From Lytechinus pictus (Eukaryota), in assembly GCF_037042905.1 (NCBI RefSeq), contig NC_087248.1, forward strand, positions 21,886,001 through 21,950,000: a DNA stretch of 64,000 nt. The letters are read 5' to 3'. This document shows positions 1-64,000 of the stretch, in pieces. Below the pieces are notes generated by a model. That model had not been told where the DNA came from, did no database searches, and saw nothing but the letters and a program-made list of their open reading frames with translations. Made by a program: the position numbers and the translations under genes. The stretch's first letter is position 1. Each line of letters begins with the position of its first letter.

Positions 1-65
1 ATATCAGTCATATCCCTTAATGCAACCCCCCCCCCCGGCCCCTCACCCCCTTGATCAAATCTAAC

Positions 66-267
66 CTTCCTGAGTGGTTAAGGCATCTGCAAAGTTCTCT
101 GATAGATTGTCCACACTCTCCTCCCGCGGTAGCTCCGGGACGTCCCTCTCACTGGATGGATCTTCACTGGTCAGCAGCTCCACTGAGCTGGACTCCAGCG
201 ATGTTGTATCTCCAGTCTCTTCCATTTCCATTGATTCGCTCGTCTGTTGGTTGGTGCTCTTTGAAAG
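66..267 (-). CDS. Probable exon of an unidentified minus-strand gene that continues off the left edge (acidic, Ser/Glu-rich peptide)
   Basis: Open frame LSKSTNQQTSESMEMEETGD...DALTTQE(G), more GC-rich than flanks. Bounded by acceptor ttctcatgcag| at 268/267 and donor GAAG|gttag at 66/65. No recognisable domain. Confidence 0.55.
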
Positions 268-403
268 CTGCATGAGAATGGCAAGTTTTGTGGTCGGTGA
301 AATAAATATCAGTTGTGGTAAGAATCTCAAAATGCTTGTACAGAAAAATAAAAAGAATATGTGCCAGATGATTCTGGTAAAAAAAAAAAGGTGTAATTGC
401 TTA

Positions 404-818
404 AGGCGACCGCACACCTTACGATTGGTCTGCGACCCGATTTCAGAATAAAATGTAGTAGAATTTGATGCTAATATTGAAACTTGGAATATCTTACTGT
501 GTAAAGTTCTAAATCATCGTACGAATACCTATGATCAAATCTGTGACTATGCTATCATCCTTCTTAGAATAAAAGCGAATTTAATATCTAGTCGTAATGA
601 CGTCATAGCAGTCGTATGATTGGCTAAGATTTGAAACTAAATTGGCCTTTACTCCAAAAGAAAGGCTTGCAATCTTTCAAAATGGTTATATTAGTATTCT
701 TTCGATTAATTTTAATCTCAAATAAAATGATATGTTCCATTCACATTTTCAGAAAATGAGCAAAATGCGATTTGTTCCAAAATCGGATCGCGAACAGTCG
801 TAAGGCGTGCGGTGGCCT
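404..818. mobile_element. MITE, PIF/Harbinger-like
   Basis: TIRs aggcgaccgcacaccttacga / tcgtaaggcgtgcggtggcct with TTA on both flanks. Related TIRs recur at 40606-41004. Confidence 0.7.
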
Positions 819-1019
819 TTAGAATGAGCAAAATATGCATCATGGTATTCCACTGATTCCAGGGCTCAGGTTAAGAGTCCTTTATGAAAAGGGGGAGAAG
901 AGATAGCTAGGGATAGGAATTAAACAACATAACCAATGCATTGATTTAGTGTGAGTTGCAAGGCTTGAGATGGTGTTTACTAAAGATGTAGCAAAGGCCA
1001 AGTCTAATCACATCAATAC

Positions 1020-1615
1020 TTTTTTATATGTCTTCCCCTCCTTTGTTTGTTCTATTTCCTCTTCCTTCCTTTCTTCCAATCCTCCTCCAATTCTTTCTTC
1101 AATAGTACCATCCCTTCATCCCCTTTCTTGTGTCCTCTTTCTCTCCCTTTCAGTTCTTCTCTCTGTATTCCTTACTTTTCCTTCTCTTTTGCATGTCCTG
1201 TTCTTTTTTTTCTTCATTTTCTCCCCATTTTTGTTTTGTTTTGTTAATTTTCCTCCTCATCCTCCCCTTGTCCTTTTCCTTTTCTAGTCCTGTTAAGTCT
1301 TATTTCCTTCATCAAATTGATTCCTCAATCAATATTATTGTCCTCCTCTCCCGGTTGTGTAGACGTAGGATAGGCCTCATTGTCATCCTATCTTTCTCAC
1401 ATTCTCATGTTCTTCTCTTTATTTTCACATAATTTATTTTTTCCCTCCTATTTTCCCCTCTTTCGGTTCCTATTCAAATTCTTTATCTTACAGTTTAATC
1501 TTCATAGTTCATTTTCCCGAGCTGGGTTCTCTCTTTATATCATCTTGTTCTTCTCCTAATTCCTCTTTTTTCATACATCTCATTCTTCTTTTACCTTTCC
1601 TCTCTTTCTCCTCAA
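1020..1615. repeat. Polypyrimidine (CT-rich) low-complexity tract
   Basis: About 600 bp of mostly C/T on the plus strand. The ORFs here are F/L/S-rich artefacts. Confidence 0.8.
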
Positions 1616-2620
1616 AATGACTAGAACTTGTCTTCCATAACTAAGTAAATCAATGCAAAATTTTGCAAAAATGCCAAAATATGCAAAGTTTTTTTCATGA
1701 CAAAATATATCATGATTTTTTTTAAACCCCTTTAATTGGTTTTATTTAATAATTTAGTTCTCTAATATACATACTGTCAGAAAGATATTTTACGTTTAAA
1801 TCAAAGTGCATGCGAGAATCGAGATTTACCGTTATGCAATCGTGCTTGCCCGACCGTGGTCAAACTAAAGCTCAAGCAGCGGAGCTGGAGAGGAACGTCT
1901 CGCCATAACGACCCGGCTATATTTGGCCATGTTATGCTACAATACTCGCTGCGCAGCAGAACGCACGAAAGTAAACTAGTACGAGTACGAATTCAAGTCA
2001 TGCCAAAATCAATTATTATTGATATGGGCAAACAAAAGATCAAATTATAGACGGAAAATGTTAACATGATTGTAATATCAATAACTTGAACGAAAATATA
2101 TTCTTCAACGTACGCACAAGACGAAATTAAAAGACTAAATATCTCTGAAAACTTACGTGAGAAAGGATACTTCCCATGCTCTCCGCCATCGCGATTTTCA
2201 TGATGAACTTTGCAGCCCTCTGCGTTGAATTTTGTCACAGTGTGATCTGAAACTTTGAACGGCCGCGCTCGCGGGCCCGAGAAACTCTTGCGATTAAATT
2301 TGTCGATTTTTAACCGTAATTTTTGGTGAAATTTACTCATTTTTGCATATGTTTCGAAGCTAACAACAAGATTAAACATCTGGATACTTCAGAATTTACT
2401 TTTATCCGAGAATTTATCTTCCTAAAGTGCTTCAAAGTAGGTGCTGCATCTCTTTTGATAGAACTTACGTCGAATTGAATACGTGGGAACACAGATCACA
2501 AAATCAAAACAAAGAGCACGTGCTCGCCGCGCCTCATTGAGCCTTGACTCGAGGTTTGTTCGACTTGGACTAACTGTTGAACCGTCCAGACTAGACTAGC
2601 TTAACTGCTTAAGTAAGACA

Positions 2621-5600
2621 ATGGGAGAAGACAAGTCTGACAAAAGTGACAGTTCTGTTGGATCAAACAGCATTGAGGAACCAGAGTATGGATGTCAACT
2701 CAAGATTTTAAAATTGAACAACCAAATTCATGAACTGCAAACACTCATCAGAGATAAGTGAGTCTAATTTAGGAAATGGAGACATCTTACACGTTCAACT
2801 TCACATAATATAACTGTCATGACTGTAGGCCCTAACATTAGTCTTCTAGACTAGAGCTAACATCATGCCCTTGCCCCGGGGACCTCGACACGTCTTAAGA
2901 CAGTCATCATGCCCTAACTATTTTAGTATATTACTCATTACTAATACTAGCTAAAGCCAAGTCAAGCTGTCATCAGGGACCTGGGAACGATTTTTTCAGT
3001 GGGGGTGCTGCAATATCTTCTCAAGGTGGGGGGGGGGGGGGGCAGACACAATTTTTGTTTTCCATAATTACACACACACACACATAACACACACACACCC
3101 TCACATACACACACACACACATACATGTATATATATATATATAAATATACATATCAGTCACTTATAATATTAGCTTTCTTCTTATAAAAGAACATAAGTC
3201 ATAAATATATACTTAGATAATTCGAGCGCGAGCTATTTTTTGTGGAAATTTCATGTATTTTGTCCTGAAAATTGAACATTTTGAGCAATGTTTGTGGTCC
3301 AAGATGCGTATGTAACAAATAATAATTGTGAGCGCGATCAGCGCGAGCAGATATTTTTTATATAAGCTCTGGCCTGATCGAAAGGGACGTGTTATAAGGA
3401 CTGTTTGCAGTTACCCATGAAGACGATACATATATTAACAATCAAATAATGCGCGCGAAGCGCGAGCTGAAAATTTTGACATTCCGACCTAAATACTGGA
3501 CATTCTAAGCACGTTTTTTAATTATGAACAGGGTAGGTATATATACAATTGATGCGAAGCGCGAGCGTAAGCAAAATTGAGATTTCAGACCAAAAAACGA
3601 GAGATTCTAAGTACTTTTCTAATCATGATGAGGATAGGTATAAAACTATACAATTGATGCGAGCGCGAAGTACGAGCGGAAACAAAATTGAGATTTCAGA
3701 CCTGAAAACGGGACATTCTATTCATGTTTCGTAAATCAAGAAAATGATGGGTATTTGGATATATTCTTAAATTAATAATGTGAGCGCGAAGCGCGAGCAG
3801 AAAAATTTTGATATTCTGATCTGAAACTCTACACTGAATGTAAAATGATTTTCACAGGTAAAGAAAATTCAGACGAACAACATAAGAATAAAGATTTGTT
3901 AAAAATCAGACAAGGAATATCACAGTTATTGCATTTTAAAGATTAGCATTATTCCCAACTTGTTATATTGCTAAACTTTAGAATTAAATAACTTAACTAA
4001 TCGTTATCAGATTTTGATAAAATTTATTTATTTTGATAAAATGTATTTGATATAAATATTTTCAGCCCGGAGTACCCCCCCCCCCCCAAATAAAGCTGCG
4101 TATCTGAATAAACATGCGTGCGCGTGTTTAGAGTTAGACCTAGTATCTGGGCATTCTAAATACATTTTTTTATTATAAAAATGAATAATGCGAGCGCGAA
4201 GCGCGAGCAGAAAATATTTGATATTCCGATCTGAAAGAGGGTGCATTTAAACACTATTTCAATGTGTCGGAAAATTTTGAAGTGGGGGGGGGGGTGGGGT
4301 TCTACAAAACGTCGTTCATTTTCATTACATTTCTGTCATTTATCATACCTACCACTAGATTTCCAGGAGGTGCGCTGCCTATGGAAAATAACACACGCAG
4401 CACCCCCGCTTCCCAGCCCGTAGGGCCATGGGGCAGGGCGAAAAAGACTGTAAAATTTGATTTCTATTGTCTGACTTGTAATTTTTGTATACAATACACG
4501 GGCGGTCGGGCGCGCGCTCACTTGATTCGACAAAAAACCTGGAAGTTTCAAGTCCAACCACCCCATGTCCATCCCTGCTATCGCGCGACCACGTCTGTAT
4601 CTGAGCGCTGCCCCGCTGGAGCTTGATTGAGTCGCGTTATAGGAGGGATGTTATTGGAATATGTGAAAGACTATGTAAATGATTTGCGGTTGTCGGATGT
4701 GATAATTATGTACATTATAACATATTTAAAAAAATACAGGGGGAACCTGATTTCGTGGGGGTGCTGCCTATGGAAAATAATACACGCAGCACCCCCAGGA
4801 TAATTTCTGGGGGTGCTTCAGCACCCCCAGCACCCCCGCTTCCCAGGTCCCTGGCTGTCATTTGTCCCTCTAAAGTTACCTGCTCTAAACATTTTTAACA
4901 TTGATCATTTGATGATTGAAAAACCTGATCAGGGCTAACGTTAGTCAAGTTAAGTTTGGGATTATTTTTTCTTCTGATGACATTAAAATAAATGCAGAGT
5001 CAATAATTTTTTTAATGAAAACTCAAAAGCCTAATCCTTGGTGTAAAAGTCTAATATTGCATTGTTTTTATAGATTTACAAGTCTATGTAATGTTGTTGT
5101 TAATGTTATTGTTAAGTGTTGTTGATATCCCTATTGTCTATTGATGCTGCTTCTGGATATTGTTTGGAACAACAAAATTCTCATAAATTTGTACATTTTC
5201 ATTCATTAAAAACATTTACTTACTTACTTGAGAGGAGTCAAGGACTTGTTTTTCAATTCATGAATGTATGTTTTCTTTACTCATGACTCTAGTCTAGGTT
5301 TTTGGGGCTGTTTCTCCCATAAATATCTGCCCTCCACACACGTTTAGTTGTTTTAAAGACCAGTTTAAGAAACTTCGAAGGAATGATCGGAAGCACTACA
5401 GGACTACATACTTCTTCCGTACAACGATGATGATGATGATGATGATGTTCTGTTTCATATTTTCATTTGATCTTTGCTTATTTCATTTTCATGAACTGTG
5501 GTTCCAATTAATGGAGGAGGTCTTTTTCTACTTGTACAGTAGTAGATCTAGGTCTCGGTCATTATTCAACATGTAATTCTACTCTTTCTTTTTTAACTCT

Positions 5601-8600
5601 GTTTTGTTTTCTTTCAGGACAACTTCAAGAGGAGACTTTGTATTCTATGCAAACAGGCTGGTAAGATCCATGTATCTCTTTAAAAACACTTTTAGAAAAT
5701 AATAGTGTTTATATTGATTTCATGTTTACCTAATTGTACCAAGTCTTGTTTTCTAGTTCAGTATTTCTCTGCCTATAGATGTAAAATTAGTTCTCACTGA
5801 AAACTTCCTTTATTTAGTTTATCATTTATATTTTATCAATTAGTGTCTGAGTTTTCTGTTGTGATAATAGTAGTACCTGTTCTCGTTATCAATTTTCATT
5901 ATCATTGATACTATGTTATATATATTTATGATTTTTGAAATATGTTCTTAGATCCGATTGGTTGTTGAGGAGGGCTTGAACCAGCTACCTTACAAGACAT
6001 GTGAAGTGATCACACCGACAGATGAACCCTTTGATGGAGTGGAGTTTCTTCATGGAAATTGTGGCGTCAGCATTATGAGAAGTGGTGAGATCCCCTTTGT
6101 TTTAATTTTCCCCTTTCTCTTTTCTTTCTATTTTTTTTTCATTTCTTCTAAATTTCTTGTTATCTCTTTGTATCTTAATTCTCTTCACTTTCTCCATTTC
6201 CCCTGAAAACAGATTTTTTCCTGGTGAAGTAGATAACATTAAGAAAACAAATCCTACCCTTTAACGTTACAGATTAATATTCATACAATTATATGACTAT
6301 TTTATTATACACTGTATCAGAAATCTTGTTTATAATGTTTAGAATAATTAAAAGTTATCAAACGGTTTACCAGTGACAAGCATTGTATTCATTACTAGGT
6401 ATAGAGCATGAATTTCAGTTGTTGCATTTGATAGTGTTTGCTGACAATGGTAGGTCACTAAATGAATTTTTATTTTTTTCCTCCTTCCTCTATTGTCTTT
6501 GTGCTTCATAGGCGAGGCCATGGAACACGGTCTGCGAGACTGTTGCAGGTCGATACGAATCGGCAAGATTCTGATCAAAACAAATGAAGAAACGGACGAG
6601 GCCAAGGTGTACTATGCCAAGTTTCCACCCGATATTAGTAGACGAAGAGTGCTTCTCATGTACCCTATACTTAGTAAGTCTGTGCAATCCATTTCTCCAT
6701 TGTATACCTACATTCAGAATCTTTATTTCCTATTTATTTGGAGCCTATAAATCACAAGCTTATAGCTTTCAACTTTGACACCTAACCTTCACTAATATAG
6801 TTTTCTTATTGCATGTGTTCGAAAATTTGAATTGTTTAAGATCTTGGGATGGGATATTTGGTTTTGGAATTCCTGTGTGTTTTTTTTTCTTTCTTTTCCT
6901 TAAGCATTTAGCAAATTTCACAGAATCATTATTTCATGAAAATGAACGTCACAATCATGAGATAATTATGCAGTTAAAAATAAATGCCAACATACTAAGG
7001 TAACTTGTCAATAGCCAGTCATTGTTTTTGCACAGGGATCCCACTAAAATTATAACATTTGATAATAAGTTTCATGAAAAAGGTCACTGGCCTTTATATT
7101 TTTCATTGCTATTATAACATATTATTTTGAATTTGTATGAAGAATTGAAGACGCTGTTGTGCCAAGAGTAATTTCTTGACTTAAATTTGTTCGATTCTCT
7201 TCAACTAGACTCAGGAAACACTGTGATACAAGCAGTAAGGGTCCTCCAAGAACATGGTGTTGATGACAAAAATATTCTTCTTCTCACTCTCTTCTGTACT
7301 CCACATGGTAAGAATAGCTTAAAGGTCAAGTCCACCCCAGAAAATTGTTGATTTGAATAAATGGAGAAAAATCAAACTAGCATAACGCTGAAAATTTCAT
7401 CAAAATCGGATGTAAAATAAGAAAGTTATGGCATTTTAAAGTTTCGCATATTTTTCACCAAACAGTGATATGCACAACTCAGTTACATGCAAATGAGTCA
7501 GTCAATGATGTCCATCACTCACTATTTCTTTTGTTTTTTATTGTTTGAACTTTGAACTATACAATATTTCATTTTTTAGAGATTTGACAATAAGGACCAA
7601 CTTGACTGAACCATATAGTATAAAACAATGCTAATTCTACATGTTCAGGGAGGAATTAGTCTTTGTTTCACTTGTCAATGAGGAGAAAATTAGAATATTT
7701 CATGTAATAAACTACAAAAGAAATAGTGAGTGGATGACGTCATCAGTCTCCTCATTTGCATACCGACCAGGATGTGCATATAACTGTTTTGTGAAATTAA
7801 GCAAAACTTTAAAATATAACCTTCTTATTTTACATCCGATTTTGATACAATTTTCAGTGTTATTTTTGTTGGATTTATTCAAATCAACTTTTTGTTGAGG
7901 TGGACTTGTCCTTTAATATCCTTTTTTTTTCTTCTTTTTTTTTGCATGATTAGCAAACATTTAAAACTCAACAGCTCAAATGTCACTTATTTATGACCCT
8001 CCACCCCAAAACCAAGAACAAGTCACCTGAAATGATTTTTGAATTTTTCGTCAAGTTTGAAAAAGCACATTCCTAAGCTTTGAAATAATTTGTCAAAATT
8101 GATCAACAATACCTAACCACAGAAATATTTTGATTGAATGTAAGAGCTTCAAGGAATAGTAAACAAGGTTTGAAGTTTGAGGTTCAAACCGAGTAATCTC
8201 AGTGAAACTTCCAAGCAGTCCCCCCAAAATGGTGTCAAAGAAACTATTTTTTTTTTCATTTCTCATCTACTTGACAACTTTTTTTAATACATTATTGACC
8301 CCCTTTGTAAAAGTTTGAAATGAAGATTCCATGAGTTTAAAGGGCAAATCTATGACAAAAAAAAAATCAAACTTCTGTATGCCCAATCCCCATTTTCTCA
8401 ATTAACTTCACTTCAAGACCTACTGAAGCCATGCTAATTTGAGAGCAAAACTCCTCTTTATATGATATCCAATGCAGAGATAAATCATTATAGGTCCTGA
8501 TTATAAGTTATAAGGGTCGGGTAAATACTTTATGAGATTGCCCTATGTGGAGTTTGTTTACGTTTCAATCTTTAAACTATTTGGATCCTTCCATTTTGTT

Positions 8601-8733
8601 GTGGTCCATTTCATATTTGCCTGCAGGTGTAGAGACTGTGATCAAGGAATTTCCAAACATCACCGTCTTGTCATCGGAAAAGGACCCGGTTCCACCAGTC
8701 CACTTTGGTCAGAAATATTTTGGGACAGATTGA
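2621..8733 (+). CDS. UPRT: Uracil phosphoribosyltransferase homolog, 226 aa, 6 exons
   Basis: Exons 2621-2757, 5618-5660, 5952-6084, 6512-6673, 7209-7307, 8627-8733, all GT-AG with matching phases (681 nt). Motifs [84 protein letters not shown] are characteristic of metazoan UPRT. Confidence 0.96.
2974..4853. mobile_element. Non-autonomous hAT-like element in UPRT intron 1
   Basis: 14-bp TIR cagggacctgggaa / ttcccaggtccctg and perfect 8-bp TSD GCTGTCAT (2966-2973, 4854-4861). Internal (CA)n/(TA)n and repeated gcgagcgcgaagcgcgagc units. Confidence 0.9.
7323..7912. mobile_element. TTAA-flanked MITE family A (Kolobok-like), copy 1
   Basis: TTAA|aggtcaagtccaccc...ggtggacttgtcct|TTAA. Closely similar copies at 12811-13389 and 26594-27132. 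Confidence 0.88.
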
Positions 8734-9695
8734 CCATCCACTGACCGATGAAGAAATAATGGACAATGATTCATTGCAAGAATGCAAGAATACCATCGGA
8801 ATTCATCAAGGTATCCTTCCTCCATGTACAAGTAGCCTTGCAGCGCTGTCTTTGCTGTTAAGTGAAACACAAGTGACGTGTGTGATACAGTCAAGCATTA
8901 TAAGCATATTATATGAAGGGATTATTTCAAGCATTATTTTAAGATCCGAAAAATATCTTTCTTCACCGCACTATACTCAACTTCTGACGTTACTTTATCC
9001 ATCAATGGTTGAAGGTCCAAACCTATTCATAGATCAAATGGAATTTTGATACGTGTGTTTGAGATTGTTACACTAAAGCATCATTTTTATTTCCAGTTTA
9101 AGCTACCTTTTCATAATCCCTGATTGGGATTTGATGTATAAATTTACTGGTAGTCATTTCTTACTACATTTGAGATACAAGGTATTTGTCAGCAACATAC
9201 GTGACATACATAATCACTTTGTGTTTTTAAGGTCCCCCTTCCTATCCCATTGAATTTGGCTGAAGTACATTATTTATTCACTGATCATTGTGTTCATATT
9301 TGTTTCTATACACTGTTTTTAAAGAAAAACTCTTCAATACAATTATATACAGTTCATTGTTATTTTGATTTTAGAATTCTAGTTTAAATAAATTTGCCAT
9401 ATTATATTGCTTCCCGTTTATCCACATGATGCCCAAACATGATCCATTATCGCCCAAACTCCATAATCCATACTGTGCTCAAAAAGAAATTTCATTGCAT
9501 CCAAGATTTTGTGTGGATGTGTCTATTTCAACAATGCTCTTTTCCGTATACAATTTGATGATGGACTTCTGGCATTCCAACGTAATCTAAGTCGGGTGAG
9601 CAGAGTATTTTGTGTAAAGATTTCTCTTCAGACCCACATATTCGATTCCATGAATTTGTCATCATTTTGTTATGCATCTTTCCTGGACAAGACGA

Positions 9696-9855
9696 GGGGA
9701 GCACTTCATCAAACATTTTTCATCTGACAAGACGTCAAATCTGCCACCTTTCTTTGATTCTGATTGGCCGAGAAGCACATTTCCCATGGAAAATGTCAGA
9801 TTAAACGGGACTTGTCGGATAAACATTCGACAAGTGCTTTCATTGAATGCTCCCC
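9696..9855. mobile_element. Short MITE (Harbinger-like ends)
   Basis: ggggagcacttca...tgaatgctcccc TIRs with central gattctgattgg. A decayed relative lies near 43520-43676. Confidence 0.6.
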
Positions 9856-10105
9856 TGCTATCAGTTATTCTGAGATATTGAAAATGTACAAATTTACAGT
9901 ATATTTGTAACAGGTCATTGGCAACCTTATACTCTAGTCTTTGTATACTTATCTTTAGATTATATAAGTTTCGATATGGTGCTACTTCTATCAAATGGAG
10001 ATTCCAATTACATTCAATCTGGCAGTCTAAACATTTTGCAAGCTAATAATCTGACATGACACGAACCCAGAAAGGAGATCAAATGTCTCACCAGATTACT
10101 ATTAA

Positions 10106-10869
10106 CCCTATCTAGGCCGAGGGGGGGGGGGCCTCGGAGGCCTCCCCCCTCAACGATTCGCGCAATATTTTCGCCGCGCGAAATTTATTGACCGCGCCGC
10201 TCGCTGACTTTTTACTTTGAAGTCTTGCGTAACTTTTGAGACCAATTTTGCGTCACCCAGGTACGTGGTTCCGAAATTACGCAACATTATGTAAGTTCAT
10301 GTCAGACCAAAAATTGCTCAAAAACGTGATTTTGTGTACAAAGTCAATGCAAATTGTGTTTTCAACCAAAAATCATAAATGTATGGTTATTTTTAGTTTT
10401 ACTGGTCTGAATGTATTTATTTTATGCTTTTTATGATCTCAGAAGAGTCCCCAACAAATTTCATTGAAAAAACAATGAAAAACAAAAGGTAAAAAAACAA
10501 AGAAACATAAGAAATTGCAAAAAACAATATAATACATAAGAAAATGATTTGATATCGCAATTTTGATCATGTACACTTGCTAAGAGCACCACAAAGAGTT
10601 TCTATACCAAAAATTAGAACATTTGGAGCTTTATTTAGGGAGTTAAAGGAAAAAGTATGATTTCGCATACTAATTACGCATGAATTAGCATTATCACTTA
10701 AAAGCAATTTGCATGAAATAAATTACTATACAATTTTGTAGATTATGGCCCAGACAACCCGCGTGCCAATTTTCGGCGCGATCATGCGGTCGACGGCCAA
10801 GATCTCCCCTCCCCTGGCCATATGAACTCCCAAAATACCCCGGCCTAGATTATATATATGTAGATAGGG
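10106..10869. mobile_element. piggyBac-like MITE
   Basis: TTAA|ccctatctaggccg...cggcctagat[short insert]aggg|TTAA. CCC/GGG termini with TTAA TSD. Confidence 0.82.
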
Positions 10870-10904
10870 TTAAAGCTTGAAGTCAATCTTTATTTTTACA
10901 TTAA

Positions 10905-11499
10905 AGGGGAATCCAGCCTTGGCCATCAAATGTTGTGTTGGGAAGGAGAAAAATAAATTAAACAGAGTGGTGAAAGTTTGAAAGAAATCGGACAAGCAAT
11001 AAGAAAGTTATAGCTGCTTTAAAATTTAGATCACTAATACTATGTAGATTTCAAATTGGCAACTGGGTAAGTAAATTATGACAAGGGGCAAGGACAACTT
11101 TTCCATAGGCCATGTACTTTATTATCAGGGATTTGTGGTTTTCTCCTAAGTACCCATTCCCCTGGGGCAGTAATCTAAATATAACCCAGGTAGTATATTG
11201 TTTTATGTCCTCATGAAAGAAAAATATAATTTGAAATAAAACTTTTGGAAAAAATCACATTTTAGCCATAATATGTATTGGAGTACATGGAAGAGTAGTC
11301 CTTGCCTTACATCACTATGACATCCCATATGTGGCCACTTTGAAGTCTCCATGGGTATAGTGATTACCAATATTTACAACTTTTAAAAATTCATAACTTT
11401 CTTGTTGTTTGTCCAATATTGTTCAAACTTTCACATATCGACTTGTCTGATTTTTCTTTTTCTTATAAAAACAAGTTTTTAATTGGGTTGGATTCCCCT
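10905..11499. mobile_element. TTAA-flanked MITE family B (Kolobok-like), copy 1
   Basis: TTAA|aggggaatcca...tggattcccct|TTAA. Copies at 15064-16250 and 58977-59570. Confidence 0.88.
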
Positions 11500-11692
11500 T
11501 TAAAGATTTAATTAGTAAGCCCAACTAGCTGGACTCCAACAGCTGTACATTTGTGTACAATAATGTGTGTTACTGAATGTGTTGTATCAGCATTTGTGTA
11601 CAGTGTACATACGCAGTGATTCGATCAAACAATCTGCAATCTGGTGTAGACTCTCTTCTGCTAGTAGTTGATGCTTGATTTCAAATTGTTAA

Positions 11693-12276
11693 AGGAGAAT
11701 GAAACTCTTGGAGCAAGTTAGCTTTTGTGAAAGCAGAAAAATCAAAGAATAAGATCAACAAAAGTTTGAGTAAAATAGGACTAGCAATAGAAGAGTTATG
11801 AGCATTTGAATGTCGAGATCACTAATGCTATGGAGATCCTCCCATTGGCAACGCAACCAAGATCTATGATATCACAGATGAACAACTCTCCCCTTTTGGA
11901 CACTGAAAATATACCCCAAAACATCTCTTTTTGCTCATTCTAATCATATGACAAACGATTCATCAATGATATAATGTTGTGAAACCTCTGTACTTGTCCT
12001 CTCATAAAGAGAACACCTCACCTTGTGATAGATTCTATAAAAGTGAGAATATAAGTGAAATAAGTACTAAAGCAATGAGGGAGTTGTACGTGTGTGACAT
12101 CACAGATCTTGGTCGCATTGCCAATGAGAGGATCTACATGGCATTAGTGATCTCAATATTAGAATTCTCATAACTTTCTTATTATTCATTCAATCTTCCT
12201 AAAACTTTCAACAATATGTTTCTTTGATTTTTCTCTTTGATATGGATTCAGCTGGTTTCAAGGGTTTCATTCTCCT
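11693..12276. mobile_element. TTAA-flanked MITE family C (Kolobok-like)
   Basis: TTAA|aggagaatgaaactcttg...caagggtttcattctcct|TTAA with long imperfect subterminal inverted repeats. Confidence 0.85.
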
Positions 12277-12810
12277 TTAATGTTGACGGGTAATATGAGG
12301 GTTGACGGGTAATACGAGGGTTACTTAATACTGCTGGAGTCTGTAATTAAAACCAACTTGATTTCATGGGGGACTCCCTAATCTTAAGTTTGAGGTCTTT
12401 TTTTTTAATATGATATTGTACTGGAAATATGTATTACGTATTCATATATTTAGTAGAGATGTTACATAAAGAACAAAAATGATGTGAATGAAAACAATTA
12501 TGTTCATTTATTTCATTTCTTCCTTATTGTTAATAAAATATGTATGAGATAGTATTGTATGCTCTCCTTGTTATCTTTGTTGTGTATTTCCTTTTCACAT
12601 TTGGACGGTATTCTATGTGTTTGAATTAATGTGGACATTGATATTTCATTACAAGGTATTCCTTTACAGCTACTCCTTGGAATCTCTGTTGCATACATTG
12701 CATGTTGCTATGTTGGGCAACTTGTCATGAATGACCTTCATTTAAAAATGTTTAAAATTTGAATATGTCGTTAAACTGACCTGTATTAAAGCATACTTTC
12801 CCCACATTAA

Positions 12811-13389
12811 TGGTCAAGTACACCCCAGGAAAATGCTGACTTGAATAAATAGAGAAAAATCAAACTAGCATAGTGCTGAAAATTTCATCAAAATCGGATG
12901 TAAAATAAGAAAGTTATGAAATTTTTAAAATTTTGCTCATTTTTCACAAAACAGTGATATGCACAACTAGGTGAGTCAGTTGATGATGTCCATCACTCAC
13001 TATTTCTTTTGTTTTTTATTGTTTGAATTATACAATATTTCATTTTTTATAGATTTGACAATAAGGATCAACTTGACTGACCTATCTGGTATTAAACAAT
13101 CCTAATTCCACATGTTCAAGGAGGAATTAGTCGTATCACTTGACGAGAAAATTAGAATATTTCATATAATAAAATACAAAAGGAATAGTGAGTGGATGAC
13201 GTAATCAGTCTCCTCATTTGCATACCAGCCAGGATGTGCATATAACTGTTTTTGTGAAATTAAGCGAAACTTTAAAATGTCATAACTTTCTTATTTTACA
13301 TCCAAGTTTGATGAAAATTTCAGTGTTATGCTTGTTGGATTTTTCTCTTTTTATTCAAAATCAACTTTTTATTGGGGTGGACTTGTCCT
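12811..13389. mobile_element. MITE family A, copy 2
   Basis: Colinear with 7323-7912. TTAA at 12807-12810 and 13390-13393. Confidence 0.88.
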
Positions 13390-13562
13390 TTAATGTTTCT
13401 TTCTTCACTCCTTGAACCCATTATTATGAGGGGAAGTTCACCCAGACAAAAAGTTTATAGTAAAACAGCAGGAAAAAGATATTGCCAAAGATTTGAGAAA
13501 AACCCACCAAAAAGACTTTCAGGGAGTCTCTGACAATGTGGGAGACTTTAATAGCATAAAAT

Positions 13563-13888
13563 TCAAATTCATCCAATTACTAGCTTATCATTTGGTCTAC
13601 CATCAGTTTTTCCACTATCCACATAGTCTAATTGCCATTTCGTCTAATAACCAGTTGGTCCAATAGCCATTTAGTCTAATTGGACCAAATGTTAATTGGG
13701 CAAAAATAAAATGAATGAAAAGAAAATGGGTATTAGACCAACTGGTTATGAGACAAAATGGTCATGGGTGAAGTGGTGATTAGACGAAGTGGTTATTGGA
13801 CCAAATGGTTGTTAGACAAAATATTGGTTGGAATGGCAGACTAAATGAAGGTAGATCATGTGATGAATGGACATGTTGGCAATTTACC
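13563..13888. mobile_element. Palindromic MITE built of ttggtcta/tagaccaa units (partial)
   Basis: Colinear with 47741-48142 and sharing the end ttggcaatttacc. Confidence 0.7.
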
Positions 13889-14248
13889 CTTAGCAGCTAC
13901 TCATCGTGAAACAGACCACTAAGGTCAAATCATAAATGTTAGATTCTGCCATTTTCTGCATTCATACCAATAATACAAATGCAGTCGAGGCTTTGATCCT
14001 ACAACTGCTCCCGTCGTTAAACGGAAGATGAAAGCAAGCTGTTGATAGGGTTTTTGTAATTCCAGGATAAGATAGGGGTCATTCATGTTTGTTTGGCTTA
14101 TTGTGCAAATTTGCCACAGGACCAATTATCATGAAGTAAATCGTGTTCCCAAAAGCAGCCGTACTTGTTGGAGAACTAACAATGAAAACCTAAGCATCAA
14201 ACTCATCAATCATATTCTCATGTACAGGTGTCCTATTGTTCTGTCATC

Positions 14249-14515
14249 CAGGCGCGGATCCAGGGGGGGGGGGGGCATGTGCCCCCCTTTTGAGAAGCAA
14301 ATTAAAAATTTTGTTATGTAAAAATGCTATTAAAACCGAGGTGTGCCCCCTCTTGAAATTGAAGCCCTTTTTTTTTCTTGTCATATTTTTTCGGGTACGA
14401 AATATTGATTTGTCAGATTTGTGGTTGAAAACCTTTTTTTTTTGGGGGGGGGGCTTGTCAAAATTTTCCTCCAAAAATTTGCCCCCCCTTTTGGAAAATC
14501 CTGGATCCGCCCCTG
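14249..14515. mobile_element. hAT-like MITE
   Basis: TIR caggcgcggatccagg / cctggatccgcccctg. 8-bp TSD ctgtcatc / ctgccatc (7/8 match). Confidence 0.85.
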
Positions 14516-14659
14516 CTGCCATCCAACACTGCTTCTTATGGGAATGATCTAATGAAATTTACATAACCTGGTGCATTTCACATCCAAGTCCCCATGATGT
14601 ACAAACATGTGTTTAGGGTAAATTGGTGCAGGAACAACAGAGGTCCACAAGAGGTGACC

Positions 14660-14820
14660 TGACATTTGCTCCGGCGACAATTGCTCCTTGATTTATTTCG
14701 TCTAAAATTTAGGGTTAGGGTTGCAATAGGGTTTTATGTTATATTTCGGGTTAGGTTTAAGATGGTAATTCCACTTGTGTGGAATTTATAGCAGAGCAAT
14801 TGTCGCCAGAGCAAATGTCA
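14660..14820. mobile_element. Short MITE with internal TTAGGG-like repeats
   Basis: TIR tgacatttgctccggcgacaattgctc / gagcaattgtcgccagagcaaatgtca enclosing ttagggttagggtt. Confidence 0.7.
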
Positions 14821-15063
14821 TGTTACGCCACAAGACACTGGTCAGTATTGTTCTATGTATCATGGATTTCTATACATAACCAGTATCTGCATCAATTTTT
14901 TGTAATAGTCAAGCCCATTTTAGTGGCCACCTGTCTAGTGTTCACTAAAATTGTCTCCTAATTGAAAGGAATATGTGTTAACAGAACCTGTTTTTAGGGG
15001 CCACATTTCCCTTTGGGTAGCCTTTAAAGACAGGTTTCACTGTACATAGAATGTCGGTCTTAA

Positions 15064-16250
15064 AGGAGAATCCAGCCTTGGCCATAAAATGTTGTGTTGT
15101 GTTGGGAAGGAGAAAAGAATGGTGAAAGTTTGAAAGAAATTGGTCAAGCAATAAGAATGTTATAGCTACTTTAAAATTGAGATCACTAATACTATGTATA
15201 TTTCAAATTGGCAACTGGGTCAGTAAATTATGACAAGGGGCAAGGACAACTTTCCCATAGGGGTCATTCCATGCCAATTCACCCAATGAATGTGCAATTT
15301 TGCACCCGACCCTCTCGGAATTTGTTGTAAATTGGTACACATGAAATTCACCATGGCCCACGCACATAACAAAAAAATTAGTCCAATTGGTCCGCGATTT
15401 ATAAGGTCGTGACCTTTGACCTTTACTTTGACCTTGAGTTCGACTCCCAGACAAATAATTGTTTAACTTGATTTTCGTGTATGTTAATTATTAGTATGAT
15501 ATTGACAAAATATGTTAAAATCAATGAAGATATTTTATTTCTTCACCTTTTAAAACTCTTCCAATACATTATTTGATGCATGTTTTGGATTCCTCTCTGA
15601 ATTTCCTAATAAATGGTACCAGTTTCATGAAAATTGGTCAACACGTTACGACGCAGTGGCCATTGAAAGTTGAAGGTCACGCCCATTTTTGTCAAAACAA
15701 GGAGAAAATGGCGGGCCGTAGCGCGAGAACCGAAGGACCAATTGGACTTACTTTTTTTGTTTTGTACGTGGGCCATGGTGAATTTTATGTGTACCGAATT
15801 ACAACAAATTCTGAGACGGTCGGGTGCAACCACTGGGTGAATCCAGATGGAATGACCCATAGGCCATGTATTTTATTATCAGGGATTTGTGGTTTTCTCT
15901 TAAGTACCCATTCCCCTGGGGCAGTAATATAAATACAACGCAGGTAGTATATTGTTTTATGTCCTCATGAAAGAAAAATATAATTTGAAATAAAACTTTT
16001 GGGAAAAATGACATTTTAGCCATATGTATTGGAGTACATGGAAGAATATTCCTTGCCTTACATCACTATGCCATTCCATATGCGGCCAATTTGAAGTCTC
16101 CATGGGTATAGTGATTACCAATATTTACAACTTTTAAAAATGTATAACTTTCTTGTTGTTTGTCCAATATTGTTCAAACTTTCACCTATCAACTTGTCTG
16201 ATTTTTCTTTTCCTTATAAAAACAAGTTTTTATTTGGGTTGGTTTCCCCT
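15064..16250. mobile_element. MITE family B, copy 2, interrupted by a nested element
   Basis: Colinear with 10905-11499 except for the insert at 15261-15858. TTAA on both sides. Confidence 0.88.
15261..15858. mobile_element. Nested MITE with 4-bp TSD (Sola2-like GRG ends)
   Basis: TIR gggtcattccat / atggaatgaccc and TSD ATAG. The empty site ccATAGgccatg is present in the two other family B copies. Confidence 0.85.
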
Positions 16251-16539
16251 TTAAATCTTTTACACATCAACTTTCTCACAACAGAAACACTCGGTTTCGG
16301 GGTTTTAAAACTATGACACACAAAAATGAGAGAAACACATTTGAAAATTGTTGTGTCACATATTTATTTGTGTGTTTGAATTGTCTTTGTTCAACACCTC
16401 TAGCCATGTCGCAATTCAGAATGGATAGTTGGATACGGACGAATGAAACGGATCACTGAATAGTTTAGAGTTTGTGATGTTGAGGAAATTCATGAGGATG
16501 TGGAATCCATGACGGTTGCTTCGCAAAGGGATTGGTCGC

Positions 16540-19500
16540 TTAATTCCTCTGGGCGATCCTCTTCTCGCGCTCCTCTGCGATGGTGAGACGGATTCCCTTG
16601 CCCTTGGGGAGGGAGATGTAGGCCTTGTTTGCCTTGCCGATCACAAACACGTTGGAGAGACGAGTGGCAAAGGTGTGGTCTGGAAGCACGAGAAAGAATA
16701 GAAGATGTGGGGAGTGTTTCATAAAGGGTCCCATCAATGATTGAAATGACTTATTTGTTCCGACTTCCGACAATGAAAGGATAACAAGGAGATTGAGATT
16801 ACATCATTGTCAAAGAGACGCAATTTTTTACAAGCAATTCCATAAAATAATCAACCTTTTTTAAAATCCCGATTCCCATTTCACTTCATAATTTGGTCAA
16901 GCCATTAGAATCATATACTTTTTCATATGCAGCTCAAAGCAGAGACATCATTTTAGCAAGGTCCTTCATATAGGGGCTTGGATGTTGCTTTACAAAAAAA
17001 GTTGTTTAACACCTAGTCCTGCCCCGTATTTATTTGGTTCAACCCCCTTTGCTTCCTAAAATTTTTAACTGTCTAGGTATAATAATTTGTTGCTTCCGAA
17101 ACATTTTTTCCGAATTGCTTGTGTTGTTAATTTCATTATTGTGGGTTTGGGAACAAGGTAGAAAACAATCTTAATTTTCTACTTTTTCACAATGGGGCAA
17201 TTGCTGAATGTTTGGGGCTCATTCTGTAAATTGAAAAAAAAAAAAAAAAAAAAATTGTGCCACAAGCAAAATATAATTCTGTTGTATGTAGAATATTGAT
17301 CTTCATAAATGTTCTTGGTAGTTAATTTTGGCATACATTGAGTCCACTAAAGATAAATTCTTGCCCCCAGCATTCCAATTGGAGAATTTTAGGGGAATTT
17401 TGGCAGAGATAAAGCCATCCACATGATTGATTTATTGATGATTAACGACACAACACAATTTGTCATGTAAGTGTCTGAATATTAATCTACAATGTTATGT
17501 AAAATCATGGTAGGATTTATTTTCTTAATGTTAATCATATGATCTATGGTTCAAGTTATAAATGCTGTTTGGGGTTCATTTTTATTCCCCTGAAAGGGGG
17601 TGGGGTGTTCGCGTCTCAGCTACCCAACTATGTCTATACCACTGAACATTTCTTACCTGAGGCGTCCTTGACGTGGACGATCTCGAAGGATCCAGGATGC
17701 TTCTCCCTGTGGGTGATGGTACCAACACGTCCCAAGTTACGACCTCCGGTGATCATGCACATGTGACCTAAGAAACAATCACCAGAGTTTTTAATCAGTG
17801 CATCTGAAGCAATCAGCCAGTTTACTTTCAGATTTAAATTTATGCATGTTTTGTTTGCGGGAATCTTGTAACAAGGTATTCCTTTCAACCATTGGTGATG
17901 ACTGAACTACTATACACTTGGAATCCAGTTCACACATTAGTTGCTGATGTACCTGGTTGCTCTGGCAAGCCTCGGGTCATCTTTCAGGTTGTCAACAAGA
18001 AGCAGATGCTTTGATTGAAAATTATGTATTTCATAGCTTTACTCTGCAGGTGATCATGACGGACCATTTTTTAAGATTCAATAATAGATTGACAAGTAAT
18101 GTATCAAGTTAAGAAGTAGGATTCTTATTTGTGCATCTGGAGCAAATGCTGTTATAGTTTCACTAGTCTGGGGTAACAACTAATGAGAGTCAAACCACTA
18201 AACCCATCTTCATTTAACCAAAGTACTTTCTACAAGTGAGCAAATTATACATTTTCAACTGTGTAATTCATACAAAACTACATCGTTCCAGAAATCTTCT
18301 TCCAAACAGTAAGTCGAGAAGAGGCATTTTCATTCTGATTTACGCTTGCACTCACCACTGTCAAACTTGATGTGATCTGTTATTTTGCCGGTAGAGATGT
18401 CGACCTTGATGGTGTCGTGGACCTTCACCAGGGGGTCAGGGTAACGGATGGTGCGAGCATCGTGGGTGCTGAGGTAGGGAATACCCTTGGGTCCGGTCCA
18501 TACCTTGCGCACCTTGCACAGCTTGAACTGTGGTCAAACAATGAAAGCAAAAACACTATTCTGAGATGATGTCAGGGAAAAATTACAAGGGGGGCTCTTG
18601 GCCAAGAGTATGTAGCAGATAATGTAATGTAATGTAGCAGATTTAGGAAGTAGGTTGTGACAGGGAGGGAGCCTTTGAAAAATAATTTTTGGCCTGGATG
18701 ATGTACAGGTAAATCTGCCTCCTACAAATATCTTACGAAACTGGGATCACATTGACATGAGAATTAGAATAGGTGTAAAACATGTTCTGCACAACCTTGA
18801 TAGAAAGAAAATAAACTGCATGAAATTGGATATCATTTGGCCCATACAAATTAGACTTGGATGAATAACATGTTTTGTACAATCTGCAAAAAAGAGTTAC
18901 ATTTAAATGCAGTTCAAGGTATCATCAATCAAAATCTCAAAATCAACTTGCATTTGATGGCAACTCTTTCAGCAAAGGGCCCTTGGACTGAAAAACTAAA
19001 CTGCATGAAATTGGATATCAATTATCATTCGGTTCATCCAATCCGGACAGAAAAACTGAACTGTATGGATTGCCACACAGATCATGCCAGAAGGAATGTG
19101 CTTTCCTTGGGTGATGCCAGCATAGTACAAAGAGCAAACCATGATGACGACCTTTATAGGAAAACGGGTTATTTTATCTTGGCTGATGTAATTAAACAAA
19201 GGAGGATGTGAGTCGCTCATTCTCCATTGCCTTCCATCAGCCACAGCAAGGTGCGAGGGGGGGGGGGGGGAGGTCATTAAGTTGTTTGGTTATCCCTCTA
19301 CATTCATTGGTTAGGTACAGCCTTTCTTGATGATTGACAATCTTACATTCAACCCCCCCCCCCCGCCACATGTTACATTGTTATCCCGACATTTCGGTAC
19401 AATTTTTCATGAATTTTCCCTACCCTAAAACAGGAAGATTTAGCAGAAAATTAACATTCGTTTTACCTCTCCCACAAATTCAATGTCACCTTCACTCTTC

Positions 19501-22500
19501 CTCCAAGCACGGAGGCATAGCCAATATTATGTACACTGACTTTTCGTACTGATCTTAGAAGGGTGACTTAACTTTATTTTCAAGAAGTGATCAATCTTAC
19601 ATACCTTGGCTTCTTCGCTGCCAATCCTGTGGACAACAAAGCGTCCCTTGACATTGTAGATGAGACGGAAGTTCTCTCCAGTCTTGTTGATGGAGATCAC
19701 ATCTAGGGAAAAAGATCATACAAAATTATCTTAATTTTAATGCATACGTCTTGACAAGTCTAAATTGGAAAAGAATGTTCAATGCAGTTCACCCAATCAA
19801 TTACTACAGACCAATCAAAAAAAGATTATTTGTACGAACCAGAAAAGAAATAGAAATGGGATTGCAAAACTGTTAAAAAAGCACTGTGCTTTTTACATCA
19901 TGGAATGTGAGAAATGCAAACCTCAAGATTTTGTTACACAGCCACCACCCGATGGCCATGCCATCTTTGCTAAATAAATTATTGAAGTTTGTACACTTCA
20001 TATGTGATTTTTGATGATGGAAAATAGCCAAAATACGTTGTGAATCTGAGCAGAATATTGCTGCAATAAATGTAGAATTTGGTTAGTTCCGTCCAACATC
20101 TTTTAGCAGATTTGTCGCAGGCATGATCACTGGCGTTCATTTGTCTCTAGACGCACAAAAAAGACCCCCTTTCACAAAGACTTACGATTACAATAACTTT
20201 GCCATTATTATTGTAAATATCACGGAACCTTGATATTGATTGGCCATTGAGCCATATTATCATGCTAGTTACTATATTATGTTTAGCAGAGTTTCAAAAA
20301 TTGTAAGTTCTTCGCGAAATGGGCCCAACTCTGAGCAGGATTCTCAAATAAGACTTCATTCAAGGCGTTTGTGTTCATTCCCTGGGTGATGCCAAAATGG
20401 TACCATATCACAACCAAGCTGACGACCTTGTGGGAATGTTGTTTGATTTAGGCCTTTGTATTGAACAGCACAACCAGTGGTAAAATCAGTTGTGCTGCCT
20501 TCGATAAGGCCACAATACAAAATGTACATAAATAATACAAATTAGTGAAATAGGAAATTTTGAAAAACATTAACTCCTTTTACCCCTCCCATATGATACC
20601 CCTTGCATACCAAATTGAAAACATGTTTTGTAAGTTTTAAAGGGTTTTTTTTGTGGAAAAATGGAGTGCTCAGCACTATGAAGCGGTCAGTCAATATCAC
20701 CTGCCAACAAACACCATGGGGGCATTATTGAAATATAGAGTGACTTTCACTGACTGTTATGAGCTACTGAAATCCTTGGATACGATTGGCTAAGGACAAG
20801 TTAATCAGTGAAAACTACAGACTATTTGCTTTATGAAACATTCTCTGTTTCCCTCTCTTCCATCTACGCGATCTTTCGAGATGGGTACCACTGTACAGTC
20901 TATACTTACCCATGAATCCAGCCGGGTAGGTGATGTCAGTGCGCACCTTGCCGTCGACCTTGATCAGACGCTGCATCATGATCTTCTTGGTCTCAACGTA
21001 GGTCAGGGCGTACTTGAGACGGTTGCGGAGGAAGATGATGAGAGGAAGGCATTCTCTCAACTTGTGAGGTCCAGTTGATGCACGGGGAGCCTGGGAGGGA
21101 AAAAATAATGTTGCATACCATAAAGACAAAGAGTCCATTTAGAAGCATATAACTATGACACCCCCCCCCCCAACAAATAAAGGGATGAACCATTCATTCA
21201 GTAAATCACTAGGTCTATATGACCAATCTAACAGCTGACTAGATACAAATTGTGCACTGACGACAATTCAGTAAAGTACGAAGTGTTACTGCACATCTAC
21301 CAAATCCTTTATTTTGTTACCACCAAACATGTCATCTTTTAGTCTGATACTGCTTGTCAATTACTTGAATAAAGTGAAGATCATTACAATGCATCTGAGA
21401 AGTCATGATGCATAAGTGACTGCAGTGCACTCTAAAAAGTGCAAGTGCAAACTGAAATGAACAGCTTTTGTTCTCTGGTGACATACTGCTCTTCTCCTTA
21501 CAGGGCCTAGACATTATACACTTGGGTATCTGGCACAAGCTATTAACATGTCTTTTCATTTTTTACTTCCGAGTCAAAGTGAAAAAAACAAACATTCTAC
21601 TTACATAATTTCCATTGAGCTTCCCAAGCATCCAATGCTTGGGAGCATTTAACCGCTTCAGATGCTTCTTTGGCCCGCGTGCCTGTAACATAAAAAAAGA
21701 GAGAGAGGTTTAATAGCGTACAAGACGTGACAAACATACAATTGCATAAGACATAATTTTCTAAATATCCAAACTCCAATACCAGAGAATTTAAGAAAAT
21801 TGATAGACCTAGGACATACCCAATTTACGAGTTTTAATTTTCTTGGTTTACATAATTTGCTACAAAGCTATACTAGGGGAACTGTCCTAGAAAACGAGGA
21901 AATGATCATAAACCAAGAAGAATCATGTTCTGAACTTCTGGTGAATTCAGATAGTTTCTGCTTCTGAAGGACCTAATTGATTTCACCTCACTTTGTGGGT
22001 CTTTGTTTTTCTTTTTTCTTATTTGGCATTTTGTGAGAAAATTCACAATCTTGGGAGAAAGACAGAATTTTTCATTTCTACTTAAAAATTCTAGGCACTT
22101 TTTGAGACCCAATCTCTTAGATCAAAGGCTGAGCTCAGCCACCTTTGGAAACATGGCGCATATTCTGCATTTTTTAAGGCAAAATTAGTTTTTTCAGCAG
22201 GGATTACTAAGTTGAAATAGGGACTTTCCTGTCATGCCTTTAGTGATGGTGCCCATGTATAAAACAATGTGTATCGTCAGGCCAAGCAAGTCTCCAATAT
22301 GGGAGATTGTCTCCCATAATAGAGCTCCAATATGGGAGAAAAAGGCAAAAAAGACACAATGAAAAGAACATAATTTTTCCGCCCCAAATTTTGTCTCACT
22401 GAGGTCAGAAATCCATTTGTTTTTGGTGTGAATGTCAGAATGGCAACAAAATCCTTTAGAAAACAAAAGCCGGTGAATTTTAAAAGTAGATCTCGATGGT

Positions 22501-24563
22501 GAAAAGGGTTAATTCTTCATGAGGAATCTGCTTATCACATTTTGATTTGCCATGAAGGTAATCCTTTTGCAGCAAAAGTAAAGAAAATTGGTGTCCCAAA
22601 GGCCAATGTAAAACTGGAGACTCTGAAATTTGAATGGAAACCAAAATTCTTTATCTCCCACATGCATGGGAGAAAGTCTCCCATATTGGCAAATACTAGT
22701 TGTCAATCATGCCATGGTGGCATGTTGTGGCAATAGACTGATGACTTACGAGATATGCTTGAATCACAGAATATGCATAACATGTCAACTATAGATTTGA
22801 ACTAGAATAATGTGCCCCAAGTTGGGGCACATTATTCTAGTTCAAATCTTTATTTTTTTTCATTCAACTTCACGACCTGCCTTATTCCTTGGGCTTGGGA
22901 CTTCCCATCCCATGGTCAGGACATGATTGACTACATCAGTTTAAACTTTTAATTTATGTTGTCAATGAATGACTAAACTTGGTTCAGACTCAGTCAGCTC
23001 TCCAGGTGAATAAACTTTCCAACTTTTTTTTGCACAGAGATTTACAAAATGTCTAACAATAACATTAAAGGAAAAGCCGCAAATGACTGACAACACAACC
23101 AGTAGAGGCGCACGGCCAATATTGGAGACTGTCTCCAATGTGGGAGATTATCTCCAATATCAGAGACTTTTGTAAAGAATTTGGGTATCCAATTTCAGAG
23201 ACAGTCTCCAGCTTTGGAGACCAATTTCCTTTGTTTACATTTGCTGCATAAGGATTACCTTGGCGGCAAATAAAAATGTGATAAGCAGATTCCTCATGAA
23301 AAATTACCCCTTTTCACCGTCTACTTTTGTTTTGATAAGGATTTTTGTTGTCAATCACACACAAAACAAATGGGCTTCTAACCTCAGTGAGACAAAACTT
23401 TGGGTGGAAAAAATCATGCTTTTGTTGGTGTTGTTCCATTTGTCCTTTTGCAAAGCAAGTCTCCAATGTGGGAGATTGTCTCCCCTATTGGAGTCTCCCA
23501 TATTGGCCGTGCGCCTCTACTGACAACTCTCGACAATTTAGCAGGTGGTGCAAATAATGAACAGTAAGTACTTCATTGGGCATTCCAGCGACAGAAGAAC
23601 ACCGACACTACTAACTTATCACGCTCATGACGCCAGCTTGGCTAAAGGAACCGGCGCTACTGCAATTATGCACCGGCCAATTACCAGCATACGGAACAGC
23701 TCACCACATTGTCATTGTTCACAAATAGCATTCATAATCATAGCAAGTCTCTCAGTCTCACTCTCACTGGCTCAGACTCAGTCGCATTTCGAGGTCAATA
23801 AATATACCCACCGCTTATCCAAATATCATGCCAACACTGCAACAGCTGAATCCAGTTTCACTCAGCTTCTACGTAATGACATTAATAGTTCGAGTCGGAC
23901 ATCACTTCTTCTTGCTTCGCCACCCGCTGTAATAATAAAGTTGATGAATTCGCCTGCGTGCGCGGTATGCCAGCAGCTTCTGAGCTTCAGCTTGCCGCAT
24001 GATTTGGTCACAAACTAGGCCTAACTAAGTACGTATAAACATTTCTAGAGCGCTGCGAATTCAAGCAAAGCCTGGCTGGGTATACGAACAACAATGTCAA
24101 GATCGAAGCCGAAAATAAATGCCGTTCCCGATTATAATTTATATTTTGAATTTGAACAGCAGTGCCAGTGGGTACATTGTTATCGACCTCAAAATTTGAC
24201 TGAGAGACTCGACATTTGTGAACAATATTGCTGTCGAGGTATGCTGGTAATCAGCCGGTGCGAAACAGCATTAGCGCCAAAGAACCACCCAAAATCCTAT
24301 CGTGGTTTGTGCCTTGACATTGTGGCAAGTGAAATTGCCATCGACATGCACACACACATACAGTCTGCGTACCGCATAGTCTTACAGGTTCACATTTTGA
24401 CATTATTTTTCTTCATTCCACGAAGGGTTTTTCTTTCAAGACATTTATTTTCATAAAGTTATTATTCCCATAAACATTGTTTTCTTTGTTTGTATCATAT
24501 TATAAACGGATCTTAAAGATTGACACAGATTTAAATAAAATCTTCTAATGAACTCCGTACCAT
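16540..24563 (-). CDS. RPS4: 40S ribosomal protein S4 (eS4), 260 aa, 7 exons
   Basis: Exons 24563-24561 (ATG only), 21682-21605, 21090-20910, 19702-19605, 18527-18356, 17767-17657, 16679-16540; GT-AG with consistent phases (783 nt). [20 protein letters not shown]..., [33 protein letters not shown] are diagnostic. AATAAA on the minus strand at 16363-16368. Confidence 0.98.
19094..19243 (-). ncRNA. Box H/ACA snoRNA candidate in RPS4 intron 4 (copy 1)
   Basis: Sense to host. Hairpin UGGCUGAUG...CAUCAGCCA, H box AGAUAA, second hairpin UUUCC...GGAAA, then ACA plus 3 nt. Each pocket is 16 nt from its box. Paralog in intron 3. Confidence 0.85.
20369..20512 (-). ncRNA. Box H/ACA snoRNA candidate in RPS4 intron 3 (copy 2)
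   Basis: Hairpin GGCCUU...AAGGCC with upper stem GCAGCACAAC/GUUGUGCUGU, H box AAAUCA, hairpin CAUUCCC...GGGAAUG, ACA at 20374-20372. Pocket sequences are shared with copy 1 while the stems differ. Confidence 0.85.
22283..22690. mobile_element. Decayed copy of the 23100-23522 element in opposite orientation
   Basis: Shares gtctccaatatgggaga subterminal repeats. Internal tttgtctcactgaggt and catgaggaatctgcttatcacattt are reverse complements of segments in 23270-23400. Confidence 0.75.
22793..22849. repeat. Perfect palindrome, 28-bp arms with 1-nt spacer
   Basis: agatttgaactagaataatgtgccccaa G ttggggcacattattctagttcaaatct. Confidence 0.95.
23100..23522. mobile_element. CAG...CTG MITE with 5-bp TSD (hAT5-like)
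   Basis: TIR cagtagaggcgcacggccaatat / atattggccgtgcgcctctactg with ACAAC on both flanks. Confidence 0.82.
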
Positions 24564-24574
24564 TTTGCTCGGCT

Positions 24575-24586
24575 AGAGGAAAAGGC
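24575..24586 (-). promoter_or_regulatory. TCT initiator / 5'TOP tract of RPS4
   Basis: Minus strand reads gcCTTTTCCTCTagccgagcaaaATG|gtacgg. This matches the polypyrimidine initiator of ribosomal protein genes, about 21 nt upstream of ATG. Confidence 0.85.
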
Positions 24587-24786
24587 CAATTTGATGAATG
24601 TCACATATGAATGAACATTGATTTTTTTCCTAATATTTTAAAAAAATCTTTGAAAATTTCAAAGCATTTTAATGTATTAAAAAGCTATTGATCAAATTTT
24701 CTATTTTTATTTTTTATTCTAATAAGTATCAACTATAAGAATATGATATATTCTATTTTAAAAATATTATTTGTTTTAACAGTTAG

Positions 24787-24796
24787 ACCGGAAGTG
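24787..24796. promoter_or_regulatory. ETS/GABP-type site in the RPS4-SYAP1 shared promoter
   Basis: ACCGGAAGTG consensus inside an otherwise very AT-rich 335-bp interval between the two ATGs. Confidence 0.6.
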
Positions 24797-24898
24797 AATC
24801 GTAAAAAATGAAAACAACAAAATTCACGACACTTGTCTTTATTTCGTAGCGAATTTTACGGCCCTTTCTGATCATTTTGAGTGTTAAATTAGAAAAAT

Positions 24899-27800
24899 AT
24901 GGATATGCTGAGTAGCTGGTGGGGCGGAAAGCCAGATAACAAAATATCGGAAAACAAAGTCAGTAATCAAGATGATGGAGGAGGTGAAACTGGACCCAAA
25001 GAAAAAGACCGAAACGAGGACGATACTCCAGCTTTGGAAGACACGGCTCCTCGTATTGCAACGCCAGCAGATACGGGGGAACAAGGGCCAGGTTCCGCTA
25101 ATGAGCCAGAGGAGCACCCGAGTGGCGATGACAACAACGACAAAGAATCGGTCGACACGAAAGCGAATGACGGAACAAAAACTGAAGACAAAGGAACACC
25201 TGCACTTGGTGGCTTGACCAAAATGACAAAAGAAGAAGCAGCTGAGGCTGCAGAGGCAGCATTAAATTCTGCATATAGTTTTGGCAGTGAGTTTGACTGA
25301 GTCCGAGTGAATGATGTGATGTTTACTTTGATGCAGTGATGATCATAAAATTCATAGACAAAAATGACATCCACATGCAAAAACTTTTTGCATTTGGAAT
25401 AGCACGGTTTTGGAATAGCAAAAGACTTTTTGAAAAAGTCTTTTGCTATTCCAAAACAGTGAAGGGCCCCTAAATAATCATTGAAAAATAGTACTATTAC
25501 TTTAGTATACATATTCTCAGATTTAGGCCCTAAACATGAATTTCTTTGAAATTCTGCAAAAATTTCCAGTCACCAGTGCAGTGGCAGTTGACATGCTAGA
25601 CAGGAATAACCGTCGTTTCTGGGGATTTATTCAACAATTTCTGACATTTTACTATAATCCCCATTCCCAACGCAGTTCAGCGGAACAACCAAAATACAGA
25701 GACTGAAGCTTTTGGTCTATTGACATGCCTGACTACCTTACCTTGTTCGTGCAGGCTCCACTTCACTACCACTACACTACGCTCCACCTACCCGAACATC
25801 TAGTCGGTGAACTCGTTCGGATACTCCGAGTGGCAAAGGTGGGAAAAAAAGGGTATTTATTGTAAAAACTTTATGAAAAAAATATATTGAGAAGAAATAA
25901 AAGCTTAATTTCTTACTCTACACCCTTATTTCACTCCGTGTCCATCCTTCGGTTATCCTCAATATTGATTTTGGGCCAGTATCTAATTCCTCACACGTAC
26001 TATCATTCACGGCCGATTTCAAAACATCGCATGCGCGAGGGTCGCGGGTCAAACAGCGCTGCAGCATTAATATTCATATTATATTGGATGGCTTAGAATG
26101 GAATACCAGAAATATTGCACGAATTCCATGAATCAGTGGAATATTTTCCCAAACTCTTGTAATATTTCTGGTATTCAATTCTGAGGCTGAGACATCCAAT
26201 ATAATATAAATATGCTGCAGCGCTGTTTGACCTGCGACCCTCGCCCATGCGATGTTTTTAAATCGGCCGTGAATAATAGTACGTGTGAGGAATTAGATAC
26301 TGGCCCAAAATCACCAAGTTTGAGGATAACCGGAGGATGGACACGGAGTGAAATAAGGGTGTAGAGTAAGAAATTAAGCTTTTATTCCTTCTCGATATAT
26401 TTTTTTCATATAATTTTTACAATAAATATCCTTTTTTTCCCACCTTTGCCACTCGGAGTATCCGAACGAGTTCACCGACTTGATGTTCGGGTAGGTGGAA
26501 TGTAGTGTAGCGGAAGTGGAGTGGAGCATGCACGACCATCACTTGAGGTAATGCATGACATGGTTAAATGATCCATGACCATGTTTAACTTAAAGGTCAA
26601 GTCCATCCCAGAAAAAAGTTGATTTGAATAAATGGAGAAAAATCAAACTATCATAATGCTGAAGATCAAAATTAGTTATATGCACAACTTAAGTGACATG
26701 AAAACGAGAGTCGATGATGTCACTATTTCTTTTGTTTTGTTTTTTATTGTCTGAATTATACAATTTTTCATTTTTTGCAGATTTGGCAACAAGGGCCAAC
26801 TTGACTGACCCATATAGTATTGAAATAATGTTAATTCCACATATGTTCACTGAGGAATTAATCTTTGCTTAATTGTCACAATGAGGTGAAAATTAGAATA
26901 TTCAGTATTTTATATAATAAAATACAAAAGAAATAGTGAGTGGATGATGTCATCAGTCTCCTCATTTGCATACCGACAAGGATGTGCATATAATTGTTTT
27001 GTGAAATTAAGCGAAACTTTAAAATATAGCTTTCTTATTTTACATCCGATTTTGATGAAATTTTCAGTGCTATGCTCGTTGGATTTTTCTCTTTTTATTC
27101 AAATGAACTTTTTGTTAGGGTGGACTTGTCCTTTAAGAATGCCAAAACTCATAAATTGAGAGAAATAGATTCTAGATCTCGAGAAATATTAATATCAGTA
27201 AAGTTAGACAAGAATGAAACGCAGCCAGTCATTTTCAGATTGAAAAAAGTGGTGCCCCATGTCTGCTCACCCATGCCTGAGTTTTAAGTCACATGACCAA
27301 GGTCAAAGGTCATTTAGGGTCAACAAACTTTGGCCATGTTGGAGGTATTTGTTGATTTCCATCATAACTTTGAAAGTTTATGGATCTTGTTCATGAAACT
27401 TGGACATAAGAGTAATCAAGTATCACTGAAGATCCTTTGTGAGTTTCAGGTCACATGACCAAGGTCAAAGGTCATTTAGGGTCAATGAACTTAGATTATT
27501 TTGGGGATATTTGTTGAATTGCCATCTTACCTTTGAACGTTTATAGATCTAGTTAATGAAACTTAGATATAAGAGCAATGAAGTATCAGCAAACATCCTG
27601 TTCAAGGTTCAGGTCACATGACCAAGGTTAAAGGTCAATTAGGGTCATATTGTAGGTATTTGCTGAATTGCCATCATGCATGAAAGTTTATAGATCTAGT
27701 TCATGAAACTTAGACATTAGAGTAATCTAGTATCATTGAACATCCTGCTCGAGATTCAGGTCATATGACTAATGTCAAAGGTCATCTAGGGTCAATCAAT

Positions 27801-30565
27801 ATAGTATTTTATTATCATATGAATTGTATTTTTGTTAAACAACTTTTAATAGTTTGTTTTCAAAGTCAGCACTGTTGCTCTATTGAATGGCGTATTGCAG
27901 GCGAGACTGCCAGAGGCGCTCCACATGTTATGCTTATTTAGCTTATATTCTTTTGCCTTTGTAAGTCAGTGTAAAGTGTTTATTTTGTCACTTCCCTTGT
28001 TTTTATACAGGCTTTTTATTCAAGAAGGTTTCTGATACTGCATCTAAGACAGCTAACATGATCCAGAAGACAGTTGAAGAACAGGTACCTATGCTAACTC
28101 AAACTTTAAGATTAATGAAATGGGCCTATATGATAACGTGGAACTAAACATTTTTTTTTGTGTGTGTGTTTTTAAATCAGGGGCCAGCTCTCCACCAGTT
28201 CGGCTTCTTGTTGGTCCCTGAATTTTGATTTTTATTTCATTTTCAGTTTACTGGAGTCTGCTTAATATGCATATTTTCATTATTTTGTTGACTGAGAAAA
28301 ATAAAAAATGAGAAGGGAATAACATTAAGCTTGAATACTTGAAAGAATGATTAACTGCAAACCTAACCTTGTCAGGTTTCTCTTATACATACAGTGTATT
28401 ATTTGGTTTCCCCTTTCTTGGCAGCGTCAAGGTACTCTCTAAATGCTTTTGTTAGGAATCAATAGGGAACCTGAAGTTAGTATGCTGCCACTCTCTGAAG
28501 TTGAATTCTTGATTCTTCACATCTAGGGGTGATATCCTTGCCCAAATAATACTCTAGAGAAAACTTTTACTGGAAAGTACCTCAGGTGATGGTTCGTGTA
28601 GGCTCCACTACACTTCACTACTGCTACACCCACCCGAACGTATAGCGATAGTGAAGTGTAGTAGAGCCTACACGAACCATCACCTGAGGTAACTGGAAAG
28701 GAATTTGCATGTGTATTTGGAAAGAAATTCCCCATCTAAATTTCCATTTTATACCATTATTTATTTTCGTGCAATGTTTCAGAAAGTTGGCACCAAGTGT
28801 ACAAAATAAACAATATTTGATAATTTTCAAAAGGAAACAGGAACCCAAAAGAGGTCCATGATAGTTGACAAAAGTGAACGGATTTTGATCACATTTTTTA
28901 TTTCAATTTGAATTTTGTCATGTTTCAACAGACGATAGTAGGAGAGTTTACAAGGGAACAGCAGAAGTTTGTAAAGGAGAAGCATTCTAAGAGATCGGAG
29001 GCAGCTGTACCTCCATGGGTTGGGTACAATGAAGAAGAGCAGATGAAAGAACAGATCCTTGCTTTATCACAGGTATGTACATGTAGGAACCTATGTTAAA
29101 GGGGTTGGAAATGTAGGTCAGTCAGCACAAGTAACGCCACCGGGATCTGCAAGCGCAATACGTTATCTCGAATTTGGTTCGGGGCTTTGTTTCACAAAAG
29201 TTTTTATTATAGTAACTTTGCCATTCAATGGTAACTTCCCTGAAAGTCTTGATTCTGATTGGCTGATGAGCATCGTTACCATGGTTGTTACCATTGGATT
29301 GCGAAGTTACTATAATAAAAACTTCTGTGTAATGGGGCCCAGATGAGGGATGAACTACAAGGACTAGATTGTAAAGATTTGTTGTTCTCACTTATTAAAA
29401 AAAGGATTCCAGGCCATTATTTCAAAAGTATGGTATACAAATATACCAGGCTGTGAGTAGGTATAGCAGGTATTTGTCCGAGGTTGGACTGGCATTAGTA
29501 TTTTTCCTGAGGGACGAAGACCCCGAGGGAAAAGTAGTTATTTTTTCAATAAGTTAGAACAATGTCAGATCTTGATAATCTAGTTCTTGTATACGTTCAT
29601 CTTTTTCTAATCTGTAATTATCTGTTCATTTTTTTTTACCTGAACCAAAATATAGATAACGCGCTGCACTGACTAACTTACTTTTCCTGAAGCTACACGT
29701 GCAGCGGATTTGTGCCTGCGCCGAGAGATTGCGCGATGAATAACGACGTCAATGATGGAATAGTGCCTATTCCATCATTGACGTCACGGAATAGTAATTT
29801 TTCTTCGGTGGCGTTTTCATTTTCAACATCATCCCAAAATAGTGAGAATATGTTTGGTTGCATGATGCTATTAAAACCAATCAGCATACATGATTTAATT
29901 TACGTAGGATATAAAGATAATTATTCATCCTCGGTTGTACTGTCAATATTACAAATAGTAATTGCCAGTCCAACCTCGAAAAAAAAATTCCTGCTAACTT
30001 CCTCAAAGCCTGGTATATATATTATTTTGATCGTAAATTGTGAATTCACCAGTAGGTGTATAGTTCAAAGTTAACTATAAATATTAAAAATCTGTGTGCA
30101 CTCGAGGGGCTTATATGGTAATATGTGTTAAGTTTTATTAACTATTTTTCTATAAAAAGCCACCAATACCACACTTGATCATCTAGAAGGCTAATATGGA
30201 CTAGCAGTCAAACAAGAATATCATCTCAGTGAATTTCCTGGCCTCAACTATATATATATAATATATATATATGCGTAAATAAATCAAGCATTAACGCTAG
30301 ACGTAGCTTCCAAGTATCTCTTTTATTGCGAGCTTTCGGCCAGTGGGGCCTTCATCAGGCCTATAATGCATTGAAACAAACAAAATAGAACAAAACCATA
30401 CAAATAAAATAACAAAGTAAATAATGTGTAACAAAGGGTACAGAACAGAAGGATTACACTAAGATAACAAAATATAACACGTTGTGCAAAGGGCCCTCTT
30501 CCTTTATAATATATATATATATATATATATAACTAAGTACAATGCATTACCACTTTGCCTCATTA

Positions 30566-30612
<47 letters not shown>

Positions 30613-33600
30613 AGGCCAGGAAATTCAAAGAAAAATTTGATATCAAACAAATGAGTTGTCATGCCCCATCATCACATTGCTTTGTCATTAGGAGCTGAAA
30701 AATATTTGTGTCATTTTTTTCCCCCTAAAATCTTCATATTTTAGACAAATCTAAAATAAAAAGTTGACAAAAACATTTCATATTTGTGCTAGTTTCTTCT
30801 AAACACAAACATTCCAGATTACACTTTTTTGTTCAGTGGTGACATATCATGATAAGAAACGTAATATTAATCATAGATTTGACACTTATATTTTTGTATG
30901 AATAATGAAACGATGTTTGAAAATATAACAAACAACAGAATACATTTGGCACAAATATTTTTTTCTTCAAAGAAAATTCCACCTGAAATATACTTTAATC
31001 TCAATGGCATTCCAATCATGTGAAGGAGCAAGATACGCTTTTTCATTTGATACTAAATTCATCATGGTAATATGTATATTTCTGAAAATATAGTATTATT
31101 TTACAATGTTTTGCTAGCGAACAAATTTCACTGAATTCCATGGGTGTATGTAAACTTTTAGCCTCAACTGTATATTTCATGTATATTCTCATAATGTTTC
31201 TAACTTTCAATAATTGACATAGATGTAATTCAATCTTGCTTCATATACATGTAAGAGAGCACTTCTGTTCTCTAATTGTTTTAAAATGGCATTCGATATA
31301 TATATTTTTTCTTTTTCTTCTTTCTTGCTCTTCTCATATTGTTTCCTTGTCTGTATTTTCTAGGACAAGAGGAATTTCATGAGGAATCCTCCGGCTGGCG
31401 TCCAGTTCCATTTTGACTACAATACCATCCATCCTATCGCCATGGCAACCCTACAAGAGGATCCTAATCTCCAAAAGATGAGATTTGCTCTGGTTCCAAA
31501 GAAGTAAGTTTGTCATATCTGTTCAACTGTATAGACAGTAGGTATTTATTATTGATTTACATCACTAATAGCTCCAAGCCGAAGAGACGCACTGGGAAAG
31601 GATGGGCCTATCCTTTGGTACATTGGCTTAAAAGAGGTGTGACTGGATTCATTTTTTTTTTTTGGGGGGGGGGGGCTTTCATGTATTCATACATATAGTA
31701 TGAGAAGTGGAATAAAGTATAGAAAGTGTAATAAGTGAATTGAAATATAGATAAAGTATGAAAATGATTGAAAAGAAACGTGATGAAATAGGTATTTAAA
31801 AGAAGTGAAAAATTATAACAAAGTAAAAAGTATGAATAGTGACATTAGGTATTAAATACAAAAAGTATGTAATTGAACTAAGCTTGAATCTTCATATATA
31901 GATTTACTTTAAAAAAATTTAGAGGCTTTAAGCTCGTGTAATGGTTGGGTATGTCAACATGTCTGCATGAATGGTAATGTGGCATACTCAAATGGTGAGT
32001 ACTCACTAGATTTTAAAGACAGAATATTTTGGGGGTATCAAATTATTGTTTCATGACACTTTGTCTATTCTTGGTCAAAAAGTGCTGTTATCAAATCAAA
32101 ATATATCATAATGGTCATTTATCTCCTTTAAAAGCCAATGGTCCTTTGAATTACTTTATTTGCAGGATAACGGAAGAGAACTTCTGGAGGAATTACTTCT
32201 ACCGTGTTTCGCTTATCAAGCAGTCTTCACAGCTAACATCATTAGCATCAAAATCAGGTGAGTTGGAGAAACTCATATTTTGGTCCTTGCTCTTATTATA
32301 AAATGCATTAATGGGAAGTCCATAGCAGTCTCATCAAGGAATATCAGTTTGGTCAAAGTCTTTGTTCACAATCAAAGGATTTTCTCTAATATACCCATGT
32401 AAATTCCACTATATTTGCTGATACAGGTTTAGAGAAAATGGCACCAAAATTGTGAAACAACCTTCACCTTGATATCAGACCAATTATAGAATTTTACAGG
32501 TTTTATTGATTATAGATGTCTGTATGTGAACTGCAGGATATGTAATTTTTGTCTCAAGATTTGGTGAATAAAGAAGGCATTTTTGTAAGTAGTGTATTTA
32601 TTTTTTAAAGATGACAAAAATAATCAGAATCAGTAAAGTAGAAAGAAGTACTGATTTTGATGTATGGGGATTACCGCAGCAAGTAAAAAATATTGAGTTA
32701 GTTTATATTATTGTTTTTAACTATGATAACATTGTCTGAACTATGTGTAGGTTAGTATACAAATATACCAGGCTTTGAGTAAGTATAGCGGGAGTTATTC
32801 ATCCGATGTTGGACTGGCATTACAATTTTTCCCTGAGGCCCCAAGGGAAAAATAATGATTTTGCCAGTACAAATGAGGATTAATATTTCCCTCTATACTT
32901 TCAAAATAAAAGCCTGGTATATTTTTTTTGGTATCATATTTTAAGAAGTTAGAGCAATAGATCTTGATAATCTAATTCTTGTACTCGTATCCTTTTTAAA
33001 ATCTGAACCAAGATAACGCGCTGACTGACCTACTTTTCCTGAAGCCACGCGCTCAGCGCGCGGAACGCGTATTAGTGCTTGCGCCGTCATGATCTGTGAC
33101 GTCAATGATGGAATAGTGCACTATTCCATCATAGACGTCACGGAATAGCAATTTTTCTTCAGTGGGCGTTTCATTTTCAACATCATCACAAAATAGAATA
33201 TGTTTGGTCACATGATGCTATTTAAACCAATCAGCATACATGATTTAATTTATGTAGGATATAATATTATTTTTGGGGGGCTAACCTCGAATAGCATGTT
33301 GTTATTATAGCTCCAATTACCATTTTGTTTTTGTATGTGATGTCATGTTTCATCTACAAACATACTGTACTTGACTGAGATTTGGTGATAAATTTAATTT
33401 TATTTTAATTCAATGTTTCTTTTTAAGGCGATGAAAGGAGAAAAAGTAACGGGACTGGTTCTGCTTCACATTCATCAGATGAAGGTTCATCGCTAAAAGG
33501 TGGTAAGTCATAACTTTTATTTACATCACATGCAGAACGGAATAAAGATGTGTTCTAGCTTTGGAAAATCTAGTATGAATATGTGTATAATACGAAATTC

Positions 33601-36600
33601 TGGCATTTGTAAATTTGAATTTTATGTGTTTTTTTAGGAATAAACATTGAAGATGTAACTTCTGAAGGTTTCCATGGCGAAGAAGAGTGCAGTGTGTTTC
33701 ATGGAACACCATAATCTTTTGTAGGCATACATGTATGTTGGTCCTGAAAAGGACCACTTAAACTCAACGTTTTGACAAGTGTGTGATAATGGAGACTGGA
33801 GTGCCAACTGGCAAAAGAAATCATTCAGTCAGTTTTCATTTCTAGGGAAGCACACGTAATAAGTCGAAGTAAACCTCTAGAAACAGTGCTGTATTAATTC
33901 ATCTGATGATATTATAATTATTATCATATTATGTATTTTCATCTTTCAGACAAGACTCCTCCTATTGATGTGAAGGGCGCCCCCAGTGCTCCTGCCAAAC
34001 CCACCAAGTCCGAAGAAGATCAGCTGGATATGGAAACGCCCGACAGTCCGCCAGGGTCAGAGTTCATCAGCGATGCTTTCAACTCTGAATTGGATGAAGA
34101 TGATCTGATGAAGGGCATGGAACAGCTTGGAATGGACAAAAAAGGTCTGTACATTGTACCCTTCCCTCTACCCCCACCCCCCAAAAAAAAAAAAAAAGCG
34201 AGAGAAAACAAAAAGAAAATTTGATTTTGATTAGGCTTGAGTCATCTTTATCATCTCACTGTTTATTTTGAAAAACGTTTATCTGCTTTTTGTAAACGGA
34301 TGGTTGTGGTTAACTGAGGGGGGGTGGCTTCTCCCAAAGTTGCTTAAATCGCACATCGCCACATCCCCAAAATGCCCATCTGTTTTCCATATCATTGAGA
34401 GTATTTTTATTTAGTTGGAAACTACCAGAAAAATGAGGAATACATGTATTTCATTCTCTTTGTCTTGATTCAAGAAGATTGATTGATTTATGGAAATTTC
34501 AGTTGATCGTTGACTTCTAACATTGTATATGGGTCTTGATTGAGACAAGGTCTCATTATGGCAATGTCAACCAAAATTTGTATCAACTATCTTCATACTT
34601 ACAAAAATATGTGTTGATAATACACAAATAAATTCCAGTTGTGGGAATGATCTCAAAATGACTTTTTACAGAATTTAATATAATGATCACCAAAGTGTCT
34701 GTTTGTATGAATAAAAAATATGTGCCAAAGGATTCTGGAAGAAATTGTGTAATTGCTGAGAAATAAGCAAAATAAGCGCGGATTCGGTCACTTCCGTCGG
34801 GTCTTTATTCCAGCAATAATAATACACTGTCCCACGTGTGCCTATCTGCGTTGGCGATCTTCAGTGTGATCGTTTTTTAGCTAGATATTGTGATTTCACA
34901 AAGTTCAGTTTATGTAACTGTACCAGATCTAGATCCACGATGATATATCAGTACTTTACCTTGGTTTTACAGACTTTCTCACGAAATCAGTGTTTTACTG
35001 CAACTACGTTCATTTAGCTTTAAACTTTAACTTTTGAAGGTTTCTGTGGCGAAGGAGAATAGTGTAGTAGGTTTCACGGTACACCATGCATCTTTCATGG
35101 CAATTGATGGTCCTGAAAAGGACCAGCCAGACTCTAGTTTGGGTGGTCCTTTTCAGGACCAACAATTGCCCACGAAAGAGACATGTAATAATAATACCGA
35201 TAATAACCTAGTCTGATATAGCGTTTTTCATGAAATCTATATCAAAGCGCTTAACAATGTAGAACATTTGAAATATACAAACAAAAGTGAATTAGAAATT
35301 ATATAACAAAAAATTAAAAATATTGGAGCAAATGTAATTGGGCTGTGTTGAATATGAACATGGTGTATCGTGAAACCTAACTACACAACACTTTACATAT
35401 AAGAATTTGAACTATTTTCAAACAATATCAATTATTTTGCTAGTTACATTGATTTGTCATGTAACTTTCTCTATTTTTAATTCATTCTAACCTCAGGTGA
35501 AGAGGGAGGAGAAGAAGAAGTTCCGGAATGGGAAAAAGAACTTCAGCAAGAGCTTCAGGTAAATTGATGTTAAAATTATGAACACTGAGGGATATCGTTA
35601 ACACTTTACTGCCCTCCTTTGACAAAATGAAGAAAGTAACATTAAAAATTTCCTATAAAAGAATAAAATGTATCTGTCATTTATGTAGACACCAATACAT
35701 GAGCATGATTGTTGACTAATCATATTTTATTAAAAACAGTGCTTTTGTATGAACTTTGTCTTAGAAGAAGAAATAAATTTGTGTAATGTAAACACATAAA
35801 AAAACTCATTTGGGGGTGAAATGTTACATCCATTTGTCAAAGAGGGCAGTATTGCACAAGATGATCTACATGTAAGCGATGTTGTTGGACTACTGATTAG
35901 AGTAGTCTGGCTGGAAACCAGGCGCAGATTCAGGACCCTTTTTTTTGGTGGGGGGCCTTGTCAAATATTTGGAACAAAACGTGCCCCCTCAGAAAAATCT
36001 TGGAGTCACGCCTGGAAACAGTAGAAATTGTTGCACAAGGTTAGTGGTGTAGTTCAAAGCAGTCACAGTAACAGACATAGATAATAATTTAGGTGACATA
36101 AGCCTTTTGGCAGAGCCTCAGTTTGTTTCCAGTGGCTGAAACAAAACTAGCTGGGAATAAAGAGAGAAAATGAGAGACTGTGTGATCAAGAAACTTCAGT
36201 GATCAGGCCTTTTGTTTCCTGTTTAAGATGCATTAAATGAATTATTAATGAGTATGCAAAAAAAACCAGCTTTGACCAATCCACACTGTCGATGCTAATA
36301 TGCATAGTGTGAGTAACTATGTGGATGGGTGTGGGTGTTATACATACATATATAATCTTGCTCTATGTGCCAGTGATACAAGCATAATGGTGATTTCAAT
36401 TTCGGTGTTGGAAGCACAATTTTGATTGTGTTTCATGGCTCCAAAACCTATTCTAAGTTTACACAAATCATAATATTGACAGCTCAACACCTAGTGAGTG
36501 ACTTTTCAGCACCATCTTTAATTCTTAATTTTATGTTTGGTGTTATACTCATGTAAAAATTGACCTGACACCAACACCATAAGGTCAACTTTAAATTGAA

Positions 36601-39600
36601 ATCACCCTATTTATTTCTCAGTGAGTTCAGAGGTCTGTAATGCACACAGTATTGCTTACCAATTTGGACAACCCACTATATGAAAATTTATAGATTGGTG
36701 TCAAATGTCAAATTCTATACTGTGCCAGTTCCTTTGTGCGAGCTGTATGTGCTTGCATTTGGCACACATAAATCCATATTACACTACTATTGCACTGGTA
36801 GTGTTGGTTTTAAGGGTTCAACTAGCTGGTGCTTGTAATCTTCCCTCCACCATATTTTCACAAAAGACAAAGTGAAATTGTAGGGGTACTGTACAGTGGC
36901 AAAAAAAATAGAGAGGAGAACAAGTTCATTCCAGTTGAAGTCTATTTTACTTATCAGATCTCTTTAAAAAGATTGATGTATCAGTGGTCTGTCAAATGTC
37001 AAAAATAAATCTTCATAAATGTCTTTTTCTGAAGCCTGGGCGAGCCACAAATCCGGAAACCAACTAGAAGGTGCACATCCTTACTGAACGAAAAACAAAA
37101 ATAATCTGACAAGGCTCTGTGAGGAGCACTCACTCGCCTTCAATACGCCTGTTTATTCTCACATAGCTACAAGTCCCTAAACACTTTCCAATCACAAAGG
37201 CCATTACAGCCATAACCAATTTAGTTGGTCCAATCCTAAGATTGCCTAACCTAAAATTACCAATCACATAGACAGTTACATTATAATCAATCTGAGAACA
37301 ACTCTACTAGTGTGCGTCCAATCAGAGCTCCTATTGTACAAAGCAAGAGGAGCTGCGCACTCTAGAAAAGACAACACCCCCTTTAAGCCTTAGCCAATGA
37401 GCGAAATTTAGATCCAAGGAAAAGAGGCGGAGATTAGGCCCTCAAAAGAATGTCGGAAGCCCCCGGGGATACTTAATTACAAATGCATACTTTTTTAACA
37501 TTCAGGTGTACATTTCCATAAGCACAAAAGGTGTTTACACATTCTCAACATTTTAGAGGAAACCCAGTAGCATATAACACTGGATTTGCTATCCAGCGAC
37601 AGCTATTCTATTGTTTTGTATACAAAGATTTAACATAAACTGGCATACATGTAGCACCCTCTTGAGATCAATTCGGCTCAGCGTGGCAAAATGCTTACCG
37701 CTACAGAATTCATATTTACCGGTAATTACTGCACTTCATTTTCTTCTACCAATAGATACACAAATTCATGAATGGTGATCATAATTGAATTAGTGTGAAA
37801 CTATGAATCATCATGCTCACAATTTGCTGTGAAAGGGCTATTGCATGATAGCATACATATGTACTCTACTATGTTAAGTATGTCGGGTAAACTAGCCAGT
37901 ATGTCAGTATGTCAGTATGGCATATCACATAAATTTGCTGATACTTATATGCAGGGGGTCCAGGATTTTCAAAAAGGGGGGGCACATTTTTCCGAGGAAA
38001 ATTTGACAAGCAAAAAAAAGTTCTTAACCAATGATATTTCGCCCTCGGAAAACAAAAAAGAATAAATAAATAAAGAGGCCCGTGCCCCCCCCCCCCCTTG
38101 ATCCGCCAGTGAAGAAGAACTATAATTTACATAAGAAATCCAATCCAGCATATGAAAAGCTCTGTGGCTTGGGTATTTCAAGTGGTCTCCTCTCAGTCGC
38201 TCAGCATCTTATATACCGGTAAATATCACATCAGATGCAAAGCCTTGACTAATGGCCTAGAGTCACATCTATTTTCAACTCTCATTGCAGTACATGTACA
38301 AATTGCCACCAAAATGATCAAAACCTTATCATTTGAGGTGACCACTTTCAGATTTGCCCCAAATCTACCACAAACATTTGACATTTTCTATTTCAATATT
38401 TCAGTGTCCCATGATTTAACACACCTAAAAAATTGTCAAAAATACTACAATTATCTGATCCCTTTGTTATTTACCTACTTGTTAAAATGGAAAGTAACCT
38501 CTTAATAAGTGATTAACTACACTAATGCCCAGTTGACACCTGCACGCATTGTGGTCCCCGCATTCCCGCGCATTGATGCATGCCACTGCACGACTGGCAT
38601 GACTTGGCTATATCAGTTCCCATTGTCCCAACACGTTCACAACATGTTTGCGCATAGTTTGTGCAGTGTTCACGCACTGTCCCGACGTGCTTTCAGCAAA
38701 TATTCTCGACACCCTATTCTTTGACGTATCCAGCGAAAATTTAAATATTCCAAAGTTCTGGTGTTGACACCCTCTACGTTCGTTGATTAGGACGACTTAC
38801 ACTGAACACGTGGTCTGCACTCACAATTTTGCGCATATTATTCGCAAACTATGCGTGAATTATGCTTAGCCTATGCGCAAAGTATGCGCAACCCTGTCGT
38901 GAACTGCGTGCCACTACCCCGGGGATGTGCCTACTATTTTTTGCGATTTCGATGCCACGCAGTGGTACGCAGTGGCACGACTAGGTTGCCCATAGTTCAC
39001 AAACTGTTCACGCCACGCACCTATCCGCAAGCTGGCACGCATAGTGTGCGCATTGGCCCGCATGAGTGTGTGCCCATGCGCAAAGTATGCGGACACCACA
39101 ATGTGTGCAAGTGTCCACCGAGCTTAATAGCTCCAAGCCAATGAGACGCATGTGGAAGGGATGGGCCTTTCCTTTGGTACAGTACATTGGTAAGAGGTGT
39201 GGCTGGATTTATCTTTTTAGGGGCGGGGCTTGTCTTTCATATCATCAAATTTCCTTAAATATGTGGTCAGTTGTATTTGAGAATCCAAATCTATGATGGA
39301 ATTTGTTATTAGTTTGACCTACCTGTAGTAATCACTTTTCCTGTTGGTCTGTTATAAAAATGTCAAATTTTTTGTTCAACTTGCTCTCATTTCTTTATTT
39401 TTGCATCAATTTTGATCACACTTCGTTCAAATGATCCTTGGGTAATAAGTGTTGTTGAGGATGATGGGGTCAAAAGGTCAACTGTTTGTTCAGCTTGCTC
39501 ACATTTTTGAAATTTATTTCTGCATCAATTGTATTTACACTTGGTAGAAATATTCCATGAGTAATACCACATGTGTTCACGAGGATGGTTAGGTCAAAGG

Positions 39601-42600
39601 TCATCTAGGGGTCAAAAGATCATAGTGCATATTTTATTGATCACGAAATCAGGCGAGACTTGTGGTTCGCGAATCACTTTGTTTTGTAATCATAATTTTT
39701 TTTTGCTCATTTGATTTCAGAAATATTGCACCTTATTCAAAGCACATCCCGCAAAAGTTTTACCTCATTACACCACTGAAATATTTTCAATTGAGATGTG
39801 AATGGTAGAAATAAATATTCCTGTACACTGTGAAAAAAATGGCTCTGTTTGTAATAGGATCTAGAAATATTAATATCATGTGAAGGCGTACACCTGTTCC
39901 AACTTTATTCATGGTTAACTAACCAAAGTTCATCTACATGATAAGGAATATATCCAGGCCCTAATATACAAAGCACATGATCAAACAAGGACCTTTTTTT
40001 GCAGGGAAACACATATATGCAGGTAGCACTCATCTGTCCAGTGAAAATATACATGTATATGGTACATTAAACAAATATTTAAAAAATATTCTTTTTTTTT
40101 TTTGCATTCTCAGTCAGAGGTTGGATTTCATATTGTAGAGTCGCTGTACTTTGACATAAACAAAGCCAAGGACACTATGGAGCTTGGTAGAAAAGTACTG
40201 CTCAAATTACAGCATTTTTTTTTAAAAGTGAATCGCAAATTACATATCGGTAGCTATGATATTGAAATAATGAATCATGTAAGGGAATATTTATTTATTT
40301 GAGACAGGAAGACTTATATGTACTTACTTCTTTATTATTCAGTAATGCCACTTTATACAACATGTAGAAAATGTTAATCATAGATTTATAATCTGCACAG
40401 CATTGATCTCTTTCAAGAATTAATCTTTTTTCTTGCATGATGCTGGTATAATGTATGAACTTCTTAATTCTTTTGAAATCTTGTAAGCAGATTGATTGAT
40501 AACTTTATTTATTGAGATGAGCAAAACTTAACAAGTTGAGTCCCACTTGTGAATCTGAATGATGAAGGAAAGTGTCTCAAAGTGATTGTGAAAGAGTGTT
40601 TATAAAGGCCACCGCCCACACCTTGCGACCCGACTGGTCTGCAACTGAGTGAGGGGAGATGAATTGCAAGGTAGTCATAAGCCTCGACACCGCACACCTC
40701 GCGATCCGACTGCCCTGCTGTCTGCGACTCACGCATGGCTCTTTGCTTTTTGCCATAGCAACTGAGAAAACGACGTGTATGGGCGTTGCGTATAATGTAT
40801 GCGTCGCAACTCTGCTGTCTGATTGGCTGGATGTTGGACTGAGCTTGCGATCCAGTTGTAAGGATTCAACATGTCTAATCCTTACGATTTTCCTTGCGAT
40901 TTGTCTCTGACCTGCCTGCAACTCTCAAGCTGACAAGAGCTGTGACGTCACATTATCCCTCATTCCGTCGCAGACCAGTTGGGTCGTAAGGTGTGCGGTG
41001 GCCTTTATGCATCTAAGAATTGGTGTTTGCTGTAAAGCAATTCAATCAGCAAGATGACAACAGGTTTACTCAATTCTTCTGAAGCTCACATGCATGCACA
41101 CAGATAAACATGTCTAGGACTATGACTGCCCAACAGTTTCAGACATTGTTTAAATTTTGAATGTGAGGGTAATGAATAGCAGTCTTTTGCAGGGGATTAT
41201 TTTTTCCATAACATTTGTCTGGGCAAATGATTTAATAGCTCACAATGATTAGTTTGATCTATCCTGCAACCTCCATTTATCTTTAGTAAAGGAAATCTGC
41301 CCTGGTAGAAAGGTAAATGGTGTAAAATTGAAAATGAGATAAAAGTTTTTGAAATAAACAACAAGCACAGCTTATAAGCAAATAAGTATTCATCGCTTGC
41401 TACTTGAGCAAGTGCTTGAGTTAATTCACTCATATTTTTGTGGGGGAGGGGAGGCGGCTAGGACTGTCATTTGTGACCAATTGAATAGGGGTAACATGGA
41501 ACAAGTGATATCAGTGAAAATGATTAAATGCAAACATGGAAAAATTCCCTTGTATACAGCCATTTCTCAAGGATTTCATAAATGTATTATATTTCAGGGC
41601 ACAAACAAGTCTACACAAACTAGCTCTCCATTGGGCAGTAGTCCAGTCGCTTATTTCTATTCCCCTTTACAATGTTGCTCACGGCCAAAGCTGAGCTAAA
41701 GGTGAATTAGCAAGCATGAATGTAAAGAATGATAAGGATGAGCAATTGAGCATACATGTAGGTGCTTTCAGGATGCAGATTGAAGAGAAGATTAACTTTT
41801 TAGTTACTTTGCTTTCATTCATGGTTTGTGCTATTTTTGAAGTATTGAATATACTTAGATGCCCTATTAATTGGCCGATTTGCCTTATATATGTTTGTGC
41901 TTTTAATTTTTTTTTCCTGTTTGTGCTGTATTACATAAACAGGCAATATAGAAAAGTTGTCTTGACTTAAAGATATTGAAATGTAAGGCCTGGAATATTA
42001 TTCTTCAAGAAACGGTACTGGGGAATTGTTCCCTTTTCAAGGCACACAGCACTTGGCAAAACAAAAAGAGCCCAATATATTTTTTTTAGGAGGAAAAATC
42101 ATTACTTTGAGGATAGGTTTGAATAGTATTATGTTAATAGCTTGTTATTTCAGAAGTTTGTCATTTTTAAGGTTTGAATATTCCAAAAGTTTGCGATCCA
42201 AATGTTCATTAGTCTCACTCTGAAAGTATGTTAATCTGAAAATTTTGTTACTCTGTATAATTAAATTGAAGTGATGTTCAGTATTCCAAAGGTTGGTTAA
42301 TCTGAAAATTCCAATCCATTCCAAAGGACATTTAATATAGCGCCTTTTCCTTTCGGTTACAAAGCACTGCGCACATACTACTCCATGTTTGGGCCACTTA
42401 AACAATACCGTAATTAAAAAGGTTGATGAAATGCTCCCTAAATTTGCAAACTTTCCTTGGTTATGAGTTTTCTTTTATTCTTCTCGGTCATCTTTTCTTC
42501 TTTATGAAGATAAGAGAGCAGTTTACCTATTACAAAAATTGTTGTTACGAAGGTTCAATAGTCCAAAAATGACGTAAGGTTAATAATGGTTCATTAGTCT

Positions 42601-45529
42601 TTTTTTCATATATTTTGTTTCTTTTTTATTGATTAACCCCTTAGGATTATTATTATTTTCTTTTTGGATTAATGAATTTTCAGAATAAGAAATATTCTGA
42701 ATAATGCCACAAATGTTCGGATTAATGAACACTTAATCATCTTGGTATTAAAATGCAATTTGTCTGTTTTGGAATAACCAACCTTTGGAATAACAAACAT
42801 TAGGTGGTTTCAAACCGCCTCGATCACAAGAATCCCCGTTAAATTACGAGAACATTTTTAGGCTAAAAAATACCCATTAATTATTCCTGCATTCAGACTG
42901 CCCCGAAACATACACTTCGGGATAAATTCCTGAAGTTAGGAGCATGCGCAGTATGGTCTAATAAGCAGGCAAGGCGCGAAATTCAAAACTACTAGCCCAG
43001 CAGCCACCCACGGCGCCGCACCCAACGACACGCTGGGCTAAAAGTTTCCGTAATTTGCTTTCACATCGGAAAAATCCCTGCGACCTTGGAAAAATCCCTG
43101 CGAAAGTTCTCGTAATTTCACCAAGTACCTACTATTTAGCGGGTATTTTCTTTCGGGGAAATTGCGCGTAGTTTGCTTTCACATTACCAAAATACCTGGT
43201 TAGTGGTATTTTCTGATCGGGGTAAATTTCCCGTTCAGAGAATACCTGGAACTGACGAACTTCGAGGCGGTCTGAAACCACCTATTGTCTGTATGTAGAG
43301 TGCATGGAATCAACCGTACTTGAAGAACTTGTCATGTTATGATTAATAAGTGGTGGAATAAGTGGAATCTTGAAATGCACTTGTCTTTTTGGCATGTTTC
43401 TCATGTTGCTCCAGTGAGACAAAAACCCCTCTTCTGAAAAGAAAAGAGGTAAACTGCTTTCTCATCTTCATCATCACGAAGAAGAGAAGAAGAAAAAGGG
43501 GAATGAAATCACAACCGAGGATCATCAATCAACATTTGTCGTTTGACAAGTTGTCGCATCCGACAAGTTTTGTTGATTTTGATTGGCTGAGAAGCATTGT
43601 TACTGTGGTAACTGTCGGATAACACAGATTTTGTTGGATAAAACGTCCTTCAAGTCCTTTCATGAAACTCTCCCCCGTTGACTTTTGACTTATTATTAAA
43701 TTATATTGGAGTTTCACCCCTCTCTTTCTCATTCTCTCTTTTTCTTTACCCCTCTCAGTACTCCACCATGCAGACACTTAATTCAATGTCTTAAACAGAA
43801 GCTTATCAAAAGCTTGTTTCAATTTCATTGAGTATTTGGACTCTGGCCAGTTTGGATGAAACAACAGGAAAACAATTTTATCTGGCGTTTCCTCTTCTGA
43901 AATGGGGAGAGTGGATCTACATGTAGTTTCCTTCAAAAGAATTCCATTTATCCATCAATACTTAGCTCTGAGATGTCCAGTGTTACAATACACAAACATA
44001 GTGCATGGAGAAATAGTTCCATGCTTTATACCACTAATATTAAATATATGTAGCAGCAAATCCTTATTATTTCCTTAATGCTTACAAAACTTGTGACCCC
44101 TAACTACTGTATAATAAGGCAGTAAACCCTCAAAACAAAACTCAAAATTAAAATGATTTATATTCACCACATTGGCTGAACCCATTTGGTCTTCTATCAA
44201 TTTAGGCTCATTGCTGTTTGATCTACACTACATGTACACTTGGTCTAATACTCATTTAGTCTAATGTCCAGTTGGTCTAATTTCACTTTGTCTACTTGTA
44301 ATTTTTTGTCCTGCAGTCACATTTCCCCTATGGCAGCTGTGCGGCGAGTTGAAAAAAGCTAATTTATTCAAACCACCTATATGTAGCTCATACAAAAAAC
44401 GTTAAAGCGACTATTTTCCAATTGCCGTACAGCTGCCGTACGGGAAATGTGACTGCGCCATTGCTTTGTCAAAATAAAAAGTTCATCTTACCATTATATA
44501 GACAAAGTGGTGTTTGACCAAGTAGATATGAGATGGAATGTGCATAGCCAAATTGGAAATTAGACAAAATGGTAAATTGGCTGCATGGCAATTAGACAAA
44601 ATGGATAGAGGAAGAACTGGATTTGATGAGGTACATGTATGATTACACCACGTGGGATGATGCCAAAAGAAAAGGGGACTGATTAGGAATTTAGTAACTT
44701 CTGAAGGTTTCCATGGTGAAGAAGAAAAAGTGTAGTAGGTTTCACGGTCGTGGTACACCATGTATCTTTCTTGGGCAAATGTTGGTTCTGAAAAGGACAA
44801 CCCAAACTCGACCTTTCGACAAGTGTGTTCTTGTCATCTTCAGGAGAATGAGCAAAGTTTGTAAAAGCAGGCTGTATGTACTCTGTCAAGGTGTCGTATT
44901 TACGGTACCTTGCAGGGTACATGTCTTTGATTGGCTGGATAAGTCACCTGACATCCACATGTGGACGTGAGTGACAGCATACAAAATTAGGAATTTACCC
45001 TGAAAACCTTTTTAAAGAATGGATTATAAGTGGATGGCTCTTAATTTGAACAATGCAATAAACCATCTCGAAGTGATAATGAAAGGCGTCCTGTTATCCA
45101 CCAGGAATTGGAGTTTGCTGATAACCATTGGAATCAGTAAAGTGATAAGAGATTTGATTCATTTTGTCAAAAGGTCACATGTGCTGCACACAGATAATAT
45201 GTTCATGTATGTGACTACACCAATATTGCCGTTTGAAGAGTTTCAGCCATCGTTTGACTGTGAGGACATTGGACTGCAATTTCGTTTTAAATTATGTTCT
45301 TCTTAAATATCATGAGAAGAATTTGATGGTTCACAGTGATTATTTCTATCCTTACCGTAACTTAAGTCTATAGATCTTTGAGAGTCCTTTTGTGATCTTT
45401 TATGACCTTTGAACTGTCTCCTTTTGTCTTCCGTCGCAGGATTATGAGGTCGTCGGGGAGGAGCAGAACGAGGAATGGGAGAGAGAGATCAATCAGATGC
45501 TGGAGGATGAAGTGGACAAACAATCGTAA
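24899..45529 (+). CDS. SYAP1: Synapse-associated protein 1 (BSD domain; Sap47 family), 418 aa, 9 exons
   Basis: Exons 24899-25286, 28011-28084, 28932-29072, 31364-31503, 32166-32257, 33428-33502, 33950-34144, 35497-35558, 45440-45529; GT-AG with consistent phases (1257 nt). Motifs [64 protein letters not shown] (BSD), [22 protein letters not shown]. Confidence 0.95.
25734..26550. mobile_element. Foldback element with ~385-bp arms, MULE-like (9-bp TSD)
   Basis: Near-perfect inverted arms centred about 26140, termini tacct...aggta, TSD atgcctgac / atgcatgac. Confidence 0.88.
26594..27132. mobile_element. MITE family A, copy 3
   Basis: Colinear with 7323-7912, with small internal deletions. 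TTAA on both sides. Confidence 0.88.
27270..27929 (+). mobile_element. Interspersed element with ~150-160-bp tandem units (Helentron-associated/HINE-like), 5' part missing
   Basis: Four units starting gtcacatgaccaaggtcaaaggtca (about 27288, 27450, 27613, 27760), ending caggcgagact...ccacatgtt. A similar end lies near 39650-39685. Confidence 0.6.
28578..28691. mobile_element. 114-bp miniature of the MULE-like foldback family
   Basis: tacctcaggtgatggttcgtgtaggctc...gagcctacacgaaccatcacctgaggta with perfect 9-bp TSD ACTGGAAAG. Confidence 0.9.
29181..29340. mobile_element. Short Harbinger-like MITE
   Basis: Imperfect TIRs ggggctttgtttcacaaaagttttt / aaaacttctgtgtaatggggccc. A relative lies near 20165-20326. 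Confidence 0.55.
29441..30018. mobile_element. Interspersed repeat with inverted ends; second partial copy at 32757-33265
   Basis: atataccaggctgtgag...ctcaaagcctggtatat. Long colinear similarity with 32757-33265 (for example gacgtcaatgatggaatagtgc). Confidence 0.7.
30273..30505 (-). mobile_element. Penelope-like pLTR fragment (family 1) inserted in a (TA)n tract
   Basis: Flanked on both sides by (TA)n. T-rich body, then hammerhead motif, then AATAAA on the minus strand. Confidence 0.75.
30323..30366 (-). ncRNA. Minimal type I hammerhead ribozyme motif (family 1)
   Basis: Minus strand: uuauagGC CUGAUGA a GGCC ccacu GGCC GAAA GCUC^ GCaauaa. Conserved core boxes, 4-bp stem II, palindromic AGCU in place of stem III. 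Confidence 0.78.
30606..31170. mobile_element. Tc1/mariner-like MITE
   Basis: Right end reads TA|cagttgaggctaaaagtttacatacacc on the minus strand (Tc1-type TIR). Left end ttgaggccaggaaattca abuts (TA)n. Another related end at 30228-30250. Confidence 0.65.
33634..33786 (-). mobile_element. Penelope-like pLTR fragment (family 2), truncated inside the hammerhead
   Basis: Colinear with 44683-44828. Retains cuuguc aAAACGUU gag (3' half of the ribozyme, GAAA mutated). Confidence 0.7.
34626..35019. mobile_element. Probable TTAA-target MITE, left end decayed
   Basis: Ends gcaactacgttcatttagct|TTAA, with an imperfect inverted match aaataaattccagttg at left. Confidence 0.4.
35028..35185. mobile_element. 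Penelope-like pLTR family 2, head-to-head inverted pair
   Basis: 35028-35134 matches the family on the minus strand. 35135-35185 is the same sequence on the plus strand. Junction at 35134/35135. Confidence 0.75.
35919..36014. mobile_element. Small CAG...CTG MITE with apparent 5-bp TSD
   Basis: caggcg...cgcctg flanked by GAAAC on both sides. Confidence 0.6.
37188..37432 (+). promoter_or_regulatory. Cluster of co-oriented CCAAT boxes plus GC box in SYAP1 intron 8
   Basis: CCAAT at 37188, 37216, 37230, 37260, 37318, 37394 (TCAAT at 37287) and gaggcggag at about 37424. Confidence 0.4.
38526..39124. mobile_element. Harbinger-like element with TAA TSD inserted in an older repeat
   Basis: Imperfect TIRs gcccagttgacacctgcacgcattgtgg / ccacaatgtgtgcaagtgtccaccgagc with TAA on both flanks. 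The uninterrupted host sequence cacTAAtagctccaagcc is at 31563-31580. Confidence 0.78.
40606..41004. mobile_element. MITE related to 404-818
   Basis: TIRs aggccaccgc..acaccttgcgacccgactggtctgc / gcagaccagttgggtcgtaaggtgtgcggtggcct. Confidence 0.78.
42802..43283. mobile_element. MITE with 3-bp TSD (Harbinger-like)
   Basis: TIR aggtggtttcaaaccgcctcga / tcgaggcggtctgaaaccacct with ATT on both flanks. Confidence 0.85.
44313..44456. mobile_element. Short MITE nested in a decayed palindromic repeat
   Basis: gcagtcacatttcccctatggcagctgtgcggc / gccgtacagctgccgtacgggaaatgtgactgc. Confidence 0.7.
44683..44985 (-). mobile_element. Penelope-like pLTR (family 2), longest copy; right boundary approximate
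   Basis: Shares aacttctgaaggtttccatgg...ctgaaaaggac with the 33634 and 35028 copies. Contains a complete hammerhead fold and an upstream CCAATCA on the minus strand. Confidence 0.7.
44807..44846 (-). ncRNA. Minimal type I hammerhead ribozyme motif (family 2), one substitution next to the core
   Basis: Minus strand: CUC CUGAAGA u GACAAG aacaca CUUGUC GAAA gGUC^ GAG. 6-bp stem II and 3-bp stem I. The sister copy has C at the substituted position (AAACGUU). Confidence 0.75.
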
Positions 45530-45538
45530 TAATGGCTG

Positions 45539-45611
45539 GACACGCCCATGGACCCGCCCATCGACACGCCCAGTGACACGCCAAGTGACACACCCAGGGA
45601 CACGCCAAGGA
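45539..45611 (+). repeat. 12-bp tandem repeat x6 just after the SYAP1 stop
   Basis: Units of the form gacacgcccagt, with variants. Confidence 0.9.
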
Positions 45612-45862
45612 GGACCAAATAGTGTCTTGACCGAACTCAAGAATCTCTTAAAACCCACAGGTTGTATTTATGGGCATTGTTGTACAAGTAGGAACTCTTA
45701 GGGAAGAAGAGAATCTAGTAGTCGGGGGATTAAAGACTAAATCGTCTACCAGTTCGATCCTCTATTCAGCATCTTGGTATCGGAGGATTCACTGTTCCAT
45801 GAGCTTTACTAGGTAAATCGGTGGTCAGCAGAAACCACCAGATATCCTGTTAACCAGTGGTT

Positions 45863-46057
45863 ATGGTCCTGATTTTGATGATCATGTTGATTGTCTTTAT
45901 GATGATGATGAGGAGGATTATGATTATTATGATGACATAGTGATGATGATGGTCCTGATTTTGATGATCATGTTGATTATCTTCATATATGATGATGATG
46001 AGGGTTATGATTATTATGATGACATAGTGATGATGATGGTGCTGATCTTGATGATGG

Positions 46058-46088
<31 letters not shown>

Positions 46089-46110
46089 GACAATGACGAT
46101 GATGATTGAT
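45863..46110. repeat. (GAT)n microsatellite with an ~87-bp higher-order duplication
   Basis: Degenerate GAT triplets. The block atggtcctgattttgatgatcatgttgatt...gacatagtgatgatg occurs twice. Confidence 0.9.
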
Positions 46111-46291
46111 TGTGATGAGATACGTGCAAAATGTCTCGGGTTTTACTTGGCCGTCTGCATCCTAGGCTCTTTCTCATCCCCTCAAAGATTCTTTCTCATT
46201 CCTCGATCAAACCCCATAAAACGCTGAGCCTGGTGACATACCAAGTCATGGTTTAATGTTTTCTCCTGCATTATTGATCTTGAACATTTAT

Positions 46292-46446
46292 NNNNNNNNN
46301 NNNNNNNNNNNNNNNNNNNNNNNNNNNNNNNNNNNNNNNNNNNNNNNNNNNNNNNNNNNNNNNNNNNNNNNNNNNNNNNNNNNNNNNNNNNNNNNNNNNN
46401 NNNNNNNNNNNNNNNNNNNNNNNNNNNNNNNNNNNNNNNNNNNNNN
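46292..46446. other. Assembly gap (others at 51178-51569, 51900-52635, 53421-53602)
   Basis: Runs of N. Confidence 1.
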
Positions 46447-47740
46447 TCTTGGTAGATATAATCTCCAATACTTTGACGATGATGATGTGCTATGTGCTCA
46501 TGCAACCACAGTGAAAAACATTGGGCAAGGATAACAGTACACTGGAATTGGAATCTTAACAAAATGTGTTTGCATGATCAAGTTGATGTTGTATCACAGA
46601 TTCGTGGACCAACTAGTACCATGTTTTATTTCATACCAACTACCCTGTTATATACCAAAATTATTACATAATATCGGATGGCCGTGAGTGGGATACGTAA
46701 TTTCAACGTAAATAATAGTGGCTACTTATTTAGTGCACAGGTCCACCTTTCGGTGCTCATGGCGCTTTAAGATATATATAAATGAACATGAAATGAAATA
46801 GAAAAAGAAAAAAAATTAAATTCTCCTGAAGACAACACTATTGAATTGTTAATGGGAAAGGAACAAATATGTGTCAGTTGGGAATTTCAGATCATGTAGA
46901 CATGATTTAAGATTATTGAAAAAAAAATTGAAACGAATATTCAATTGTATTTGCTAAGGAATGGCAAATCCGCTGCCCAAAATACTGCTAGACTATTAGA
47001 TCAATGATCCTACCATTCAGATGGGTTTTTCTACGGTATGTTATCCAACTAAAGCCAACTAGGCTACAATAAGGTACATTTATATAACAGAACATATATA
47101 TACAGAATTCTATCATTTGAGAGAGGTATGTGGGTGGTACTAAACCCAATGAAAGTAAAGGTAAAGCTGACATCCGTGATCACGTCCATGACATAACAAT
47201 TAAGATATCGTTGAACTTGTTTAGGGGGTCAATTCAGGGAATACTTGTTAAGGGTACCTTTTTATTTCCAATACTTGTTAAGGGTAGGGTTTCACACACC
47301 AATACTGTTAAGGGGTGCATTTTCAAAACATTGAAACCCCATGGTTACGTATGGTATCCACTCGTCAATGGAAATGCCCCTCCTCCCCCGGGATTTACGG
47401 CAGCGTCATGCAGGTATGTCAGGCAAACCAGCTTGCGGCTGGTGCCCTATTTTACACGAAAACCCAGTCATAACCCAGGCACAGATGTGCAAGTGTAGAT
47501 ACAAGAAGGTGAAGGTATTTAAATTAATCCCATTTTTATGTAACTTTCTCTTCTTTTCAGCTTACATGTATATTGTTCAGGGCCTACCGGGTATTATGTA
47601 TTTACATGTTCTCAAGAAAGTATTATATTTCATTATAATTTTTTGTATTATAGAACGTTTAGAAATCAATTTTGTATGAACCCAACAATGAAATGATGGT
47701 ACTTATTATTAGTCTCTCTGATCATGAAATAAGTTTATTT

Positions 47741-48142
47741 TCATTTGGTCCAATGCCAATTCATCCAATTGCCTACTCGTCTACTATCATTTGGTCTACC
47801 ATTAGTTTGTCCAATATCCACATGGTCTAATTGCCATTTCGTCCACTCACCATTTTGTCTAATAACCAGTTGGTCCAATAGCCATTTAGTCCATATACAA
47901 TTTAGTCTGATAAGACTATTGGGCTAAATGAATGAAAATAAAATGAATATTAGACCAACTGGTTATGAGACAAAATGGTCATAGACGAACTGGTGATTAG
48001 ACGATGTGATGATTGGACCAAATTGTTATTTGACCTAATGGTTGTTAGACGAAATGTTGATGGACGGAATGGCAATAGACTAAATGAAGGTAGACCATAT
48101 GGTGAGTGGACGAGTTGGCAGTGGACAAATTGGCAATTTACC
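47741..48142. mobile_element. Palindromic MITE built of ttggtcta/tagaccaa units
   Basis: Left and right halves are imperfect reverse complements. Relative at 13563-13888. Confidence 0.72.
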
Positions 48143-48819
48143 ATGAAATATACTGAACAGAAGCTTTATTTCAAAACCATGCCTTACAGGGGAAGTGAAC
48201 TGCATGTTGCCTCTTATTGACTGTCTTATAAATGGCTAATCTTCAAATATAACTATTGTGATAACTATTAGTAATACAAAGGATAAATTAGCCTATAATT
48301 TTATCGTAATAGCTAAACTAAAATGTTTTTTAGAAGAAAGGTACCTGTTTTGCTTCTTGGTAACATAATTATAATGATATGCATGTATTGAGCAGTGAAT
48401 TAATGTGTTGCCATTAAAATGGGCCTGAATCACAAGACTATATTGTGCAGAATGTTGCATTATGGGTAATAAACCTGGCCAGATATGAGTGGTTGAAGAC
48501 TTGAGGTGGGGCTATTAAATTAAGGTTAGTAACTGGTTTGTTTGCCCTTTAAACCTACATGTATGGTTTAGCTATCGATTGGTAGACAAATATGGCAAAA
48601 CTGCATCCTTGTACTTTTTGTTTATTCCATTTGGCCATCAAATATATTGTTGTAGACATGAGTGACAATAATCTTGTACAAAGCATTTTTTTCTTTCAAG
48701 TTGTGAAAAGGACCAAAATTATCAAATGCATGTCTTAAGACTATCCCTTTCCCTATTCTTGTCTGAATTTGTTCAACTGGTATCTTGTTTAGAAAGTAAA
48801 AAAAAATAATTAGGCATTT

Positions 48820-49098
48820 ATAATTGCGTATTTAGCACTTAACATTTACTTTATCAGAAGTCTCTAAGCACTCTACAGTAATGTAGCATAATTATTACCT
48901 TGGCTTTAGCAGAGCAGCTTTAACGCACGCTGCGTTTCAAGGAATAAATTCCTACCAGGTACCCATTCACCTCACCTGGGTTGAGTGCAGCACAATGTGG
49001 ATAAATTTCTTGCTGAAGGAAAACACATCATTGTTTGGAAACAAACCCACGTCCCTCAGATTGAAAGATGATAGTAATAACCACTAGACCATGACGCC
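48820..49098 (-). mobile_element. tRNA-derived SINE (decayed head) with a Deu/Nin-type central block
   Basis: Head ggcgtcatggtctagtgg (A box) and degenerate B box gggtttgtttcc. Centre ctcaacccaggtgaggtgaatgggtacc. LINE-like tail agtgcttagagac...taagtgcta. Confidence 0.72.
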
Positions 49099-49899
49099 AT
49101 CATTTAGTCAAGGTCGATCTAGACCGGTGAATGGAAGTTATTTTATGGTATTTTAACTTCATGATATGAGTGAGTAATATGAATGATCCTTGTGCATAGA
49201 GAAAAACCAATATTGCATTGATAATTGATCGGTTTATTAATAATGCACCAATAAGGAATGATTGTTTTGCTTTTATATTGGACTGTTTGTTGACTATATT
49301 TTAGATGTGGCCTTGGTTAATGGTTATTGCCATTTCACAAGGTTCAGTTTGATTATTTTAGCCGTAGTAAGCACATGAGGGTATTGTTGGGTTGGGTTTA
49401 TTGAAATATGAAACATGTGTAGATGTATAACATACGGTTTATATTTATTGGATTTTGGTTTGGGTTATGGAATGTCGATAAATGAATAATTCTGTGACTG
49501 TCTATTCCCCCTTTTTTAATTCAAGGGAGGGCTGGAATTATATCAGTGGTTTATTATCTTTTTTTTCTTTGAAAACTATATCAAAACCAGAACAAGTATG
49601 TACAATACATACCTGTATATGTTATATATATCAGTGGTAAGATACAAAAAGTATAATAATTTTTGTGCATTATCAATGCTTTACGGCTCAGTATTTTGTG
49701 TTAAAAGTATTTGATCCTCAAAACTAGGCCTTGTTGAGTTTCGCACAAGCCTAAATTCTGTGACATCATTGTATGAACAAACTTGTAGTCGTATTCCTAT
49801 GTGTATATTTTGATTGTATTTTTGTTTTCCAGATTACTAATTTGGAATTAAAAAGAAATTACATAGAAAGGTATAATCAGAGGTATCTCCTGCTTTAAT

Positions 49900-50115
49900 T
49901 GGTGAAATTGGTGGGGATTTTTTTACCTGATTGCTGAGAAAGCATGAATGCTTGTAAGCGAGCAACCAGAGGACCGACAGCTTAAGGTCCTCTCCAAAGG
50001 ACCTGGTAGGGAGGATTAATGCCTTACCAAAGGTTACTAGCGCACCAAGTGGGAATCGAACCCGGGTCACCGGAATACGAATCCCCCGCTCTAACGACTG
50101 AGCCATCGCGCCTCC
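49900..50115 (-). mobile_element. tRNA-derived SINE
   Basis: A box tggctcagtcg and B box gggttcgattccc, followed by a non-tRNA body (cctttggtaaggcatt...) and an A-rich end. Confidence 0.8.
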
Positions 50116-51039
50116 TACAGGTCTTGATCATATATTTGCTCAAGCAAATACCAACTTATATGCTGTATGTATGAATGAAACTTGCAAAATATGTGTTGTA
50201 GCTTATTACCTTTCTTTTAATGGAAATTTAATTTTCACTCAAAAATAATATGACTTACCCCCCCCCCCCCCACCCCGCCATTCTCTGGGGGAAAAATCAT
50301 TGATTGATGTTGCTTTAATATTGATATTACCATTCAAATACATAACTATGTCTGATTCTGACCTATAAAGCCAGGATTAGTTCTCAGATATATTTTGCTT
50401 TCTTTCATCATTGTCAATACATTACATACATGTACATGCATTGCACACCATGTATGTTGTTAATTTTGATTTTTAATTATATTTCTTTTGATTGATTTCC
50501 TTGTTTGTATATTATTAGTGTTACATATTTTATGCTGAAACATAATAATAAACCTTGTACAGTATACCGATCCATCTGTGGATGAGGGGAATTCTTTTTC
50601 CTTGTAAAATATATTAATTGTCAATATATACTTCTATATTTAATTCATAATGATAAGCATTGCTGTAAAGTATCAGAGAAAACATTGCAATATGGGTTGT
50701 AATAATAAATGCATCAATATATCATTTCATGTCCATGTTAAAGACTTATTTTGAGATTTATGTCATGTATGTGATGGTGATAATAGACTTTCATATTTAA
50801 CGTGGAGTAGTGTGCTAGTGGTCGTATAAGCTCAAATTGCGACAGTGAATACTTTTGCTCATCTTGCGTGTCAATTATTCTGAAACGAATATCTTGAATG
50901 AGTTGAAAATTTTAATCCCCAATCCTTATAGCATTCTGTAATTTGCCAATTTACAGAATGCTGCAAGGATTAGGGATTTTAATTAATGAATGAACAAAAA
51001 TTGAGAAAGATATCTGATTAAAAGGTGTTAGGGGAAAGC

Positions 51040-52690
51040 GTGAATAGAAGAAAAAAGTGATGGATAGAGATAAAATAAAAGATGGATGAGGGTGTGGAGT
51101 CTAAGGATAAATGGGTGAATAGGAGAAAGTGAACGAATGGATGAATCCGAGAAGAGATCAAAGGATGAATAATCAATNNNNNNNNNNNNNNNNNNNNNNN
51201 NNNNNNNNNNNNNNNNNNNNNNNNNNNNNNNNNNNNNNNNNNNNNNNNNNNNNNNNNNNNNNNNNNNNNNNNNNNNNNNNNNNNNNNNNNNNNNNNNNNN
51301 NNNNNNNNNNNNNNNNNNNNNNNNNNNNNNNNNNNNNNNNNNNNNNNNNNNNNNNNNNNNNNNNNNNNNNNNNNNNNNNNNNNNNNNNNNNNNNNNNNNN
51401 NNNNNNNNNNNNNNNNNNNNNNNNNNNNNNNNNNNNNNNNNNNNNNNNNNNNNNNNNNNNNNNNNNNNNNNNNNNNNNNNNNNNNNNNNNNNNNNNNNNN
51501 NNNNNNNNNNNNNNNNNNNNNNNNNNNNNNNNNNNNNNNNNNNNNNNNNNNNNNNNNNNNNNNNNNNNNGGTAGAGAGAGAGAGATTGACTTTATGGACT
51601 AGATGGATGGAAAGATTGAATATTAATGACAAAAGTAAAATGATGGAAGAATGAAGAAGACATCAATGGATCAAGTGGAGAAGGATCGAGGTGGATGGAT
51701 AGATACATGGATTTATGAATAGAACTGAGAAAGTGGATTGATGGATGGAAAGATGATGGGGTGGACTGATAGATGAATGGAGGGACTCAGCGAATGTATG
51801 AATTAGAAAAGAAATGAATGGATGAAGTAGGGAATGGACAGATAATGGATATATGAATCGAGAGCCTGGATGGATGACCTACAGAAGGGATCAATGGATN
51901 NNNNNNNNNNNNNNNNNNNNNNNNNNNNNNNNNNNNNNNNNNNNNNNNNNNNNNNNNNNNNNNNNNNNNNNNNNNNNNNNNNNNNNNNNNNNNNNNNNNN
52001 NNNNNNNNNNNNNNNNNNNNNNNNNNNNNNNNNNNNNNNNNNNNNNNNNNNNNNNNNNNNNNNNNNNNNNNNNNNNNNNNNNNNNNNNNNNNNNNNNNNN
52101 NNNNNNNNNNNNNNNNNNNNNNNNNNNNNNNNNNNNNNNNNNNNNNNNNNNNNNNNNNNNNNNNNNNNNNNNNNNNNNNNNNNNNNNNNNNNNNNNNNNN
52201 NNNNNNNNNNNNNNNNNNNNNNNNNNNNNNNNNNNNNNNNNNNNNNNNNNNNNNNNNNNNNNNNNNNNNNNNNNNNNNNNNNNNNNNNNNNNNNNNNNNN
52301 NNNNNNNNNNNNNNNNNNNNNNNNNNNNNNNNNNNNNNNNNNNNNNNNNNNNNNNNNNNNNNNNNNNNNNNNNNNNNNNNNNNNNNNNNNNNNNNNNNNN
52401 NNNNNNNNNNNNNNNNNNNNNNNNNNNNNNNNNNNNNNNNNNNNNNNNNNNNNNNNNNNNNNNNNNNNNNNNNNNNNNNNNNNNNNNNNNNNNNNNNNNN
52501 NNNNNNNNNNNNNNNNNNNNNNNNNNNNNNNNNNNNNNNNNNNNNNNNNNNNNNNNNNNNNNNNNNNNNNNNNNNNNNNNNNNNNNNNNNNNNNNNNNNN
52601 NNNNNNNNNNNNNNNNNNNNNNNNNNNNNNNNNNNGGGTGGAAGGGGGAACGGACGGACGGTTGGCCGGTGGGTGGATGGATGCATGCAT
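51040..52690. repeat. Degenerate (GGAT/GAAT)n purine-rich simple repeat spanning two gaps
   Basis: Visible segments are dominated by ggat/gaat/agat units. Confidence 0.8.
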
Positions 52691-53943
52691 GCATAAACTG
52701 GAGAAGGGTAAATTTTGATGAAGAGGGAAAAGAAGCAATAAGAAGTGAAAAGGGTCATATACTGTGTTATGTGAGAAGAGTGTTATTAACCCCCTGAAAC
52801 TGACTGTGTTTCATGAAATCAGCTTTTAAAATGGGCGTGATTATAAGGGCAAAAGATAGAGGTTTGACTTGAGGACGTCTAGAAGAGAGTTCCTTTTGCT
52901 TTGTTTTCTTTATATACTATTTCTTTTAATCAATTTCCAGCCAAGCATCAAAAGGCAATATAATGATCCAATGAAATTACACACTAAATTGTAGGGATTT
53001 AAAGTAAATCCACGTAGATAATAGTTAGGGATCAATCGAATTCTGGAATTATTTTTAATCCTAAACTTCATTTTTAAAGGATTTAAATTAAAATTCCTAA
53101 CTAACTTTAAAATATTTTTAGGATTAAAATTAAATCTATAATACGATTGGTATACCTAACTACAGACCACCTGGATTTATTTTAAATCCCTGCAATTTAG
53201 AGTGGGAGACCCACCTCCCCCCCCCCCCAAAAAAAAAAAGTGTGCAAACCAGCCAACAGAATATTGGTGTGAGCACAAAAAGAACTGATTACAAACAACT
53301 CTGTTTCTATCAAAGCATCTCTGACTATATCTGCCGATATAATCAGTCCAATCATTAAAAACTCATAGGGAAAACATACGCGTAATTAGAAAAAATGCAA
53401 ATGAGTAGTGAATAAATGGGNNNNNNNNNNNNNNNNNNNNNNNNNNNNNNNNNNNNNNNNNNNNNNNNNNNNNNNNNNNNNNNNNNNNNNNNNNNNNNNN
53501 NNNNNNNNNNNNNNNNNNNNNNNNNNNNNNNNNNNNNNNNNNNNNNNNNNNNNNNNNNNNNNNNNNNNNNNNNNNNNNNNNNNNNNNNNNNNNNNNNNNN
53601 NNTACAATGTAAAAGAATACACAGATAATGTATAAATATATGAAAACACAAGTAAATAATGAACATACAAAGGTGTTGCAACATAAGCTAAAAGCTTGAT
53701 TGGTTTAAGCACCTTTAAACTGGTTTTGCATCCAAGAAAACAAAATAAAAATGTAAGAATAAGGAAGAGAGGAAAGAAAGAGAAGAATGTAAAAGTGATA
53801 GACTGCCGAGATATAACAATTAAGTTTTAAATTGTTATGAATATATGGTAGAGTAATTCAACAAAGTTAAATTCTTAATCTTCAGTTACGAATAAGAGAA
53901 AGAAAGAAGATTTAATTACTTACATGTATACGTTACTAGCAGT

Positions 53944-54345
53944 TTACACATTCTGTAATTTTGAAAGGAGATTGTGCTTTACAGCCAATTTAAAAGAATG
54001 TGAGGTTTTCAAATTTCGAATATTATGTGGAAGAGAATTCCAAACATCTGAACCACGGTGTCTGATTGATTTATGAGCTAATGCGGTGCGGGGATTAACC
54101 AAATGTATGTTCGATGACTGTCTTGTGCTATATGAATGGACAGTGCTGTTAGGCTGAAACATTGAAGAAAATGAGTCAGGCAGCATATTGGCATTAAAAC
54201 GGAACATAAATAAGGCAGTTTGCAAAAAATTTATATCTTCTACCTTCAAACACTTCAGCTTTACAAATAAGGGATTTGTATGGTCTCTGTAACCAGACCC
54301 AGTACATGTGCGAACTGCTTTCTTTTGCAGGAGAAATATATTGGT
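53944..54345 (-). mobile_element. 5'-truncated LINE (CR1/L2/Crack group), ORF2 C-terminus
   Basis: LQKKAVR...HTNPLF.KLK.LKVEDI...HSYSTR...SIRHRG..VWNSLP..IR....FK is the typical post-RT C-terminal region. AT-rich 3' UTR runs toward the gap at 53602. Confidence 0.88.
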
Positions 54346-55316
54346 AGTTGACACTTTTGGTAACAAAAAGGAAACTTGGATGAAAAAGTAAACGCAAGAA
54401 AAGGGACAATTACTCTTACTTTTATATCCTAAGAATATGTTTCAATGAATTGAGTATCAACAATCTCTCTTCATCCACCCTTGATCTTTTCTGCTTTTCT
54501 CCGCTTTCACTCCCTGATAATGTAATCTTTTCAAGCAGCCGCCCGAGGTTCTTTTTTTTTGGGGGGGGGGGGGGTGATTCCTTGATAGGGGGCAAACGTC
54601 CTAAAAATTTGACGTCATATTTTTTTTCATTAATTGAATATAGGAGTATTATAGAGTTACATGGCCACGGACTCTCCTTTTTGCTCTTTTTCCCACTTAT
54701 TTTTCGCCCTATATACTTGAAAAATCCCAGAGGATGGTGTGGTGCCGCGCCCTTGTCCGTTCCCTAATTCTCTTTTTATATTACTTCATCCATACGCGCA
54801 CCCCCCCCCCTTCTTTTTTCTACTGTCTCTACTAAACTTTTGCTCTCATCAATCTTTATTTTTCATGCTATATAGCTGCTTGAATACCTCACCAGCCAAA
54901 ACTAGAATATTGTGTTCGTATCAATCATATTAAAGATGAAGAGGAGTTTGCGCGTCAATCGATCATTATCTAATATTACGTAATGCATTGCAATGTCCCG
55001 GAAACAACGGTGTATACAGTTGTATGCTAATTGGTCCCGAGTGAATGCCCCCAAACCCTTATTAAATTACTAATTACATTCACTGCCGCTATAGCTTCGT
55101 ACTTACAATGTCCTATTTTATCATAATACACAGAGAACCACACTTCCCTGGTACATGGTTTGAAGGAATACAGTATGATTGACAAATTTACAGAATCAAA
55201 ACAAACGAGTTGATCCCTGAACGCTGAGCACTTGGCACAGTTACGGTAAACCCGTCAATGCAAAAACCACAATGTCGTGCGCAAAAGATAAGCCCGAGTT
55301 GTTTACTCGCAGCTCT

Positions 55317-55403
55317 ATGCAAATTTGCAATTACATCATCTTGGTCCAATCACCGAGCCTGATAATTTACACTGTCGAGGCTTGGTCCAATGACAGACCT
55401 TGA
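55317..55403 (+). promoter_or_regulatory. Putative HECA proximal promoter: octamer plus two CCAAT boxes
   Basis: ATGCAAAT at 55317-55324. Direct repeat cttggtCCAATcac / cttggtCCAATgac at 55340 and 55381, 200-290 bp upstream of the ORF. Confidence 0.5.
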
Positions 55404-55587
55404 ACCAAATATGCTAAAAGACGATCTGGGCACCGAGACACGCCTCCAGCGGACCCCAAATATCCAAACAATCATCTCGAAAGCGTGAGACGAACCTCAT
55501 GTGCATTTGTTTACATCATAAATTGGACTGAATTTTGGGATTTATCAATACCCCGTTACAACCATTCTGTGTAAAATGTAATCGTCT

Positions 55588-57492
55588 ATGTTTTGTCGGA
55601 CAGCCATGCCGTTCTCTCGCGATGATAAACAGCATAGAGCCGACCAATTTCGCCAGCAAGTAGAAGAACAGCTGGATGAGCAAGATGCTGGCGATGGTGA
55701 TGGCGAAGTAAACAACAATGAACACGAGGAGCCATGTTGTGTTCCGTTGAGTTGCACTGAAGGCGAATCTGTGCATACGGACGATCCGGATGACTGTCAA
55801 AAAGTTGTCTGCAACAATCCGGAGTGCACACAGGGGAAATACATGCATAAGATTTGCTTTGATATATGGGAGGATGAAGTTCTAACATATCTGCGATCGT
55901 CTGGTCGGGCGAGAAGCTGGTCGGAAAAGCAGCGTCGCCAGAATTTGTGGACAAAGAAAGGCTACGACTTGGCGTGGAAAGCATGCTCGTGCAAGTGTGG
56001 CAAGGGTCATCTACGGAAGGACCTGGAATGGATACCGCCGAAGCTCCCCGAGGGTGCTGCTGCTGAGAATGCCCAGCAACGTAGACATCGACGCCGCAAG
56101 AAGTCCAATGAGAAACCAACCATTGGCCGAGCTAATTCGATCAGTTCAAGTTCTGGAAATGGCAATGGAAATGGCAATGGGAATGGAAATGGCCACGGAA
56201 ATGGACACGGTAGACTGCGACACACATCAGCTTCGTCAACAGCATCGACCGAAAGCAACCACACTCCACCACAAAGTCCAAGTGTTTATCAACCAGGCAG
56301 CAAAAACCAACGTTTTCCACCACAGATAGCAGTGGTTTCGAATCCACCTACCAGTACCGTTTCTGCTGCCACAGCTGCAACTTCTAGCCACCCAGCAACA
56401 CCTACCACAACAGCAACATCGACTGCAAGTTCAACAGCATCCGCTGTAACCCCAACATCGGTGAGCCACAGCACACAGTCACAGAGCCATGATAATTGGA
56501 ATAAGCGGCAACATGGTGGAAGCAGTGGCGGAAAAATCCAGAATCAACCCCATCATTTTGTATCTCCGATGCCACAGCAGCAGTATCAGGGGCCACAATC
56601 TCATCACGACTACCATGGGCCACCACTGAGTATGGCCCATCACCAACAGGGTGGCAACAGGCAGGCCCAACCTACCAACAGATCACCACAATTTCATCAC
56701 GGTGGACCACCTGACTTTCGACCGCAGGGAGAGAGGTCTGGCAACATGCAAGCTGCCCTCAACACCAACTTCTTCAGCAGCAATGTCTACTGGAATCCCA
56801 CTACGGATAACATGCCTCCTCCTGGCAGCAGTTCAAATAGCAGTGGCAGTGGCGGAACTGGTACACGAGGTTTCTTACCACGTTTGGATCTGTCTGCCTT
56901 CTACCAGGTGTTGCCGGCACACAAGCTCAACTCGTACCACATCAAGATGGAAGAGGACAGTCAGCCGGAGTCCGAGGAGATACGCTCCTTCATATTCGCG
57001 ACTCTCAATATACATGGCACCCGTGTCATTCCATGTTCCGTGTGTACGAGGAAGCTTCCCGTCTTTGATCGCTATCCTCTGATCGATGGCACATTCTATC
57101 TTACTCCGCAACGACAGGGCGATGGTAACAAGGGTCTACAAGTTGGTCTCCAGAGCTCCCAGTACCTGAATGCTGTCTGCATGCAGTGCTTAGAGGGTGT
57201 TCAGCGGATCGTCTGCCGTATATGCAAGTCGCGTTGGGATGGTAGTCATCACCAGCTGGGGACGCTCTACTCCTACGACATCTTCGCAGCCTACCCCTGC
57301 TGCCCGGGGAGGGCGGGATGCAAGCGGTGCGGCAAGCCAGTCATCGACCCCACCCGCGGCACGCACTTCTTCAGCGAGTACTCAAGGAGTATACAATGCC
57401 CCCACTGCGGCGTTCCCGACTTCCACTTTGTGAAACCGCTGAGCAGTTACGAGGTCCACTCCAATTCTGTACAATCGATCAATGTATGTTAA
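55588..57492 (+). CDS. HECA: Headcase protein homolog, single uninterrupted ORF (634 aa; 628 aa from the stronger GCC-ATG at 55606)
   Basis: N-terminal domain CNN..C....MH..CF..WE...GRARSWSEKQRRQNLWTKKGYDLA.KACSC.CG.GHLRKD. C-terminal domain HKLNSYHIKMEED...FDRYPLIDGTFYL...WDGS..QLGTLYSYDIFAA.PCC...FFSEYS....CPHCG..DFHFVKP. The low-complexity GN/S/T/Q linker lies between them. Confidence 0.96.
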   Translation: MFCRTAMPFSRDDKQHRADQFRQQVEEQLDEQDAGDGDGEVNNNEHEEPCCVPLSCTEGESVHTDDPDDCQKVVCNNPECTQGKYMHKICFDIWEDEVLTYLRSSGRARSWSEKQRRQNLWTKKGYDLAWKACSCKCGKGHLRKDLEWIPPKLPEGAAAENAQQRRHRRRKKSNEKPTIGRANSISSSSGNGNGNGNGNGNGHGNGHGRLRHTSASSTASTESNHTPPQSPSVYQPGSKNQRFPPQIAVVSNPPTSTVSAATAATSSHPATPTTTATSTASSTASAVTPTSVSHSTQSQSHDNWNKRQHGGSSGGKIQNQPHHFVSPMPQQQYQGPQSHHDYHGPPLSMAHHQQGGNRQAQPTNRSPQFHHGGPPDFRPQGERSGNMQAALNTNFFSSNVYWNPTTDNMPPPGSSSNSSGSGGTGTRGFLPRLDLSAFYQVLPAHKLNSYHIKMEEDSQPESEEIRSFIFATLNIHGTRVIPCSVCTRKLPVFDRYPLIDGTFYLTPQRQGDGNKGLQVGLQSSQYLNAVCMQCLEGVQRIVCRICKSRWDGSHHQLGTLYSYDIFAAYPCCPGRAGCKRCGKPVIDPTRGTHFFSEYSRSIQCPHCGVPDFHFVKPLSSYEVHSNSVQSINVC

Positions 57493-58110
57493 CCACTTGA
57501 TCGCTTTATAGAAGAGTACTGATTCAGTGTACATGTAAGCATACTCCAGCGGAAAGCAAGGATTTTGAATCGCATTATTATGGCAAAATCTTAGACCGAT
57601 TTGAACTCTCTCGAGCCTGATACGGTGTTATATTTTCTGACCTTTTCATACATAGTTTGTTTTCTTATCTTCTCAGTTTTAAAACTTAGTATCTTGTTTG
57701 ATATCTATATTTTTTGAAAGCATGGTAATTGAACTTATCGAGATGCTTTGTTTGAAGCATAGATTTTGTTCCTATACAAAGCAGTTCATACATACGTGTA
57801 AAGCATTTATCAATATAGATGTTTTTGTATTTAATCAAGTATAATCAATTTGTAAATTGTTGATCACATACATACATGTTTACATTGTATTTGATAGTGT
57901 GCTCTATCAGTAATGATCAGTTGATACAAAAGACGACTGATGGTAATTGTATCATTGATTTTCATGCTTTCTGCTGAGTTGCCAAGATTTAGGATATGCC
58001 CAATATCAAAATTGGCAGGCATTCAGTTGGCAAAATTAGCAATTTCTCTGTTTGATCATGTGCTCTAGGTATATGAAATTACTCTCAGCATACCGGTAAT
58101 AGGTCTCCTG

Positions 58111-58255
58111 GGGCCTGTTGCAGAAAGAGTTGCAATCAAACGCAACTCAAAAAATCTGTCGCATCTTGATTTTCAGCCAATGAAGCACACGCAATGGGGA
58201 CTTGTGCTTGATATTTTGACTTGCGTTTAAACGCAACTCTTTCTGCAGCAGGCCC
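58111..58255. mobile_element. Harbinger-like MITE, CTG TSD
   Basis: gggcctgttgcagaaagagttgc / gcaactctttctgcagcaggccc with CTG on both flanks. Confidence 0.82.
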
Positions 58256-58450
58256 CTGAAAGGAAAAATACTTAACTTAAACAACAATAAACAATTGGTT
58301 TTTTAAAAGTCTCAGTAAGTTGTTCATTTTGGGAGTACGTAAAGGTTCATCTATGAATAGTGAAGCACCAAATCAATAATGTTGCAAGTGTAGAAATTAT
58401 TAGTGAAATGCATTTCCTGATTGAATTATTTTAAAGGAAAATTACTCCAG

Positions 58451-58703
58451 GGCCCCATCTTACAATAGTTACAATTGATCCGATCTAACTCAACTGTATG
58501 GAAATCCATTGATGTCATAATTTCTGTCTACAAGGAATTTGTACAGTGTCCTTTGTAAACAAAGAGAAGCACACTGAATTTTTCAAGAAATCAATGAATG
58601 TGATATCTAAAAACTGTTGCGAGTAAACATGCATTTTAGATGTTGATGGCTTTCCATAGTTATGTTTGACCAGATCAATTGCAACTCTATGTAAGATGGG
58701 GCC
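58451..58703. mobile_element. Harbinger-like MITE
   Basis: TIRs ggccccatcttaca / tgtaagatggggcc. Confidence 0.72.
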
Positions 58704-58976
58704 TACAATAGGTCACTTCCAATGTGGAAAGACAGAGAACATGTTTTATTTGTTGTTCAGACTGACAAGTGCAAGTAATTTCTTTAATTATTTCCATTTT
58801 AGTGAGTCAGACTTGAGCGGTTGGCCTCTTTTCTGTTTTGCGGACTGACACATTGATTACGCTTTCAACAACTTACATGTAGTCATTCAATGTGAAGAGA
58901 ATTCATTGATTCAAGATTAAGGCAGAGGCTTTGATGTTTCTTTCCTTGCAAACCTAGTAAAGGGGTCTTCCATTAA

Positions 58977-59570
58977 AGGGGAATTCAGCCTTGGCCATAA
59001 AATGTTGTGTTGGGAAGGAGAAAAATAAATTAAACAGAATAGTGAAAGTTTGAAAGAAATCGTACAAGCAATAAGAAAGTTATAGCTGCTTTAAAATTGA
59101 GGTCACTAATACTATGTAGATTTCAAATTGGCAACTAGGTATTACAATGTATGACAAGGGGCAAGGACAACTTTCCCATAGGCCATGTATTGTTATCAGG
59201 GATTTTTGGTTTTCTCCTAAGTACCCATTCCCCTGGTGCAGTAATCTAAATATAACACAGGAAGTATATTGTTTTATGTCCTCATGAAAGAAAAATATAA
59301 TTTGCAATAAAACTTTTGGGAAAAATGACATTTTAGCCATAATATGTATTGGAGTACATGGAAGAGTAGTCCTTGCCTTACATCACTATGACATCCCATA
59401 TGCGGCCAATTTTAAGTCTCCATGGGTATAGTGATTACCAATATTTACAACTTTAAAAAATTCATAACTTTCTTGTTGTTTGTCCAATATTGTTCAAACT
59501 TTCACCTATAAACTTGTCTGATTTTTCTTTTCCTTATACAAACAAGTTTTTATTTGGGTTGGATTCCCCT
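58977..59570. mobile_element. MITE family B, copy 3
   Basis: Colinear with 10905-11499. TTAA on both sides. Confidence 0.88.
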
Positions 59571-62374
59571 TTAAGTTAGTGAATGAACTTCACAAATGCA
59601 TGCCATTCAGTTTTGAAATATTTGTTGCTCTGCTTGGCAAGATTTTATGTCATTTCTTAACATCTGCTTGAAATTTGAATGTTTTTATTTTGGATAGATT
59701 GGAGATAAATCTGTCCCAGTAACACATACCAACTTAATATTTTCTAATGGTTGATTTACTTCTTAAGACTACTATGTCAATATTTCACTGGAAATGTCCA
59801 TAACTTTTGATGTACTCTTCAGAAATTATGAGAAATATGAAGTTTAAATTAAAAACATGAAGCTTGAGTGTTGCTAAAAAGCCAAAAAGTGGCTTTTGTG
59901 TGGAATTTGAACTCATCTTAATAAATGAGGGGATTGCAAAATTTTGTTTTAATAATTTAATGAACACATTTGAAATAGTCATTTATCTTAATTTCCATCA
60001 TTGGGGAGAAGCCTTGCATTCTATTTTCATAGATTATTCATCAAACTCATAGATAGAAAACTGTTAGACAATTTGGAAAAAAAAATGGAGAATGTTTGTG
60101 AAGTGGACCAACATTGGAATGTGGGGTATTTCCTAAAGGGGGAAAATGTGCATTTGATTTTATTTCTTGGAAAGGAGTTTGAAAGTGCTGTCATCTTTAT
60201 CATATACAGCAGCTGTTTAGCACTATAATTTCATTTTGTATGATGTAGCTTACAAGTTATCTTGACATGCCAAATTATGTTAATTCTTGTTTCAATGATA
60301 CATGTGTGTAGATTTAGCATTTAGAAAATTGTTTAATTCAGCTTTTTATTTTTAATACATGATTATCACATGTACATTGGTATATTGTCAATTCAAGTTG
60401 AATCCTTCCCTCATTTTATTGACGAGGAGTTAGAGAAGGAAAACCTCCCATTCCATATTTTGTATGATATTTTATTTTCTATTTTAAACATAACGTTTGA
60501 ATTTGTCACTCTTTCATAGTTTTGTAAGGGATTAGTTTTAGAATGAAACAAAGGAACATGATTCCATTTCAACCACTGCCATTGTGTCAGTTGACAAGTC
60601 ATTTTATATGCATTTGGTACTCTCCACCCAGGGGCCTGTAACATATACTTCAATCAGTTATAGTTTATTATATAACTGCAAATCTACATGTATATTAAAC
60701 AGCAAAAAGTTCAATGGTGGTATCTATTTATGGTGTTATTGTAAATTGGTCAAAACTCTCAGTTGGGGAAAATCTTCTGTTTTAAGAGCTGATATTGCTA
60801 CATGTACATGTAGCCTAGCAGTGATGAGTTAAGGATGTCTTATATCAATCGATATATTTGAAATTTTGATTGAAACGTACATGTAAAGGGTGTTCACCTA
60901 TTTTTCACATTTATTTTATGTATTTCCATTCGAAACGGCATTTTCAGTTCATACATGCATATTGGCGTTATTTTCCACTTAGTGGATTTTTTTAATTGCA
61001 TACTTATAGTTTCTGTGATCTAAATCATTGACGATTTGGGGGAACCTACATGATATCTTAGGAACCTGGTACAGAATAATTAGTCTGAAACAAATTTATT
61101 TGTTTTGAAATTTGAGAAGATTATTATTTGGTTTATTAAAACATTTTATGTACCAGCCCAAAGATCCTTTAATATTAAAAGATAAATCAAAAGGCCTAAC
61201 ATAGAGAGGCCTTCAAATATAATTTGATGTCGGGGTTGGAATAAGGACTTGACCTTGACCCTTTTACATAATCAGATTCACAACTCAAGTAGATATTATG
61301 AATGTTACAGAAATGTGCAAAAACAAAAAAAAGAGAAGGTTATAACAAAGGATCGTATATGTTGTAGATTTTTCATGCATTTATTTTATTTTCCAAAGGA
61401 ATAGTCTTATAAGGCCTATGCCTTCAGTCTTAGCCAGTACATTAGAATGAACTGTAGTATGTAACTGTGTATGTAGCAAAGATTTGGTTATTTGTGTTTA
61501 TTAGACTATAGATAGTCTACCATACACTATATGCTCGGTTTGAACTTCATTTTTGCTTTTGCATCCAATATATTTGTTTAATAATACTTTTACCTCATGT
61601 TTTGTACTGTATATGATGCTTTGAGAGAATTTATTTTTGGCTTGTACATGTCCCAAGTGTGCGGGGAAAATGTCCAATTGTTATGTTGCATTTACTCCTA
61701 ATGTCAATCCCCTCCCCACCCCCTTCAACCCTCCATTTCAGTTGTTTTCATTACCGTCAATTGCTTTCACACCTGCTATTACAAAAAAAGGAGAAAATAC
61801 TCGCTGCATTTATTTTGAAACATTGCAAACTTTTTAGTATATTCCTGGAAGAAAATTCAACTTATTCGCTAACATTACAAAGGTATTAGTAAACAAATAC
61901 TGAACTTTGATTCCTGTTGTATTTGACATTGTCCGTATGGATGAAAAATCCAGGAAGAAAAAAATCAAATATGTGCAGACACTTTCAGTCGGGGACTGAG
62001 AAATGGTAATAGGTGATTTTCTCCAGAAATGGGTATGTAAGCAAATTATCTAGCCATACATTTGTATGAACTTTTGATGTCAAAATGCAAAACAAATGCA
62101 CATAATTTGCTATTGGATTTCAAGCTGGTATTTTCTAGTTTTTTTTTTTCAGGTTCAGGCAGGTGTGAATGTCTCCAAAGAAATGAATTGGCTATTTTAG
62201 ACTGGAAAAAAAATGTAATTTATGTGTAACTGCCTAAATTAACCATGTACAGTATTTAGTCTACCCATTACCAGACTCCTCCTTATCTATACACCCAGTA
62301 GATGGTCTGCACACATTGTAGACACAATCCTTACATGATGTTATTTGTGCCGCTTCTGTCACTTGTTGATTATA

Positions 62375-62625
62375 CACTGCAAAAACTCCGGTGTTGATTT
62401 AACACCAGCCCGGAATATGTAATGTATATGACCACACCACAGAAGTATTGAAACAACACCAGTTTGGAATCAAACCGATGCTGTTTTGATACTAATTGGT
62501 GTTGTGTAAACAACACCTATCTGGTGTTAGACCAAAACCAAACTGGTGTTGTTTAACACTTCTCTGGTGTGGACATATATTAGATTCCGGGCTGGTGTTA
62601 AATCAACACCAGAGTTTTTGCAGTG
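62375..62625. mobile_element. Palindromic MITE with CACTG ends and TA flanks
   Basis: TA|cactgcaaaaactccggtgttgatttaacaccagcccggaat...attccgggctggtgttaaatcaacaccagagtttttgcagtg|TA. Confidence 0.85.
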
Positions 62626-63337
62626 TAATGTCAATTCGGGTCTGTGTCTGCAGACTAGCATATACATGTATTCACTCAAAACATACATGTTCATTAAACA
62701 ATTGATTTTGATTACAAATTAGGTTGTGTCTATACAACTACTAAGTACATGTACAGATATGTTTGCTTTCAGATATTTACATTCTGATTGCCACTCAGTC
62801 GTGTACAGTAGAATGAATACAATACGATGTATTATGAGCATATTTTAAAATCTATCCAGGCAGTTGAGACAAGTTGTTCAAGCAGGATTTCTGGCCAGTT
62901 GATTAAAAGGAGTTATTTGAAAATAGAAAGTTAACAAGGAATTTCATTTGATGGACAAACATGTTTATCTTGAAGGTGCAAATGAGAAAGGCTTATGATT
63001 ATCTTGTTTGATAAAGCATGTACACTCACTCGTACATCAAAGAAAGAATGCATATAAGAAAGCATAAAATGCATCTCAGTTATGCACTGTTCAGCTATGT
63101 CACCAATGATCAGGTATCATGCTTGTTGACATCTTGAACTGCACTAAAGTGTATCAAAATACCAAAATCTATGGCAACACATTGTAATTTTGTAGTCCTA
63201 TATTTCAAGTAGTTTGTCCTTGGCCACATCCATGTAGGCTTAGAATGTAGAAATATACATTGTAAGAAGACTTCCAATGGAAGATAACTCTCCAAGCCAA
63301 CTTAAAATTTGTCCACTATGAGTTATCATTTGATGAT

Positions 63338-63560
63338 GGTGTCCTCAGGGGAGGGGTGTCCTCTGGGAGGGATATCCTCTGGGGGGATATCCTTTGGGAG
63401 GGGTGTCCTCAGGGAGGGATATCCTATGGCAAAGGGTGTCCTCTAGGGAGGGGTGTCCTCTGGGAGGGATATCCTATTGGGATGGGTGTCCTCTGGGGAG
63501 GGGTGTCCTCAGGGGAGGGGTGTCTTCTGGGAGGCATGTCCTCTGGGGAGGGGTATCCTC
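63338..63560. repeat. G-rich 17-18-bp minisatellite
   Basis: About a dozen degenerate ggggaggggtgtcctct units. Confidence 0.85.
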
Positions 63561-64000
63561 TTGTGTCTAGGGAGTGTTGTCCATTGCATGGAGCTCATCT
63601 CAAGTGAAGATGTGGTCCTAAGCCGGGGGGGGGGGGGGGATATTCCATGTGGGAATTATCCTCTTACAAGGGTGTACATGACTTTTGTAGAGGCATGTGA
63701 CAAGAGAGTATTATAGGAAGCTTTAGAGAGCATGGATGGTCTTTAAATTGAAACATTTTCATCTGTTTTTGCCTCTTTGTATTGAACTTGCAGAAACAAG
63801 CAATATGGTTTTATTTGAAGTCGTAACTTTTTATTTAATTTTCTTCATCTTTCATTCCCTCTTGAGATTCATAACCAGGTATATTCCTGTGTGTAACTGT
63901 ATGTATGGTATGACCATGATGTGTAGAGAAAGAAATGAATGCTTTTTAATACATGTATGAAGATGATCACTCATTGACTTATTGACTTGTATGTTTTAAG

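What the first reader, a model, noticed from the sequence alone, without database searches (positions are those of the whole stretch)
35028..35185. Head-to-head retroelement inversion whose junction sits exactly at the predicted hammerhead cleavage site
Seen: in the 44807-44846 copy the ribozyme reads GAAA.GUC^GAGUUUGGG. At 35134/35135 the left arm (minus strand) begins GAGTCTGGCTGGTCCTTTTCAGGACC and the right arm (plus strand) begins TAGTTTGGGTGGTCCTTTTCAGGACC. Both arms therefore start at the first base after the cleavage triplet, and neither carries any catalytic core. Established: Penelope-like elements carry minimal type I hammerheads in their pLTRs and often show inverted pLTR segments. 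Inference: this is a genomic fossil of in vivo self-cleavage, where the RT template's 5' end was set by the ribozyme and synthesis folded back or switched template at that end. That would be indirect evidence that a minimal hammerhead with almost no stem III really cleaves.
Basis: partly seen in the sequence, partly recalled or inferred. Interest (0 to 1): 0.75.

Follow-up and report, generated by a model that had tools for sequence, protein, structure and literature searches.

The report
Retroelement inversion joined at ribozyme cut site
Two short mirror-image copies of a Penelope-like jumping gene meet where its hammerhead ribozyme should cut, and about one copy in ten genome-wide starts at that same base, which is genomic evidence that this minimal ribozyme cuts its RNA in the animal.

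Summary
Window 35028-35134 (minus strand) and 35135-35185, continuing at 35359-35388 (plus strand), are inverted arms of one pseudo-LTR (pLTR) family. They meet at 35134/35135, the first base after the predicted hammerhead cut, give or take one base (the right arm reads T where G is expected). Neither arm holds any ribozyme core.

The family is the pLTR of a young 2.8-kb Penelope-like element encoding a reverse transcriptase and a GIY-YIG endonuclease, in what earlier scan notes call a sea-urchin genome.

- Of about 60 independent 5' ends between -19 and +9, 26 to 32 lie exactly at +1.
- Only 6 or 7 lie anywhere upstream.
- A control stretch (+34 to +60) has about 0.6 ends per position per 100 copies, against 13 at +1.
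- Young head-to-head loci and simple +1-truncated copies carry 5-13-bp target-site duplications, so each is one insertion event.

Head-to-head pairs almost always join one arm with the 30-40-bp "tail" to one arm without it.

Best reading: ribozyme-cleaved RNA templated reverse transcription primed on both target strands, and the two run-off cDNAs were then joined.

RNA-seq showed no pile-up of ends at the site. The element type is known; this genomic evidence for in vivo cleavage was not in the papers I could read.

The parts
35028..35134 (-). Long arm. This is the pLTR segment from +1 (at 35134) to about +109 (at 35028), and it includes the 30-40-bp 'tail'. It has no ribozyme core.
   Evidence: BLAST to the reference copy, alignment and unit coordinates +6..+109 in L038.
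35134..35135 (.). Head-to-head junction, reading CTC|TAG on the plus strand. The two template 5' ends meet here, at the predicted hammerhead cleavage site to within one base.
   Evidence: The same junction type occurs at C5:30504545. Junctions CTC-T-GAG and CTC-AA-GAG occur at other loci.
35135..35185 (+). Short arm, first part (+1/+2 to about +47).
35186..35358 (+). Later insertion of an unrelated 171-bp dispersed repeat that splits the short arm. CATG/ACATG is duplicated at its ends.
   Evidence: 145 candidate copies, and most matches span bases 1-171 of the query. Alignment.
35359..35388 (+). Short arm, second part (about +48 to +76). It ends at the tail-less reverse-transcription start site.
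   Evidence: (repeat I2).
35109..35160 (.). The two copies of the conserved hairpin GGUCCUUUUCAGGACC (+11..+26), one in each arm (about 35109-35124 and 35145-35160). I used this hairpin as the anchor for the census.
44693..44985 (-). Reference solo pLTR copy (293 bp), flanked by the 11-bp target-site duplication ATTAGGAATTT at 44682-44692 and 44986-44996.
44810..44850 (-). Minimal type I hammerhead of the reference copy: stem I 5' strand, CUGAAGA, stem II, GAAA, then GG-UC. The cut is predicted between 44810 and 44809. Its helix-III loop is GG here, not the palindromic CG of the young copies.
   Evidence: For the young copy, parse and fold.
33634..33784 (-). Third, old copy of the family. Homology runs from about -20 to +113, and the 5' half of the ribozyme is lost or diverged.

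Best explanation
The feature is one old retrotransposition event of a Penelope-like element (PLE).

Shown:
- The pLTR carries a minimal type I hammerhead.
- Genomic copies have two discrete classes of 5' end. One is a broad cluster at -42..-38, about 30 nt downstream of a TATA box and at the first base of stem I. The other is a one-base peak at +1, the base after GUC.
- 3' ends fall at +77-79 or at +109-117.

Inferred:
- pLTR RNA was cut by its hammerhead in vivo. When reverse transcription starts at one of the two internal start sites only 78-115 nt downstream, it runs off at the ribozyme-made 5' end and leaves a short dead-end insert.
- In the head-to-head cases both nicked target strands primed cDNA synthesis, as the anole PLE enzyme does in vitro. 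One primed at the tail-bearing start site and one at the tail-less site, on two cleaved RNA molecules.
- The two run-off cDNAs were then joined by host end-joining, with 0-2 (rarely 9) filler bases or a loss of a few bases.

Roughly one copy in ten that holds the +9..+25 anchor starts at +1. So cleavage of the template is common but not the rule.
For: Element identity:
- Tandem arrays of period 2808/2826 bp at 99-100% identity.
- An 807-aa ORF with RVT_1 (E 1e-11) and GIY-YIG (23.5 bits, motif GVY..CxCG..YIGETG).
- Hammerhead parse and fold with stem II of 7 bp and stem I of 4+2 bp.

Census of 5' ends:
- Unbiased first 100 of 596 anchor hits: 13 arms start at +1, 8 at +3..+8, 1 within -19..-1.
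- Copies lacking the ribozyme base at -20: of about 60 independent ends, 26 are at +1 and 6 are at +1/+2 with T or A replacing the G. There are 7 at +5 and 6 at +4, and 6-7 ends in total upstream.
- P about 5e-22.
- With non-C at -1, about 51 true +1 starts were found. About 24 have an unrelated flank and about 25 have an inverted arm.
- Control stretch +34..+60: about 16 ends over 28 positions per 100 copies.
- Upstream stretch: ends cluster at -42..-38.

Single-event origin:
- Target-site duplications of 5-10 bp flank the whole head-to-head structure in L036, L045, L048, L039, L042 and L046.
- Duplications of 5-13 bp abut +1 in 8 of 20 simple copies. One of these was also seen in RNA reads (loose ends at 914 and 1027).
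- Eight or more loci have both arms at +1, give or take one base, with different fillers and different flanks.
- C2:70357532-614 has three segment starts, all at +1.

Arm asymmetry: 9 of 12 symmetric loci, and 7 further loci, pair one arm ending at +70-80 with one ending at +109-117, and never two alike.

Literature:
- The anole PLE protein cuts and extends both strands and starts reverse transcription at two internal sites that bound the 'tail'. Its hammerhead needs the protein to cleave (PMC11167929).
- An inverted 5'-truncated copy and a tail at one end only are known PLE traits (PMC8557442).
Against: - No direct RNA evidence. In three ribo-depleted runs and one cDNA RNA-seq run the tool listed no pile-up of molecule ends at +1. 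Coverage there is dominated by fragments embedded in host transcripts.
- Not every junction near the ribozyme is at +1. The large C10 head-to-head array joins -10 to ORF position 725. Others lie at -3/-4, -8 and about -20.
- The tallies were classified by hand from the first 100 rows of each pattern search. They cover only copies with an exact 17-base anchor.
- The window copy itself is old (arms about 10% apart). Its first right-arm base is T, and its own target-site duplication is not clean (AAACTT versus AACACTT).
- Only one copy shows filler between GUC and GAG (C12:27854059). A targeted search found none.
- The two-primer step is inferred from anatomy and from an in vitro study of a lizard element, not shown here.
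Confidence: 0.75

Rival explanations
1. Reverse transcriptase stops at +1 on uncleaved RNA because the folded ribozyme, or protein bound to it, blocks it. The truncated cDNA is then integrated.
For: The anole study found uncleaved RNA to be the dominant substrate and found no RNA-seq ends at the cut site (PMC11167929). Here too no RNA ends piled up at +1. Some ends lie a few bases inside the arm, at +3..+8.
Against: The 3' strand of stem I covers +1..+6. A structural block would therefore stop synthesis at or before +7, not after copying stem I fully. The peak is one base wide and sits on the chemically defined cleavage bond. About 70% of copies read straight through the ribozyme, and ends at -1..-19 are nearly absent, so there is no general pausing zone.
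Confidence: 0.1
2. +1 is a second transcription start site, so the arms are full-length copies of a shorter transcript and the ribozyme plays no part.
For: The C|G step fits the pyrimidine-purine rule for start sites. pLTRs hold promoters (PMC6765202).
Against: The only TATA box (TATATAAGG at -71..-63) predicts a start near -41. A broad cluster of 5' ends is indeed found there, at -42..-38. The +1 peak is a single base, unlike that cluster, and coincides exactly with the ribozyme's cleavage bond. A second PLE family with a different sequence also has its commonest non-continuing end at its own predicted cut.
Confidence: 0.06
3. The template was cleaved, but the inversion arose from one cDNA that snapped back on itself or switched template, not from priming on both target strands.
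For: Asymmetric junctions such as +1/+5, +2/+5 and +3/+5 could be snap-back products with a small loop. Direct template jumps do occur (C2:70357532 joins +31 to +1).
Against: Junctions symmetric to +1 on both sides with only T or AA between them (C16:15115072, C21:15378952, C10:11256585, C2:70357563) leave no loop for a hairpin primer. The second arm ends at a recurrent start site, +77-79, not at arbitrary points.
Confidence: 0.2
4. Two independent insertions landed back to back, or a later DNA rearrangement made the palindrome. On this reading the position of the junction is chance.
For: The window copy is old, and its own target-site duplication is unclear.
Against: One target-site duplication flanks the whole structure in six young loci. 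The junction recurs at 12 or more loci. The two window arms share derived bases.
Confidence: 0.02

Closest known systems
Complex insertions of canonical EN+ Penelope-like elements (Evgen'ev and Arkhipova 2005; Craig et al. 2021, PMC8557442)
   Same: RT plus C-terminal GIY-YIG. pLTRs formed by partial tandems. An inverted 5'-truncated copy lies next to the 5' end. A 30-40-bp tail sits at one end only. A minimal hammerhead lies in the pLTR.
   Different: Those descriptions give variable 5' truncation points and call the hammerhead's role unclear. Here a large class of copies and inversion junctions ends at one base, the cleavage site. In the papers I could read this was not reported.
PAc, the anole Poseidon PLE studied in vitro (Frangieh et al. 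2024, PMC11167929)
   Same: Two internal start sites of reverse transcription that bound the tail. Both target strands are cut and extended. The target is AT-rich.
   Different: In PAc the cut lies 26 nt inside the ORF, cleavage was dispensable in vitro, and no RNA ends were seen at the site. Here the cut lies 89 nt before the likely ATG, and genomic copies record frequent use of cleaved templates. PAc showed no strand preference between the two start sites. Here head-to-head pairs always combine one of each.
R2 retrotransposon with its HDV-like ribozyme (Eickbush and Eickbush 2010; recalled from memory, cited in PMC4209133)
   Same: A self-cleaving ribozyme sets the 5' end of the RNA template, and this shows in the genomic 5' junctions.
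   Different: R2 uses another ribozyme class, inserts at one site, and needs the cleavage to free itself from the rRNA co-transcript. Here cleavage near the start site of reverse transcription mostly yields dead-end fragments.
L1 twin priming inversions (Ostertag and Kazazian 2001; recalled from memory)
   Same: An inverted 5' segment inside a single target-site duplication, explained by priming from both nicked strands.
   Different: In L1 the second primer anneals at an arbitrary internal position of the same RNA. Here both arms begin at defined start sites and both run to the RNA's 5' end.
Non-LTR retrozymes of animals (Cervera and de la Pena 2020, PMC7229834; Li et al. 2026 preprint, 10.64898/2026.07.22.740005)
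   Same: Short non-coding hammerhead-linked repeats thought to derive from PLE pLTRs and to be mobilised by PLEs.
   Different: Retrozymes are tandem units that contain the ribozyme and circularise. These fragments lack the ribozyme, are single or head-to-head, and showed no circular joints in the reads.

Membership tests
Penelope-like element, canonical EN+ type | Reverse transcriptase domain | tested here: met
   RVT_1, E 1.2e-11, residues 344-534 of the unaltered ORF L032:1003-3423.
Penelope-like element, canonical EN+ type | C-terminal GIY-YIG endonuclease | tested here: met
   PF01541 at 23.5 bits against a cut-off of 22.6. Motif GVY..CxCG..YIGETG at residues 700-716.
Penelope-like element, canonical EN+ type | pLTRs formed by tandem or partial-tandem copies | tested here: met
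   C10:11884421-11903818 holds arrays of period 2808/2826 bp. Partial tandems occur in L002-L030.
Penelope-like element, canonical EN+ type | Inverted 5'-truncated copy at the 5' end, and a 30-40-bp tail at one end only | tested here: met
   One arm ends at +70-80 and the other at +109-117.
Penelope-like element, canonical EN+ type | RT groups with PLE/TERT-like RTs in a phylogeny, with clade assignment | not tested
   No tree was built. The big protein searches were not used.
Minimal type I hammerhead of PLEs (Cervera and de la Pena 2014) | Core boxes CUGANGA and GAAA, and a cleavage triplet NUH | tested here: met
   The young unit reads CUGAGGA, one extra C, stem II, GAAA, CG, then UC^G. The window reference copy reads CUGAAGA ... 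GAAA GG UC^G.
Minimal type I hammerhead of PLEs (Cervera and de la Pena 2014) | Stem II, and an open stem I of about 6 bp | tested here: met
   The MFE fold of -41..+10 gives stem II of 7 bp and stem I of 4+2 bp.
Minimal type I hammerhead of PLEs (Cervera and de la Pena 2014) | Helix III of 1-2 bp capped by a small palindromic loop, which allows a dimer | tested here: met
   A-CG-U in the young unit, where ACGU is self-complementary. The old window reference copy has GG instead, so it does not meet this feature.
Minimal type I hammerhead of PLEs (Cervera and de la Pena 2014) | Match to a curated hammerhead covariance model | tested here: not met
   No Rfam hammerhead family matched at the gathering score in the window, nor at E up to 10 on L032:800-1000. 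I take this as expected for a motif with almost no helix III, on the recalled assumption, not tested here, that those models include that helix.
Minimal type I hammerhead of PLEs (Cervera and de la Pena 2014) | Self-cleavage after H17 | tested here: inconclusive
   Only indirect support: a genomic 5'-end peak at +1. RNA reads show no pile-up of ends.
L1-type twin priming | The second primer anneals internally on the same RNA, so the inversion point is arbitrary | tested here: not met
   Both arms run to the RNA 5' end and begin at fixed start sites.
Non-LTR retrozyme | Tandem units of 170-400 nt that contain the ribozyme and are expressed as circles | tested here: not met
   The arms lack the ribozyme. 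Only opposite-strand joints were listed in the RNA reads.

The most novel reading that the evidence does not exclude
The head-to-head insertion may be the footprint of the dimeric ribozyme itself. Two pLTR RNAs pair through the palindromic helix-III loop inside a dimeric PLE protein complex and are cut together. Their two 3' fragments stay in that complex. Each is then copied from one of the two nicked target strands, one from the tail-bearing start site and one from the tail-less site. If so, the genome holds a quantitative record of in vivo hammerhead activity: about 10% of templates cut in this family, against about 2% in a family with a C4 core variant.
Probability: 0.25. Interest if true: 0.8.

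Novelty: new member of a known kind. Interest (0 to 1): 0.62.

Why it matters
Minimal hammerheads are very numerous in animal genomes (over 6,000 type I motifs in one coral, PMC7229834), and those in PLE pLTRs have had no shown activity in vivo.
- Cervera and de la Pena (2014) wrote of an "absence of in vivo evidence".
- Craig et al. (2021) called the function "still unclear".
- Frangieh et al. (2024) found no RNA ends at the site and found cleavage dispensable in vitro.

A one-base peak of retrocopy 5' ends at the cleavage bond, backed by target-site duplications, is indirect but population-scale evidence that the ribozyme cuts in the germ line.

It also suggests that cutting in the 3' pLTR is costly for the element, because it makes dead-end 78-115-nt inserts. 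It gives a cheap genomic assay that can be repeated in any PLE-rich genome and compared across core variants. It supports in vivo the two start sites and the both-strand priming seen in vitro.

Tried and rejected
- **Rfam:** no hammerhead hit at the gathering score or at E up to 10. I judged this uninformative for minimal motifs.
- **RNA reads:** no pile-up of ends at +1. About 94% of reads run on into unlike sequence, so the coverage comes from fragments inside host transcripts. This neither supports nor refutes cleavage.
- **Filler search:** I looked for filler bases inserted exactly between GUC and GAG in otherwise continuous copies and found 0 hits. The single case at C12:27854059 stays an anecdote.
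- **Second family as a replicate:** the hammerhead family at window 30273-30505 gave only 4 hits, too few.
- **C4-core family as a negative control:** it still shows +1 ends, though about five-fold fewer. Its start site of reverse transcription lies only about 22 nt from the cut, so it is not a clean control.
- **A 12-locus class with the same T-rich flank before +1:** this proved to be one larger repeat that holds only +1..+46, so I counted it as one event.
- **An 11-locus inverted junction (-39 joined to -28):** this is an inherited composite, not independent events.
- **Limits on data:** Later stretches were fetched in small pieces. A natural copy (C10, L032/L033) served as the coordinate reference.
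Full report
**1. What is in the window**

The plus strand at 35028-35134 and the stretch from 35135 onward are inverted copies of one repeat.
- Read as sense, the left arm (minus strand) begins GAGTCTGGCTGGTCC.
- The right arm begins TAGTTTGGGTGGTCC.
- Both align to a third copy, the solo insert at 44693-44985 (sense on the minus strand), from the base that follows GAAAGGTC.
- That copy is flanked by the 11-bp target-site duplication ATTAGGAATTT.
- Its hammerhead reads CUGAAGA, stem II, GAAA, GG, UC, with the cut predicted between 44810 and 44809.
- Neither arm at 35134/35135 holds any core sequence.

- A 171-173-bp unit of an unrelated dispersed repeat sits at 35186-35358. The search returned 145 candidates, and most matches cover bases 1-171.
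- The arm resumes at 35359 and ends near 35388, at about +76.
- The arms are about 90% alike and share derived bases, as expected if both came from one RNA source long ago.
- The right arm starts with T where G is expected, so the junction is exact to within one base.

**2. What the family is**

The whole assembly (811 Mb; earlier scan notes call it a sea urchin) holds over a thousand candidate copies.
- On contig 10 there are tandem arrays of a 2808/2826-bp unit at 99-100% identity.
- One natural copy carries an open frame of 807 codons from an ATG in GCCATGG context at +90.
- This is a canonical endonuclease-bearing Penelope-like element, and the repeat is its pLTR.

In young copies the ribozyme reads CUGAGGA, one extra C, a 6-7-bp stem II, GAAA, then A-CG-U as a one-pair helix III with a palindromic loop, then C^GAG.
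- Stem I is 4+2 bp.
- This is the minimal, dimer-type hammerhead described for PLEs (PMC4209133).
- Rfam models do not detect it.

I number positions from the cut. +1 is the G of GAG, and -1 is the C of GUC.

**3.

I used the conserved hairpin at +9..+25 as an exact anchor and listed the 28 bases upstream of it. All classification below was done by hand from the listed rows.

*First 100 of 596 hits, taken in contig order:*
- About 70 continue into the ribozyme.
- 13 arms start at +1.
- 8 start at +3..+8.
- One starts within -19..-1.

*Copies whose -20 base is not the ribozyme's A (176 hits, 100 listed).* After removing ribozyme-continuing rows, duplicates and one propagated composite, about 60 independent ends remained:

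| Position | Ends |
|---|---|
| +1 | 26 |
| +1/+2, with T or A in place of the G (includes the window) | 6 |
| +2 | 1 |
| +3 | 2 |
| +4 | 6 |
| +5 | 7 |
| +6 | 1 |
| +8/9 | 4 |
| All upstream (-3/-4, -8, -10, about -20) | 6-7 |

- The chance of 26 of 60 falling on one of 28 positions is about 5e-22.
- A search that required a non-C at -1 found 78 copies. About 27 are ribozyme-continuing with a C-to-T type change, and about 51 are true +1 starts.
- A control anchor showing +34..+60 gave about 16 ends spread over 28 positions per 100 copies.
- An anchor showing -53..-26 revealed a second, broad class of ends at -42..-38. This lies about 30 nt downstream of TATATAAGG and at the first base of stem I. 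I read it as the transcription start.

So copies end either where transcription probably starts or, on a single base, where the ribozyme should cut.

**4. These ends are insertion ends**

- Twelve loci carry the two hairpins head to head within 30 bases. None holds a core base beyond +1.
- Arms complete to +1 are separated by nothing, by T, or by AA. One search added a T case and a 9-base filler case.
- In six young loci one 5-10-bp target-site duplication flanks the whole structure.
- I fetched twenty simple +1-truncated copies. Eight have clear duplications of 5-13 bp that abut +1 with 0-3 extra bases. RNA reads showed the same duplication for one of them.
- One locus has three segment starts, all at +1 (C2:70357532-614).
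- One copy starts at +1 and continues into the ORF (L056). Cleaved long RNA can therefore also be a template.

**5. Arm asymmetry**

- 3' ends fall at +73..+79 or at +108..+117.
- This matches the two internal start sites of reverse transcription and the 30-40-bp tail described for PLEs (PMC11167929; PMC8557442).
- In 9 of 12 symmetric loci, and in 7 further head-to-head loci, one arm has the tail and the other lacks it. There are never two alike. Rough P is 0.001 if the two arms were independent.
- The window copy follows the rule, with +109 on the left and about +76 on the right.

**6. Mechanism**

The best reading has three steps.
1. The hammerhead cuts pLTR RNA in vivo.
2. Reverse transcription starts 78-115 nt downstream and runs off at the new 5' end.
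3. When both nicked target strands prime synthesis, as the anole enzyme does in vitro, two run-off cDNAs are joined head to head.

Junctions that are symmetric up to +1 leave no loop for a snap-back primer. The fixed end of the second arm argues against arbitrary template switching.

Three rivals remain less likely, for the reasons given under each: a stop of the enzyme at the folded ribozyme, a second start of transcription at +1, and a later DNA rearrangement.

Weak points:
- There are no RNA ends at +1 in the reads.
- Classification was by hand and covered only exact-anchor copies.
- Some junctions lie nearby at -3/-4, -8 and -10, including the big array on contig 10.

**7. A second family**

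A different PLE family has a C4 core variant (L049).
- It has 635 ribozyme-continuing copies and 27 others.
- 12-13 of those 27 start at its own +1. The position is ambiguous over -2..+1 because of TT.
- That is about 2% of copies, against about 10% here.
- An earlier scan note said that family shows no sign of cutting. My count qualifies that note.
- Because its geometry differs, it is not a clean control.

**8. Comparison and novelty**

The element, its minimal hammerhead, inverted 5'-truncated copies and the one-sided tail are all known. What I did not find in the papers I could read is that 5' ends and inversion junctions pile up on the cleavage bond. Those papers state that in vivo evidence is lacking or that the function is unclear. 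The closest parallel is R2, whose ribozyme sets the template's 5' end (recalled from memory).

I therefore file the object as a new member of a known kind. The inference it supports is of real interest to people working on ribozymes and retroelements.

A natural copy served as the coordinate frame.

Noticed in passing
window 35109-35124 and 35145-35182; L032:924-964: Right after the cut lies a hairpin, GGUCCUUUUCAGGACC plus AACA, followed at +37..+45 by CAAGAAAGA. Together they resemble a sea-urchin histone mRNA 3'-end signal of stem-loop plus spacer element (the spacer motif is recalled from memory). Rfam Histone3 scores 16.9 bits, E 0.037, below its gathering score of 34. Some segments end at about +31 (C2:70357532). 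Earlier scan notes on this genome saw the same resemblance.
   Followed up: partly
window 35186-35358: A full unit of a 171-bp dispersed repeat (145 candidate copies at 80-91% identity) was inserted into the short arm after the inversion formed. CATG/ACATG is duplicated at its ends.
   Followed up: yes
L032:872-876 (positions -42..-38 of the pLTR): A broad cluster of independent 5' ends (about 23 in 100 listed rows) lies about 30 nt downstream of TATATAAGG and at the first base of stem I. It is probably the transcription start, so the ribozyme would be the first 41 nt of the transcript. In run X24, 41 reads also begin matching at L032:873.
   Followed up: partly
C1:26695212, C1:38723086, C2:10434326, C3:15119948 and 7 more loci: An identical inverted junction, with one arm from about -39 and the other from -28 and a diagnostic GATATT in one arm, recurs at 11 or more loci. 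The inverted 5' piece has been inherited as part of a propagating copy. It was not formed anew each time.
   Followed up: partly
L070-L073 (C2:3517700, C3:19493750, C6:8195400, C2:18524250): A repeat of more than 1 kb (97-99% identical copies, 12 or more loci) holds only +1..+46 of the pLTR. It again starts exactly at +1, after a T-rich run.
   Followed up: partly
L049 (C4:13343450-13343800): The PLE family with a CCGACGA (C4) hammerhead core also has its commonest non-continuing 5' end at its own predicted cut. That is about 12-13 of 662 copies. Two copies carry 2- or 6-base fillers exactly at the cut (C1:41168179, C17:11299621).
   Followed up: partly
L056 (C3:49025982-49026202): This copy starts at +1 after an unrelated flank and continues past +135 into the ORF. 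A ribozyme-bearing pLTR lies about 2.2 kb further on. It is a long copy made from RNA cut at the upstream ribozyme.
   Followed up: no
window 44693-44985; L008, L009, L025: Solo pLTR copies with no ORF sequence upstream begin at the same base (unit position 1, about -178). This may be a third discrete 5' end, of unknown cause.
   Followed up: no
window 30273-30505: A separate 230-bp insert sits in a (TA)n tract. It has a canonical minimal hammerhead on the minus strand (CUGAUGA ... GAAA GC UC^GC). Only 4 genomic hits share its downstream anchor.
   Followed up: partly
C10:11884421-11903818 (L031-L034): Two opposed tandem arrays of the full element stand at 99-100% identity. They are joined head to head, with ORF position 725 against -10 and 3 bp of shared bases. 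The element was active very recently, or the array was amplified recently.
   Followed up: yes
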